A DNA stretch of 64,000 bases from sequence record MK524176.1. One strand, written 5' to 3'. The position numbers and the translations under genes are program-made. Source of the DNA: Escherichia phage PHB11. Within the stretch, counting starts at the first letter, position 1, and each line of letters opens with the position of its first letter. Positions 1 to 64,000 of the stretch are shown here, in pieces. Below the pieces are notes generated by a model. That model was not told the DNA's origin. It made no database searches and saw nothing but the letters and a program-made list of their open reading frames with translations.

Positions 1-735
1 TCTTTAAAATTAACTTGTTAGCTCTTGTTGGTCATCTGTTAAGCCTCTGTAAAGACTATTCAGCACTTGTTAGAAATCTGTTAAGCTCTTGTTAGTTCTG
101 TTAAGAAACTGTTAAGACCTCTGAAGAGATGTTAAGAGGATGTAGTAGCTGTTAAGAGATTGTTAAGGATATTTTAAAATTTTGCAAAGGGATGGTAAGG
201 GAGCTGTTAAGGGCTACCAAGCAGATATACATCCTAGACAGATATTTTTCAGTTCCTTCAAAGACCCTAAAAAACGACTTGATAGTCCTATTTTATAAAA
301 ATTTTAAAATTCTGAATAATTACCTAGACAGTCTTTTAAAAATACAGGCATAAACAGGCTTATAAGATACCTTGTTAGTACCGTGTTAGACCTTGTGAGA
401 TAAGGTCTGTAAAGATATTCCTGTTAAGTTTGTTAAAACAGTCTATATAGAGGCTTAGTAATACCTAGTGAACACCTATAGAGGGTAACATAGCTGACAT
501 AATGGGTTACTGTTAAGTAACACAGATAACCTAGAGATTAAGAGGTGTATAGGGGCTTCTAAGAGGGTGTAGAGTAATGGTTAAGGTGATTGTATAGGTT
601 GTTAAGAAGGCTTGTTAGAAGAGTGTTTAGAAGGGTTATACAGAGGGGCTATTAAGACCACTAGATAGATACTAAGATACTATATAGTACTATATAACTA
701 TATATAGAGAGTAAGCTTAAGAAGGTTGTTAAGAA
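1..735. repeat. Iteron-like array: about 12 TGTTAAG and 7 TTGTTAG heptamers, all in the same orientation, in an ORF-free region (window edge; may extend upstream)
   Basis: Direct reading: TGTTAAG at about 38,79,99,109,130,149,160,203,421,510,600,727; TTGTTAG-type at about 15,67,89,371,383,611,625. No ORF of 60 aa or more on either strand. Confidence 0.7.
676..708. repeat. Three ACTATATA copies at 10-bp spacing (AT-rich, DUE-like)
   Basis: ACTATATA at 679, 689 and 698, next to the heptamer array. Confidence 0.55.
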
Positions 736-800
736 GGGTAGATATTTTATTCACATATGATGGTGACCCATAGGTTGGGACAACCGATAAAATTTTATAA

Positions 801-830
801 AAATTAAAAAGCCCCCCAATTAAGGAGGCT
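801..830 (-). terminator. Rho-independent terminator after the 842..1435 gene
   Basis: Minus-strand reading AGCCTCC-TTAATT-GGGGGGCT (one G-U) followed by TTTTT. Confidence 0.5.
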
Positions 831-841
831 CTTAAGATATT

Positions 842-1435
842 TTAAATCAATGTTTCCAGAACTGTCTTCAGTGATGACTTGGTTGTCTGATAAAAATGAG
901 TGAATCCATTGTTGTTATCGAATACTTGCATCATGATGTCATCTCCCTTGACTGGGTACACTCGGATATCATAGTGAAAACCATTAAAGACACAAGAACC
1001 ACTACAGAATGCTCTAAAGTCATCCACTGAGATATACTCTTCATGTCCTGTGATTTTTATACAAACACCTTTACTCGGTCTCTTAGGGTTGATATCTTCC
1101 ATCACAGACATATTCTGTCCACCAAGAGATACCATAGTGACCACTTTACGGTTCTTCTGTTTAAAGTACATCTTAACTTTCTGTAAAGTATCTTCATAGA
1201 ACGGATAAGACTTCTCTACAAAGATTCCTTCAAGTGGCTCTTTACCATTTCTAACTTCTCTGATATGACGTACTGAGAAGATAAGTTGCTCTAGTATGTC
1301 AAGGCTTTCTTTAGATAGTGCTTCCCGAACATCAGCCAAATCAAGGACTAGGTAGTTGCCTTCAACTTCTTTCAAGTTATCTTTTTCCATAGCTATCACA
1401 CCATTATCGTAAAACTTGGTAATCCGGTACTGCAA
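842..1435 (-). CDS. Hypothetical protein (may be the C-terminal part of one gene with 1404..1718, or start at an internal ATG near 1390)
   Basis: 197-aa ORF; the ORF-track start is TTG; an internal ATG with a GGTG SD-like sequence lies at about 1390. Confidence 0.45.
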   Translation of the reverse strand: MQYRITKFYDNGVIAMEKDNLKEVEGNYLVLDLADVREALSKESLDILEQLIFSVRHIREVRNGKEPLEGIFVEKSYPFYEDTLQKVKMYFKQKNRKVVTMVSLGGQNMSVMEDINPKRPSKGVCIKITGHEEYISVDDFRAFCSGSCVFNGFHYDIRVYPVKGDDIMMQVFDNNNGFTHFYQTTKSSLKTVLETLI

Positions 1436-1718
1436 ACTTGTTGTTGTTGTTCTTAATGAGGTCTTCTTCTGTTACTAAGAATGTGAGACCACACAAGTGT
1501 GTATATCTGCTATCATACTCAAATATTTTAAGTAAGTATTTACCATCATGGTAAACAAATTCTACTACACCTTTTGCAACAATCTTTCCAGTCTTGAAAT
1601 CTTTAAGAGGGTATACATTACCAACTTTAGGAACTGTTTTCATCTCAGGTTCTTTCAGTTTCTCACCAGCTTCTACATCACCTAGTAAGTGAGAACTCTC
1701 AAATGCTACATATTGCAT
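1404..1718 (-). CDS. Hypothetical protein (overlaps 842..1435 in a different frame at an AAC repeat)
   Basis: 104-aa ORF ending in an NNNNK run encoded by (AAC)4. Confidence 0.45.
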   Translation of the reverse strand: MQYVAFESSHLLGDVEAGEKLKEPEMKTVPKVGNVYPLKDFKTGKIVAKGVVEFVYHDGKYLLKIFEYDSRYTHLCGLTFLVTEEDLIKNNNNKFAVPDYQVLR

Positions 1719-1857
1719 ATAAGCTTCTTAGCATTCCCAAATAAAACAATGTACAAGAACCTTAGCAGCATGTCTTGAACAGTTCAACTCATCACAGATT
1801 TCTTTGTACATTTCATCTTTAGTTGAATTGGTAAGCATTGATTTTCGAACTGTTTCT

Positions 1858-2286
1858 TTAATTTTCATAAGCTCTCCGAATAACCCTATTAAGCATCTCT
1901 AAAGTCAGCTTTCCAGACTCTAAATGTGGCATAACAAGCTTTAAAGCTTTTTCAACATCATGCACAACATCTATTATACCTTCTTCATAGGCTTCTACAA
2001 GGATATCTTTTACGTTTTGTTGGTTATCTTTTTGTGGTATTGCTAGACGCATATCAAACTCATTTGCTTGGGGATGGTTCTTACCTTGCCAATAACCATC
2101 TTTGTTAAAGCTGATGTAGTCACCGTGGTAAAAGTGTACACCATTAGCTTTAAACTTCTCCAGCACAAGGCATTGAATTGGGTATTCAGTATTCCACTCC
2201 CTGACTCCTATAACCTTCACTGTTGCGATGTACTCCTGTGTTTTTGCATCTATGATGTCAAGTTCTTGACCAGCTATGATTTGCAT
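1858..2286 (-). CDS. Hypothetical protein
   Basis: 142-aa ORF in a co-oriented tightly packed cluster. Confidence 0.5.
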   Translation of the reverse strand: MQIIAGQELDIIDAKTQEYIATVKVIGVREWNTEYPIQCLVLEKFKANGVHFYHGDYISFNKDGYWQGKNHPQANEFDMRLAIPQKDNQQNVKDILVEAYEEGIIDVVHDVEKALKLVMPHLESGKLTLEMLNRVIRRAYEN

Positions 2287-2340
2287 ATTCGCTACCTTCT
2301 AAGTTTCTACAAAGGGGCTATCAAGTAACCCCTCAAGTTA

Positions 2341-2565
2341 TTACTCAGACTTTTCAGTCTTCTTGTCGGATTTCTTACTAGTCTTCTTCTCAGCTTTCTG
2401 CTCAGGTTCCTTCTCAGAAGTTACCTTGATAACCATATCAAGAAGCTCTGATAGGTCACTCTTCAGCAGAGTAACAGGCTGCTCATTGTAGAAGTTTTTG
2501 TCAAGATAAACTTTGAACTCTTCTATAGAGGGAAATCCAAAAATTGGTACAGGTGTCTTAATCAT
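2341..2565 (-). CDS. Hypothetical protein, lysine-rich C-terminus
   Basis: 74-aa ORF. Confidence 0.4.
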   Translation of the reverse strand: MIKTPVPIFGFPSIEEFKVYLDKNFYNEQPVTLLKSDLSELLDMVIKVTSEKEPEQKAEKKTSKKSDKKTEKSE

Positions 2566-2641
2566 TACTTAGTTTCTCCATAGGCATCTTTTAAGATTGC
2601 CTTATTAATCATTTCAGCGATTGCAAAACGAACACATACGG

Positions 2642-3175
2642 CTATAATTGTAGGTTGCATTCTTTACTTACCTCTTCAAGCTTAACCTCAGAGTCCTTGA
2701 GTCGTTTCTTATGAACTCTGAATCTCATTAGTGCGATGATGATACCAACTAAAGGAACAGCATACAAGTACCAAACATCATATACCTTTGTAGTAATCTG
2801 TGTAATGGTCAAATCTTGAGCTATGGAACTGATTGCTGATACTGCCAGTAATGTTGCTAAGAAAAATGCCAGTACCATTACTGTACTTAAACAACCTCTG
2901 GCATGGTGTTCATGCTTAATACACTTATTCTTTTCGTCAACAACCCTGTTGTAGTCGTTTGTAAAGTCTCTGTAGAAAGCTTTCAAGTATTCTTTATTGT
3001 AGCCTTCAAAGCAACCTGTACCGTACCAATAATCACCGCCGAAATGTGCTATGATACCAGTTTCTCCGTTTGGTTTAGTTACTCTCAAAGATGTGTGATG
3101 ACGAGTATCTTGATAGTCTATTTTGTATCTTTCTTCGTAAATCATTTTCCAACCCCTCTCAATCGTTTGTTCCAC
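2642..3175 (-). CDS. Hypothetical membrane protein
   Basis: 177-aa ORF with hydrophobic segments (LAFFLATLLAVSAISSIA, AVPLVGIIIAL). Confidence 0.5.
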   Translation of the reverse strand: MEQTIERGWKMIYEERYKIDYQDTRHHTSLRVTKPNGETGIIAHFGGDYWYGTGCFEGYNKEYLKAFYRDFTNDYNRVVDEKNKCIKHEHHARGCLSTVMVLAFFLATLLAVSAISSIAQDLTITQITTKVYDVWYLYAVPLVGIIIALMRFRVHKKRLKDSEVKLEEVSKECNLQL

Positions 3176-3360
3176 TCAAGGTCAACAAGTCTTTGTAGGA
3201 CTTTCCCTCTAGGTGTTACACCTTTTAAATCCGCATCGTAACAATGGTAAAAGTCACCTTCAGCGTGTTTACCATAGCATTTCCTGATATTCTGACTTCT
3301 ACGATACTGCTCTAGTAGGGATAGTCTGTAGTAATCTTCAACTGTAGTTAGTTTTTTCAT
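3142..3360 (-). CDS. Hypothetical protein
   Basis: 72-aa ORF overlapping its neighbour. Confidence 0.4.
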   Translation of the reverse strand: MKKLTTVEDYYRLSLLEQYRRSQNIRKCYGKHAEGDFYHCYDADLKGVTPRGKVLQRLVDLEWNKRLRGVGK

Positions 3361-3385
3361 TCTTTCACCACGAATCCTTTTAAGA

Positions 3386-3418
3386 AACTAAAAAGGGAAC
3401 TACCTCTCGATAGCTCCC
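3386..3418 (-). terminator. Candidate terminator hairpin
   Basis: Imperfect inverted repeat GGGAACTA/TAGCTCCC followed by T-run on the minus strand. Confidence 0.35.
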
Positions 3419-3443
3419 ATCATAGTTAACATTGTATACTCGG

Positions 3444-4025
3444 TCAAGAGTATTTTTTAGGCAGTAATGCACTACGCTTGTTGCTCTCTTCGCTCAATAG
3501 TGCGATAAACTCATCACCTTTCCCTTTCCACGGGCTGAATGTAGGGATGTGCTCTCTGATAGCCTCAATCACTGTTTTCAGGGCGTTGTTCTTTAACCAC
3601 CAATCAGACACTGCCGAAGCTACAATATAGTAAGCACCGTCATCTGTGAAGATTGGCTCAGAGATACATGGTGAAATCATAGTGGTAATGATAGAGCCAT
3701 TATTCATGTAGTATGTTCTTTTTTCAACCTTGTCAAGAAGTTTATGAAGGTCTGCAAAGAGACTTACCACCTCTTTATGGTCAATATCCTTTTCAAGATT
3801 TGCCCTGTATTTCAATAGTGCAGCATCAACCTCTTTATCATTGAATTTGAAGTATTGGACTTCTTCATTCACACATACACTGATATTGTTGGTGTTTATC
3901 GTCAATTTGCACAGTTTGACTGGAGAGTTGATGTTGGTCTGGAAAAGTGCTACACAGCCTTCTACATTCCCGAAATGTTTGACTAGTGTAACTTCTGGTT
4001 GAATGTGCTCATGTTCTTCGGACAT
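3444..4025 (-). CDS. Hypothetical protein
   Basis: 193-aa ORF. Confidence 0.5.
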   Translation of the reverse strand: MSEEHEHIQPEVTLVKHFGNVEGCVALFQTNINSPVKLCKLTINTNNISVCVNEEVQYFKFNDKEVDAALLKYRANLEKDIDHKEVVSLFADLHKLLDKVEKRTYYMNNGSIITTMISPCISEPIFTDDGAYYIVASAVSDWWLKNNALKTVIEAIREHIPTFSPWKGKGDEFIALLSEESNKRSALLPKKYS

Positions 4026-4369
4026 TACAGTTTCCTCATTAAATACTTTTTAAGTTGTGTGTTAGGTTTCTCAAAAACTTCTATAGAAGATATCTTGACA
4101 GACTCACCACGCATACCTGTATGCTTGAATATATAATACTCTAACATCCCTATGTACTTTGCTGGTAAGTCATATTTGACGTACACTGTTACAGAATCTT
4201 CAAATTCAACAACCTTTGTACCATCTTTGTAGTTAAACTCTTTAGGATGGTTGTAATTGTCGATGTCGTACATTAAAAAGAGTCTTTTACGCTGCATATC
4301 TAGCTTATTGGTTAAAGACTCTTTGATGTCTGAGAAGTTTTTGTAGACTATGACATGGAGCTTACTCAT
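4025..4369 (-). CDS. Hypothetical protein
   Basis: 114-aa ORF, start overlaps upstream stop. Confidence 0.5.
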   Translation of the reverse strand: MSKLHVIVYKNFSDIKESLTNKLDMQRKRLFLMYDIDNYNHPKEFNYKDGTKVVEFEDSVTVYVKYDLPAKYIGMLEYYIFKHTGMRGESVKISSIEVFEKPNTQLKKYLMRKL

Positions 4370-4655
4370 CGTTAAACTCTCTGACGAAGAAATAGTTGAC
4401 TTTATTATTACCTACCATAAGGTCAAAGCAGGTATTCTCAAAAGGTTTGTTGTAGGCATCATATGAAGTGTACGTATCAGCTACTTGTTTAGTGTTGAGC
4501 TTTTTACTTGATGGATTTAAGAGGCCACCATACAGTTTCTTGATAGCCTCTTCTACAACAGACCAGATGATTTCGTCAGTAATTTCTTCGTACAGGTCAA
4601 GTTCACGCTCTAGTGAGAAGTCACAAATAGGGAAAATAACCTGTACTTTACTCAT
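4362..4655 (-). CDS. Hypothetical protein
   Basis: 97-aa ORF. Confidence 0.45.
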   Translation of the reverse strand: MSKVQVIFPICDFSLERELDLYEEITDEIIWSVVEEAIKKLYGGLLNPSSKKLNTKQVADTYTSYDAYNKPFENTCFDLMVGNNKVNYFFVREFNDE

Positions 4656-5065
4656 TAACGAATAACCTGTGTGACTTGAATTGCTTCAGTTACGGACAAA
4701 TCACCTACTTTCTCTTCTTTGATAAAAGTGAAGGTGAGTTCAACAGGTTCTTCCTCTTCTTCTTCTTCTTCTTCTTGCTCAACTGGAACACCATTAAGCT
4801 CATCAAAGATTGATTGGGTTGTCCAGTCTTCACCACCATCTGGGTAGTGGATTGCGTAAAGTGGAAACTCTAAATTATACCAAGCAAAAACAGGGCAACC
4901 ATCTGCATCATCTCGACATCTGTGGAGATATGTGTTTGTGCCTTCAAAATGCAAATGGAGATTACCATTCTTCTCAAAGAGAAGAGCATCTTGCAGGTCT
5001 AGTTCCTCATTTTTGCTGTAACGGCTGACATCAACTTTAACGTGAATATGACTGTTATTATTCAT
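4655..5065 (-). CDS. Hypothetical protein with a poly-Glu tract
   Basis: 136-aa ORF containing EEEEEEEEEP. Confidence 0.5.
   Translation of the reverse strand: MNNNSHIHVKVDVSRYSKNEELDLQDALLFEKNGNLHLHFEGTNTYLHRCRDDADGCPVFAWYNLEFPLYAIHYPDGGEDWTTQSIFDELNGVPVEQEEEEEEEEEPVELTFTFIKEEKVGDLSVTEAIQVTQVIR
4749..4774. repeat. Trinucleotide repeat (CTT)n on plus, GAA on the coding strand
   Basis: TCTTCCTCTTCTTCTTCTTCTTCTTG read directly; encodes the poly-Glu run. Confidence 0.8.
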
Positions 5066-5456
5066 AAAAACCTCTCTCTGCTTGTTCGATTTTCGCTTTT
5101 AGAACTTCACACCGTTCAATGTGATATCTGGCTTCATTCTCATGTGTCGCCAAAGTTCTTTCAAGAATGGTTTTATAGTAACCTGCAAGCTGCTCTCTTG
5201 TCAATGGGTTCTCTGAAATAATATCGAGACCACTTTCACCCAGAGTATTAAACTGCCCATGTTCATTTACATGATAAGTCTCAAACTTGAATAAACCGTT
5301 ATTAGCAGCCTCAATAGGTGAGAGTTCAACCAACTCAACGGTGAACATTGTATGCACCCTATCACCAACTGTAACAATGTTACTCCCAATGATGCGTACA
5401 AGCGAACCATTACGAGTGTACTTAAAAGTCCCAAAGTCACTAGCCCAAAGCTTCAT
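5058..5456 (-). CDS. Hypothetical protein
   Basis: 132-aa ORF. Confidence 0.5.
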   Translation of the reverse strand: MKLWASDFGTFKYTRNGSLVRIIGSNIVTVGDRVHTMFTVELVELSPIEAANNGLFKFETYHVNEHGQFNTLGESGLDIISENPLTREQLAGYYKTILERTLATHENEARYHIERCEVLKAKIEQAERGFYE

Positions 5457-5469
5457 AGTTTTCTCCTTA

Positions 5470-5498
5470 GAAAATAAAAAAGGCTCCCGAAGGAGCCT
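5470..5498 (-). terminator. Rho-independent terminator between the endolysin gene and 5058..5456
   Basis: AGGCTCC-CGAA-GGAGCCT hairpin with a T-run on the minus strand. Confidence 0.55.
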
Positions 5499-5507
5499 AT
5501 GAAGATA

Positions 5508-5972
5508 TTACTTTGGGTATACACTGTCAAGATAAATGTCAGCTTCCATTCTACGTCTGTTTTTCAGACCGTTTGAAGTGACCTTCTTACCTTTGACTGT
5601 AACCTTGTTCCACCACTGCATAGCTTCTGCACAACCTACCTTATTACCAGCATTGTGTCGCTTGATAAATGTAGAATCCTGCATAGCTGTGATACCGATG
5701 TTGTATGTTTCACTTACAAGTGCATCGAACTCATTCTGAGAGGTTGGAACCTTGATAGCTTTGTTCACTGCTGCAACAAACTTTTCAACATCTGCGAGAA
5801 GATACTGTTCAGCTTGCTCAGCAGTAATTTTCATACCCATCTTAACAGGTTTTCCGTCAATACGGATTGTACCATACCCGATTGTTGGGATTCCGGCAGA
5901 GTCTTCGTAAGCCTCTAACTTGAGACCTTCAAAGAACTTGATAGCTTCTAAACCTTTTCTTGAGAGTTGCAT
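5508..5972 (-). CDS. Endolysin, GH24 lysozyme family (T4 lysozyme / lambda R-like)
   Basis: N-terminal FEGLKLEAYEDSAGIPTIGYGT pattern with catalytic Glu, typical of GH24 phage lysozymes; 154 aa. Confidence 0.8.
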   Translation of the reverse strand: MQLSRKGLEAIKFFEGLKLEAYEDSAGIPTIGYGTIRIDGKPVKMGMKITAEQAEQYLLADVEKFVAAVNKAIKVPTSQNEFDALVSETYNIGITAMQDSTFIKRHNAGNKVGCAEAMQWWNKVTVKGKKVTSNGLKNRRRMEADIYLDSVYPK

Positions 5973-6856
5973 TATGCCTCCCCTGCTGGGTTAACTGTAA
6001 CTGTTGCCGCATTAGATGTCACAGAGCCACCTGCACCAGTAACTACACAGGTGTAGCTTCCTGAATCAGCAGTTGTTGCACCTTCTTTGGTGTAAGTCGC
6101 AGCAGTTGCGTCTGGGATGACTTCCTCACCTTTCTTCCACTGGTAACCTGTTGCACCAGTAGCTACAACACTTAGTGTCAAGGTAGCACCTTCAGTGATT
6201 TCTTGATTGGCTGGTTGTTGAGTGATAACTGGCAAAGCATTCACGGTTACTGTTGCTGCGTCTGAGGTGACACTTGTCCCGCCCTCTCCAGATACAACGC
6301 AAGTGTATGAACCAGCATCAGAAGGAGCTACCGACTGTTTTGTGTAAGTTGCAGAAGTGGCACTGGAGATGTCCTCACCATCTTTCTTCCACTGATAACC
6401 AGTGGCATTAGATGCAACAACACTCAGAGTGAGCGTTCCACCTTCATTGACTGTTTGGTTTGTTGGTTGCTGAGTGATTGATGGTGGTGTGATGGCATCT
6501 TTCAACTTAGCATTCAGCATTGAGAAAGGTTTAACTCTTGCCAGCCATTCACAGTAAATTGTGTCAACATCTTTACCGTTGATGATTGCATACTGTAAAT
6601 CCATGAAGAAATCAGCAGTTCTCATCTGTGCACCAACACTGTAAAGGAGTTCATCACTAAAAGGAACTTTGTAGTCTGGTTTGTAGTCAAACTTCTTAAC
6701 TTCTGCGATATCAGCTTCAGGCCAATATGAGCTATAGGTGAGTGGTAAAATAGCTTCTTGATATGTTCTAAAATCATATCTCTTACCAGCCTTTACATTT
6801 GCGATGAAGCCCTTCACAAATTCTTTGAAGTCTGGGTAAGTCTTTGCTTTAATCAT
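5972..6856 (-). CDS. Protein with two C-terminal tandem Ig-like domains
   Basis: Two approx 84-aa repeats with TLTLSVVA..TGYQWKK..YTCVV..ATVTVN pattern; N-terminal domain paralogous to 6853..7224. Confidence 0.6.
   Translation of the reverse strand: MIKAKTYPDFKEFVKGFIANVKAGKRYDFRTYQEAILPLTYSSYWPEADIAEVKKFDYKPDYKVPFSDELLYSVGAQMRTADFFMDLQYAIINGKDVDTIYCEWLARVKPFSMLNAKLKDAITPPSITQQPTNQTVNEGGTLTLSVVASNATGYQWKKDGEDISSATSATYTKQSVAPSDAGSYTCVVSGEGGTSVTSDAATVTVNALPVITQQPANQEITEGATLTLSVVATGATGYQWKKGEEVIPDATAATYTKEGATTADSGSYTCVVTGAGGSVTSNAATVTVNPAGEA
5975..6481. repeat. Tandem duplication of about 250 bp encoding the two Ig-like domains
   Basis: Two diverged near-identical DNA units visible by eye. Confidence 0.6.
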
Positions 6857-7224
6857 TTCTTTTTAGCCTCTAAACGTGCGTTTAATCTAAAATAGCCTTT
6901 ATGTTGTGGAGACACATCACCAACAACGATACCTTCAACTTTATAACCTTTACCGATTACATACTGGATATCCATAAGAAATGTACCAAGTCCTACAATG
7001 TGGAACATTGGGTATAATAACTTATCTGAATCTGGGAGATTAATATCTGGGTTGTAGGTAGGTTGTTTACTAGTAGGTGTAATATCTTCTTCAGGCCATT
7101 TACTTAGTCTCCATGTCAAAGGTGTTGGGATAACATCATTAAGATTGTACCTCCCACCATTCTCCACGGAATGGATATAGGATTGTAGGAAGCAATAAAA
7201 GTCTTTTGCACTCTTAGCCTTCAT
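6853..7224 (-). CDS. Hypothetical protein, paralog of the N-terminal domain of 5972..6856
   Basis: 123-aa ORF; shared motifs (GKRY, WPE.DI, KLLY) with its neighbour. Confidence 0.5.
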   Translation of the reverse strand: MKAKSAKDFYCFLQSYIHSVENGGRYNLNDVIPTPLTWRLSKWPEEDITPTSKQPTYNPDINLPDSDKLLYPMFHIVGLGTFLMDIQYVIGKGYKVEGIVVGDVSPQHKGYFRLNARLEAKKK

Positions 7225-7237
7225 TAAATATCCTTAT

Positions 7238-7263
7238 AAATAGATAAAGGGGCATTAGCCCCT
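7238..7263 (-). terminator. Candidate terminator hairpin
   Basis: AGGGGC-ATTA-GCCCCT with a T-rich run on the minus strand. Confidence 0.45.
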
Positions 7264-7271
7264 GTTTATAC

Positions 7272-7862
7272 TTAAGCTTTGGTCTTAAGTAGGTTCTTAA
7301 GTTTTTTGAGATTCATGCTCTCGTCAAACTTAAAACCAAATCCATTGACATAATCAATGAACTCGGATTTCTTACTGAGTGATAGCGCGTAACTCATATC
7401 AAAGTTATTACTTGTTTCTGCGTCTGGACTAGAGTTCACATCAAATGAAATTTCTGTAGGCTCTTGCTTGCTACTTCTCATATTATCAATTAATAGGCAT
7501 GTATAGTTCGCTGGATAGAAGTTTGCACTACCATCAACATACCCATACTTATTGTTGTGAATAAGGTTTGAAAATACCTTAAGAAATGTTTCTGAGTCGT
7601 GGCATACAAGTTTGAATTGACTGCACTCTCCAAGAGCCACTAGAGAGTAAGGACTTTCACTATCAATGTCATAGTTTGGATTTAATGCTGTAACCGTCAC
7701 ACGCATCAAGTTATTAGCAATAGTCTTCTGTTTAAAAGAATTTGGGACATAGTGAAGACCTCTATCACACTGATTAACTAACTCTTTAAGTAGGTCATTT
7801 GCATATGGTGAATTAATTGATACAGAGCCGTCACTATTGTAATTAAAACTTACTGTTAACAT
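7272..7862 (-). CDS. Hypothetical protein
   Basis: 196-aa ORF. Confidence 0.5.
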   Translation of the reverse strand: MLTVSFNYNSDGSVSINSPYANDLLKELVNQCDRGLHYVPNSFKQKTIANNLMRVTVTALNPNYDIDSESPYSLVALGECSQFKLVCHDSETFLKVFSNLIHNNKYGYVDGSANFYPANYTCLLIDNMRSSKQEPTEISFDVNSSPDAETSNNFDMSYALSLSKKSEFIDYVNGFGFKFDESMNLKKLKNLLKTKA

Positions 7863-8089
7863 TTTTCAGTTCTCCTGCGATTTATGATTTTGCTGCAATA
7901 GAGAAACGAAGTAAACTCACTGGAAGAAACCATTAAGTGTTGTTCACTAGACTGAGCCATTGCCCTGAAATACATTCCAGTCAAAGCATCGTAGTGACTA
8001 TTCTTTCCAATTGAGGTTATATAGCCATGACTCTTTGCAGTTTGATATAAATCTATAATATCTGCGATTTCTAATTGGGAACTACACAT
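7856..8089 (-). CDS. Hypothetical protein
   Basis: 77-aa ORF. Confidence 0.4.
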   Translation of the reverse strand: MCSSQLEIADIIDLYQTAKSHGYITSIGKNSHYDALTGMYFRAMAQSSEQHLMVSSSEFTSFLYCSKIINRRRTEKC

Positions 8090-8253
8090 AGATAATCCTC
8101 TTGTCTTCTGTAATTTTGAAAGAACAGGTACAGACCAATTTCAGAGGACGAATAGTAGAGTAACTCTACCCTTTTTGATTCCTTACAGTGATTGGTATTT
8201 TTACCTTTCTTCGGGTTGTTTGATTTTCTCATTAAGTCTCCTTTGTAGAACAA
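8071..8253 (-). CDS. Hypothetical small protein
   Basis: 60-aa ORF, first gene of the minus cluster; weak. Confidence 0.3.
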   Translation of the reverse strand: MFYKGDLMRKSNNPKKGKNTNHCKESKRVELLYYSSSEIGLYLFFQNYRRQEDYLCVVPN

Positions 8254-8330
8254 GGCAGACCTACAGCTTTAAGTAAGATGGTACAGTAATCCATACAACA
8301 AGTCAAGAACTATTGCAAGTTAAAAAAGTT

Positions 8331-8355
8331 GTTGACAAAGTACTTGACAAGGTGT
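8331..8355. promoter_or_regulatory. Conserved 25-bp block with two direct TTGACAA copies 12 bp apart in a divergent intergenic region
   Basis: GTTGACAAAGTACTTGACAAGGTGT; 24/25 identical to 50463..50487; no good -10 at 17 bp from either TTGACA. Confidence 0.5.
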
Positions 8356-8481
8356 AGGCTTATAAATACTTAGAAGATAACTTAAAAGGTTCCTCTAAAA
8401 AGGCTATTTAAACAGATATCTTTCTGGATATCTATCTTTTATCTTAAAAGCCTTTTAAGAGGTCTTATAAGAGGCATACCA

Positions 8482-14182: not shown

Positions 14183-14740
14183 ATGAGATATTTGAAGTAT
14201 GCTTCATGGATTTTCCTAGCTTTGTTAGACCCATTGGCAGCAATCTTAGCAGTTATCTTAGCACCTTTCGTAGTTCCATTTTACAGTGAGAAGAAAGGAC
14301 ACTTACCTTTCGGATTTAGATGGATGGAAACTTATGACAACCCAATTGACGGTGATGAAGGTCATGTCAAACGATGGGCTAAGATTAGAAAGATTGGTAA
14401 GCTTGGTATCTATATGCAGAGAGTCGGTTGGCTCTGGAGAAACAAAGCTTATAACTTCTCCTACCATGTGTTAGGAAGAGATGTAAAAGATGTTACTAAG
14501 TGGAAAGGTAATATCAACGTAAGTTCTGACCCTGAAGATAATCAGACAGGTTATCTCTTAATGTGGAACAGTAATGCTTGGGGATTATTCGCTTTTATCC
14601 CATCAATTAAAGTCTTTGGTAAACAATTCTACTGGAGAATTTATGTTGGATGGAAACTTAAAAGTGTTGTCCCAGAAGAAAGAGCATTCTCAAGGGAAAG
14701 AGTTATGTTGACATTCTTTATTCATCCACTAAGAAAGTAA
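14183..14740 (+). CDS. Hypothetical membrane protein encoded inside the tRNA array
   Basis: 185-aa ORF, AAGAGG RBS, N-terminal hydrophobic segment IFLALLDPLAAILAVILAPFVVPF. Confidence 0.6.
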   Translation: MRYLKYASWIFLALLDPLAAILAVILAPFVVPFYSEKKGHLPFGFRWMETYDNPIDGDEGHVKRWAKIRKIGKLGIYMQRVGWLWRNKAYNFSYHVLGRDVKDVTKWKGNINVSSDPEDNQTGYLLMWNSNAWGLFAFIPSIKVFGKQFYWRIYVGWKLKSVVPEERAFSRERVMLTFFIHPLRK

Positions 14741-14748
14741 AGATTTAA

Positions 14749-14821
14749 AGGGGATTAGTTTACAAGGTTAAAACCTCGGTCTTTGAAATCGAAGAAGTTG
14801 GTTCAATTCCAACATCCCCCG
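14749..14821 (+). tRNA. tRNA-Gln (anticodon TTG)
   Basis: Acceptor AGGGGAT/ATCCCCC (1:72 mismatch), D-arm GTTT-ACAAGGTTA-AAAC, stem TCGGT/ATCGA, loop CTTTGAA, T-arm GTTGG-TTCAATT-CCAAC, CCA encoded. Confidence 0.6.
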
Positions 14822-14826
14822 CCAAT

Positions 14827-14902
14827 GCTCCATTACTCCAATTGGCAGAGAGGCCAGACTTAAAATCTGTGTTATGTATCGGTTCGAATCCGATATGGAG
14901 TA
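14827..14902 (+). tRNA. tRNA with anticodon TAA (Leu-type anticodon; no long variable arm in manual fold)
   Basis: Acceptor GCTCCAT/ATGGAGT, loop CTTAAAA, T-arm ATCGG-TTCGAAT-CCGAT, A73, CCA encoded; anticodon stem has one mismatch. Confidence 0.5.
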
Positions 14903-14910
14903 CCAAATTT

Positions 14911-14983
14911 AGCGGTATAGCATAACTGGCAATGCAGCAGTCTCTGAAGCTGTCTTATTAAGGTTCAAATCCTTATGCCGCTG
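14911..14983 (+). tRNA. tRNA-Gln (anticodon CTG)
   Basis: Acceptor AGCGGTA/TGCCGCT, D-arm GCAT-AACTGGCAA-TGC, loop CTCTGAA, T-arm TAAGG-TTCAAAT-CCTTA, CCA encoded. Confidence 0.6.
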
Positions 14984-15017
14984 CCACTTCTAAGGATTCT
15001 TACGAGAGTCCTTAAAT

Positions 15018-15090
15018 GTGGCCTTATCATAAATGGTAATGACCCATGCTGTGAACATGGTCTATACGGGTTCAAATCCCGTAGGTCACC
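15018..15090 (+). tRNA. tRNA-His (anticodon GTG)
   Basis: Acceptor GTGGCCT/AGGTCAC, stem CCATG/CATGG, loop CTGTGAA, T-arm ACGGG-TTCAAAT-CCCGT, C73, CCA encoded. Confidence 0.65.
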
Positions 15091-15098
15091 CCAATTTA

Positions 15099-15173
15099 TA
15101 GTCCAAGTAGCTTATATGGTTAAAGCGCGTGTCTGAAAAACATGAGAAGAGGGTTCAAATCCCACTGGACTAC
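15099..15173 (+). tRNA. tRNA-Phe (anticodon GAA)
   Basis: Acceptor TAGTCCA/TGGACTA (perfect), D-arm GCT-TATATGGTTAA-AGC, loop CTGAAAA, T-loop TTCAAAT. Confidence 0.6.
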
Positions 15174-15191
15174 CAATTTCAAAGGTGCTTA

Positions 15192-15926
15192 ATGAAAGAG
15201 ATGACAGAACAAGGTAAGGAGATTTTTAATCTCTTAAAAACCGGTAGAGGGTTTTCTAATCCCCTTATTACTGGTGCAGCAGTTCTCGGTGGAACCGTAG
15301 CTGCCTCTACATCACTTGTAAGCTCTATTAGCTCTGTAACAGACCCTACAATAAAGGATAAACTTGTTGCTGCTGGACTTACAACAGTTCTGCTTAACAG
15401 CTTTACAACGAGTCTGACAAGCACTACATCAACCACTAAAACACTGACAGATTACGGTCAAAAGTCCATTGCTGAGTTTTCATCACGTATGCAGGTAGCA
15501 AAAGGATATTCCAATGTTATGGGTGCAGCAGGAGAACAAGTCGGTTGTACACCATTTAGTGGTATTATGGGTGTTGCTACAGAATATGGTCAAAAAGCTA
15601 TTGACACGATTAACAGTACACTAGATAGTGTTAACGGTGTATTAAGTGACTTACAGGATGCTATTGATAAAGGTCTTGATACTATTTCTGATTTAGCTAA
15701 CCAAGCTGTTAGCAAGATTAATGAAGGTATCTCAAAGATTACAGCTTATGCAGATGAAGTTGTGCAGATGATTGAAGAAGAAGCTGCCCTTATTGCAGAG
15801 TACCTTAAAACAAATATCAATGGGTTCTTAGCAGGTATCTTACCAGACTGGTTTGACGATGCTTGTAAAACTGGTGTGATTGACACTATTGCAACACCAG
15901 AAATGAAGAACGCATTACAGAAATAA
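15192..15926 (+). CDS. Hypothetical protein (Ser/Thr-rich N-terminal region)
   Basis: ORF-track 15129 start lies inside tRNA-Phe; first ATG after the tRNA is 15192 with AAAGGTG RBS; 244 aa. Confidence 0.6.
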   Translation: MKEMTEQGKEIFNLLKTGRGFSNPLITGAAVLGGTVAASTSLVSSISSVTDPTIKDKLVAAGLTTVLLNSFTTSLTSTTSTTKTLTDYGQKSIAEFSSRMQVAKGYSNVMGAAGEQVGCTPFSGIMGVATEYGQKAIDTINSTLDSVNGVLSDLQDAIDKGLDTISDLANQAVSKINEGISKITAYADEVVQMIEEEAALIAEYLKTNINGFLAGILPDWFDDACKTGVIDTIATPEMKNALQK

Positions 15927-15927
15927 T

Positions 15928-16017
15928 GGAAGATTAACCCTAAAAGGTAAGGGAGCAGTTTGCTAAACTGCCAGTAGCTGAGAAATCGGTGTATCAGTTC
16001 AAGTCTGGTATCTTCCT
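15928..16017 (+). tRNA. tRNA-Ser (anticodon GCT), long variable arm
   Basis: Acceptor GGAAGAT/ATCTTCC, stem GCAGT/ACTGC, loop TTGCTAA, long variable arm, T-loop TTCAAGT, CCA encoded; 90 nt. Confidence 0.65.
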
Positions 16018-16024
16018 CCAATTT

Positions 16025-16097
16025 GAATCCGTGACAGAAATGGCTATGTGCCTGTCTGCAAAACAGGTTTATAAGGGTTCGAGTCCCTTCGGATTCT
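16025..16097 (+). tRNA. tRNA-Cys (anticodon GCA)
   Basis: Acceptor GAATCCG/CGGATTC (perfect), stem CCTGT/ACAGG, loop CTGCAAA, T-arm AAGGG-TTCGAGT-CCCTT, CCA encoded. Confidence 0.7.
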
Positions 16098-16138
16098 CCA
16101 AGTTATTTTACTCTCTCTCTCAATTAAAATAATAATAA

Positions 16139-16200
16139 TGCCCTGCTATAAGTATTCTTCCTTTCGCTACCGAAGAGTATTTTTAGACAGGGCTTTTTTA
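16139..16200 (+). terminator. Terminator at the end of the tRNA array (long hairpin plus T6)
   Basis: GCCCTG ... CAGGGC enclosing an imperfect internal palindrome, followed by TTTTTT. Confidence 0.55.
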
Positions 16201-16264
16201 CAGAGTTATACTTTATAAGAAGCCTTATACAGTATGTCTCTGACGTACATTGTGGTTTCTCCTT

Positions 16265-16290
16265 GACGGTCTCTGTACCGTCTTTTTTAA
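16265..16290 (+). terminator. Second tandem terminator
   Basis: GACGGT-CTCTGT-ACCGTC then TTTTTT. Confidence 0.6.
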
Positions 16291-16324
16291 GGGGAAACAT
16301 AATTAATTATTTGGAGAAAACATA

Positions 16325-16525
16325 ATGAGTGAGAACGTTTATAAAGAACTTTATGAAGCTAATAAGAAGCTAGAATTTATGCAGAACACTATCATGGCAA
16401 TTGCAGATAGATTGTCTGTAGCAACAGGTATTGATATTAAAGAGGCATCTATGGATGCACTTCTTGATGCTGTTGATGCAAAGTTCGAAGTTAAGAAAGA
16501 AGAGACTGCTACAGACTCTGAATAA
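16325..16525 (+). CDS. Hypothetical small protein (possible terminase small subunit by position)
   Basis: 66-aa ORF, GGAG RBS, directly upstream of terminase large subunit. Confidence 0.45.
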   Translation: MSENVYKELYEANKKLEFMQNTIMAIADRLSVATGIDIKEASMDALLDAVDAKFEVKKEETATDSE

Positions 16526-16546
16526 TTCTATTTGCGGAGGTGCTTA

Positions 16547-18148
16547 ATGGACTTAAATGCTGTTAAGCAGAAGCGAGTGGAAGACGTTAGGAAAGTCCTA
16601 GCTGGAGAGTTGGGGCTTTCTGATGAAGTAAAAGAAATTATCAAATCATTCGGTAAAGACCCCTCTAAATTCCTTCCAACTCAAATTCTGACTTTATTAA
16701 GATACACACCAGACCAAGTTAGACTTATCTTCAAATTGATGACTGATAAGAACTATGTAGCCCCTCAGCCGGGTTCTCAAGAGGTCTTTTTAAATACTAA
16801 TGCTGACTTGGTTTTATATGGTGGTGCTGCTGGTGCTGGTAAAACTGCTGCATTGTTAATGGACTCTTTAAGGTTTATTGAAGACCCTAACTATAATGCT
16901 GTATATTTCCGTCGAAATACAACACAGTTACAAGGTGGTTTATGGCCTGCTGCAAAGAAACTATTTGGTAAGTTTGGTGGGGTTCCTCACGAGCAGAAGA
17001 TGACTATCACATTTCCTTCTGGGGCAACTATCAAGTTCACCTACCTAGAACTTGAAAAGCACGCTGAAGGTCATCAGGGTATTGAATACTCAGCTATCTA
17101 CTTTGACGAAGGTACACACTTCTCTGCTTCACAGATTTCATACCTACAGACCCGTCTACGTTCTGGTGCTGAAGGTGACTCATACATGAAGATTTCTATG
17201 AACCCAGACAGGGACCACTTCATTTATGATTGGGTAGAACCCTTCTTAGATGAAGAAGGTTACCCAGACCCTGAGAAGTGCGGTCGTATTCGTTGGTATG
17301 TTATGAATGATGGTGTGATGGTTTCTGATTGGGAAAGAGACAAGATTCTTGAAATGTTCCCTCTTGAGATTCCTCAGACATACACCTTCATCTCTGGTAC
17401 GATTGATGATAACCCAATTCTTGACTTCTTAGAACCTAAATATCGTGGTAAGTTGGAAAACAACACACCTGTAAACGTTGCAAGACTTCGTTTCGGTAAC
17501 TGGAAGGCTCGTGCAGAAGGTTCAAACTATTGGCAAAGACAATGGTGTGAGATTGTTGATTCACTCCCAGAAGATGTGTTTGATGTCAGAGCATGGGACT
17601 TAGCAGCGACTTTACCATCTGAAATTAACCCTAACCCAGACTGGACAGCGGGTGTTAAGATGGGTAAATCTAAAAAAGACGGTTGCTATTATATCATTGA
17701 TGTAGTAAGATTTAGAGATAGACCCTCTGGAGTCGAAACACAAATTAATTTGACTGCTGAAAGTGACGGTAAGCGAACTGGTATTTTTATCCCTCAAGAC
17801 CCAGGCGCTGCTGGTAAATCCTATGCAACATCCCTCATCAGGAAACTTGCCGAGAAAGGTTATCGCGCAAGAGCTAAACCAACAAATAAAGATAAAGTTA
17901 CCCGCTTTGCGGGATTTTCTGCTGCTTCTGAAGCTGGACTTGTAAAAGTCTTGAGAGGTAGTTGGAACGAAGCTTACTTCCAAGAACTTGAAGGTTTTTG
18001 TGGTGACGGCAAAACTAAAGATGACCAAGTGGATGCTACCAGTGATGCTTTCAACAGTCTTAATGAAGTTAAATTATTCAAGCCACCATCAATGGGTGCT
18101 CACACAGACTTAGTGAGAGGAAACCCATACGAGGGGCTTAGACGTTGA
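16547..18148 (+). CDS. Terminase large subunit
   Basis: Walker A-like LYGGAAGAGKT; about 530 aa; start moved to ATG 16547 (GGAGGTG RBS) from the upstream TTG of the ORF track. Confidence 0.75.
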   Translation: MDLNAVKQKRVEDVRKVLAGELGLSDEVKEIIKSFGKDPSKFLPTQILTLLRYTPDQVRLIFKLMTDKNYVAPQPGSQEVFLNTNADLVLYGGAAGAGKTAALLMDSLRFIEDPNYNAVYFRRNTTQLQGGLWPAAKKLFGKFGGVPHEQKMTITFPSGATIKFTYLELEKHAEGHQGIEYSAIYFDEGTHFSASQISYLQTRLRSGAEGDSYMKISMNPDRDHFIYDWVEPFLDEEGYPDPEKCGRIRWYVMNDGVMVSDWERDKILEMFPLEIPQTYTFISGTIDDNPILDFLEPKYRGKLENNTPVNVARLRFGNWKARAEGSNYWQRQWCEIVDSLPEDVFDVRAWDLAATLPSEINPNPDWTAGVKMGKSKKDGCYYIIDVVRFRDRPSGVETQINLTAESDGKRTGIFIPQDPGAAGKSYATSLIRKLAEKGYRARAKPTNKDKVTRFAGFSAASEAGLVKVLRGSWNEAYFQELEGFCGDGKTKDDQVDATSDAFNSLNEVKLFKPPSMGAHTDLVRGNPYEGLRR

Positions 18149-18164
18149 TAGCTAGGTGAGAAGA

Positions 18165-19631
18165 ATGGCAGAAATTACAGAAACACAAGAAAGCTTACCA
18201 CCATTTAGAATGGGTGAAGTAGGTTCTTTGGGTCTGAAGGTTAAGAATGGTAGAATCTATGAAGAACCTCGTCAGGCACTAAGGTTCCCTGAAAGTATTA
18301 AAACTTTCCAATTAATGATGCGTGACCCTGCTGTAGCAGCATCTGTGAATATTATTAAGATGTTTGTCAGAAAAGTCAACTGGAGATTCGTACCTCCAAA
18401 GGGAAAAGAGCAAGACCCTAAAATGCTTGAAAGAGCAGACTTCTTTAATTCTTTAATGGATGACATGGAGCATGATTGGGCAGATTTTATTAACTCTGTA
18501 ATGTCATTCTGCACTTATGGGTTCTGTGTTAACGAAAAGGTTTATAAGAAACGTCAGGGTAAAAAAGGAAAGTATCAGTCAAAATTTGATGATGGTCTAA
18601 TTGGGTGGGCTAAATTACCAATCAGAAACCAGTCAACACTTGATAAGTGGTATTTTGACGAAGACTTTAGAAAAGTTACTGGTGTCAGACAAAATCTAAG
18701 AAATGTTTCACATATTGCTGGAGCAATTAATCTTGGAGAAAGACCACTAACAAGAAAACTTCCACGAGCTAAATTCATGCTGTTTAAGTATGATGATGAG
18801 TATGGTAACCCAGAAGGTCGTTCACCATTACTTAATGCTTATGTACCGTGGAAGTATAAAGTACAGATTGAAGAGTATGAAGCTGTTGGTGTTTCAAGAG
18901 ACTTAGTAGGTATGCCAAAAATTGGTTTACCACCAGATTATCTGGATGAAAATGCAGAACCTGAAAAGAAAGCTTTCGTACAATACTGCAAAACTGTTGT
19001 TAATGATATGATTGCTAATGACAGAGCAGGTTTAATCTGGCCTAGATATATCGACCCAGAAACTAAAGAGGATATCTTTGAGTTCTCATTAGTTTCTAGA
19101 CAGGGTGCTAAAGCATATGACACAGGCTCTATCATTGACAGATATTCCAAGCAGATTATGATGGCATTTATGTCAGATGTTCTTGCTATGGGTCAATCAA
19201 AATATGGTTCATTCTCTCTTGCAGATTCTAAGACAAGCTTATTAGCAATGTCAGTAGATATTCTGCTGAAGCAAATTAAGAACGTAATTAACCGTGACTT
19301 AGTTGCACAGACTTATGCTCTTAATATGTGGGATGATGAAGAACATGTACAAATCACATATGATGATATCGAAACTCCAGACCTTGAAGCAATTGGTTCT
19401 TATATTCAGAAGACTGTTGCAGTAGGTGCTTTGGAAGTTGACAAAGAGCTATCTAATAAGCTTAGAGAGCATATTGGTCTTCCTCCTGCTGATGAGTCTC
19501 AGCCAGTATCTGAAAAGCTTTCTCCGAATAGTCAAAGCCGTTCAGGAGATGGTTATAAGACCGCTGGAGAAGGTACTGCAAAGACACCTTCAGCGAAAGA
19601 CCCAAGCACAGCAAATAAGGCAAATAAATAA
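18165..19631 (+). CDS. Portal protein (putative)
   Basis: About 490 aa directly downstream of terminase; ATG 18165 with AGGTGAGAAG RBS. Confidence 0.55.
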   Translation: MAEITETQESLPPFRMGEVGSLGLKVKNGRIYEEPRQALRFPESIKTFQLMMRDPAVAASVNIIKMFVRKVNWRFVPPKGKEQDPKMLERADFFNSLMDDMEHDWADFINSVMSFCTYGFCVNEKVYKKRQGKKGKYQSKFDDGLIGWAKLPIRNQSTLDKWYFDEDFRKVTGVRQNLRNVSHIAGAINLGERPLTRKLPRAKFMLFKYDDEYGNPEGRSPLLNAYVPWKYKVQIEEYEAVGVSRDLVGMPKIGLPPDYLDENAEPEKKAFVQYCKTVVNDMIANDRAGLIWPRYIDPETKEDIFEFSLVSRQGAKAYDTGSIIDRYSKQIMMAFMSDVLAMGQSKYGSFSLADSKTSLLAMSVDILLKQIKNVINRDLVAQTYALNMWDDEEHVQITYDDIETPDLEAIGSYIQKTVAVGALEVDKELSNKLREHIGLPPADESQPVSEKLSPNSQSRSGDGYKTAGEGTAKTPSAKDPSTANKANK

Positions 19632-20131
19632 TGGCTGAAATTATCTCTATTTCAAATGCTACACGGGTGCATTCGTATAGAGGTGTCCTTATCATTACTG
19701 ATAAGTTATCTGTAGAGGCTGGCTCAAGGGTCAGCCTTTCAGGTTATGTTAGTGATGGTGGAATCTCTGACGTTTTCACTATTTGCAGGTTACTTGATGC
19801 ACCAATGAGTGGAAAACCGTTTATTTCAGGAAATTGTAGTGAAATTGTTAAAATTCCATTTGACAGTTCATGCCTTTTGGGTGTAAAGTTATATAACTGC
19901 GAGAATAAACGTATCAATGTTAATAGCATTGAAGCCGCTTTCATTACCCTCGACACTGCATTTCAATCTCCAATGACAGTTAATAAAGAAACAAACAGAC
20001 TTGAATACATTTTTTCACAAAATGATTACAAAGTACTTGTCAAAGGTAAAGTATATGATATGATTGTAAATGTGGTAGATGAATCTGGTAACCATTCAAC
20101 AGTCCTTAAACAAAAAGTAAGGTTTAATTAA
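19631..20131 (+). CDS. Hypothetical head-module protein
   Basis: 166-aa ORF, start overlaps upstream stop. Confidence 0.5.
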   Translation: MAEIISISNATRVHSYRGVLIITDKLSVEAGSRVSLSGYVSDGGISDVFTICRLLDAPMSGKPFISGNCSEIVKIPFDSSCLLGVKLYNCENKRINVNSIEAAFITLDTAFQSPMTVNKETNRLEYIFSQNDYKVLVKGKVYDMIVNVVDESGNHSTVLKQKVRFN

Positions 20132-20463
20132 TGGGAACATTAACTATTGATGGTAAGAATAAAATCCTCGCCACGCTAACCCCAACGACTATTATTTTAC
20201 ACAATGTAGACCCAACGGCAGACCCTACAGCAAATAAGGTTACTCAGCCAGTGGCTATTTATTTTTCTGAACCGGATAATGGCTTAATTGCCTCAGAAGA
20301 CACAGTTAATATCACTGTTCCAGCTTCTGCAACGGTCTCACACTATAGCTTGTGGGATGCTAACGATAAATGCGTGGCAACTGGTGCTCTTAGCAAACCT
20401 CAATTCTTTGCTGAAGAAGGTATCTATGTTATCTCTTCAGTCTCTGTAGATTTAAACAAATAG
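20131..20463 (+). CDS. Hypothetical head-module protein
   Basis: 110-aa ORF, start overlaps upstream stop. Confidence 0.5.
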   Translation: MGTLTIDGKNKILATLTPTTIILHNVDPTADPTANKVTQPVAIYFSEPDNGLIASEDTVNITVPASATVSHYSLWDANDKCVATGALSKPQFFAEEGIYVISSVSVDLNK

Positions 20464-20474
20464 GGTGAGTAAAA

Positions 20475-21821
20475 ATGAGTTCGAATATCTTCAGACTTGC
20501 TGATAGATTATTCAACCAACCTTTACTAGCCACTGAATCATTAGCTCACTCAGCAGCAACTTATGTGAATAACAGATTGCTGGGTGATGTCCAAGCAGCA
20601 GTAAACTTTGATAAACCCAAAGGTGAAGCAAGAAGTCTTTTAAAAGTAAAAGATGACATTGCTATTATCCCTATTATGGGTGGTTTAACCCATCGTATGA
20701 CATTCATTGATGCAATGTGTACAGGTGGTTTAAGCTCTTATGAAGGTTTGCGCAGAGGCTTTGACGAAGCTTTAGCAGATGAGTCAATCAAGACTATTGT
20801 TCTGCATATTGATTCTGGTGGTGGTGAAGCTTCAGGTTGCTTTGAATTAGCACGTCACATTATGGCTTCAAGAGGCCAAAAGAAAATTATTGCTTATGTA
20901 GATGAGTTCGCTTGTTCCGCTGCATATGCCCTTGCATCTTCTGCTGAAGAAATTATTGCATCACCAGATGCAGATGTTGGTTCTATTGGTGTAATCATGG
21001 TTCATCAGGAATTAACTAAGGCATTTGAAAAGAATGGCGTAACAATTAACGTCATCAAAGCTGGTGAGTTTAAAGGTATGGGTTCACCATTCCAAGCACT
21101 TTCAGAAGAAAGCAAAGAAAGACTTCAAAAGAGAATTAATGATACCTACGCAACCTTTACAGGTTTTGTAGCTGAATCACGTAATCTCTCTGAAGAAGCT
21201 GTAAAGAATACTGAGGCGAATGTTTATTCTGCTCAGGAAGCTCTTGAACTTGGTTTAATTAACTCAATCATGTCTCAAGATGATTTCTTAAATTACTTAC
21301 AAGGTTCTGAAGAGGCTCCTGTAAGTTTAAACGTTAACAATTCAGGTGAAGAAATGACTGAACAAGAAAAGCAAGAACTAGAAGCTTTGCGTCTTCAGGT
21401 TGCTCAAATGAAAGCTAAAGAACAGGAAGCTGCTTTGTCAGATTTGACTAATAAGATTTCTGCTTCTGCTGAAGCTTTTGGATTTGATGCAAAAGAAGCT
21501 GCAACGACTATTTTAGGTGCTGGTCTTGATAACCCTCTGAGCGTTCTGTTTATGAATGCTATGGAAGGTGCTAACCAGAAACTTAATGAAACTATCGCGT
21601 CCCATGCTTCTGCAATGGAAGAAAAAGAATCAGAAATTACCAAGCTGAAAGAAACTGCTGGTGCTGTTCTTGAACATTCCAACGCTATGGAAGAAGTGGG
21701 TAATGACGGCGAAGCTGATTTGGTTGAAGAAGAAAAAGAACCAGCTAAGAATGCTTCCGAAGACACCGCTGAACAACGCAAACTGGCTCTCCAGAATGCT
21801 CTAAAATCTCTTATCAAATAA
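20475..21821 (+). CDS. Prohead protease, S49/ClpP-like, with C-terminal coiled-coil (scaffold-like) region
   Basis: VLHIDSGGGEASG and DEFACSAAYALAS motifs; C-terminal Ala/Glu/Lys-rich helical region. Confidence 0.65.
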   Translation: MSSNIFRLADRLFNQPLLATESLAHSAATYVNNRLLGDVQAAVNFDKPKGEARSLLKVKDDIAIIPIMGGLTHRMTFIDAMCTGGLSSYEGLRRGFDEALADESIKTIVLHIDSGGGEASGCFELARHIMASRGQKKIIAYVDEFACSAAYALASSAEEIIASPDADVGSIGVIMVHQELTKAFEKNGVTINVIKAGEFKGMGSPFQALSEESKERLQKRINDTYATFTGFVAESRNLSEEAVKNTEANVYSAQEALELGLINSIMSQDDFLNYLQGSEEAPVSLNVNNSGEEMTEQEKQELEALRLQVAQMKAKEQEAALSDLTNKISASAEAFGFDAKEAATTILGAGLDNPLSVLFMNAMEGANQKLNETIASHASAMEEKESEITKLKETAGAVLEHSNAMEEVGNDGEADLVEEEKEPAKNASEDTAEQRKLALQNALKSLIK

Positions 21822-21832
21822 GGAACACAATA

Positions 21833-22210
21833 ATGGCATATCAAGGTTTTACTAAGTTAGGTAAAAGAGAACCTCTGAATGATATCATTCTTTGGGAACA
21901 GGTTACCCCAACAGGCCACTCTCGTAAAGAGTACACTCCAGTTGCTTCAACAGAATACCGTGTAGGTGAAGTTCTGAAAGCAGACGGTACTAAGGTACAA
22001 GCTGGAGAAGAAACTCAGGCTGATTCTGTATGTATCGTTAACTTTTATGCAGACCTGCAACTGTCTTACCACGGTCAGTTGAAAGTTGTCGGTATTTACC
22101 GTGATGCAGAATTAAAAGACATGCTGACTCTTGAATCAAGCGTTGATGCTGATGCAGTCAAGAAAGCACTGGCTGCTAAAGGTATTGATTTCGTACCAAC
22201 TGGCCTGTAA
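21833..22210 (+). CDS. Hypothetical head protein (decoration or scaffold candidate)
   Basis: 125-aa ORF between protease and major capsid genes. Confidence 0.4.
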   Translation: MAYQGFTKLGKREPLNDIILWEQVTPTGHSRKEYTPVASTEYRVGEVLKADGTKVQAGEETQADSVCIVNFYADLQLSYHGQLKVVGIYRDAELKDMLTLESSVDADAVKKALAAKGIDFVPTGL

Positions 22211-22243
22211 TAACAATAATAAGACATTCTGGAGAATTTTACA

Positions 22244-23356
22244 ATGTTGACTAATTCTGAAAAAAGCAGATTTTTCCTTGCTGACCTGACTGGTGAAGTC
22301 CAGTCTATCCCAAATACTTATGGGTATATTTCCAACTTAGGTCTGTTCCGTTCAGCACCAATCACCCAAACTACTTTCCTTATGGACTTGACTGATTGGG
22401 ATGTTAGCTTGCTTGATGCGGTAGACCGTGATAGCCGTAAAGCAGAGACTAGCGCACCTGAGCGTGTTCGTCAAATCAGCTTCCCAATGATGTACTTCAA
22501 AGAAGTTGAAAGCATCACTCCTGATGAAATTCAGGGTGTACGTCAGCCAGGCACTGCAAACGAGCTTACTACTGAAGCTGTAGTACGTGCTAAGAAGCTG
22601 ATGAAGATTCGTACCAAGTTCGATATTACTCGTGAGTTCCTGTTTATGCAAGCTCTGAAGGGTAAAGTTGTTGATGCTCGTGGTACTCTGTACGCTGACC
22701 TGTACAAGCAGTTCGACGTTGAGAAGAAGACTATTCACTTCGACCTTGACAATCCTAATGCTGACATCGACGCTGCTATTGAAGAACTGCGTATGCACAT
22801 GGAAGACGAAGCTAAGACTGGCACTGTAATCAACGGTGAAGAAATTCACGTAGTCGTTGACCGTGTATTCTTCAGCAAACTGGTTAAGCATCCTAAGATT
22901 CGTGACGCTTATCTTGCACAGCAGACTCCACTGGCTTGGCAGCAGATTACTGGTTCTCTGAGAACTGGTGGTACTGACGGCGTTCAGGCTCATATGAATA
23001 CTTTCTACTACGGTGGTGTTAAGTTTGTCCAGTACAACGGTAAGTTCAAAGACAAGCGCGGTAAGGTTCACACTCTGGTTAGCATTGATGGTGTTACTCA
23101 GGATGGAACTGTAGGTGTAGGTCATGCTTTCCCTAACGTTTCTATGCTGGGTGAAGCAAACAACATCTTCGAAGTGGCATATGGTCCATGTCCTAAGATG
23201 GGTTATGCAAATACACTTGGTCAGGAACTGTACGTATTCGAATACGAAAAAGACCGTGACGAAGGTATCGACTTTGAAGCTCACTCTTACATGCTGCCAT
23301 ACTGTACTCGTCCTCAGTTGCTGGTAGATGTTCGTTCTGACGCTAAAGGTGGCTGA
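22244..23356 (+). CDS. Major capsid protein (putative)
   Basis: 370-aa ORF in canonical position after protease/scaffold. Confidence 0.6.
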   Translation: MLTNSEKSRFFLADLTGEVQSIPNTYGYISNLGLFRSAPITQTTFLMDLTDWDVSLLDAVDRDSRKAETSAPERVRQISFPMMYFKEVESITPDEIQGVRQPGTANELTTEAVVRAKKLMKIRTKFDITREFLFMQALKGKVVDARGTLYADLYKQFDVEKKTIHFDLDNPNADIDAAIEELRMHMEDEAKTGTVINGEEIHVVVDRVFFSKLVKHPKIRDAYLAQQTPLAWQQITGSLRTGGTDGVQAHMNTFYYGGVKFVQYNGKFKDKRGKVHTLVSIDGVTQDGTVGVGHAFPNVSMLGEANNIFEVAYGPCPKMGYANTLGQELYVFEYEKDRDEGIDFEAHSYMLPYCTRPQLLVDVRSDAKGG

Positions 23357-23376
23357 TAAACTTAGGAGGGTTATGA

Positions 23377-23826
23377 ATGTGTTATACAGGCGACCCAGCC
23401 AATAACCCTCTTGATAGAGTAAGAATCCTCTGCACAGACACCAATAATGATGAAATTCTTATTGAGCAGTCTGTGCTAGAGTGGTTCTATCTAGAATCTG
23501 GAAAGGATGAAAAGAAAGCAGCCATCAAAGCTCTTAAATATTTACTCTTTCAAGTAGCCAAGATGGGAGATGAGAAGGTTGGTGGTGTTTATTTACGTAA
23601 CTCTTCCAGATTCAAGTCTCTGAAAGCTGTTTATGATGACCTTGTTAAAAGCTCTGTTTCAGGACTGCCCTATGCAGGTGGTATTAATCAGTGCGATATT
23701 GACATGCGTCGTCAAAATCCTTGCTCTGTCAAGAAATACACAGAATATGGTGATGCTGCCAGATACGAAGGCAGAGATTACTGCAACCGTGTTAATGGCG
23801 TATTTATTATCGAGCGAGATGAATAA
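23377..23826 (+). CDS. Hypothetical head-completion protein
   Basis: 149-aa ORF, GGAGG RBS. Confidence 0.45.
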   Translation: MCYTGDPANNPLDRVRILCTDTNNDEILIEQSVLEWFYLESGKDEKKAAIKALKYLLFQVAKMGDEKVGGVYLRNSSRFKSLKAVYDDLVKSSVSGLPYAGGINQCDIDMRRQNPCSVKKYTEYGDAARYEGRDYCNRVNGVFIIERDE

Positions 23827-24308
23827 TGGTTAAAAGGGTTATTCACCCCGCTAGAGCAAAATTAGTCGGGGCTATGAAGAACTTGCAAACGGCTAATGCT
23901 CAAGTTGGGTATTTTCGAGAACAAGGTCAACATAGCTCTGGTTTTTCTTATCCTGCTTTAATGTATTTACAAGAAGTTATTGGGGTTCCTTCAGCTTCTG
24001 GTAAAGTATATCGTAGGTTGTTTGAAATCACTATGATGCTAAACAGACAGACCTTGTTAGAGCAGACTAAGAAGAATCTATATAAGCAACTTAGCAGTCT
24101 CAACACAGACCCTTCAAATACCTTAGAAGCATTTGCAAAGAATGCTCAGAAGGCAATTAAAAGAGGTTTTGGTAATTCTGCTATCCTCCCTCCTAACGCA
24201 CCTTCCACAGTCAAGAAAAAAGGCTTTAATGCACCTCTTGTTGAGACAGGTGACTTAAGGGAGAACCTTGCTTATAAAATTTCTACTAAGAAGGGTATTA
24301 AAAAATGA
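23826..24308 (+). CDS. Hypothetical head-tail joining protein
   Basis: 160-aa ORF, overlapping start/stop. Confidence 0.45.
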   Translation: MVKRVIHPARAKLVGAMKNLQTANAQVGYFREQGQHSSGFSYPALMYLQEVIGVPSASGKVYRRLFEITMMLNRQTLLEQTKKNLYKQLSSLNTDPSNTLEAFAKNAQKAIKRGFGNSAILPPNAPSTVKKKGFNAPLVETGDLRENLAYKISTKKGIKK

Positions 24309-24706
24309 GGCTCTTAAACAGACACAGCTTTATAGTAAAGCGTAAAGTCTCTGAAGACGGTTATTATAATGATGATGGTGATTGGGTAGCTTCACAAGAT
24401 ATTGTAGAGGTTAACTGTAAAGGTAATATCCAGCCATATATCAAAGGTTCTGTAAAGAATGGTACACAGATTGCTTTACCGGAAGGTATTAGGCTTACCG
24501 ATACAAGAATCTTGTATACCACATATAAACTTAGAACTTCAGATGATGTAGAGTGGAATGAGTCTGATATTGTTATGATTGATGGTCATGAGTATGAAGT
24601 ATTTATGACTATGGATTGGTCACAGCAATTAGCCCATACGTCCCATTATGAATATATCATTATTAGAAGGGATAAAATGAATGCAGTTAGAAACAGCAGA
24701 ACTTGA
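24305..24706 (+). CDS. Hypothetical head-tail joining protein
   Basis: 133-aa ORF. Confidence 0.45.
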   Translation: MRLLNRHSFIVKRKVSEDGYYNDDGDWVASQDIVEVNCKGNIQPYIKGSVKNGTQIALPEGIRLTDTRILYTTYKLRTSDDVEWNESDIVMIDGHEYEVFMTMDWSQQLAHTSHYEYIIIRRDKMNAVRNSRT

Positions 24707-25280
24707 AAAAGGTCTAGTTAGAACCTTAGTGGATGTTATTGGTCACAGACTAGCTCGTGATAAGAATAATAGACCAAACGTAATTAGAGCTTACCCTTCT
24801 GATAACTCAAATGACAAAGGTTTAAAACCTGACCAGCCATTTATTACCGTATATTGTCAAGATGCTGCAACACCTTATGGTTGGGTTCTTGATAAGTTTG
24901 TTGAGGATGATGTAGTTTGCTACAGAATTGCTTTTCAGATTCCAGTATTAATTACGGTAAATGGTAAAGGTGCTCACAGTATTATGCTTGAGCTTAAACA
25001 ACGATTAGAGATGAGTTCAGTCAGAGATTTAATTCTTGAAGAGACAGGAGCTACAGTTCTAGATACTGGAGCTATCCCAAATGACTATACTTATCTTAAT
25101 ACAGATTTCGAAAATTCTGCACCTCTTGTTGTAACTCTTGTAAAAAATTCAGTCCTGAAAGATGAACGTGGAGGTATTATTGAACGTGTCATCGTTGATG
25201 GTGAATTAGTTTACGAAGAAGGACAAGAGCCACCAGAATATACTATCCATCTAGATGTAGACTCCAAAGGGGTAAAATAA
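24681..25280 (+). CDS. Hypothetical structural protein
   Basis: 199-aa ORF. Confidence 0.45.
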   Translation: MQLETAELEKGLVRTLVDVIGHRLARDKNNRPNVIRAYPSDNSNDKGLKPDQPFITVYCQDAATPYGWVLDKFVEDDVVCYRIAFQIPVLITVNGKGAHSIMLELKQRLEMSSVRDLILEETGATVLDTGAIPNDYTYLNTDFENSAPLVVTLVKNSVLKDERGGIIERVIVDGELVYEEGQEPPEYTIHLDVDSKGVK

Positions 25281-26633
25281 ATGTGGAATCCAATTGTTAA
25301 TGTAGATATTACATTGAACACCGCAGGAACTACAAGAGAAGGTTTTGGGCTACCACTATTTTTAGCTTCAACAGATAACTTTGAAGAAAGAGTCCGTGGT
25401 TACACTTCCTTAACTGAAGTTGCTGAAGATTTCGATGAAAATTCTGCTGCATATAAGGCTGCTAAACAACTTTGGAGTCAGACTCCTAAAGTAACCCAGC
25501 TTTATATTGGTAGACGTGCTATGCAGTACACTGTATCAATTCCTGACTCTGTTAATGAAAGTACCGATTATTCTTTAACTGTAGCTGTGGGCGGTGGAGT
25601 TTCTCAACCATTCCAGTACACTTCACAGTCAAAAGATACTGCTGAGAAGGTGTTACAGCAGCTTAAAACACAGATTGAAGCTGACCCAACAGTTAAAGAT
25701 AAGGTCACTGTCAATGTAACTGGTGCTGGCGGTTCAGCCACAATGGTAATCACCAAAGCTGGTGTGAACGACTTCGTGAAGGTTACTTCTACAGCACAAA
25801 CAGTGTCAATTGCAAGTACAACTGCTGACACAGCATCTACTGCTTTGGCAGCTATTGAAGCTTATTCAACTGACTGGTATTTCATTGCAGCAGAAGACAG
25901 AACTCAACAGTTTGTCTTAGCAATGGCTTCTGAGATTCAAGCTCGCAAGAAGATTTTCTTTACAGCTAACTCTGATGTAACAGCACTGCAAGGTACAGAA
26001 TTAGCCAGTGCAAATGATGTTCCAGCACAACTTGCTAAGAATAAATACACTCGTACAGTTTGCTTGTGGCATCACACAGCAGCAGAAGACTATCCAGAAA
26101 TGGCATACATTGCTTATGGTGCTCCATATGATGCAGGTTCAATTGCTTGGGGTAACGCACAGTTAACTGGTGTAGCTGCTTCTCTACAACCATCTAATCA
26201 TAGACCTCTGACAAGTATTCAGAAGTCAGCTTTAGATGCACGTCACTGTAACTTTATTGACCTTGATGGTGGTGTTCCAGTGGTTCGTAGAGGGATTACT
26301 TCTGGTGGGGAATGGATTGATATCATCCGTGGTGTTGACTGGTTAGAATCAGACCTGAAAACTTCTCTGAGAGACTTGCTAATTAATCAGAAGGGTGGTA
26401 AGATTACTTATGATGATACTGGTATTACCCGTATTCGTCAAGTCATTGAAACCTCTCTACAGAGAGCAGTCAACAGAAACTTCCTGTCATCTTACACAGT
26501 TAATGTTCCTAAAGCCTCTCAAGTTGCTTTAGCAGACAAGAAAGCTCGTATCCTGAAAGATGTTACCTTCTCAGGTATCTTAGCAGGGGCTATCTTGGAT
26601 GTTGACTTGAAAGGTACAGTGGCTTACGAATAA
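25281..26633 (+). CDS. Tail sheath protein (putative)
   Basis: 450-aa ORF followed by a 148-aa tube-sized ORF, two small chaperone-sized ORFs and the tape measure gene. Confidence 0.5.
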   Translation: MWNPIVNVDITLNTAGTTREGFGLPLFLASTDNFEERVRGYTSLTEVAEDFDENSAAYKAAKQLWSQTPKVTQLYIGRRAMQYTVSIPDSVNESTDYSLTVAVGGGVSQPFQYTSQSKDTAEKVLQQLKTQIEADPTVKDKVTVNVTGAGGSATMVITKAGVNDFVKVTSTAQTVSIASTTADTASTALAAIEAYSTDWYFIAAEDRTQQFVLAMASEIQARKKIFFTANSDVTALQGTELASANDVPAQLAKNKYTRTVCLWHHTAAEDYPEMAYIAYGAPYDAGSIAWGNAQLTGVAASLQPSNHRPLTSIQKSALDARHCNFIDLDGGVPVVRRGITSGGEWIDIIRGVDWLESDLKTSLRDLLINQKGGKITYDDTGITRIRQVIETSLQRAVNRNFLSSYTVNVPKASQVALADKKARILKDVTFSGILAGAILDVDLKGTVAYE

Positions 26634-26648
26634 TAGAGGTAAATTGGA

Positions 26649-27095
26649 ATGGCTATGTATCAGCAATATTCCCCTAAAGACGTTGTATGTAGCTGGAATG
26701 GCATTGCTATTGAAGGCTTTGCTCCAGATTCATTCTTGCGTCTACAGAGAACATCACCACTTATTACACCAGTTGTAGGTGCGGGTGGTCAGGTTGCTCT
26801 GACAAGAAATGCAGACAAGACAGGTACTATTGAGATTGAGCTAATGCAGACTTCTCTCTCTAATCAGATGCTTTCTGCAATTCAAGCTAAACAAGACAAT
26901 ATGGAACTTGAAGAAGATATCTCTTCTAACTTCGTAATCTACGACCCATCAGGCTCTGTTCTGGCAACTGGTATTAATGCTTGGTTGCAGGAACTACCGC
27001 AGATTGAACTTGGTCGTGACCAGAACTCTAAGACTTGGATTTTTGGTTGTGAGAAGCTAGACTACACTTCTACAATTCCAGCGTCAAGTGTTTAA
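26649..27095 (+). CDS. Tail tube protein (putative)
   Basis: 148-aa ORF between sheath and chaperone genes. Confidence 0.5.
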   Translation: MAMYQQYSPKDVVCSWNGIAIEGFAPDSFLRLQRTSPLITPVVGAGGQVALTRNADKTGTIEIELMQTSLSNQMLSAIQAKQDNMELEEDISSNFVIYDPSGSVLATGINAWLQELPQIELGRDQNSKTWIFGCEKLDYTSTIPASSV

Positions 27096-27107
27096 TAAAT
27101 CCTATAA

Positions 27108-27139
27108 GGGGGAGACTTTAAAAGGTCTTCCCCTTTTTT
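27108..27139 (+). terminator. Terminator-like hairpin after the tail tube gene
   Basis: GGGGGAGAC-N8-GTCTTCCCC then TTTTTT. Confidence 0.5.
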
Positions 27140-27168
27140 GTTTCTTTTAAAAGTATTAAGGAATCACA

Positions 27169-27567
27169 ATGAAAACAGAAGCTAGAGTAATTAATGGTAA
27201 GAAAGTAAATATCATTCTGCTTGGGGCAAGAGATGGTATTAAGATGTCTATGAAGTTGGGTAAAATTGTTGTTCCAACTTTTGCACAGATGCTATCAAGT
27301 CTGACTGATAAAGATAAGAAAGAAGTTCCAATGGTTCCATTTAAAGAACTTGTTGAGGCTTGTTTTGACAGAATTGAAGAAATTAACCTTGAAGAAATGG
27401 CTACCCTGCTATTTCAAGGGGCAACTGTTGATGACTTCCCACTTAATATTGATACATACTTCCAAGCAAACTATGGCGAATTTATTGATTACTTAGCATT
27501 TGCGCTGGAGGCAAACTTCGGAAGTTTTTTCGAAGCAAGCATTTTCAAAAGCCTAACTTCTCAGTAA
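27169..27567 (+). CDS. Tail assembly chaperone (putative)
   Basis: 132-aa acidic ORF immediately upstream of tape measure. Confidence 0.45.
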   Translation: MKTEARVINGKKVNIILLGARDGIKMSMKLGKIVVPTFAQMLSSLTDKDKKEVPMVPFKELVEACFDRIEEINLEEMATLLFQGATVDDFPLNIDTYFQANYGEFIDYLAFALEANFGSFFEASIFKSLTSQ

Positions 27568-27569
27568 AC

Positions 27570-27808
27570 ATGGGTAACACTCTACAGACACCACTAACTG
27601 ATGCTGCTGTAGAGGCAACCTATGAAGAAGCAGACGAGATGAAATTTGTGCTTGCTATTTATGGTATGGAAGGGTGTAAAGAAACACTTGACCAACTCTT
27701 TGCTATGACATTCTCTGATTTATTATCATTGAGACAATTTCTTGAAATTCAGAGGTCGTATAAAGAGGAAATTGCTTACAACGAACTTAGAAGAGCAGGA
27801 AAAATGTA

Positions 27809-27809
<1 letters not shown>
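27570..27809 (+). CDS. Tail assembly chaperone (putative, second)
   Basis: 79-aa ORF. Confidence 0.4.
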
Positions 27810-33172
<5,363 letters not shown>

Positions 33173-33173
<1 letters not shown>

Positions 33174-34642
33174 TGGCAGGACTAACTACAACAGGATTAC
33201 AAACTCTAAGATATCAGGAGATTTTTGATAATATCAAATCAAGACTTCTTAGAGATATTTCACCAAACCTTGACGTTTCTGAAGATAGTCAATTAGGACT
33301 CTTCCTAGCTTCAATTGCAAGGTCTTTAGCAGATACCCATGAGATTCTATCAGAAGTCTATGACGGTGGAACAATTGACAAGGCCGAAGGCTTTAACCTT
33401 GATGATATTACAGCTTTAAATGCTGTATATAGATATGTTGCTCAGGCAACAAGAGGTCAGGTAGAGTTTACTGGAACGACTGGTGCTACCATTCCTTCAA
33501 CAACAAGACTAAGAAGTACTGCCGGAAATATCTTTTATCCAGTTAACAACATTACCCTAACCCCATCATATTGTGTTGAAGCTGTCCTTGAAGTTAACTC
33601 TTTACGAACTGATGCAGATTATGTTATTATTATTGATAACGTCATTTTCTCATATAAACCAACCTCATCAGACACAATCACCACACTTCTAACAAAATTA
33701 GCAGAAGCTATTAATGGTGGTATTGTAGCAAAGGCAGAAGTCATTAATGATGGAGCATCATTAAGAGTCTATAAAGATGAGGGTGATATCATTGCCAGAA
33801 CAAACCCTATGGTTGTCACTGCGACAACGTTTCTGACCTTTACAAAAATTACAACTATTTCAGATGTAGTAGCTGAAGAGGTGGGTGCTACTCCTGCTTT
33901 GGCTGGTACACTTATTGAGATTGAGACAACTGTTGATGGCCTTGACAGTATTTATAACAGGTATGACTTAACAACTGGTAGAAACGAAGAAACTGACACA
34001 GAACTTAGACAGAGATATTTAGAGTCCTTAGCAGTTACTGGTGTAGGAACTTTGGATGCAATTGTAGCTGCTGTTAAAAGAGTTCAAGGTGTCTCAGATG
34101 CTTCAGGTGTTGAAAATGATACTGAAGAGACAAACTCAGAAGGTCTTCCACCAAAATCTTTTAAGATTGTTGTAGTTGGTGGTCAAAATGATAATGTAGC
34201 TCAGGCAATCTGGGATACAAAGCCTGCTGGTATTAGGGCTTATGGCTCAATTTTTGGTACAGCCCACGATTTAGGTGGTTTGGCACATAATATTTATTTC
34301 AGCAGACCAACACCAAAATACGCATTTGTTAAGGTGTCTTACTCACTATATGATGAAGAAAGCTTGACAATCCCTGAAGAGGATATCAGAGACAGTATTG
34401 TGCAAGGTATTAATGCCTACGGAAGAACTCTTAAGGTTGGTAATGATGTTATCCCTAACAGAATCTATGGACATATCTATGACGTAATTAAAGGTATTGA
34501 GATTAATGAAGTCAAGGTAGCATTATCAAACAGCCAATCAGTTCCACCTAGTGACGGACAATATACTACAGGAAGAATTACTGTTGACGGTGACCAATAT
34601 ACTGTTTGGGAAAGTAGCCAGTATACCATCACTAAGGAGTAA
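33173..34642 (+). CDS. Baseplate J-like protein (putative)
   Basis: 489-aa ORF in conserved W-J-I order. Confidence 0.5.
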
Positions 34643-34644
34643 TA

Positions 34645-35499
34645 ATGTTTGAAAAGATTGATAGTGTTTATTACAAAACACTTGATGAACGAACTGTAAC
34701 ACAGTTTAAAGATAAGTTTATCTACACAAGTATCTTGAAAGCAATCACTGATGAGTTACAAACATTAGAGGATGTTTGCTGGCAGATGCACACAGAGAGA
34801 AATATTAGGACGTCAGTAGGCCAACAACTTGATAATATTGGCTCACTGATTAAAGTTCCTAGACCTCTAGGTGCTGATGATGAAACATATAGAGCTATGC
34901 TTTATATCCAAATCTTCCTAAGACGCTCTGACACTACTCCAACATTCTTGCAAAAAGCAATTATGACACTATATGGTGCAACTTTCTCTCAGATTTTTGA
35001 GCATATTACTCCTAAGACTGGTGGTATCGTTATCCGTATTAACACCAGAAAAAACGTTCTTGATGCTGCATACACGCTATCAAAGATTTCTGCAACAACA
35101 ACTGGTTCTGCTGTTATCTTAAGAGATGTTACTTTAAAGGGGACTGCTTGGACACCTGTAGAGGTTGCTGATTCAGCACTTGCTATTGTTGATGATAAAG
35201 AGAACTGGTTCGTAACTGATGCTAACAGGGGTCTTGTTACAAATAACACTGGTGGCTCTCTGGAGTCCAACCTAGTAGGGAGTCTTGCAGATGCTGGTGT
35301 TATTGATGGTTACTTTAAGGTTGACAGAACAGCAAACTCACAGAGTGATGATTACATGACTGTAGATAGGTCTAATAATAGTGGATATTTCATCGTTGGT
35401 AAAGAAGCTGTTGCAGGTGGTGCATACGGAATCATGGCTGAGGTTGCACAAATTGTCAAAGGCAGAAAAGATAAATCACAACAAGAAGGAAATTCTTAA
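34645..35499 (+). CDS. Baseplate/tail fiber-associated protein, gpI-like (putative)
   Basis: 284-aa ORF after the J-like gene. Confidence 0.4.
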
Positions 35500-35801
35500 T
35501 GGCAGTTTTAAATTGGTCTACAAATGAAGTGGATACTGATGGTAATCAGTTAAAAGTTTTACCACCACCGGAAATTCAAGAGACAGGTCTTTTAAAGGGT
35601 GAGCCTATGGGTAGACAGTGGTTCAACTATATTATCAACTACCTGCTGAATAAAGTAAACGGCACTGTTGGTGAAGTTCGCTCATATGCAACTGAGCAAC
35701 CAGATTTAGTGGCTAATGGCTGGAATCTAATTAAGTCTGAGACAGGGACTGCATCAACAAGCACAAGAAACCTTTACACATATGAATATGTAGGAGCTTA
35801 A
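35499..35801 (+). CDS. Hypothetical tail protein
   Basis: 100-aa ORF. Confidence 0.4.
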
Positions 35802-35803
35802 TA

Positions 35804-36979
35804 ATGGCAGTAGGTGAAATTCAAATTAGTGCCTTGCCACAAGCGGCCTTACCAATTGATTTGAGTGATATCTTCCATCTTAAGCAAGGTGTTGAGGATA
35901 AAAGATGTACGCTTGAACAGTTGTTAGCACCTCACACATCTTTGAGGAATAACCCTCATGGTGTAACTAAATCGCAAGTTGGTCTTGATAATGTTATTAA
36001 CTCACTCCAATTGGTCGCAGCTAATAACTTGTCAGACATTGTAGATGTTGCTGAGGCAAGAGCAAATCTACAGATTATGTCGTCAGATGAAGTGAACAGT
36101 TTAATTCAGAGACATATCGACGACAAAAGTAACCCACACAATACAACGAAAGCACAGGTAGGGTTAAGTAATGTTCAGAACTGGACAACATCCAACTTAT
36201 ACAATGAAGATGCTGATAAATATGCTACCGCGAGAGCAGTGAATAATCTATACAAAGCTATCCAAGCATCATATCCAGTGGGGACTATTCATCTGTCTGT
36301 TAACTCTGCTAACCCATCCACTTACTTGCTTTGTGGAGGTACTTGGGAGTTGGTTTCTAAAGGTAGGGCGCTTGTTGGTTATGATACAGAAGCTAGACCT
36401 GTTGGTTCAACGTTCGGTTCTCAGACTGTAGCATTAACAAATAATAATTTACCAGCACACACCCACTCTATCTATTTAACAGGTGGTGGTCACACACACT
36501 CTGCAAGCGTATCTATCTCTAGTTTTGATTATGGTTCAAAAAGTACATCAACTTTTGATTACGGTACAAAAACGACTAATAGTGCTGGTGCTCACACTCA
36601 CACGTTTAGCGGCACGACAAGTAATGATGGTAACCATAACCATAGAGTACCACTGAGAGGTAATGATAGAAGTGGGGGGGATGCTATTACTGCATCTGCT
36701 TATGCTGGGGTTAATAATAATACGTATACTGATTTAGCAGGTGCTCACACCCATAGCTTCTCAGGCACAACTGCATCATCTGGTGCTCATAACCATACTG
36801 TTGCAATTGGTGCTCATAGCCACACTGTTAATATTGGTTCACACAGTCATACGGGTGCTGTTACTGTCTCTAGCTCTGAACATACACACTCAGGAACATC
36901 TGGTTCTGTTGGTGGTGGTCAAGCTTTCAGTGTTGAGCAGCCATCTTTTGTCGTATATGTATGGCAGAGAACAGCTTAA
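35804..36979 (+). CDS. Tail fiber protein with His-rich HxH repeats
   Basis: 391 aa; repeated HTHS/HNHT/HSHT motifs; C-terminus ...FSVEQPSFVVYVWQRTA resembles that of 37026..39395. Confidence 0.6.
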   Translation: MAVGEIQISALPQAALPIDLSDIFHLKQGVEDKRCTLEQLLAPHTSLRNNPHGVTKSQVGLDNVINSLQLVAANNLSDIVDVAEARANLQIMSSDEVNSLIQRHIDDKSNPHNTTKAQVGLSNVQNWTTSNLYNEDADKYATARAVNNLYKAIQASYPVGTIHLSVNSANPSTYLLCGGTWELVSKGRALVGYDTEARPVGSTFGSQTVALTNNNLPAHTHSIYLTGGGHTHSASVSISSFDYGSKSTSTFDYGTKTTNSAGAHTHTFSGTTSNDGNHNHRVPLRGNDRSGGDAITASAYAGVNNNTYTDLAGAHTHSFSGTTASSGAHNHTVAIGAHSHTVNIGSHSHTGAVTVSSSEHTHSGTSGSVGGGQAFSVEQPSFVVYVWQRTA

Positions 36980-37025
36980 TTTCTTTACAGGGGCTTTGTA
37001 GCCCCTTTTAAGAGGAAAATTTATA

Positions 37026-39395
37026 ATGGCAGATTACAAATTGAGTCAATTAAACTCAATCGACACAATTCGTTCAGAAGACCTATTGCACATCAGAGTT
37101 AAGAAAAGACCTGAAATGTTGGGTGACGAAGACCGTAGAATGACCTATCAAGACTTCTTAGCTTCCTTCAAACTAGAAAGGTTTGTTCAGATTGCTGGGA
37201 GTACTATGGTTGGGGATTTAGGTATTGTCAAGTTACTTTACGGTGGCAAGGCTGTATTTGACCCAACAGATTCTTCTGAGATTACTATTGGGGATGTTTT
37301 AAAGACTTTTAAAATTAACGCAAATGGTCTTAAACTAACTATTGCAGATGCTTCAAGGTCGGCAACTGTTTATCATACTTTGAATAAGCCAAGCCCTAAT
37401 GAGCTTGGGATGAGAACTAATGAAGAGAATGATGCAAGATATGCAAGGCTTGCTGTCACAAATAACTTCAGCATTAGGCAAGCAATCATAACTGATGGTG
37501 AGCAGTTAACTCTTAAGAAGGCAACCAATGCAGGTGCTTCATATATTCAAGGTAGAGATACTAATAACCAGCAAACTTGGTATGTTGGACAGGGAAATGC
37601 AAACAGCACTAATGTTTATTTGTACAATCATGCTACTGGTGCAATGTTAACCCTTGATGCAACAGCAGCATTTAATAAGTCACTTAGAATCACTGGACAA
37701 GTTCAACCTTCGGATTTCTCTAACTTAGATGCTAGATACTTCACTCAGACAGTTGCTAATCAGAGATTTGCACAGTTAGCTGGTAATAACACTTTTACAG
37801 GTGCTAATACATTTAATAACTATATCAGTGTGAACTCTAATGCTGCTGCTATCGTGCTAAAAAATAAGTCTGCTAATGAGTCTTTGTACATCCTAGCAAA
37901 AGATGTTGAAAACAATAATCTGTGGTTTATTGGTAAAGGTAGTGCAAATGACAATATCACATTTTATGATTACAAGGGCAATACTTCTATTGTATTAAAC
38001 TCGTCTGGTGCTGCATTCAGCAAGACTGTAAAAATCACTGGTCAAGTCCAACCTTCAGATTGGGCTAACATTGACTCTAGATATATTCCGGCAGATATTT
38101 TAAGCAATCTTGCTAAAATTAATGTAACTAACACATTTACCTCCCAGCAAATTATCCAAGCAAATGGTGAAGCTATTAGGCTAAAAAACTCTTCTGAGAA
38201 CTCACCATTGTATATCAGAGCACAGGACAACACTGGTGCTTATAGGTGGTATGTAGGTAATGGCTCGGGGAGTGATGATGTCACCATCCGCAATCACAAG
38301 ACAGATTGTGAGGTTATCCTATCTAGTGTCGTTGCTATTAATAAAACATTAAGCATCACTGGTCAAGTTAAACCCTCAGATTTCTCTAACTTAGATGCTA
38401 GATATTACACGCAATCTACCGCAAACTCTAGGTATATGCTTGCTTACTCTTCTGGCAGTGGTACAGAGGTGGGTGAGAGTGATGGTATTGTTTGGAATGC
38501 TAAAACTGGTCTGTATAATGTGTATAATAAATCTGGTGGCTCAACACAGCTAGTCTACCATATGTATCAGGGTACAAGTTCTACACCATCTGCACAGTTT
38601 AAGTTTATCTACAGGAATGGTGGTATTTTTTACAGGACAGCACGAGATGGGTATGGTTTTGAGCAGGCATGGGCTAAAATCTATACAGACCAAGATAAAC
38701 CAACCCCTTCAGAGATTGGTGCGTACACTAAAGCTGAAACTGACCAGAAGATTGCAGAAGCGATTAGTGACTCTACAGACCTGAATAAAATCTATCCAGT
38801 AGGTATTGTGACGTGGTTTAACAGTAATGTTAACCCTAATACAGCACTTCCTGGGTTAACTTGGACGTACCTGAACAATGGTGTTGGTAGAACTATTAGA
38901 ATTGCAGCAGCAAACGGTTCAGATGTTGCTACAACTGGTGGTTCAGATTCTGTAACACTATCTGTTGGTAACTTACCTTCACACACGCATAGTTTCTCTG
39001 CTACCACTTCATCATTTGATTATGGTACTAAGACGACAAATACGACTGGCAACCATGCTCATGATAGAGGTAACATGGAAATTTCTGGTGTGTTTGGTTG
39101 GTTCAGAAGTGATAACGGTGCATTCTACACTGCTAGTGGTGCATTTGTGATGGGTGGTAGTCAGGCTTCGCATGGCTTCACAGGCTCTAACTTCACTTAT
39201 GGTGCGCCTGTTGATTTCCACGCGTCAAGAACTTGGACAGGTGTAACCAACACGACTGGTAACCACGCCCACAGTGTAGGTATTGGCGCTCACAGCCACA
39301 CAGTTAGTGGTAACACAGGTGGTACTGGTTCTGGTTCAGCATTTAGTGTTACTAACCAGTTCTATAAGCTAATGGCTTGGGTAAGGACTGCTTAA
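37026..39395 (+). CDS. Long tail fiber protein (paralogous C-terminal HxH domain)
   Basis: 789 aa; internal repeats (ITGQVQPSD.SNLDARY x3); C-terminal HTHSFSATTSSFDYGTKTTN ... HAHSVGIGAHSHTV ... AWVRTA. Confidence 0.6.
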   Translation: MADYKLSQLNSIDTIRSEDLLHIRVKKRPEMLGDEDRRMTYQDFLASFKLERFVQIAGSTMVGDLGIVKLLYGGKAVFDPTDSSEITIGDVLKTFKINANGLKLTIADASRSATVYHTLNKPSPNELGMRTNEENDARYARLAVTNNFSIRQAIITDGEQLTLKKATNAGASYIQGRDTNNQQTWYVGQGNANSTNVYLYNHATGAMLTLDATAAFNKSLRITGQVQPSDFSNLDARYFTQTVANQRFAQLAGNNTFTGANTFNNYISVNSNAAAIVLKNKSANESLYILAKDVENNNLWFIGKGSANDNITFYDYKGNTSIVLNSSGAAFSKTVKITGQVQPSDWANIDSRYIPADILSNLAKINVTNTFTSQQIIQANGEAIRLKNSSENSPLYIRAQDNTGAYRWYVGNGSGSDDVTIRNHKTDCEVILSSVVAINKTLSITGQVKPSDFSNLDARYYTQSTANSRYMLAYSSGSGTEVGESDGIVWNAKTGLYNVYNKSGGSTQLVYHMYQGTSSTPSAQFKFIYRNGGIFYRTARDGYGFEQAWAKIYTDQDKPTPSEIGAYTKAETDQKIAEAISDSTDLNKIYPVGIVTWFNSNVNPNTALPGLTWTYLNNGVGRTIRIAAANGSDVATTGGSDSVTLSVGNLPSHTHSFSATTSSFDYGTKTTNTTGNHAHDRGNMEISGVFGWFRSDNGAFYTASGAFVMGGSQASHGFTGSNFTYGAPVDFHASRTWTGVTNTTGNHAHSVGIGAHSHTVSGNTGGTGSGSAFSVTNQFYKLMAWVRTA

Positions 39396-39474
39396 TCCCT
39401 TGTTGACTGATTGTTAAGATGGTGTTAATATTCTTTATGGGTATTCTCACCATCTTGGCTGATGAGGTGATTAA

Positions 39475-39672
39475 ATGCCTACAATCCTAGCAATTCTTCT
39501 AAAAAATCTAGGTAGCTTCTTCTGGAAACTCATTTTATCCCTTCTAAGTGAATACATGATTGAGAAAGTGTTCTTTAGGCTTGCAAGATACCTTGCGAGT
39601 AAAACAGACACACCTATTGATGATGAGTTCGTAGATAACTTAGAAAAAGCTTTTAAGGGGGAGAATAAATGA
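39475..39672 (+). CDS. Small membrane protein
   Basis: 65-aa ORF with hydrophobic N-terminus. Confidence 0.4.
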   Translation: MPTILAILLKNLGSFFWKLILSLLSEYMIEKVFFRLARYLASKTDTPIDDEFVDNLEKAFKGENK

Positions 39673-40040
39673 AGTGGCTAGAGGAAGCTTTTAAAAATAA
39701 TATTGGTGCAATTGTAGTTGGTATTTTTAGTGTTATTGGGATGTACACCACCATGCAAGTTTCGGATGGTAAACAAGAAGTGTCTATCACAACAAAGTTA
39801 CAGCAGTTAGATAATTATTCCAAAAGTAATTATTCAGCTATTCGTGATTTACAGTCTGATATGAGGCTGCTTCAGCTAGGGATGGAGAACCAGAAAGTCC
39901 AGTTAGAGAATGTTAAGGGTGAGAACGCAAAACTTACTAAGACTCTTGATAAATTCTCTGATAGTGTAAACAATCTGGCTCAATCAGTATCAGCCCTCCA
40001 AGCTATTACTGAAAAGAACACAAAGAATACTGAAAAGTAA
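39669..40040 (+). CDS. Membrane-anchored coiled-coil protein
   Basis: 123-aa ORF: N-terminal TM (IGAIVVGIFSVIGMY) followed by a helical region. Confidence 0.45.
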   Translation: MKWLEEAFKNNIGAIVVGIFSVIGMYTTMQVSDGKQEVSITTKLQQLDNYSKSNYSAIRDLQSDMRLLQLGMENQKVQLENVKGENAKLTKTLDKFSDSVNNLAQSVSALQAITEKNTKNTEK

Positions 40041-40046
40041 AGTTTA

Positions 40047-40075
40047 AGGCTCCTTTTTACGGGAGCCTTTTTTGT
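40047..40075 (+). terminator. Terminator hairpin between convergent genes
   Basis: GGCTCC-TTTTTAC-GGGAGCC then TTTTTT. Confidence 0.6.
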
Positions 40076-40076
40076 T

Positions 40077-40976
40077 TTATTTACCTACTGACAAAGGTGC
40101 TTCAATCTTTCCTGCATGTTGATAGTTGCTAATACCACCAATAAAGTCACTTGCAGTGAGATGTTTTAAGTCACTTAAAGTGTTAAGTGGGATACCAATC
40201 TCAAAAGTTGGTGCATGGAACTCTTCATTGTTCATTAGTTCATAAACCTGCTTCATGTGGTTCTGATAAATCTGAGTATCTCCAAAGACACCTATCAAAT
40301 ATCGTGGAGTGTATCCAGTCATCTTACAAAGAACTTCCAGAATAAAACCATAAGATGCAATGTTAAACGGAAGTCCTAAAAAGGTGTCTACAGAACGCTG
40401 ATACCATTGTAAGTCAACTTCACCCTCGTTAGTGATATAAATCTGAAACAGAACATGACAAGGTGCTAGAGCCATTGAGTTTGCTGCAATATCTGCTGCA
40501 TTCCAAGCATTAACAAGCATGTAACGGTCTGTGATATCACCCTTCATCTTCGTTACTAAGGTCTCTAACTGGTCTACAACACAACCATTATGACCTTCAA
40601 AGTTTCTCCACTGAACTCCATAGATTCTTCCACCTGCATCTTCTAACCAATCTTGTTCAGAAGAATAATTAGAGCTTAACCAACGTTTAAAATCATCTGA
40701 CCAGATAGTCCAACGTTCTCCGTCATTTTCACCCCAAGTGCGGTAACGGAGTTCACCAAGCTTATTCTCACCATTCAGGAACCATAAAGCTTCTCCGATA
40801 ACTTGCCGTGTAAACACCTGTTTAGATGTTAAGAGTGGGAAACCAGTTCGCATATCAAAACGAAACTGAGGTGGAGCAAATGCAGAGATAACATCTCCAG
40901 TTCGTGTGGTACGCAGTTCACCAACTGATAAAACATGGTTCAGGATATTTTTGTAACTCAAATCTGCTTGTGACAT
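40077..40976 (-). CDS. thyA: Thymidylate synthase
   Basis: 299 aa; conserved active-site Cys context (ALAPCHVLFQIY) and overall ThyA-like pattern. Confidence 0.8.
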   Translation of the reverse strand: MSQADLSYKNILNHVLSVGELRTTRTGDVISAFAPPQFRFDMRTGFPLLTSKQVFTRQVIGEALWFLNGENKLGELRYRTWGENDGERWTIWSDDFKRWLSSNYSSEQDWLEDAGGRIYGVQWRNFEGHNGCVVDQLETLVTKMKGDITDRYMLVNAWNAADIAANSMALAPCHVLFQIYITNEGEVDLQWYQRSVDTFLGLPFNIASYGFILEVLCKMTGYTPRYLIGVFGDTQIYQNHMKQVYELMNNEEFHAPTFEIGIPLNTLSDLKHLTASDFIGGISNYQHAGKIEAPLSVGK

Positions 40977-40977
40977 A

Positions 40978-41523
40978 TCAAAAGTGCCCTTTTACTTGTG
41001 GAACATAAATTTCAAAAGTTGCTTTACCATCCTCTGATGGTTTTGACTGTACCTTTGTAAATACACGGTTATCATACAACTTTTCAAAGAAGTTTTCAAA
41101 AGGTAAATGAACAGTGGCCTCTTCAGTAACTTTATGGAAAACTGTATGGAACACTACATCAGCATACGGTAAAGCATTGACAAGGACACCTGCACCACCA
41201 ATTACAAAGACATCTTCATCAATAGAGCTATCAAGATACTTCAAAAATGCTCCAAATGACTCTTTACTGGCTTTAGCATACATTACCTCATCTTTGCCAA
41301 AGTCTATGCCTAAGTATGGTACAGAGTTTGTTAAGATGAGGTTTGCACGTTCTGGTAAGGGTTTACTACCCAGAGTCTTAAAAGTCTCATTCCCCATCAC
41401 TACTAAGTTATTTTTAGTGAGTCTCTTAAACTCTTGCATATCCTGTTTATGTCGAGGCCACGGCATACCAGTTGGAGTACCAAACTCACCATTTTCACCA
41501 CTTGCAAAGATTAGTTTAATCAT
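40978..41523 (-). CDS. folA: Dihydrofolate reductase
   Basis: 181 aa; N-terminal IFA...G.PW...D...F pattern typical of DHFR; adjacent to thyA. Confidence 0.7.
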   Translation of the reverse strand: MIKLIFASGENGEFGTPTGMPWPRHKQDMQEFKRLTKNNLVVMGNETFKTLGSKPLPERANLILTNSVPYLGIDFGKDEVMYAKASKESFGAFLKYLDSSIDEDVFVIGGAGVLVNALPYADVVFHTVFHKVTEEATVHLPFENFFEKLYDNRVFTKVQSKPSEDGKATFEIYVPQVKGHF

Positions 41524-41780
41524 TTTATAAATCCTTTCTTAATAAACCAGTTGATAACATTCTTCACAGCTTTATTGCTATGGTAGATTAAGTGTGGTGT
41601 AGGTTGGTATGAGCCATAGGCCCAGAATGATAGATGCTCACCACAACCAACACATGTAGTACTTTCTTCAGCTATATGACCATTAACAATCACATGAACT
41701 TCACCTTGCAAATCTGTACACCCACAATGTGGACAACGTATAGGTGTTCCATCAGACTCATAGCAGTGTTCAATTTTCAT
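41520..41780 (-). CDS. Zinc-ribbon protein
   Basis: 86 aa with CPHCGC ... CVGCGEH Cys pairs. Confidence 0.5.
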   Translation of the reverse strand: MKIEHCYESDGTPIRCPHCGCTDLQGEVHVIVNGHIAEESTTCVGCGEHLSFWAYGSYQPTPHLIYHSNKAVKNVINWFIKKGFIK

Positions 41781-42296
41781 TTATTTAACCTCAAAAACTG
41801 GCTCAAGAGCCAATATAAAGTCTACACAGTCATCTTCTTCATCCAGAATACCATCAAAGTTCTTAGGAACGAAGTCGAAGAGGCTCATAACAAAACAGTC
41901 AGAAGTAACCCTAATAGTGCCTCCCATATTCTCTACAGTCAACACTGTACGACTTTCTTTTACCTCTCGCAGAAGATTGCTCACAAAGTCATCTAAGAAG
42001 TACTTCATCAGTGACTTAAAGCCTTTAGGGTAATCTGTACCAGAGTATGTTTCAATCTGAGGTACAAGCTTAACATTTATACTAGTCTTTGTTAAGAACG
42101 TGCTAGAGAACATGCTATCAGGTAATTTACAAACAATCTTTCCAGTGCCTTCATGCTCAATCTCAACAAAACCAGCTTCATCACCACATGTAACTATTTT
42201 AAAAGATGCTTCATTCTCATACTGTGAAGCCATAAACTTTTTAAGCATCACTTTAAGGAAGTCTGCATGAGCATCTTGTAAGTAGATATCAATCAT
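41781..42296 (-). CDS. Hypothetical protein
   Basis: 171-aa ORF. Confidence 0.5.
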   Translation of the reverse strand: MIDIYLQDAHADFLKVMLKKFMASQYENEASFKIVTCGDEAGFVEIEHEGTGKIVCKLPDSMFSSTFLTKTSINVKLVPQIETYSGTDYPKGFKSLMKYFLDDFVSNLLREVKESRTVLTVENMGGTIRVTSDCFVMSLFDFVPKNFDGILDEEDDCVDFILALEPVFEVK

Positions 42297-42309
42297 AACT
42301 AATCACCTA

Positions 42310-42669
42310 TTATGGGAACAGACACTTAATGTCATCGTTTTTGAAAACGAAACTTGTGTAGTTGTGACCATCAACATCCAGCCAAACAGCCTGAACATCT
42401 ACACCATCAAGATTCTGGTAAAGCTCTTTGATGAAGTGGTCTTTTACAATCTGACTGCTAGTTGTTTCCAGCTTAATGTTAGAGATTGCTGAACCTACAG
42501 CCATATAACCCATGACACGTTTCTTCTCAGTATGCTTAATCTTACCATCTTTGTAAGCCATAATGAGATTGGAAAGAATCTTCACACCATAATACTTTTC
42601 AAGGTGAGTCGGTACACCATAAAAACCTAATGCGAAGTTTTCAGAGTGGATAATGTTTTCACGTTTCAT
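42310..42669 (-). CDS. Hypothetical protein
   Basis: 119-aa ORF. Confidence 0.5.
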   Translation of the reverse strand: MKRENIIHSENFALGFYGVPTHLEKYYGVKILSNLIMAYKDGKIKHTEKKRVMGYMAVGSAISNIKLETTSSQIVKDHFIKELYQNLDGVDVQAVWLDVDGHNYTSFVFKNDDIKCLFP

Positions 42670-42670
42670 A

Positions 42671-43000
42671 TTAATCTGCCAGCCTTAAATTAAAATTAAC
42701 ACCAAATTTTTCACATACTTCCAACATAAACTCAAGAGAGACATTACCAGTGAGATTAATTATGTTGGATACACGAGCCTGAGAGATACCACAAATTTTA
42801 GCAACTTGCTCTTGAGAAAGACCTCTGGATTTAATCTCTCTCTTAAAACGATGTGCAACGAAATCTCTCATTTCGTCTACATCCATTGGACAAATATAAC
42901 TCTCCATTTCAGCCTCTCTGTCAGCCTCCCAACCATCTTGTGGAGCATAAGGGTCAAAAACCTCATTCATCTTTCTTCTTCCGTTTACGTGAAGTGTCAA
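42671..43000 (-). CDS. HTH DNA-binding protein (putative transcription regulator)
   Basis: Helix-turn-helix-like LSQEQVAKICGISQARVSNIIN near the C-terminus. Confidence 0.5.
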   Translation of the reverse strand: MTLHVNGRRKMNEVFDPYAPQDGWEADREAEMESYICPMDVDEMRDFVAHRFKREIKSRGLSQEQVAKICGISQARVSNIINLTGNVSLEFMLEVCEKFGVNFNLRLAD

Positions 43001-43175
43001 TCAATGAATCTATGTTTGTAGCCCTAACCTTTTCACGTTCATCGTTAAGATAATCATCAAGAGCCTTCTCAATCTGTGAATCATCTTGACAGATAACTGT
43101 AAAGACTGTAAAGCCATCTGTATCATCAATTATCTTACCATAACCGCTTCTGGGATGTAACTTTTTAAGAGCCAT
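42963..43175 (-). CDS. Hypothetical protein
   Basis: 70-aa ORF. Confidence 0.4.
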   Translation of the reverse strand: MALKKLHPRSGYGKIIDDTDGFTVFTVICQDDSQIEKALDDYLNDEREKVRATNIDSLIDTSRKRKKKDE

Positions 43176-43176
43176 A

Positions 43177-43560
43177 TCAAATACCTGTGCAGCTTCTGTT
43201 TTCTAAGAAATACTCAACACCATACATAGCTTTTTGCATCAAATCTTCTTTAAACTGAATACGATGATTAAGCATAGTCTGTACATCAATATCATCATGG
43301 TGCTTTTCTTTAATATTTGCAGATTGCAGGAAATACTCTCCAAGAACACGATACTGATAGTCAGTTACCTTGTCAGTCATCTCTGTTAAAGACTCTTCAG
43401 AGATTGGTTTAAGTAACTCACCATTAGCCAAAGCAACACCTTTAACAATCTGACAAGTGTCTTCTGGAACACCTGATAAGTCTACATTTGGAAGTTCTGT
43501 TGCATTGACTGGTAAATTCATTGCCATAACCATTGCAGCGGCTAATAAAACCTTTTTCAT
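43177..43560 (-). CDS. Secreted/periplasmic protein (signal peptide)
   Basis: N-terminal MKKVLLAAAMVMAMNLPVNA signal-peptide-like segment; 127 aa. Confidence 0.55.
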   Translation of the reverse strand: MKKVLLAAAMVMAMNLPVNATELPNVDLSGVPEDTCQIVKGVALANGELLKPISEESLTEMTDKVTDYQYRVLGEYFLQSANIKEKHHDDIDVQTMLNHRIQFKEDLMQKAMYGVEYFLENRSCTGI

Positions 43561-43663
43561 AATAACCTCAAAGCTATATTAAATTTTGTATTACATTGAG
43601 TATAAAAATAGGCTATAACACCTGACTTGTCAACAGATTTTATAGCTTATTTGGCAGATTTTT

Positions 43664-43925
43664 TATAAGGCTACTGCCATCCTTCCATACATTACCTTAC
43701 CTTACCTCACCTGACCTGACCTGACCCTACCTAACATTACCGTGCCACACCTCACTTAAAAACCCTCTTAAAAGACTCTTAAGTGATGTAAGTCTCATTT
43801 TAATGTAGCTGAGACTAACTACCCATACCTGACCGAACATTACTAGGCCTTACCAGACACTACAGAACAGGACAGCACCGCACCTTATTAAAAGACCCTG
43901 TTTAAAGACCTTTTAAAAAGGAGCC
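43664..43925. repeat. Mosaic repeat region R1 (G-depleted ACC-rich pentamer tract, two conserved hairpins, AAAAG direct repeats)
   Basis: Shares 13-45-nt blocks with 45064..45350; pentamer tract 43692-43735; hairpins CACTTAA..TTAAGTG (43753-43785) and AGTCTCA..TGAGACT (43791-43816). Confidence 0.7.
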
Positions 43926-43948
43926 TCCGAAGAGGCTACCTAGTCAAC

Positions 43949-44389
43949 TTAGAAAGGTTTTCTACGTTGCTTGTTAATGTTAGCTTTCATAGCAGCTAAG
44001 TGGTTTTGCTGTTCAATCAGTCGTGAGCGTTCTTGATGGCTAAGTTCCATAGTGTTCACATTCTCAATAGCTTGAGTGGCTTGCTTTAAAGCTCGACCAA
44101 TCTTACCAGACATTTTACGTTTTGCAATAGTTGCTTGATGTTTAGGTTCAACCACACGATAACCAACACCCATTGAAGCAACCAGATAAATCTTCTCTTC
44201 TTTAAGAAGCTTCTCAATAAACTTCTCAAGTCGGTTTAGACGTGTAAGTGCATAAGCCTTCATTTCATCTTCGTACTTAACAATGTCGCCTTGATAAGTT
44301 GGCTTCACAATACCTAAGAAGGTGTCCATCTCAGAATGTGATACAGTGTCACCGTAACTAAACTTTGCTGCTAATGCTTTTGTATTCAT
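43949..44389 (-). CDS. Hypothetical protein (cassette gene 2)
   Basis: 146-aa ORF; C-terminal basic region. Confidence 0.55.
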   Translation of the reverse strand: MNTKALAAKFSYGDTVSHSEMDTFLGIVKPTYQGDIVKYEDEMKAYALTRLNRLEKFIEKLLKEEKIYLVASMGVGYRVVEPKHQATIAKRKMSGKIGRALKQATQAIENVNTMELSHQERSRLIEQQNHLAAMKANINKQRRKPF

Positions 44390-44391
44390 AA

Positions 44392-44997
<606 letters not shown>

Positions 44998-45063
44998 TTA
45001 GTTGATTGTTAAGTTGTTTGTAAAGAACCCTCAACAGAAGACTCTTTAGAAACTTGGTAGATT

Positions 45064-45350
45064 TTTAACGTGGCTACTACCATCCACCCATACCGTGCCA
45101 CACCACACCGGACTATACCATGCCCAACCCTACTACACCAGACCTTATTAAAAGACCCTCTTAAAAGACCTTTTAAAAAGGTAAGTCTCATTTTAATGTA
45201 GTTGAGACTAACTACCCATACCTTACCGCACCGGACATTACCGGACCGCACATCACCGCACCAAACCAAACATCACATTACCTGACCTCACCGCGCCTTA
45301 CCATACCTCACTTAAAAACCCCTCTTAAAGATTCTTAAGTGATGCTGGTG
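45064..45350. repeat. Mosaic repeat region R2 (same blocks as R1 in a different order)
   Basis: Blocks: GGCTACTACCATCC, ACCGTGCCACACC, hairpin AGTCTCA..TGAGACT (45184-45209), hairpin CACTTAA..TTAAGTG (45309-45341), TTATTAAAAGACCCTCTTAAAAGACCTTTTAAAAAGG; strongly G-depleted plus strand. Confidence 0.7.
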
Positions 45351-45374
45351 AGTACCCGTTGGTTTATGCTGCTC

Positions 45375-45402
45375 AGTATACTCACCAAATTTTCTATGTC
45401 AA
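45375..45402 (-). promoter_or_regulatory. Sigma70-like promoter on the minus strand (TTGACA-16-TATACT)
   Basis: Minus-strand reading AAAAGTTGTTGACA..TATACT; would give a roughly 380-nt leader through R2 before the 44994 start. Confidence 0.45.
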
Positions 45403-45408
45403 CAACTT

Positions 45409-46512
45409 TTATTCATAATCTCGTATAACGAGGCCAACAGGGAACTGTAAAGAACCTTTACGAGTCATCTTCTGGAACTGAACCGTCAAAGGTTTCCCGA
45501 TAAACTCTTCAGGATGTTCAGCAAGATACTGTTTCTTCTCATGAGTAGTCTTCCATGAGACATCTACAAAGACGTTAGGAAGAGTCTCTACAACGAACTT
45601 GCCATGACCACGCTTATCAGTCTTTACACCAGTCACTTTAAACTCTTCAGTGTGCATCTTCTTGTGCTTAATCAAGAAGTATGAACGGTGACAACACTCA
45701 TAGAAGGAGTCTTCAGAGATTGAACGGTACATTGCACCTTCAAACTTGGCTTCAACCCACTTATCATGAGCTTCATCAAACTCTTCCCAAGAATTTACAC
45801 GACGAGACTTAACAGGAACAACTTTACAGCCGTCTCTAAAGTCATTCAATGGTGAAGTCTCAATAATATCTCTACGCTCAGGCCACGTCTTAGTACTGTC
45901 ACAGATATCATACCAGTAAAACTTGAGCAAGTGTCTGTCAGGATTGTCTTCATTTTTAATCATGGAGACGATATCTTCTAAGTCCCACCCATGAGCATAA
46001 ATCTCTCCATCAAATTCATCAACATCTTTGTGGAGCCTTAACATTGCCATAATGTCAGGTATTAGTTCAGTAGGGATTTTATAAACAGTATTCTCACGAG
46101 AATATGCTGTAAACACACTACCAATACTCAAGTGTCTTGAAATCCTACAACGTACACCATCAAGCTTCGGTTGAGCATCAGCAGGGAACTTCAGATACTT
46201 TGCATGACTAACCTTTGCAGCATCATGAGCAAGCTGTACACCTACCTTCTCAGTATTCTGTGCAGACTCTTTTGTGTAAGCATAGCCTTTGCGGTCAACT
46301 TGCTTTTTATACTTAGCAGCAACTTCAAAGAGAGCTTGCTGTTCAGCATTACGCTCATTCTTTTTACCGATGTTTTTAGGTTCTGCTGTATACTCTTCAA
46401 ACATCATCTTGCCATTTTCTTTACCGTAGGTTGTAATAACTTTGTCACCTACAGCAACGCATGACCAGACGTTAAAAGAGCCGTCTTTATTTTGTTTGTA
46501 CAGAATTGTCAT
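45409..46512 (-). CDS. ATP-dependent DNA ligase
   Basis: Motif I KLDGVRC (adenylated Lys) and motif III FDGEIY; 367 aa. Confidence 0.8.
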   Translation of the reverse strand: MTILYKQNKDGSFNVWSCVAVGDKVITTYGKENGKMMFEEYTAEPKNIGKKNERNAEQQALFEVAAKYKKQVDRKGYAYTKESAQNTEKVGVQLAHDAAKVSHAKYLKFPADAQPKLDGVRCRISRHLSIGSVFTAYSRENTVYKIPTELIPDIMAMLRLHKDVDEFDGEIYAHGWDLEDIVSMIKNEDNPDRHLLKFYWYDICDSTKTWPERRDIIETSPLNDFRDGCKVVPVKSRRVNSWEEFDEAHDKWVEAKFEGAMYRSISEDSFYECCHRSYFLIKHKKMHTEEFKVTGVKTDKRGHGKFVVETLPNVFVDVSWKTTHEKKQYLAEHPEEFIGKPLTVQFQKMTRKGSLQFPVGLVIRDYE

Positions 46513-46715
46513 TTTCTCTTACCACCAATTTCTACGTCAATAACTTGAACATCACCAGCAACATCAAACTTATGAATGATGCTTTCCACAGTGTAAGTCC
46601 AACCTTCGATGCGAACCAACTCACCTTCTCGTGGGACGATTGGGTTACGTTGAGCTACCGTTGTAGTGGAGTGAACAACATCATAACGGTAGATATAGTT
46701 TACTAAGACTTGCAT
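46509..46715 (-). CDS. Hypothetical protein
   Basis: 68-aa ORF, overlapping start/stop. Confidence 0.4.
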   Translation of the reverse strand: MQVLVNYIYRYDVVHSTTTVAQRNPIVPREGELVRIEGWTYTVESIIHKFDVAGDVQVIDVEIGGKRK

Positions 46716-46724
46716 ATCTTCACC

Positions 46725-46931
46725 TTAAAAGAATAAGTCAGATGCTTTTGGGTTTGTCTGTTCACGATAATCTAACTCTCTGTATGTTTTCAGATAGTGG
46801 GTAATTTGTGCAGGCAATTCATGGCTTTTAACATCTGAACGTAGTAGTTGCCAATCAAAACCTTTACCGACTCTCCCATATAAACTAAATAATTTTACTT
46901 TGCTTTTCATTTTGGTATCCCCAATACTCAA
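46725..46931 (-). CDS. Hypothetical protein
   Basis: 68-aa ORF. Confidence 0.4.
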   Translation of the reverse strand: MSIGDTKMKSKVKLFSLYGRVGKGFDWQLLRSDVKSHELPAQITHYLKTYRELDYREQTNPKASDLFF

Positions 46932-47140
46932 AAGTCAATACTGATACGTTCACCCTTAAGAACACCTGTACGGTCTCTTGCAATCTTACCGTCAACGATA
47001 AGGATATGCGCGACCTTTAAAGCCTCACGATTAAAACCTTTTACGAACTTACTAGGCATCACCACAATAAGCATCTCTTGAATCAACTCTGGAGTGTAGC
47101 AATTATCGTGAAGTTGCTGAATAACGTCTGAAAGTGTCAT
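46928..47140 (-). CDS. Hypothetical protein
   Basis: 70-aa ORF. Confidence 0.4.
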   Translation of the reverse strand: MTLSDVIQQLHDNCYTPELIQEMLIVVMPSKFVKGFNREALKVAHILIVDGKIARDRTGVLKGERISIDF

Positions 47141-47191
47141 ATAGCCTCCTATATAAGATATTGTATAAGGTACTCTTCCATGAGCACCTTG

Positions 47192-47707
47192 TCAACTTAG
47201 TTTTGCAAACTCTCCGTGGAGTTTTATCGCAGCTTCACAGTAAGCTTTATGGGCCTCTTCTTCTGTTGTGTACGTCCCGATATGTATAGTCTTACCATTA
47301 TGGCTAATCTGGGCTTTCCACTTACCAGACTTACTTCTACTTGTACCTTTTAAGTTTTTTGATGTTCTAGGTTGCCTCCTATTAGACATGTTCTGTTCTT
47401 TTGTGGCCTCTCTAAGATTGTCCCAAGCATTATTCAAACCGTTCCCGTCTTTGTGGTCAATATGATTGTCAGGCCACTTACCTGTCATCCAGAACCAAGC
47501 AATTCGGTGATTGCCTGTCCTGTATCCTAAAATCTGGGTTTGCATATACACACCAGACCTTGTGCGCTTGATTGTACCAGCCTGTCTTCCAATCACCACC
47601 CTACTGCTATGTGGAGGTCTGCCAATCCAAGTCAAGACCCCTGTTTCGGGGTCGTAGTCTAACCAAGATTTTAACTGTTCATGTGTGAATCCACAATCTC
47701 TCATCAA
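47192..47707 (-). CDS. HNH homing endonuclease with C-terminal AP2-like DNA-binding domain
   Basis: IDHKDGNGLNNAWDNLREATKEQN HNH motif; C-terminal GKWKAQISHNGKTIHIGTYTTEEEAHKAY AP2-like; start overlaps DNA polymerase stop. Confidence 0.7.
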   Translation of the reverse strand: MMRDCGFTHEQLKSWLDYDPETGVLTWIGRPPHSSRVVIGRQAGTIKRTRSGVYMQTQILGYRTGNHRIAWFWMTGKWPDNHIDHKDGNGLNNAWDNLREATKEQNMSNRRQPRTSKNLKGTSRSKSGKWKAQISHNGKTIHIGTYTTEEEAHKAYCEAAIKLHGEFAKLS

Positions 47708-50433
47708 TGTACCTCATACCACGATTTACCAACCTTACCAGTACCTGTAACAAGTGTTTCTTTCTTTAGTCCTAAGTTTTTAGAAGCTTGTCCATAATAC
47801 CAATCAGTGACAGCTTTCACCTCTGCCGTCATACTTTCTGGGCATTCCCAACTCGTCTCATCGTGATAGGAGCACAATAAACGAGCACCTATAGCTGGTT
47901 TGCGACCGTTTAACTTCATCAAACCTTCGTCAATCATACGACGACAAGCGAGGTTAATTGCTTCATTCTGAATCTGGCTTTCCGAACCCATGAGCAAATA
48001 ATTCAATAACTTATGTGGAGATTTACACCACAACCAAGCTCCAGCAACCTTTACAAAACCCCCTTTAGAGATTGCAGCAGTCTTACCAAACACCTCTTCA
48101 AGTGCCTTTTTAGTCGCTTTGTAGTCAGCTTCCAAGTCATCTAGTAGCTTCTTAATCTTAGGCAAACGGATAAAGTAAGTCTGTTTAGTCAGTGCACCTT
48201 CCTGAGTAGTTGCAGCTTTAATTGTCTTAGCAAACTTCTCATCACCTGCACCAAACAGTAGTGCATAGATACCATTCTTAGCTTTCTTACGACCCTTGCT
48301 AATCTCATGAAGAAGGTTCTCATCCTGAGTAGCTCGACAAGTCAAGATATCCTGCTCATCATTCAAGCTAAAGTAAATACTATTCAGTGTGTGTGCATCA
48401 GTCCCTGAATAGACAACGTAAAGGTCATTCTCAGAGTCATAACGCAGATACTTGTCAACTTCTGGGTTAAGGTACTCATCAAAATGTTTGCAGTAATAGC
48501 GTCCATCTTCTTGACGAATAAACTCAATCTCTTCTTTACCTTGCGTTACCGCTTTGGTGAAGTCTTTGTCACCCATAAAGTTACAAAGGAGAACTAGCTG
48601 GGCTGAGTTCATGTCTACAGAGACAACGTTAGTACCTTCTTCACAAATCCACACTGCCCTCATTGGCTCACCGTAAACAGCAGCACCAGAAGGTACGTTT
48701 ACAATACCATACTGAGTCATACGTCCAGTAGAAGTACCAAACACCATTGCACCAGCACTAAGGCGACCATCAGGACGAATCTGGTTCAACCAACCTTTTT
48801 CATCATCTTTTGAGTTCTCAATAGTTCTGCGTCGGTGCATCAAAGTATAGTATTTAGCAATCTTCTGTCCAAGCTCACCTTCAATCGTATCATAAGATGA
48901 TTCAGTAAGTTTTGGTGAAGTACGGATTAAGCAAGGCTCAAGCAAATCTGTGTACTTCTTCACAGACCAGTTATGCTCAATGTACTGGACACCTTCGTGT
49001 TCAACATAACTCAAGCCACATCGTTCAACCATCTCCTGCCACTTAGGATGCTTTGTAATCATCTTTTTGTTGTCTTTGAAACGACAAACTTTGACAGGAC
49101 GACCGTCAGAGTCTTTCTTGTAGTTCCAGTCATCTGGAATCCAACCAACTGATTTCAAGTAATCTTTAACAACTGCTACCTGAGTCATACGAGAAACTTC
49201 GAACTCAATTGGTGTATATGGTGCATCAATCAAACCTGTGTAGCGACTTGACTCAAGCTCAAAGTGGTTAACGACATGGCTGTTATAGTACTTCACAGTT
49301 TTAACTGTTTTTACTGGCTTCCAGTCTTTGCACTTCTTACCAATCTTTGCATTCAACTCATTGCAAATTGCACGAGCATCCTTCATTGCTACAAAACCTT
49401 CCTTGTACTCTTCACCAGTTACAGAGTTGGTTGGTGTATAGCAATTCCGCTTTTCAATGTTAAAAATCTTTGTAGTTGGCTTACCAAATGGCTTGATTTC
49501 GTATGTCTGCATCTCACCGTTACGTACCTGTTGACGATACTTTGTCTTAGGGTACTTGGTAATTCTCTTCAGTCCATCTGCATGACCGAATGCTTCAACA
49601 TACTCATTCCAAGCTTTTGCAAACTCTTCTCCAGTGACTTTACCTTTGGTCTTAATAGTTGGAGGAAGATGTGGTTCAACCTCTGAAGCAAGCTCATTAG
49701 TCAACTTGTCAAGTTCCTTTACATGGAACTCCATAAGCTCTTTATCAGCTTTCCAACCATTGATAGCTTGTTGACTCATCCAGAAAGATGTTTCTTTAGC
49801 TCGCATATAGGTTTCATAGGTATCTATGCCACACTTCTTTAGCTTGAGATATTCATTATCCAGTGCACGTTTAGTTTTGGCGTTAATACGGATATCTTCT
49901 ACAACACGAGTGAAGATTTCTGCATTCCACACACCCCAATGTTCAATCTCTGGTTTACGTACACCAACACGAGCACCCCATGCTGCCAAGCCATGAGCAC
50001 CTTTATAGCCCTTTGGAGTTGGTCTATCCATCCACTGAACACGAGACTGGATAAGAGAATCCTGAAAGAAATTACTCCACGGCTTACACTTTGGATTATC
50101 AAAGTTCCACAAATCAGGTGCAATGTGATTGAAAACCCACCAGTCATATCCCAGACCATTATGGATGCAAAGTCGTTTTGCCTTTAACGCAAACTCAACA
50201 CCTTCACGCAAGCCACCCTTAATGTACTTGGTATACTTGTGACCGAGGATAGGCTCATCTGTAAAGACCCATACAGGTGGCTCTTCATCGTCAGATTTAT
50301 AGTCTGCGAAAGCCATTACGTGCACTTTAGTGAACTCAAGGAGTAAACCATCAGTTTCTGTATCACCAACTAAATGTAAGTTTTTAAAATCTACGTTTTC
50401 CATTTTTACTCCCTCTAAAATCATTAACCCCAT
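47704..50433 (-). CDS. DNA polymerase, family A, with 3'-5' exonuclease domain
   Basis: 909 aa; exo motif LVGDTETDGL; polymerase motifs VSVDMNSAQLVLL (A-like), KNGIYALLFGAG (B-like), SYHDE (C). Confidence 0.8.
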   Translation of the reverse strand: MGLMILEGVKMENVDFKNLHLVGDTETDGLLLEFTKVHVMAFADYKSDDEEPPVWVFTDEPILGHKYTKYIKGGLREGVEFALKAKRLCIHNGLGYDWWVFNHIAPDLWNFDNPKCKPWSNFFQDSLIQSRVQWMDRPTPKGYKGAHGLAAWGARVGVRKPEIEHWGVWNAEIFTRVVEDIRINAKTKRALDNEYLKLKKCGIDTYETYMRAKETSFWMSQQAINGWKADKELMEFHVKELDKLTNELASEVEPHLPPTIKTKGKVTGEEFAKAWNEYVEAFGHADGLKRITKYPKTKYRQQVRNGEMQTYEIKPFGKPTTKIFNIEKRNCYTPTNSVTGEEYKEGFVAMKDARAICNELNAKIGKKCKDWKPVKTVKTVKYYNSHVVNHFELESSRYTGLIDAPYTPIEFEVSRMTQVAVVKDYLKSVGWIPDDWNYKKDSDGRPVKVCRFKDNKKMITKHPKWQEMVERCGLSYVEHEGVQYIEHNWSVKKYTDLLEPCLIRTSPKLTESSYDTIEGELGQKIAKYYTLMHRRRTIENSKDDEKGWLNQIRPDGRLSAGAMVFGTSTGRMTQYGIVNVPSGAAVYGEPMRAVWICEEGTNVVSVDMNSAQLVLLCNFMGDKDFTKAVTQGKEEIEFIRQEDGRYYCKHFDEYLNPEVDKYLRYDSENDLYVVYSGTDAHTLNSIYFSLNDEQDILTCRATQDENLLHEISKGRKKAKNGIYALLFGAGDEKFAKTIKAATTQEGALTKQTYFIRLPKIKKLLDDLEADYKATKKALEEVFGKTAAISKGGFVKVAGAWLWCKSPHKLLNYLLMGSESQIQNEAINLACRRMIDEGLMKLNGRKPAIGARLLCSYHDETSWECPESMTAEVKAVTDWYYGQASKNLGLKKETLVTGTGKVGKSWYEVH

Positions 50434-50462
50434 ACATTACTGCAAAAAATTATAAAAAGCAA

Positions 50463-50487
50463 GTTGACAATGTACTTGACAAGGTGT
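50463..50487. promoter_or_regulatory. Second copy of the conserved tandem-TTGACAA block in a divergent intergenic region
   Basis: GTTGACAATGTACTTGACAAGGTGT, 24/25 identical to 8331..8355. Confidence 0.5.
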
Positions 50488-50660
50488 TAATCTTTGCGAA
50501 GTGGGTTTTTACTTAAAAGGTTACTTAACAGTTTAACTATACAGATACTTTAAAACTCTTAAAAGATTATTTAATAGCTTTTAAAAAGCTTTAAAGTATA
50601 ACGTATAGAATACGTTAAGATAAAAGATTAAAACTTAATAGTTACTTAAAAGAGGCTTAC

Positions 50661-51083
50661 ATGCAGAAAATGTTTGTTCACCCAGACATAGCTGACTTTG
50701 TTAGAGCTTTGCAGAAGTTGGAAGAACTTGACATTGCTGCTCAACGGGAATATGCTCACCATCACAGGAGAATGGTTGATATACAACATGAAATAGAGTT
50801 GTCTGAAAACTATGAAGATGACTTAAAATGCTCTGTGTTTGAGCATATGAAAGATGTTGCTACAGCGAGACGTAAAGCTAAAGACACAGTTGCTTTACTA
50901 GATTCTCTTAAAAAGAGGTTGCAAAGTGGTACAGACCTGTGTAATCTAGCGTCACTGATTAACGATGTTGAAACTTCTTGGGATAGGCATTACTATCCAC
51001 GTTCTGAAAAGACACTTGACTTTTCTTCATCTGAAAACTTAAAATGTTCTAGAAAGAAACTTAACCAACTGAGAGAGAAATAA
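50661..51083 (+). CDS. Hypothetical protein
   Basis: 140-aa ORF, AAGAGG RBS. Confidence 0.5.
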   Translation: MQKMFVHPDIADFVRALQKLEELDIAAQREYAHHHRRMVDIQHEIELSENYEDDLKCSVFEHMKDVATARRKAKDTVALLDSLKKRLQSGTDLCNLASLINDVETSWDRHYYPRSEKTLDFSSSENLKCSRKKLNQLREK

Positions 51084-51084
51084 T

Positions 51085-51897
51085 ATGAATACTACTGTAG
51101 ACCAGATGCTTGAAGAAAAAGGTATTGACGAAGCATTCTTAATCAATGCCGTAGAAAGCATGGCTATGATTCTTCGTGGAAACAACTACACAGAACAGTT
51201 TATGCCTGCAAGCTATAACTTGCCTAAAGACAAGTCTGATAACGGTGCTTTTGCAGAACAGGTTAATATGATGCTGTGTGATAAAACACTTGCTTTAGCA
51301 TCTATCGTTGTAGGTGTTGATGCTCTTGCAGAGTTCATTTTCTATGAGATGCAGAAAAATGACTATATTGCCATGACCTTTGAAGAAAAAGACTCGCTAC
51401 TGCTCTTAGGTTATGATGAGCTAGTTGACCTGTTAATCTCGTCAACGAGTGCTGTTATGGCTGCTCTTGAGAAGCGAATGGAAGAGAAGCTGTCACGGTA
51501 TGAAAAACTTGATTGGGGTGTAGAAGAGTTAAACCCACGAATCAAAGAGATTATCCAGCAAACTAAAGACTCTTTAGCAGAAGCCGTGAAAGATGATTCT
51601 GTAGCTGATGTAGAACCACTACAGGTTAAGGTTGCTCTGATGATTCCTGCTATCTCTACAATGATGAATATCGTTGCACTAATCCAACTTTCTCAGATGT
51701 TGGGTGTAACCATTGAGTTCGTTGAGGAGATGACTGGTGGTGTCAGTATGCAAGCAATTAATGATGTTTTGGTAAACATTGGCGCTTCAATCATTGAAGA
51801 GAAGCTTCGCATTAACTTTGGTGACGATTTTGTGAAGCAAGTCTCAGATATGGCTGAAAAAGAGCAATCACAGATTACTAGTGACCAACTGCACTAA
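51085..51897 (+). CDS. Hypothetical protein
   Basis: 270-aa ORF. Confidence 0.5.
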   Translation: MNTTVDQMLEEKGIDEAFLINAVESMAMILRGNNYTEQFMPASYNLPKDKSDNGAFAEQVNMMLCDKTLALASIVVGVDALAEFIFYEMQKNDYIAMTFEEKDSLLLLGYDELVDLLISSTSAVMAALEKRMEEKLSRYEKLDWGVEELNPRIKEIIQQTKDSLAEAVKDDSVADVEPLQVKVALMIPAISTMMNIVALIQLSQMLGVTIEFVEEMTGGVSMQAINDVLVNIGASIIEEKLRINFGDDFVKQVSDMAEKEQSQITSDQLH

Positions 51898-51915
51898 GTC
51901 TTTATAAATCTTACA

Positions 51916-51941
51916 AGCCTCCTTAGTTGGGGGCTTTTTAG
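51916..51941 (+). terminator. Rho-independent terminator
   Basis: AGCCTCC-TTAGTT-GGGGGCT (one G-U) then TTTTT; same hairpin sequence family as 801..830. Confidence 0.55.
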
Positions 51942-51958
51942 TAATTAAGGGAGATAAA

Positions 51959-52702
51959 ATGAGTAATATTATTGCATTTACTGGAAAGGCACGTTCTGGA
52001 AAAGACACCTCATGTTCTATTGTTAAGAATATCTTAGAAGATGAGTATGGCTACAATGTTGCAGTAATGGCCTATGCAGACAATCTTAAGCTATCTGCAT
52101 CAAAGATATTTGACTTGACATGGAATGACCTGTACGGTGAAACTAAAGAGACTCCACAGGTCTTTGATTTATCATACTCTGAACTTATGACTAAAGTTAC
52201 GGAAGCTATGGAGTTCACCTTCAGAGATGAACGTTACCATATGGACTTTAAGCTTATGTCAGAGTTAACCGGACGATTAATCATGGAACTTAAGAAGGTT
52301 GCTAAACCGACTCTATTGACACGTCTGGGATTTAGCAAAAAGTATAAATTCTCATCAAGACAAATTCAACAGATTTGGGGCACTGAAGTAATCCGTAAAG
52401 TTATGGGTGACAAGTTCTGGTCTAAAGACCTTGAAAAAAGAATGGTAAACTTCTTTGACGTTTGCTCACTTAGGAATCAAGAAGGTGTTGTTTTAATCAG
52501 TGACTTAAGGTTTGACTCTGAAGCTGAGTGGCTGAGCAGATTTGCACACCAAACTATTGAAGTAAAAAGAGACAATGTGGACAAGGTTTCATCACATGTT
52601 TCAGAAAATGGAATTTCTACCAAATATGCGCGTGACATTATCCATAATAATGGTACTCTTGAAGACCTTGAAAGCAAGCTAAGAGCTATCCTGAAAATTT
52701 AA
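51959..52702 (+). CDS. Deoxynucleoside monophosphate kinase (putative)
   Basis: N-terminal P-loop FTGKARSGKDT resembling phage dNMP kinases; 247 aa. Confidence 0.55.
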   Translation: MSNIIAFTGKARSGKDTSCSIVKNILEDEYGYNVAVMAYADNLKLSASKIFDLTWNDLYGETKETPQVFDLSYSELMTKVTEAMEFTFRDERYHMDFKLMSELTGRLIMELKKVAKPTLLTRLGFSKKYKFSSRQIQQIWGTEVIRKVMGDKFWSKDLEKRMVNFFDVCSLRNQEGVVLISDLRFDSEAEWLSRFAHQTIEVKRDNVDKVSSHVSENGISTKYARDIIHNNGTLEDLESKLRAILKI

Positions 52703-52710
52703 AAGAGAGA

Positions 52711-52911
52711 ATGAAGATGAGAGTAAAAGATAATTTTAAAGTTATTGACCATCGTTTAGTGGAACTCTCATCTCTTTCCAATGAGGTAATGATTGAACGT
52801 CTTAAGAGAGTTGAATCACGAAGGAAAGAGATTGCAGATGAAATTCATGAACTGGACAAGATTGAAAACGGATTGAAGGCAGAACTACAACGAAGAGGTG
52901 CTAATGTCTAA
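52711..52911 (+). CDS. Hypothetical coiled-coil protein
   Basis: 66-aa ORF. Confidence 0.4.
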   Translation: MKMRVKDNFKVIDHRLVELSSLSNEVMIERLKRVESRRKEIADEIHELDKIENGLKAELQRRGANV

Positions 52912-54889
52912 AGGTCGTAAATTGAAAGAGGCTGGTCAGTTTATTGGTCATTGTGCATGTCCACGTTGTGGTTCATCAGATGCTGGTTCAATCTACCATC
53001 ATGACGATGATTCTTATTCGATGACTTGCTTTAGCTGTAACAAAGGTTTCCCAGAGTGGGATTTTGATAAAGGACAAATCGTGAGCACTTATTCTACTGG
53101 TTCAGATAATAAAAACCGTACTTTCCGTGGAATGGATTTAGACGATGTAAAAGAAAACCTAGAAGCAATGGACTTGAAAGACAGGAAGATTCCTGCAAAA
53201 GTTCTTGAACGCTTAGGTATCAAGGTTGACATTGACAGTGACGGCGAAATTGACGCACATTTCTATCCAACTTACAAACGTAATGAAGATGGTAAGCTAG
53301 AGCACGTCGGTTATCGTGTACGTCACCGTTACCCAGAAGACCACCCAAAAGAACATCTACGCGGTAAGTTAAAAGACTTTTCAGGTGGTGTTGGGGACAT
53401 TAAAGGTGAACTGGCAATGTTCGGTTCATGGATTGCTCCAGAAGGCGGTAACCGTCTATTCATTTGGGAAGGTGAGATGGAATGTGCCACAGCAATCTAC
53501 ATGACTTCTCTGGCGATTAAAGATAAGTCTCGTCGTAAGAATTACTGTCACGTATCTGTTCCATCAGGTGCAAACATTAAGTCTATCAAAGACAACTATC
53601 AGTACATTACATCATTTGATGAGATTTACTTGTGCTTTGATAACGATGAAGCAGGTGCTAAAGCTACCAAAGAAGCTGCTGGTATCCTACCTATTGAAAA
53701 GGTTCGTTTATTCCAGTATCCAGAAGGTGTAAAAGACCTTAACGAATGGTGGACAAAGTTCTATAAAGAGAAAGACACAGTTCTGGAAGGATTTAAACAG
53801 CGTATCTACAACGCACCTCGTTACTGCCCTGCTGGTATCAAGAACTTCGCAGATGGTTTTGAGGCAATGAAGAATCGTGGTCAGATTCCATTGATTCCTT
53901 TCCCAGAATCTTTCGGGGATTTGAACAGGTTGACTTATGGTGGTTACGGTTTAGGTGAGATTACAACTCTGGCAGCACCATCTTCAGTAGGTAAATCAGC
54001 ATATACCCGTGAAATGATTTACACTGCTTGGAAGGAAACCGATTATAATATTGGTGTAATTCCTGTAGAAGATACCTATGAAGAGTTGATGGAGATGCTC
54101 TGTGCAATTCATCTAAGCAAGCAGATTTCTGAGATTCCTTATGATGAACGTGATTGGGATGAATTGAAGGAAGCACACGCAGAACTATCTAAAGGTCGTC
54201 GTATCCATATCGTTGACCATCAAGGGGCAATTGACCAAGATAACCTACTGGAATTTGTTGACTATCTTGTTAACAGTTTAGACTGTAAGATTATTATTCT
54301 TGACCCTATCACGTTAGCTCTGTCACGTTCAGATACGGATGAAGAGGAAGTTTTGTCTGAGCTATTGCGTCGTTGCAAACGCTACCAGTATGCACAGGTA
54401 AACGTATGTCACGTTCGTAAGAGTGCAGGTGGTCAGAAAGCTAACTCTGAAGGTGGAGATATCTCTGAAGAGGATATTAAGGGTTCTGGTGCATACTTCC
54501 AGATTTCCATGAACAACATTCTGTTAATGCGTAACAAGGTTGACCCAGACCCTGTTAAGAAAAACTTGACAAAAATCAAGTTAACTAAGTGTCGTCGTCA
54601 TGGTAAGTCAACAGGTATTGCTGGTCATACTTGGTACAATCCAGATACAGGACGTCTTATCAAAGCTTCTGGATGTGGTGTTGACATTGATGGTGCAGCA
54701 GAAAATATTCGTCAACAGTTTGGCATTGGTGAAGCTGAAGACCATTATGATGACTCTTTACCTCATTATGAGGATGAAGTGTTTGACCGTGAGACTGGTG
54801 AAGTCTATACTGAAGAACAGCGTCAAAGCTCAACGATTCCGCCTGTATTAAGTGAGGATGCAGATGACTGCCCGTTTGAAACTGAGTGA
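52904..54889 (+). CDS. DNA primase-helicase (T7 gp4-like)
   Basis: N-terminal zinc ribbon (CPRCGS ... CFSCNKGF), central region, C-terminal DnaB-like helicase Walker A (SSVGKSAY); ATG 52904 with AAGAGGTG RBS. Confidence 0.75.
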   Translation: MSKGRKLKEAGQFIGHCACPRCGSSDAGSIYHHDDDSYSMTCFSCNKGFPEWDFDKGQIVSTYSTGSDNKNRTFRGMDLDDVKENLEAMDLKDRKIPAKVLERLGIKVDIDSDGEIDAHFYPTYKRNEDGKLEHVGYRVRHRYPEDHPKEHLRGKLKDFSGGVGDIKGELAMFGSWIAPEGGNRLFIWEGEMECATAIYMTSLAIKDKSRRKNYCHVSVPSGANIKSIKDNYQYITSFDEIYLCFDNDEAGAKATKEAAGILPIEKVRLFQYPEGVKDLNEWWTKFYKEKDTVLEGFKQRIYNAPRYCPAGIKNFADGFEAMKNRGQIPLIPFPESFGDLNRLTYGGYGLGEITTLAAPSSVGKSAYTREMIYTAWKETDYNIGVIPVEDTYEELMEMLCAIHLSKQISEIPYDERDWDELKEAHAELSKGRRIHIVDHQGAIDQDNLLEFVDYLVNSLDCKIIILDPITLALSRSDTDEEEVLSELLRRCKRYQYAQVNVCHVRKSAGGQKANSEGGDISEEDIKGSGAYFQISMNNILLMRNKVDPDPVKKNLTKIKLTKCRRHGKSTGIAGHTWYNPDTGRLIKASGCGVDIDGAAENIRQQFGIGEAEDHYDDSLPHYEDEVFDRETGEVYTEEQRQSSTIPPVLSEDADDCPFETE

Positions 54890-55141
54890 TAGTTATAAAA
54901 GAGAGGGGTTCATACCCTTCTTTGAAGAAAAAAGTTTAAATAAATTTCAGGAAGAGTGTTTGACAAAGATTGATAGGTTCTATAGAATGCTCCTCATGAA
55001 ATGCGATGGTGAGGTTGCTATAAAAGAAGACTCCTACCAAAGCACGATTACAGTCATCATTACACTGCCTCAGCATAATATTAGTTGGCTGTTTATAATT
55101 AAAGAAAATGTGTTTGAATATCAAGTATATCGGAGAATATC

Positions 55142-55291
55142 ATGAAACACTCTAAAGCATTTGAAAAAGTTTTTGGGGATTCCTTAAAAGCCACTGCTGG
55201 CAAACCAGCAAAATACTATGAAGAGAAGCGTGTAAGAACTGGAAAAACTGCACGCAAAGCAGCTTCTAAAGATAAGCACAACTTCCAGTAA
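55142..55291 (+). CDS. Possible small basic protein (49 aa)
   Basis: ATG with GGAGA RBS; not in ORF track (under 60 aa). Confidence 0.3.
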   Translation: MKHSKAFEKVFGDSLKATAGKPAKYYEEKRVRTGKTARKAASKDKHNFQ

Positions 55292-55298
55292 TTAATGT

Positions 55299-55327
55299 TT
55301 GACAATAGAGTATCAACAAATTAGAAT
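55299..55327 (+). promoter_or_regulatory. Sigma70-like promoter (TTGACA-17-TAGAAT)
   Basis: Inverted repeat AGAGTA/TACTCT brackets spacer and -10; upstream of the SSB gene. Confidence 0.5.
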
Positions 55328-55363
55328 TGGTACTCTTCATAAATTGAGATAGAGGTTTAAATA

Positions 55364-56221
55364 ATGTCTAAAGTTGTTAAAATGAAAGCTCCGGTAGAGA
55401 AGTACAATGGTACTGAACGTCAAACTCTGCGTTACCTGCTGAAAGATGTTTGGTTTTATTACCTGAACACTTCACCACGTCCGGGAAAAGGTAAGTCCAT
55501 TGATAAGAAATTCCCAGGAAAAGACTGCAACTACAGTGTTTCAATTCTGGCAGAAGACGGTAACAAGCTGTTTAAAGAATTTACTAAGTCTAAGAAAAAC
55601 CCAGAAGGTTGGGATAAAGTTACTACTGAAGCGGTTGATGCAGACGACTTCGAAGAGAAGTTTGGTTGCAAACCACCATTTGAAGCAGACACTTACTACA
55701 TCTTGAAAGTAAGTCGTGCAGCAGCTTATAAAGATGGTGCTGTGTGGACAGCTAAACAGTCATTCCCTGTAATGCTGATTGAAGAAGTAAATGGTAAGCG
55801 TGTAGCTGTTAAACAGCCGATGAAGAAAATCAAAGCTCAAGCATCTGATAAGCATGAAGATGACAAGAACTATGATGTAATTCATCCAGATATTGCAGTT
55901 GGTAACGGTTCTTTTGGTAGTGTGATTCTTTCTACTCACTTCTACACCTTTGAGAACAATGTTCTGACAAAACCTATTCAGGAACAGTTTATCATTGATA
56001 CTCTTGTACCTTACACTGGTGGTAACGGTGCTAATGGCGAACCTGAACTGGATGAAGACGAACTGGCTATGCTTGGTCTTGATGGTGTTGAAGATAACGG
56101 TGAAATCACTGAAGAAGATGCAAAAGACCACAAACCTTCGAATGATTCTGATGATGGTGACGATGAAGACTTGCCAGACCCAGATGACGAAGAAGATGAA
56201 GACTTCGATACAGAAGACTAA
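55364..56221 (+). CDS. Single-stranded DNA-binding protein (T7 gp2.5-like, putative)
   Basis: 285 aa with a highly acidic C-terminal tail (DDGDDEDLPDPDDEEDEDFDTED) including a terminal aromatic residue. Confidence 0.5.
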   Translation: MSKVVKMKAPVEKYNGTERQTLRYLLKDVWFYYLNTSPRPGKGKSIDKKFPGKDCNYSVSILAEDGNKLFKEFTKSKKNPEGWDKVTTEAVDADDFEEKFGCKPPFEADTYYILKVSRAAAYKDGAVWTAKQSFPVMLIEEVNGKRVAVKQPMKKIKAQASDKHEDDKNYDVIHPDIAVGNGSFGSVILSTHFYTFENNVLTKPIQEQFIIDTLVPYTGGNGANGEPELDEDELAMLGLDGVEDNGEITEEDAKDHKPSNDSDDGDDEDLPDPDDEEDEDFDTED

Positions 56222-56239
56222 TCTCTAAAAGTTACTTTA

Positions 56240-56268
56240 AAGCCCTGTACTTAGTATGGGGCTTTTTC
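56240..56268 (+). terminator. Terminator-like hairpin
   Basis: AAGCCC-N11-GGGGCT then TTTTT. Confidence 0.45.
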
Positions 56269-56283
56269 ATATGGAGAGTCACA

Positions 56284-57324
56284 ATGGAGAAGTATACGCT
56301 AACAAAACTTCCCGATTCAGTTACACATGTCTTTATTGACTCTGACAGTATTGCCTATAAAGGTGCTTGTGTAGTTGAGAAAGCAAAATATAAATATGTC
56401 AATAAACTCACAGCAGAAGAATCTGAACCATTTGATAATGCAAAAGATGCCGCAAGATGGTTAGCAGACCAGAGAATCCTTGTAGAAGAGCTTGGCCTAG
56501 CATTTGATGAAGATGAATGGGAAAGACAGACTTGGAAAGAAGCTAAGAGTGAAAAAGAAGCTATCATGGCTACTCAGCAGGTTCTTCAGGAATGGCTTAA
56601 GGTTGTTGGTAAAGAAAGAACTTGGGTAGGTTACTTAACAGAGAAAGGTGTGCATAAGCATAAAGACGTTAAAGGTCTTGAGCACCAATATCAAGGTAAC
56701 CGTAAAGATGCTGTCACACCAACACACTTAGTTGCTTGTCGTGAATATCTCCTGTCAAGACCAGAGTTCAAACTCTTAAAGGGTGGCTTCGAAGCCGACT
56801 CAATCGTTATTGCTAAAGCTGAAAAGATGGGTAAGAAAGCTGCTCTTATGAGTATTGACAAAGACCTTCGACAAGCTGAAGGTACTTATTGTATTGATAT
56901 GACTTATGAAAAGTCACCACTAATTTTTATTGCTGATAATAATGTTGGTGATATCTGGGATTGCCCTATCAAATCAAAACCAAAAGCTGCAAAAACAGTT
57001 GGTGTAGGTTTTAAATTCTTGTGTTATCAGGCTGTTGCTGGAGATAATGCAGACAACTACTTCGGACTTAAAGGTGCTGGAAAAGTAGCTGTGATGAATG
57101 CTTTAGATGGTAAAGAGACTTATAAAGAGTGTCTTGATGCTATCTATGAACTCTATGCTAAAAAAGAGTCTTATACCTATGTATCATGGGATGGACAGAC
57201 TGTTACCAAAACACCATTAGAGTTAATGGAACAGCATTTCTGGATAGCATATCAAGAGAGAAATCCAAAAGATAATTTCTCTTTTAAGAAATATAATTGG
57301 GAGCCGTGTATGAATGAAGATTAA
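56284..57324 (+). CDS. 5'-3' exonuclease / flap endonuclease (RNase H-like)
   Basis: 346 aa; AGDNADNYFGLKGAGKVAVMNAL resembles the helical-arch/H3TH region of 5' nucleases; acidic residues VFIDSDSIAYK at the N-terminus. Confidence 0.6.
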   Translation: MEKYTLTKLPDSVTHVFIDSDSIAYKGACVVEKAKYKYVNKLTAEESEPFDNAKDAARWLADQRILVEELGLAFDEDEWERQTWKEAKSEKEAIMATQQVLQEWLKVVGKERTWVGYLTEKGVHKHKDVKGLEHQYQGNRKDAVTPTHLVACREYLLSRPEFKLLKGGFEADSIVIAKAEKMGKKAALMSIDKDLRQAEGTYCIDMTYEKSPLIFIADNNVGDIWDCPIKSKPKAAKTVGVGFKFLCYQAVAGDNADNYFGLKGAGKVAVMNALDGKETYKECLDAIYELYAKKESYTYVSWDGQTVTKTPLELMEQHFWIAYQERNPKDNFSFKKYNWEPCMNED

Positions 57325-57811
57325 AGGATTTGGCAATTGCCCTACCTATGGTCATTGGGTATCTTTATGTGGGGAAGTTGACCCCACTAAACATTTTGGT
57401 TTTGTCTATTTAGTACACTGTAAGAAGACCGGACAATATTATATCGGAAAGAAACAGCTTAATAGTGTGACCAAAAGAAAAGTTGCTGGCAAGACTCGGA
57501 AGAAGGTAGTCACTAAGGAGAGTGATTGGGTGACTTATGAGACTTCTTCTGAGTATATTAAAAAAGATATTGAGAGCTTTGGAAAAGAATTTTTTGACTT
57601 TTACATTATCCAAACCTACTACACGAAAGGTGGTCTAGTTTATGGTGAAGCAAACCTCCAACATAAATTCGATGTAATGACAAAAAGGATTGACTCTAAG
57701 CTCAGACTCTTCTACAATGCCAATATTGCAGCAATTAAGTTTATCACTAAAGAAACTTATGAAGATGCTGAAAAAAGAATCCATAAGGTAATGAAAGCAA
57801 ATTGTGCTTGA
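57314..57811 (+). CDS. GIY-YIG-like domain protein (candidate homing endonuclease)
   Basis: FGFVYLVHCKKTGQYYIGKKQ matches the GIY-(10-11)-YIG spacing; 165 aa. Confidence 0.4.
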   Translation: MKIKGFGNCPTYGHWVSLCGEVDPTKHFGFVYLVHCKKTGQYYIGKKQLNSVTKRKVAGKTRKKVVTKESDWVTYETSSEYIKKDIESFGKEFFDFYIIQTYYTKGGLVYGEANLQHKFDVMTKRIDSKLRLFYNANIAAIKFITKETYEDAEKRIHKVMKANCA

Positions 57812-57832
57812 TAACTATTGAGAGAGAATAAA

Positions 57833-58063
57833 ATGTTTAACAAAAGTAAAGCTGTGAGTCATGTAGCAAAGGTTGACAGCAAGATTGAAGAACTTGAGCG
57901 CATTCTTGCAAATGCCAGAGAGTCAATAATTAAAGAAGTTGAAGCTGTTGAATCTCAAATGCAGCACCTAATGCTTAAACGTCAAGAGTTACGTGAGCAT
58001 CTGGAATATATTGAAACACGAGAGCTAAAAGTTAACAGATTTTTAAGGAGTCCAAATGTTTAA
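57833..58063 (+). CDS. Hypothetical coiled-coil protein
   Basis: ATG 57833 preferred over the upstream TTG of the ORF track. Confidence 0.4.
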   Translation: MFNKSKAVSHVAKVDSKIEELERILANARESIIKEVEAVESQMQHLMLKRQELREHLEYIETRELKVNRFLRSPNV

Positions 58064-58811
58064 CTCAAGAGAATCAGTAAAAAACTGGAATCTTCGTTGC
58101 GGAAACACCCAAAAGCAACCTTACAGTGATGAGTATTGGGAATCTTTGAAATCCCAGTCTCTGTGTATGCTTGAAGAAGCGAAAGAGCTTGTAAAAGCAA
58201 TTGAAGAGAAAGACCCCATTGAGACATTGGATGCTCAGGCAGATTTGCAATATGTTCTTGACGGTCTAATTTATCTGTCACAACATGACCACAATGGCGC
58301 TATGGAAGCTGTTTGCCATAATAATGACCTGAAGTACACAGATGACTATGAAGAAGCTTTAAAACGTCTTGCAGATATTGAGAAGCGTACTGGTCAAGAG
58401 TGTATTATCAGAATGTCAGTAGTTGATGGTAAAGAGTGGTATGCGATTGTCCGTGCAGCAGATGGGAAGATTATGAAGCAATCAAATCTCCCTAAAGTAC
58501 AGCTTGGTGAATACATTGTAGAGCTTGAAAGCCAAGAACTTTTTGTGGTAGTATCTGAGACATGCGTTATCTGCAAAGGTATTGTAGGTAGCTTAAAGGA
58601 TTTGGGTGTAGATGGTTTTGTAGAAGTTAATCCAATTACCTCTAAAGCAGATAAAGATTTCTGTAAAGAGAATGGACTATGGATTGCAGATATTGTCTAC
58701 TACGATGGTGAGCAGTTCCATGTAACCTCATACCCGAAACTGAATTATGATGCTAATAACCTGAAGTGCTGGTTAAAAGGGGTTGGTTATGATGGATTCA
58801 CAGAACATTAA
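58056..58811 (+). CDS. Protein with MazG-like NTP pyrophosphohydrolase N-terminal domain (putative)
   Basis: LEEAKELVKAIEEKDPIETLDAQADLQYVLDGL resembles the EExxE...ExxD MazG motif; 251 aa. Confidence 0.4.
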   Translation: MFNSRESVKNWNLRCGNTQKQPYSDEYWESLKSQSLCMLEEAKELVKAIEEKDPIETLDAQADLQYVLDGLIYLSQHDHNGAMEAVCHNNDLKYTDDYEEALKRLADIEKRTGQECIIRMSVVDGKEWYAIVRAADGKIMKQSNLPKVQLGEYIVELESQELFVVVSETCVICKGIVGSLKDLGVDGFVEVNPITSKADKDFCKENGLWIADIVYYDGEQFHVTSYPKLNYDANNLKCWLKGVGYDGFTEH

Positions 58812-59115
58812 TAAAGAAGGTGTGGCTCAGAAGAGCCACTTCTCAAACTACAATATTTCTATGACGGTGTTTATGTATGACCCGTTACTTGAGAAGTATG
58901 GTGAGACTCCAGATACACTTCTGGATAATGAACAAGTTTTAAAAGCAGTCCTGTACAAATATGGGATTGATATTGAGAAAGAGTATTCCTTTGAAATCTG
59001 CCAACACAGAAATACTTTTGGTAAAGTTGTGATGGCTCCACTCTTCATGGGTGTAGAAAGAACTGACTATGGTTGGTTATATCTAAAAAGAAACTTGGAG
59101 AAATACCGTGTCTAA
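58783..59115 (+). CDS. Hypothetical protein (start uncertain; ATG 58861 possible)
   Basis: 110-aa ORF overlapping the upstream gene end. Confidence 0.35.
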   Translation: MVMMDSQNINKEGVAQKSHFSNYNISMTVFMYDPLLEKYGETPDTLLDNEQVLKAVLYKYGIDIEKEYSFEICQHRNTFGKVVMAPLFMGVERTDYGWLYLKRNLEKYRV

Positions 59116-59449
59116 AGCAAAAAAGTTATCTTATGATGACATTATCTCAGGTGCTAAGTTAGGTGTTGACAGTATCGGACAAGACGTTAAGCACGGAGAC
59201 ACAGTTATGTACTGTGATGACCGAAGAGGGAGAAGTGCAATCTTGTTTGGAAGAATTGTTTGCAAGATGCGAGGTAATTACGTTGTTGCAGACATGGATG
59301 TGAACGTTACACAAAAACTTGAAACACTTATGGATGATAATACATCATCATCATGGTTCTTCCTGAATTGTATGCACACTTCTTCAGTCACAAAAGTAAG
59401 TGATAAGTTTTACGATATGTGGCAGAATGAGCAAATTTTCAAGATTTAA
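59108..59449 (+). CDS. Hypothetical protein
   Basis: 113-aa ORF (GTG start in ORF track). Confidence 0.45.
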   Translation: MSKAKKLSYDDIISGAKLGVDSIGQDVKHGDTVMYCDDRRGRSAILFGRIVCKMRGNYVVADMDVNVTQKLETLMDDNTSSSWFFLNCMHTSSVTKVSDKFYDMWQNEQIFKI

Positions 59450-59455
59450 ACTAGT

Positions 59456-59478
59456 GAGCCTCTTCGGAGGCTCTTTTC
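59456..59478 (+). terminator. Rho-independent terminator
   Basis: GAGCCTC-TTCG-GAGGCTC then TTTT. Confidence 0.7.
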
Positions 59479-59495
59479 ATCTGTAGGATTCAAAA

Positions 59496-61730
59496 ATGAT
59501 TAAGACAATTAAAAAATCAAACGGTACAGTAGTAAGCTTTGACCCAGAAAGACTGAATAAGTGGGCATCATGGGCAGATAAGCGTGGAATTATCTGGTCA
59601 GAAGTCACTATGGAAGCCATGAAACGTGTCTATGAGGGTTGCACTACAAAAGAGATGCACCAAGCCATGATTGATGTTTGTGTTGATAAGCAAACTCAAG
59701 AGTACTCAGACATGGCTGGACGGCTACTTCTGGGAATTATCTACAAAGAAGCCTTTGGAGGCTTTACTAAGGTTCCTACGCTGGTTACCTTCGTTAAAAA
59801 TATGGAGAGAGCAGGACTTTGGGAGAAGATGGACTATTCTCAGGAAGAGCTTGAATATCTGCAAGGGTACATTGTGCACTCAAAAGATATCTCTTATGGT
59901 TATGCAGTCCTGAAACAGTTCAGAGACAAGTATGGTATTCGTGATATCAAAACGGGAAGACTTTTTGAGTCACCACAATTTATGTTTATGGGTATGGCTA
60001 TGAAAGCCTTTGAGAAGCAACCAAAGCACCGTAGACTGCAAGATGTTATCAAGCTGTACACTTACCTATCTGACCTGAAGATTAATGCTCCTACACCTTA
60101 TCTGAATGGTTTAAGAGCTACTAAATCGGGTTATGCGTCATGCTGTTTGATTAAGGCGAATGATACCGCTGAATCACTCGGTATTGCTGCAAAGGTTGCT
60201 TATGATATGACTACAAAGCAAGCTGGTATCGGGATGCTGATGGAGACTCGTACTATTGGTGATGGTATCCGTCAAAATACTATTGAGCACATGGGTAAAC
60301 TACCTTATTACAAGCTTGTACGTTCATCTGTAGAGGCAAACAAACAGAAGAGTCGTGGTGGTTCAGCTAACAACTTCTACACTGCTCTAGACCCACAGAT
60401 TGAAGATTTACTGCGTTTGAAGCACCCTACAACGGTTCCTTCGAAACGTATTAACGAGATGGACTACTCATTCGGCACAAATGATTATTTCTGGCAGTGT
60501 GTTCAATATGATACAGACTGGTTGCTTTTCTCTTACAAGGATGCACCAAAGCTCTATGACATGTTCTACACAGCATCTGCTGATGAGTTTGCTATGGCAG
60601 TTGGTCACGCAGTACATTCAGGTGTTAAGCACAGACGGGTGAAGGCTCGTGAAATTGCTAAACTGTTTATCCAGCAGCGTTATGCAACAGGCCGTGTGTA
60701 CCCATTCTTCACGAATAATGCAAACACACATACACCATTTAAAGAGCCTTTGAAGATGTCAAACCTTTGTATGGAAATTGTGTTGCCAGTGTACGGCTTT
60801 GAGAAAGAGACAGACCTTTACAGAGATGATGCTGTGAAAGAGGATGGTGAGGTAGCTCTTTGCTTCCTAGCTAGTTTGGTTGCAGGGAGAATTTCGGAAG
60901 ATGAATACGCTGACGTTGCTTATTATGCTCTTGCAATGGTTGACTCCGTTATTGACCTTATGGATTATCCGTATCCGTCGATGCGCAACCATGTTCAGAA
61001 GCGTCGTTCTGTTGGTATTGGCCTTACAAATGTGGCTCATTACCTTGCAAAAAATTACGTGAACTACTCTTCAAGAGCAGGTAAGACAAAGCTTCATGAG
61101 CTTGCTGAAATGCACTCTTACTACTTACACGAAGCTTCTTTAAGACTTGCTAAAGAACGTGGTGTACCTGAGTATATGCAGTTCACTAAGTATCCTGAAG
61201 GTTGGGTTCCTCCGAAGACAGCTAACAGGAAGATTGATGAGAAGCATGATGCAAAACTTCGTTATGATTGGGATGACTTAGCACAACGTATTAAAGAAAA
61301 TGGTGGAATCCGTAACTCTGTATTAGAAGCTTACATGCCTAATGAGAGTTCTTCACTGGCAACTAATACGACAAATGGCTTGTATCCAATTCGTGACTTT
61401 ATTTTAACTAAAAAGTCTGCAACTGGTAACGTACTGTTTATTGTTCCAGATTACGAAGAGTTGAAGTATGTCTATGAAATTGCTTGGGATATTGACACCT
61501 TTGACCTGATTGATTGTTATGCAATTGTTCAAAAGTTCACTGGTCAAGCTATTTCTTCAGATTTCTATGTTGACTACGCAAAAGCTAAGAAGGTATCATT
61601 GGCTCAAGCTTTGAAGTACATGATTTATGCCAACTCAGTAGGTATGAAAACCATGTACTACCTTAACAGTCGCATCGGTGTAGGTAAATCTGCACTACAA
61701 GATGCTTATTGCGAGGGTTGTGGTGTTTAG
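59496..61730 (+). CDS. nrdA: Ribonucleotide reductase large subunit (class I, with N-terminal ATP-cone)
   Basis: 744 aa; ATP-cone-like N-terminus (IKTIKKSNGTVVSFDPERLNKWASWA); C-terminal CEGCGV tail; followed by a small-subunit-sized gene. Confidence 0.8.
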   Translation: MIKTIKKSNGTVVSFDPERLNKWASWADKRGIIWSEVTMEAMKRVYEGCTTKEMHQAMIDVCVDKQTQEYSDMAGRLLLGIIYKEAFGGFTKVPTLVTFVKNMERAGLWEKMDYSQEELEYLQGYIVHSKDISYGYAVLKQFRDKYGIRDIKTGRLFESPQFMFMGMAMKAFEKQPKHRRLQDVIKLYTYLSDLKINAPTPYLNGLRATKSGYASCCLIKANDTAESLGIAAKVAYDMTTKQAGIGMLMETRTIGDGIRQNTIEHMGKLPYYKLVRSSVEANKQKSRGGSANNFYTALDPQIEDLLRLKHPTTVPSKRINEMDYSFGTNDYFWQCVQYDTDWLLFSYKDAPKLYDMFYTASADEFAMAVGHAVHSGVKHRRVKAREIAKLFIQQRYATGRVYPFFTNNANTHTPFKEPLKMSNLCMEIVLPVYGFEKETDLYRDDAVKEDGEVALCFLASLVAGRISEDEYADVAYYALAMVDSVIDLMDYPYPSMRNHVQKRRSVGIGLTNVAHYLAKNYVNYSSRAGKTKLHELAEMHSYYLHEASLRLAKERGVPEYMQFTKYPEGWVPPKTANRKIDEKHDAKLRYDWDDLAQRIKENGGIRNSVLEAYMPNESSSLATNTTNGLYPIRDFILTKKSATGNVLFIVPDYEELKYVYEIAWDIDTFDLIDCYAIVQKFTGQAISSDFYVDYAKAKKVSLAQALKYMIYANSVGMKTMYYLNSRIGVGKSALQDAYCEGCGV

Positions 61731-61785
61731 TTTTAATAACTATGAGGGTCGTAAAAGACCCTCTAAAATTAACTTTGGAGAAACT

Positions 61786-62043
61786 ATGAAAGACCTAATA
61801 GAAAAACATGAGAGACCAATATACTTGTTCTACAAACCCCGCAAAACATTATACTACGTGAGCAGCACAGGCATCATGATAAAGCAGAATGATGACTTAT
61901 GGGTAACTGGAGCCTCTTACATCTCTACAGCAGATGGTAAAATCTACGCAAGACCTTACGAGATGTTCAATGAAGAAAATTGGGAAGTTTTAGACAGAAA
62001 ACAAGCCTTAGAGATGATAAAGAAAGGAGAAATCACACTATGA
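61786..62043 (+). CDS. Hypothetical small protein between nrdA and nrdB
   Basis: ATG 61786 with GGAG RBS; stop overlaps the nrdB start (ATGA). Confidence 0.45.
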   Translation: MKDLIEKHERPIYLFYKPRKTLYYVSSTGIMIKQNDDLWVTGASYISTADGKIYARPYEMFNEENWEVLDRKQALEMIKKGEITL

Positions 62044-63113
62044 TTAACCAACACCCAATCTTTTTAGGTGGTGAAAGAAAAACATTTGACTCCCTTAATA
62101 AACACTACCCAAAAATCTTTGAGCTATACAAACAACAAAAAGCGCAAGACTGGTCAGAAGATGAGTTCCCTTTTGAACAATCACGTCTTGATTTTGAGAG
62201 TGTGCCAGCATCAATGTCAGGTGTAATGCTTGAGATTCTTAAGTGGCAGTGGGAAGCAGATACCCAAGTTGCTAAGAGTTTAGCGTTTGCCTTTGCACCA
62301 TTTATCTCTGATGACATTTATGCAACTGCAATTATGAAGCAGTCTGAGATTGAAAACCTACATGCTCTCACTTACTCGGAGATTGTAAGGCAATGTATTA
62401 AAAACCCTGAAACAATCTTAGATGAGATTAACCAGAATATTGCTGTGCAAGACCGATTAAAAACTGTGAATCGTGTTCTTGAAGAATTGCTGGACGAAGG
62501 TATAAACTATCGGCTGAGTTATGTCCGTGACTCACTTCTGGACAAAGACCCTTTACACTTCCATAAAGTGATTTTAAAAGGTCTATTTGCAGTGACTGCA
62601 CTTGAAGGTATATCTTTTATGGCATCCTTTGCGTGTACTTTTGCACTTGATGCTCAAGATAAATTTCAAGGTATTGCTCAAGCTGTCCAGAAGATTATGC
62701 TTGATGAAATCCTTCACACTAAAATTGATATTGAAGTTTTAAAAGAAACTTTAAGAGATGATGAGTGGCAAAAAGCTTTCCAACAAATTCTTCCAGAGAT
62801 TAAAGTAATCTTAGATGAAGTAGTTGAAAGTGAAGAGAAATGGTCGTATTATATCTTCTCCGAAGGACGTGCTGTAGTTGGGTTAAATACAAAGCTTCTT
62901 CATGAGTGGGTTTACTATAATGCTGCCCCACTGTATGATATGTTTGGCATTCCCAGAGATTTTGTAGCTCCTAAAGAACCACCTTTGAAGTATATGATTA
63001 AGAAGATGGAAATTGATAAAGAGCAGAATGCTAATCAGGAGCAACAGAACGGTGCGTATTTATTGAATACTGTTGTAGATGATTTGAATAGTGGATTTTT
63101 AGAGGTTCCTTAA
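62040..63113 (+). CDS. nrdB: Ribonucleotide reductase small subunit
   Basis: 357 aa from ATG 62040 (AAAGGAG RBS); position and size; helical protein with conserved E/H-rich segments. Confidence 0.7.
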   Translation: MINQHPIFLGGERKTFDSLNKHYPKIFELYKQQKAQDWSEDEFPFEQSRLDFESVPASMSGVMLEILKWQWEADTQVAKSLAFAFAPFISDDIYATAIMKQSEIENLHALTYSEIVRQCIKNPETILDEINQNIAVQDRLKTVNRVLEELLDEGINYRLSYVRDSLLDKDPLHFHKVILKGLFAVTALEGISFMASFACTFALDAQDKFQGIAQAVQKIMLDEILHTKIDIEVLKETLRDDEWQKAFQQILPEIKVILDEVVESEEKWSYYIFSEGRAVVGLNTKLLHEWVYYNAAPLYDMFGIPRDFVAPKEPPLKYMIKKMEIDKEQNANQEQQNGAYLLNTVVDDLNSGFLEVP

Positions 63114-63355
63114 TGACTTATGTAATTTACTCCAAAACTGGATGCCCTCAGTGTGAGACTGCAAAGAATTTTGCAAAAGCTCGTGGTATTGACCATGTTG
63201 TAAGAATGTTGGGGCAGGATTATGAACTGTCAGACCTGATTGATATTGCACAGATGCCAGTTCGTCAGATGCCATTCATCATGAAAACTGATGGTCAAAA
63301 TCTAAAACCTGTTGGAACGCTACAGAATTTCATGGCAGAGGTGAATAATGCTTAA
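63113..63355 (+). CDS. Glutaredoxin/NrdH-like redoxin
   Basis: 80 aa with N-terminal CPQC active-site motif, immediately after nrdB. Confidence 0.65.
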   Translation: MTYVIYSKTGCPQCETAKNFAKARGIDHVVRMLGQDYELSDLIDIAQMPVRQMPFIMKTDGQNLKPVGTLQNFMAEVNNA

Positions 63356-63554
63356 ACGCCTTTGGGAAGGCTTGGTTGTTGATGCACCAGCCATTGTGAT
63401 TGGTATGCTTGTTGTTAACCTATTTACTGATTTTGAACAAGGTTCATTGTTTGGAGCCATGTTACTATGGGTTATCTTTGAAATATTAGAGATACAGCTA
63501 GGCATTACTGAAAAACTAAGAAAACTTGTTTCGAAGTTTTCTAAAAAGATTTAA
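63348..63554 (+). CDS. Small membrane protein
   Basis: 68-aa hydrophobic ORF. Confidence 0.4.
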   Translation: MLKRLWEGLVVDAPAIVIGMLVVNLFTDFEQGSLFGAMLLWVIFEILEIQLGITEKLRKLVSKFSKKI

Positions 63555-63561
63555 AATGAAA

Positions 63562-63584
63562 AGGTCTCTTCGGAGACCTTTTTA
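63562..63584 (+). terminator. Rho-independent terminator
   Basis: AGGTCTC-TTCG-GAGACCT then TTTT. Confidence 0.7.
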
Positions 63585-63602
63585 GCATGTAAAGGGGCAA
63601 TA

Positions 63603-64000
63603 ATGAACAAAGTACAGATTATTAAAAAGAACGGCTCACTTGAAGAACCTGATATCAAAAAAGTTTTAGCAGCAGTAACTAAGTCAGCTAACAGAGTTGG
63701 GTATAAAGAACTCCCACCAGATGTTACCCAAGCTCTTGAGTCAGCATTTATGAGGATTCTGGTAAAGTCCACTAAGCAGAATAATTTGCTCATCTCGGTA
63801 AACGATATTCACAGTATTGTTGAAGGTGCTTTGGCAGAAGTCAATCACGAGATTTATGAGTCTTACTCAACATACAGAAATTACCGTAAAGAGGTTGCTC
63901 AAAATTGGGATGAGCTTTACCAAAAGACTAAAGACACACTCTTCTTAGGTGACCGTGAAAACGCTAACTTTGACAGTAGTTTAATTTCTACAAAAGGCTC
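63603..64000 (+). CDS. ATP-cone domain protein, partial (possibly anaerobic ribonucleotide reductase NrdD N-terminus)
   Basis: N-terminal VQIIKKNGSLEEPDIKKVLAAV ATP-cone-like; ORF runs off the window end. Confidence 0.45.
   Translation, partial: MNKVQIIKKNGSLEEPDIKKVLAAVTKSANRVGYKELPPDVTQALESAFMRILVKSTKQNNLLISVNDIHSIVEGALAEVNHEIYESYSTYRNYRKEVAQNWDELYQKTKDTLFLGDRENANFDSSLISTKG

Follow-up and report, generated by a model that had tools for sequence, protein, structure and literature searches.

The 64-kb stretch of DNA analysed here (the window) belongs, by sequence comparison, to a FelixO1-like myovirus of the genus Felixounavirus, and a 24-kb stretch of it shares 91-95% identity with E. coli and Salmonella phages such as vB_EcoM_H12, HY02 and EC6. 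On its minus strand, an HNH endonuclease ORF adjoins a DNA polymerase gene and is further surrounded by small early ORFs and a ligase gene. The features used below are as follows.

47192-47704, minus strand: HNH-AP2 ORF (allele A), a predicted homing endonuclease gene, 170 aa from the ATG at 47704
47192-47707, minus strand: the same ORF as given in the open-reading-frame list, from an alternative TTG start at 47707, 171 aa
47704-50433, minus strand: family A DNA polymerase gene, intron-less allele, 909 aa (Pfam DNA_pol_A)
47702-47718, minus strand: putative coupling junction TAT GAG GTA CAT TGA TG, read from the sequence
47387-47509, minus strand: HNH_3 nuclease core (Pfam; alignment to I-HmuI)
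47213-47341, minus strand: AP2 DNA-binding domain (Pfam, Foldseek)
47636-47653, minus strand: palindrome GACCCC-GAAACA-GGGGTC, HNH codons 18-23, encoding D-P-E-T-G-V
47707-47736, minus strand: last ~30 nt of the polymerase gene, travelling with the HNH gene; upstream edge of the tract shared with phage SP116
47707-48033, minus strand: mosaic segment, last ~330 nt of the polymerase gene, where pairwise identity jumps
47141-47195, minus strand: conserved intergenic element TTGACAAGGTGCTCATGGAAGAG...TATAGGAGG, from comparison with relatives

Pfam profiles matched both parts of the protein: HNH_3 (PF13392) at 53.5 bits over aa 67-107 (cut-off 24.8) and AP2 (PF00847) at 38 bits over aa 123-165 (cut-off 33.3). 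Two curated domain matches in one intact ORF are far beyond chance and, together with the adjoining DNA_pol_A ORF, they bear out the claim of the first-pass annotation that an HNH-AP2 endonuclease gene abuts the polymerase 3' end. The protein also matches PHROG 99 'HNH endonuclease' (2e-64), and near-identical relatives in GenBank already have this gene labelled as an HNH or homing endonuclease. Numbered from the ATG, D83, H84 and N105 align with D74, H75 and N96 of I-HmuI, which the I-HmuI structure paper is said to describe as the catalytic Asp-His and the metal-binding Asn. Across 65 homologues H84 never varies and D83 is conserved in at least 90%, and the catalytic D-H...N...N residues are kept in the window's protein. 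In an AlphaFold model with a mean pLDDT of 95.5 (65 homologues in the alignment), the C-terminal third has the AP2 fold (Foldseek match to 1gcc_A, rmsd 1.2 Å over 52 columns, target TM-score 0.72). A second Foldseek match, to I-HmuI (1u3e_M; probability 1.00, 105 columns, rmsd 3.8 Å, E 0.017), is partial and covers the nuclease half only, that is, the first ~105 residues with the N-terminal sheet and the HNH motif. By profile, residues and modelled fold, the product is an HNH_3/I-HmuI-like nuclease, with cleavage as its predicted activity.

Both halves have well-known counterparts. I-HmuI of Bacillus phage SPO1 (PDB 1U3E) has the same HNH_3 core and, like the window's gene, is associated with a phage DNA polymerase gene, but it lies inside a group I intron and carries a C-terminal helix-turn-helix, whereas the window's protein is free-standing and carries AP2. 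I-HmuI is a nicking enzyme. The plant AP2/ERF domain (1GCC, 7WQ5) shares the fold and sequence family of the window's AP2 domain but is a transcription factor module without a nuclease, whereas the window's AP2 is joined to HNH. We found no further copies of the HNH gene within the 64-kb window; one weak match at 15822-15899 (E 0.43) falls in an unrelated 265-aa ORF and was rejected as a paralogue. A terminase-associated HNH packaging factor was also considered and rejected, as the ORF has no terminase or portal neighbours.

The start of the HNH ORF is interlocked with the end of the polymerase gene. The polymerase stop TGA (47706-47704) and the HNH ATG (47704-47702) have 1 nt in common in the overlap TGATG, and the junction continues as ...GAG GTA CAT TGA TG AGA.... 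The alternative TTG occupies 47707-47705. The HNH start codon is likely the ATG at 47704, which is favoured over the TTG because a Shine-Dalgarno sequence, GAGGT (47715-47711), embedded within the last polymerase codons, sits 6 nt upstream of it. The endonuclease start had been described as overlapping the polymerase stop at 47704-47707; it does overlap, by 1 nt if the likely ATG is used. The ORF is out of the polymerase frame, with an in-frame stop 9 nt before the HNH start. No RNA structure hiding the start codon was found, this stretch being less structured than shuffled controls (z +2.2), and a scan between the two genes for a promoter or terminator belonging to the HNH ORF gave nothing above chance. 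Given this lack of separate signals, the unstructured start and the TGATG overlap, we infer that the two genes are co-transcribed and translationally coupled. The TTGACA of the downstream intergenic element, with its poor -10, does not qualify as a sigma-70 promoter.

To see how the site is occupied in related phages, we compared 34 loci (31 obtained through the polymerase C-terminus and 3 annotated phage regions). The site is empty in 15 of the 34. Seven loci hold the window's allele, A, at 86-99% aa identity, and 12 hold other HNH-AP2 alleles at the same spot: nine have allele B (43-48% identical to A, as in phage dune) and three have allele C (39% identical to A). More broadly, the 2.2 kb around the HNH ORF matched 258 phage records, nearly all Felixounavirus or close kin, and we count allele A (at least 80% of the gene) in at least 49 and the dune-type B gene in at least 58 of them, both lower-bound style estimates from a phage collection search in which split matches were merged. 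In that collection, annotated full-length allele-A matches overlap or adjoin a DNA polymerase feature. All four states (empty, A, B and C) occur together in one metagenome, IMG 3300045988. Presence or absence in related phages had been named as the check on the homing reading, and a universal ORF without target-site polymorphism as the finding that would speak against it. The ORF is not universal, with 15 of 34 sites empty, and the flanks are polymorphic as described next.

The inserted DNA is ~505 bp, essentially the ORF alone, and is placed exactly between the polymerase stop and the conserved TTGACA element TTGACAAGGTGCTCATGGAAGAG...TATAGGAGG, with the HNH stop TGA (47194-47192) inside the TTGACA. 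At the empty site of Shy, the polymerase gene ends ...CTT GAA GTA CAC TAA and is followed by the six nucleotides TTAGTA and then by the TTGACA element, which in Shy precedes the next small gene; empty-site phages have this 6-nt distance between polymerase stop and element. In the window, Shy's TTAGTA is replaced by the ~505 bp. All allele-A genomes end the polymerase gene in TAT GAG GTA CAT T(G/A)A (...SWYEVH) while empty sites, with the exception of one locus, L019, have CTT GA(A/G) GTN CAC T(A/G)A (...SWL(E/D)VH), so that the site is indeed polymorphic at the polymerase 3' end. Two further empty loci (L012 and L013) differ in the spacer too. The exception, at 4867-4940 of L019, is an empty site with a hybrid end in which an A-like TAT GAG is followed by an empty-like CAC TAA TTAGTA; this could be the footprint of a loss or of partial conversion.

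Alleles A, B and C have the polymerase end and the downstream element in common, and their last ~70 nt, encoding EEAHKAYCEAAIKLHGEFAKLS, are nearly identical. These shared sequences therefore provide ready anchors for allele replacement. The allele C of FelixO1 itself (NC_005282; L035 3288-3791) is ORF95, annotated 'HNH endonuclease' at 60287-60790, with ~40% aa identity to allele A. ORF95 shares genus, site and domain pair with the window's gene but belongs to the C lineage, and its overlap with the polymerase gene is 19 nt, against 1 nt in the window; its last 22 residues and the downstream element are identical to the window's.

The HNH gene does not follow the history of its neighbours. 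Allele A of the Salmonella phage SP116 is 99% identical to the window's while the adjacent polymerase DNA is only ~75% identical, with 46 mismatches in 47737-47900 (polymerase) against 4 in 47198-47736, and divergence downstream of the HNH gene is ~8%. At locus L026 the HNH protein has 93% aa identity but the polymerase C-terminus 72% and lies close to Erwinia phages, and the downstream DNA does not align to the window at all. Conversely, three loci (L004, L005 and L019) have polymerase C-termini that are 98-99% identical, yet they lack the HNH gene. By these comparisons the history of the HNH gene is clearly discordant with its flanks, indicating movement between phages with diverged polymerases. 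A polymerase tail of 18-33 nt always accompanies allele A. This linkage may reflect co-conversion, target immunity or an HNH expression signal, the last being a second possible cause because the tail contains the HNH ribosome-binding site.

Such a pattern might also arise if an inactive or irrelevant nuclease were passive cargo in a hypervariable early-gene region, whose repeated intergenic elements, along with the conserved polymerase end, let ordinary homologous recombination shuffle it. Small genes of the polymerase-ligase interval are often present or absent between relatives, and with so much variation of this kind general recombination could move the ORF without any nuclease; neighbouring small genes vary likewise (Shy_0094 and Shy_0095 have no equivalents in the window), and the conserved flanks of the alleles would allow simple recombination. 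However, none of the eight allele-A copies is disrupted, each encoding 170 aa, and dN/dS is 0.04-0.15 for well-diverged allele-A pairs, which indicates purifying selection. Passive carriage fits poorly with this strong selection, with the retention of the catalytic D-H...N...N residues, and with the same gene at the same site in L026 and elsewhere where the polymerase is 72-80% identical and the downstream DNA unalignable. We consider it very improbable.

The polymerase 3' end is also a hot spot of mosaic breakpoints. Among 171 pairs drawn from 19 intron-less genomes, with a jump defined as at least 10 identity points, identity jumps at polymerase nt 2400 (window ~48033) in 68 pairs and at nt 2500 in 37, while positions elsewhere in the polymerase gene show jumps in 0-13 pairs. 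Mean identity falls from ~90% to 81-84% over the last 300 nt of the gene. The mosaic segment at 47707-48033 comes in two main haplotypes whose block boundaries differ by lineage. The suggestion that insertions of this type mark recombination hot spots thus finds qualitative support here.

Taken with the presence/absence polymorphism and the discordant flanks, this hot spot supports the first-pass view of a selfish homing endonuclease inserted next to a replication gene, and we think that the ORF is probably a free-standing, intron-less HNH-AP2 homing endonuclease gene, active or recently active. We envisage that the HNH gene would be co-transcribed with the polymerase gene and translated at a low level by coupling or re-initiation. 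In a mixed infection the product would bind DNA through its AP2 domain and N-terminal sheet and nick or cut alleles that lack the HNH gene, close to where the polymerase gene ends. Repair by recombination, with the HNH-bearing genome as template, would then copy the ORF into the empty site and carry over the terminal ~20-330 nt of the polymerase gene. The enzyme's own genome would be immune because its site is split and its flank changed, from CTT GAA GTA CAC TAA to TAT GAG GTA CAT TGA. Alleles B and C could replace one another, or A, by recombination through the common ends. The transferred tract suggests a cut site close to the insertion point. Further observations count against homing: in the window the tract that came along on the polymerase side is very short (~30 nt), and the empty-site locus L019 has part of the allele-A flank. 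A literature search on an analogy with T3/T7 gene 5.3 (F-TslI) found nothing, and we do not rely on it.

Strong purifying selection is expected of a domesticated, useful gene too, and the HNH-AP2 protein might be kept for helping the phage rather than for homing, for instance by nicking or binding DNA during replication or recombination, by excluding competing phages, or by regulation through AP2. The low dN/dS (0.04-0.15) with all copies intact, the tight coupling to the polymerase gene and the occurrence of some HNH-AP2 allele at this spot in a majority of the relatives sampled, the type phage FelixO1 among them, would all suit such a role. However, the site holds no gene in 15 of the 34 relatives, so the gene is dispensable, and identity discordant with the flanks is the signature of a mobile element. 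Domestication therefore seems improbable to us, if somewhat less so than passive carriage. It also partly overlaps with the homing reading, since marker exclusion is itself a consequence of homing.

In some relatives a group I intron interrupts the polymerase gene (Rfam Intron_gpI, 60-62 bits; L003 4725-5059, L033 4284-4567 and L029 3199-4001). Its insertion point corresponds to 48260/48261 of the window, where the window is empty, and the Rfam search found no intron in the window. Intron forms of ~800 nt encode a 160-aa Endonuclease_7-type ORF (Pfam 9e-20), and NJ12 and L033 have an ORF-less intron. The free-standing enzyme could in principle help this intron by cutting its insertion site ~555 nt upstream, as in collaborative or trans homing, for which mobE with I-TevIII and collaborative homing offer precedents (PMC2988022). 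The ORF-less introns of NJ12 and L033 speak for this, as does the combination of such an intron with allele A in NJ12. However, the window combines allele A with an intron-less polymerase gene, and at the insertion site its sequence matches exactly that of Shy, which has neither HNH gene nor intron, so that the enzyme would cut its own genome. Further, intron and HNH status are uncorrelated across loci, and the long intron forms bring their own Endonuclease_7 ORF. With its own genome unprotected at the insertion site, targeting of that site by allele A is unlikely and was rejected; of the alternatives to homing weighed here, we give help to the intron the least credence.

A separate feature lies ~50 nt into the ORF. 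The palindrome GACCCC-N6-GGGGTC is perfect in all 21 HNH genes at the site (19 distinct sequences, spanning alleles A, B and C), where it encodes D-P-x-x-G-V; besides the window, the observation draws on L002-L035 and L042-L086. The loop occurs in five versions but the four arm codons never change, whereas only 1 of 20 other invariant-amino-acid columns (outside the shared 3' tail) has an invariant codon. Synonymous sites flanking the palindrome do vary, and the alleles are only 40-48% identical. The arms use the phage's rarest codons (CCC, 3.3% of Pro; GGG, 7.2% of Gly; GTC, 11.8% of Val), with a joint expectation of 1e-4 for the arm codons, and in the arms the positions free to change synonymously are paired with positions that the amino acid fixes. 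The predicted hairpin in the window has a folding energy of -18.9 kcal/mol (z = -3.4), and the motif occurs once in the 64 kb. The palindrome turns up again in an HNH paralogue at a second Felixounavirus site, and a few other phage contigs have it as well. As a family-wide feature it was rejected, being present in 1 of ~60 distant relatives chosen independently of the motif. Among matches to the pattern in viral contigs, ~14 of 51 are non-coding and several look terminator-like.

We regard the palindrome as a sign of selection at the nucleotide level, to which we assign no cause. Our first guess would be an RNA attenuator or terminator that keeps nuclease expression down, and our second a DNA site for the AP2 domain. 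A wider reading, which we offer tentatively and hold to be rather doubtful, is that the post-polymerase site is an arena in which at least three HNH-AP2 lineages, 40-48% identical, swap through shared flanks. It is equally tentative that these lineages and the second-site paralogue are under a nucleotide constraint which keeps the hairpin as a possible cis-acting control element. If this were true, the hairpin could cap polymerase transcripts and throttle nuclease expression; alternatively, it could be an AP2-bound site for self-regulation or self-recognition.

As an element the gene is ordinary: the HNH-AP2 homing family and its position beside polymerase genes have already been described (PMC10448857). 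In this family (Magnani et al. 2004, as cited in PMC10448857), 29% of the neighbourhoods surveyed had the gene close to a DNA polymerase gene (PMC10448857). Like the window's protein, family members, including the 'IPA-HNH' genes of vibriophage ICP1, have an N-terminal HNH and a C-terminal AP2 domain and are free-standing in phage genomes, often beside DNA polymerase genes (PMC10448857). They differ in that the window's protein matches Pfam HNH_3 directly, whereas the ICP1 genes are too divergent for this profile. FelixO1 has been reported to contain six such sequences (PMC8300805). Intron-less homing and marker exclusion have been reviewed (PMC2988022), and the Seg and Mob enzymes of T4 are established cases (PMC2988022, PMC2790892). 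The Seg proteins and MobE likewise home without introns between essential genes, with flank co-conversion and marker exclusion, but their DNA-binding modules differ from the window's and they often cut hundreds of bp from their own gene (PMC2988022, PMC2790892).

The HNH element would account for the mosaicism that the polymerase 3' end and the adjoining early-gene region show in Felixounaviruses, which are widely proposed for the biocontrol of Salmonella and E. coli. Given this mosaicism, phylogenies should not rely on the polymerase 3' end. With one empty and three occupied states, the locus would offer a clean natural system for competition between homing-endonuclease alleles, and its inferred polymerase coupling and embedded hairpin could make it usable for studying how such genes are kept at low expression.

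Several features of the surroundings were also noted. The small-gene cluster at 46509-47140 of the window differs in content from its counterpart in Shy (L001, 2156-3777): equivalents of Shy_0094, Shy_0095 and others are missing from the window. Several small genes of the polymerase-ligase cluster start alike, sharing a ribosome-binding site and their first codons. A non-coding gap of ~415 bp (44995-45408) upstream of the ligase gene contains short tandem repeats (a 13-mer x3.1 and a 15-mer x2.7), and a consensus-like promoter, TTGACA-16-TATACT, lies at 45402-45375 on the minus strand. Finally, 24 tRNA genes (Rfam) are clustered on the plus strand at 10515-16097, as is usual in FelixO1-like phages.
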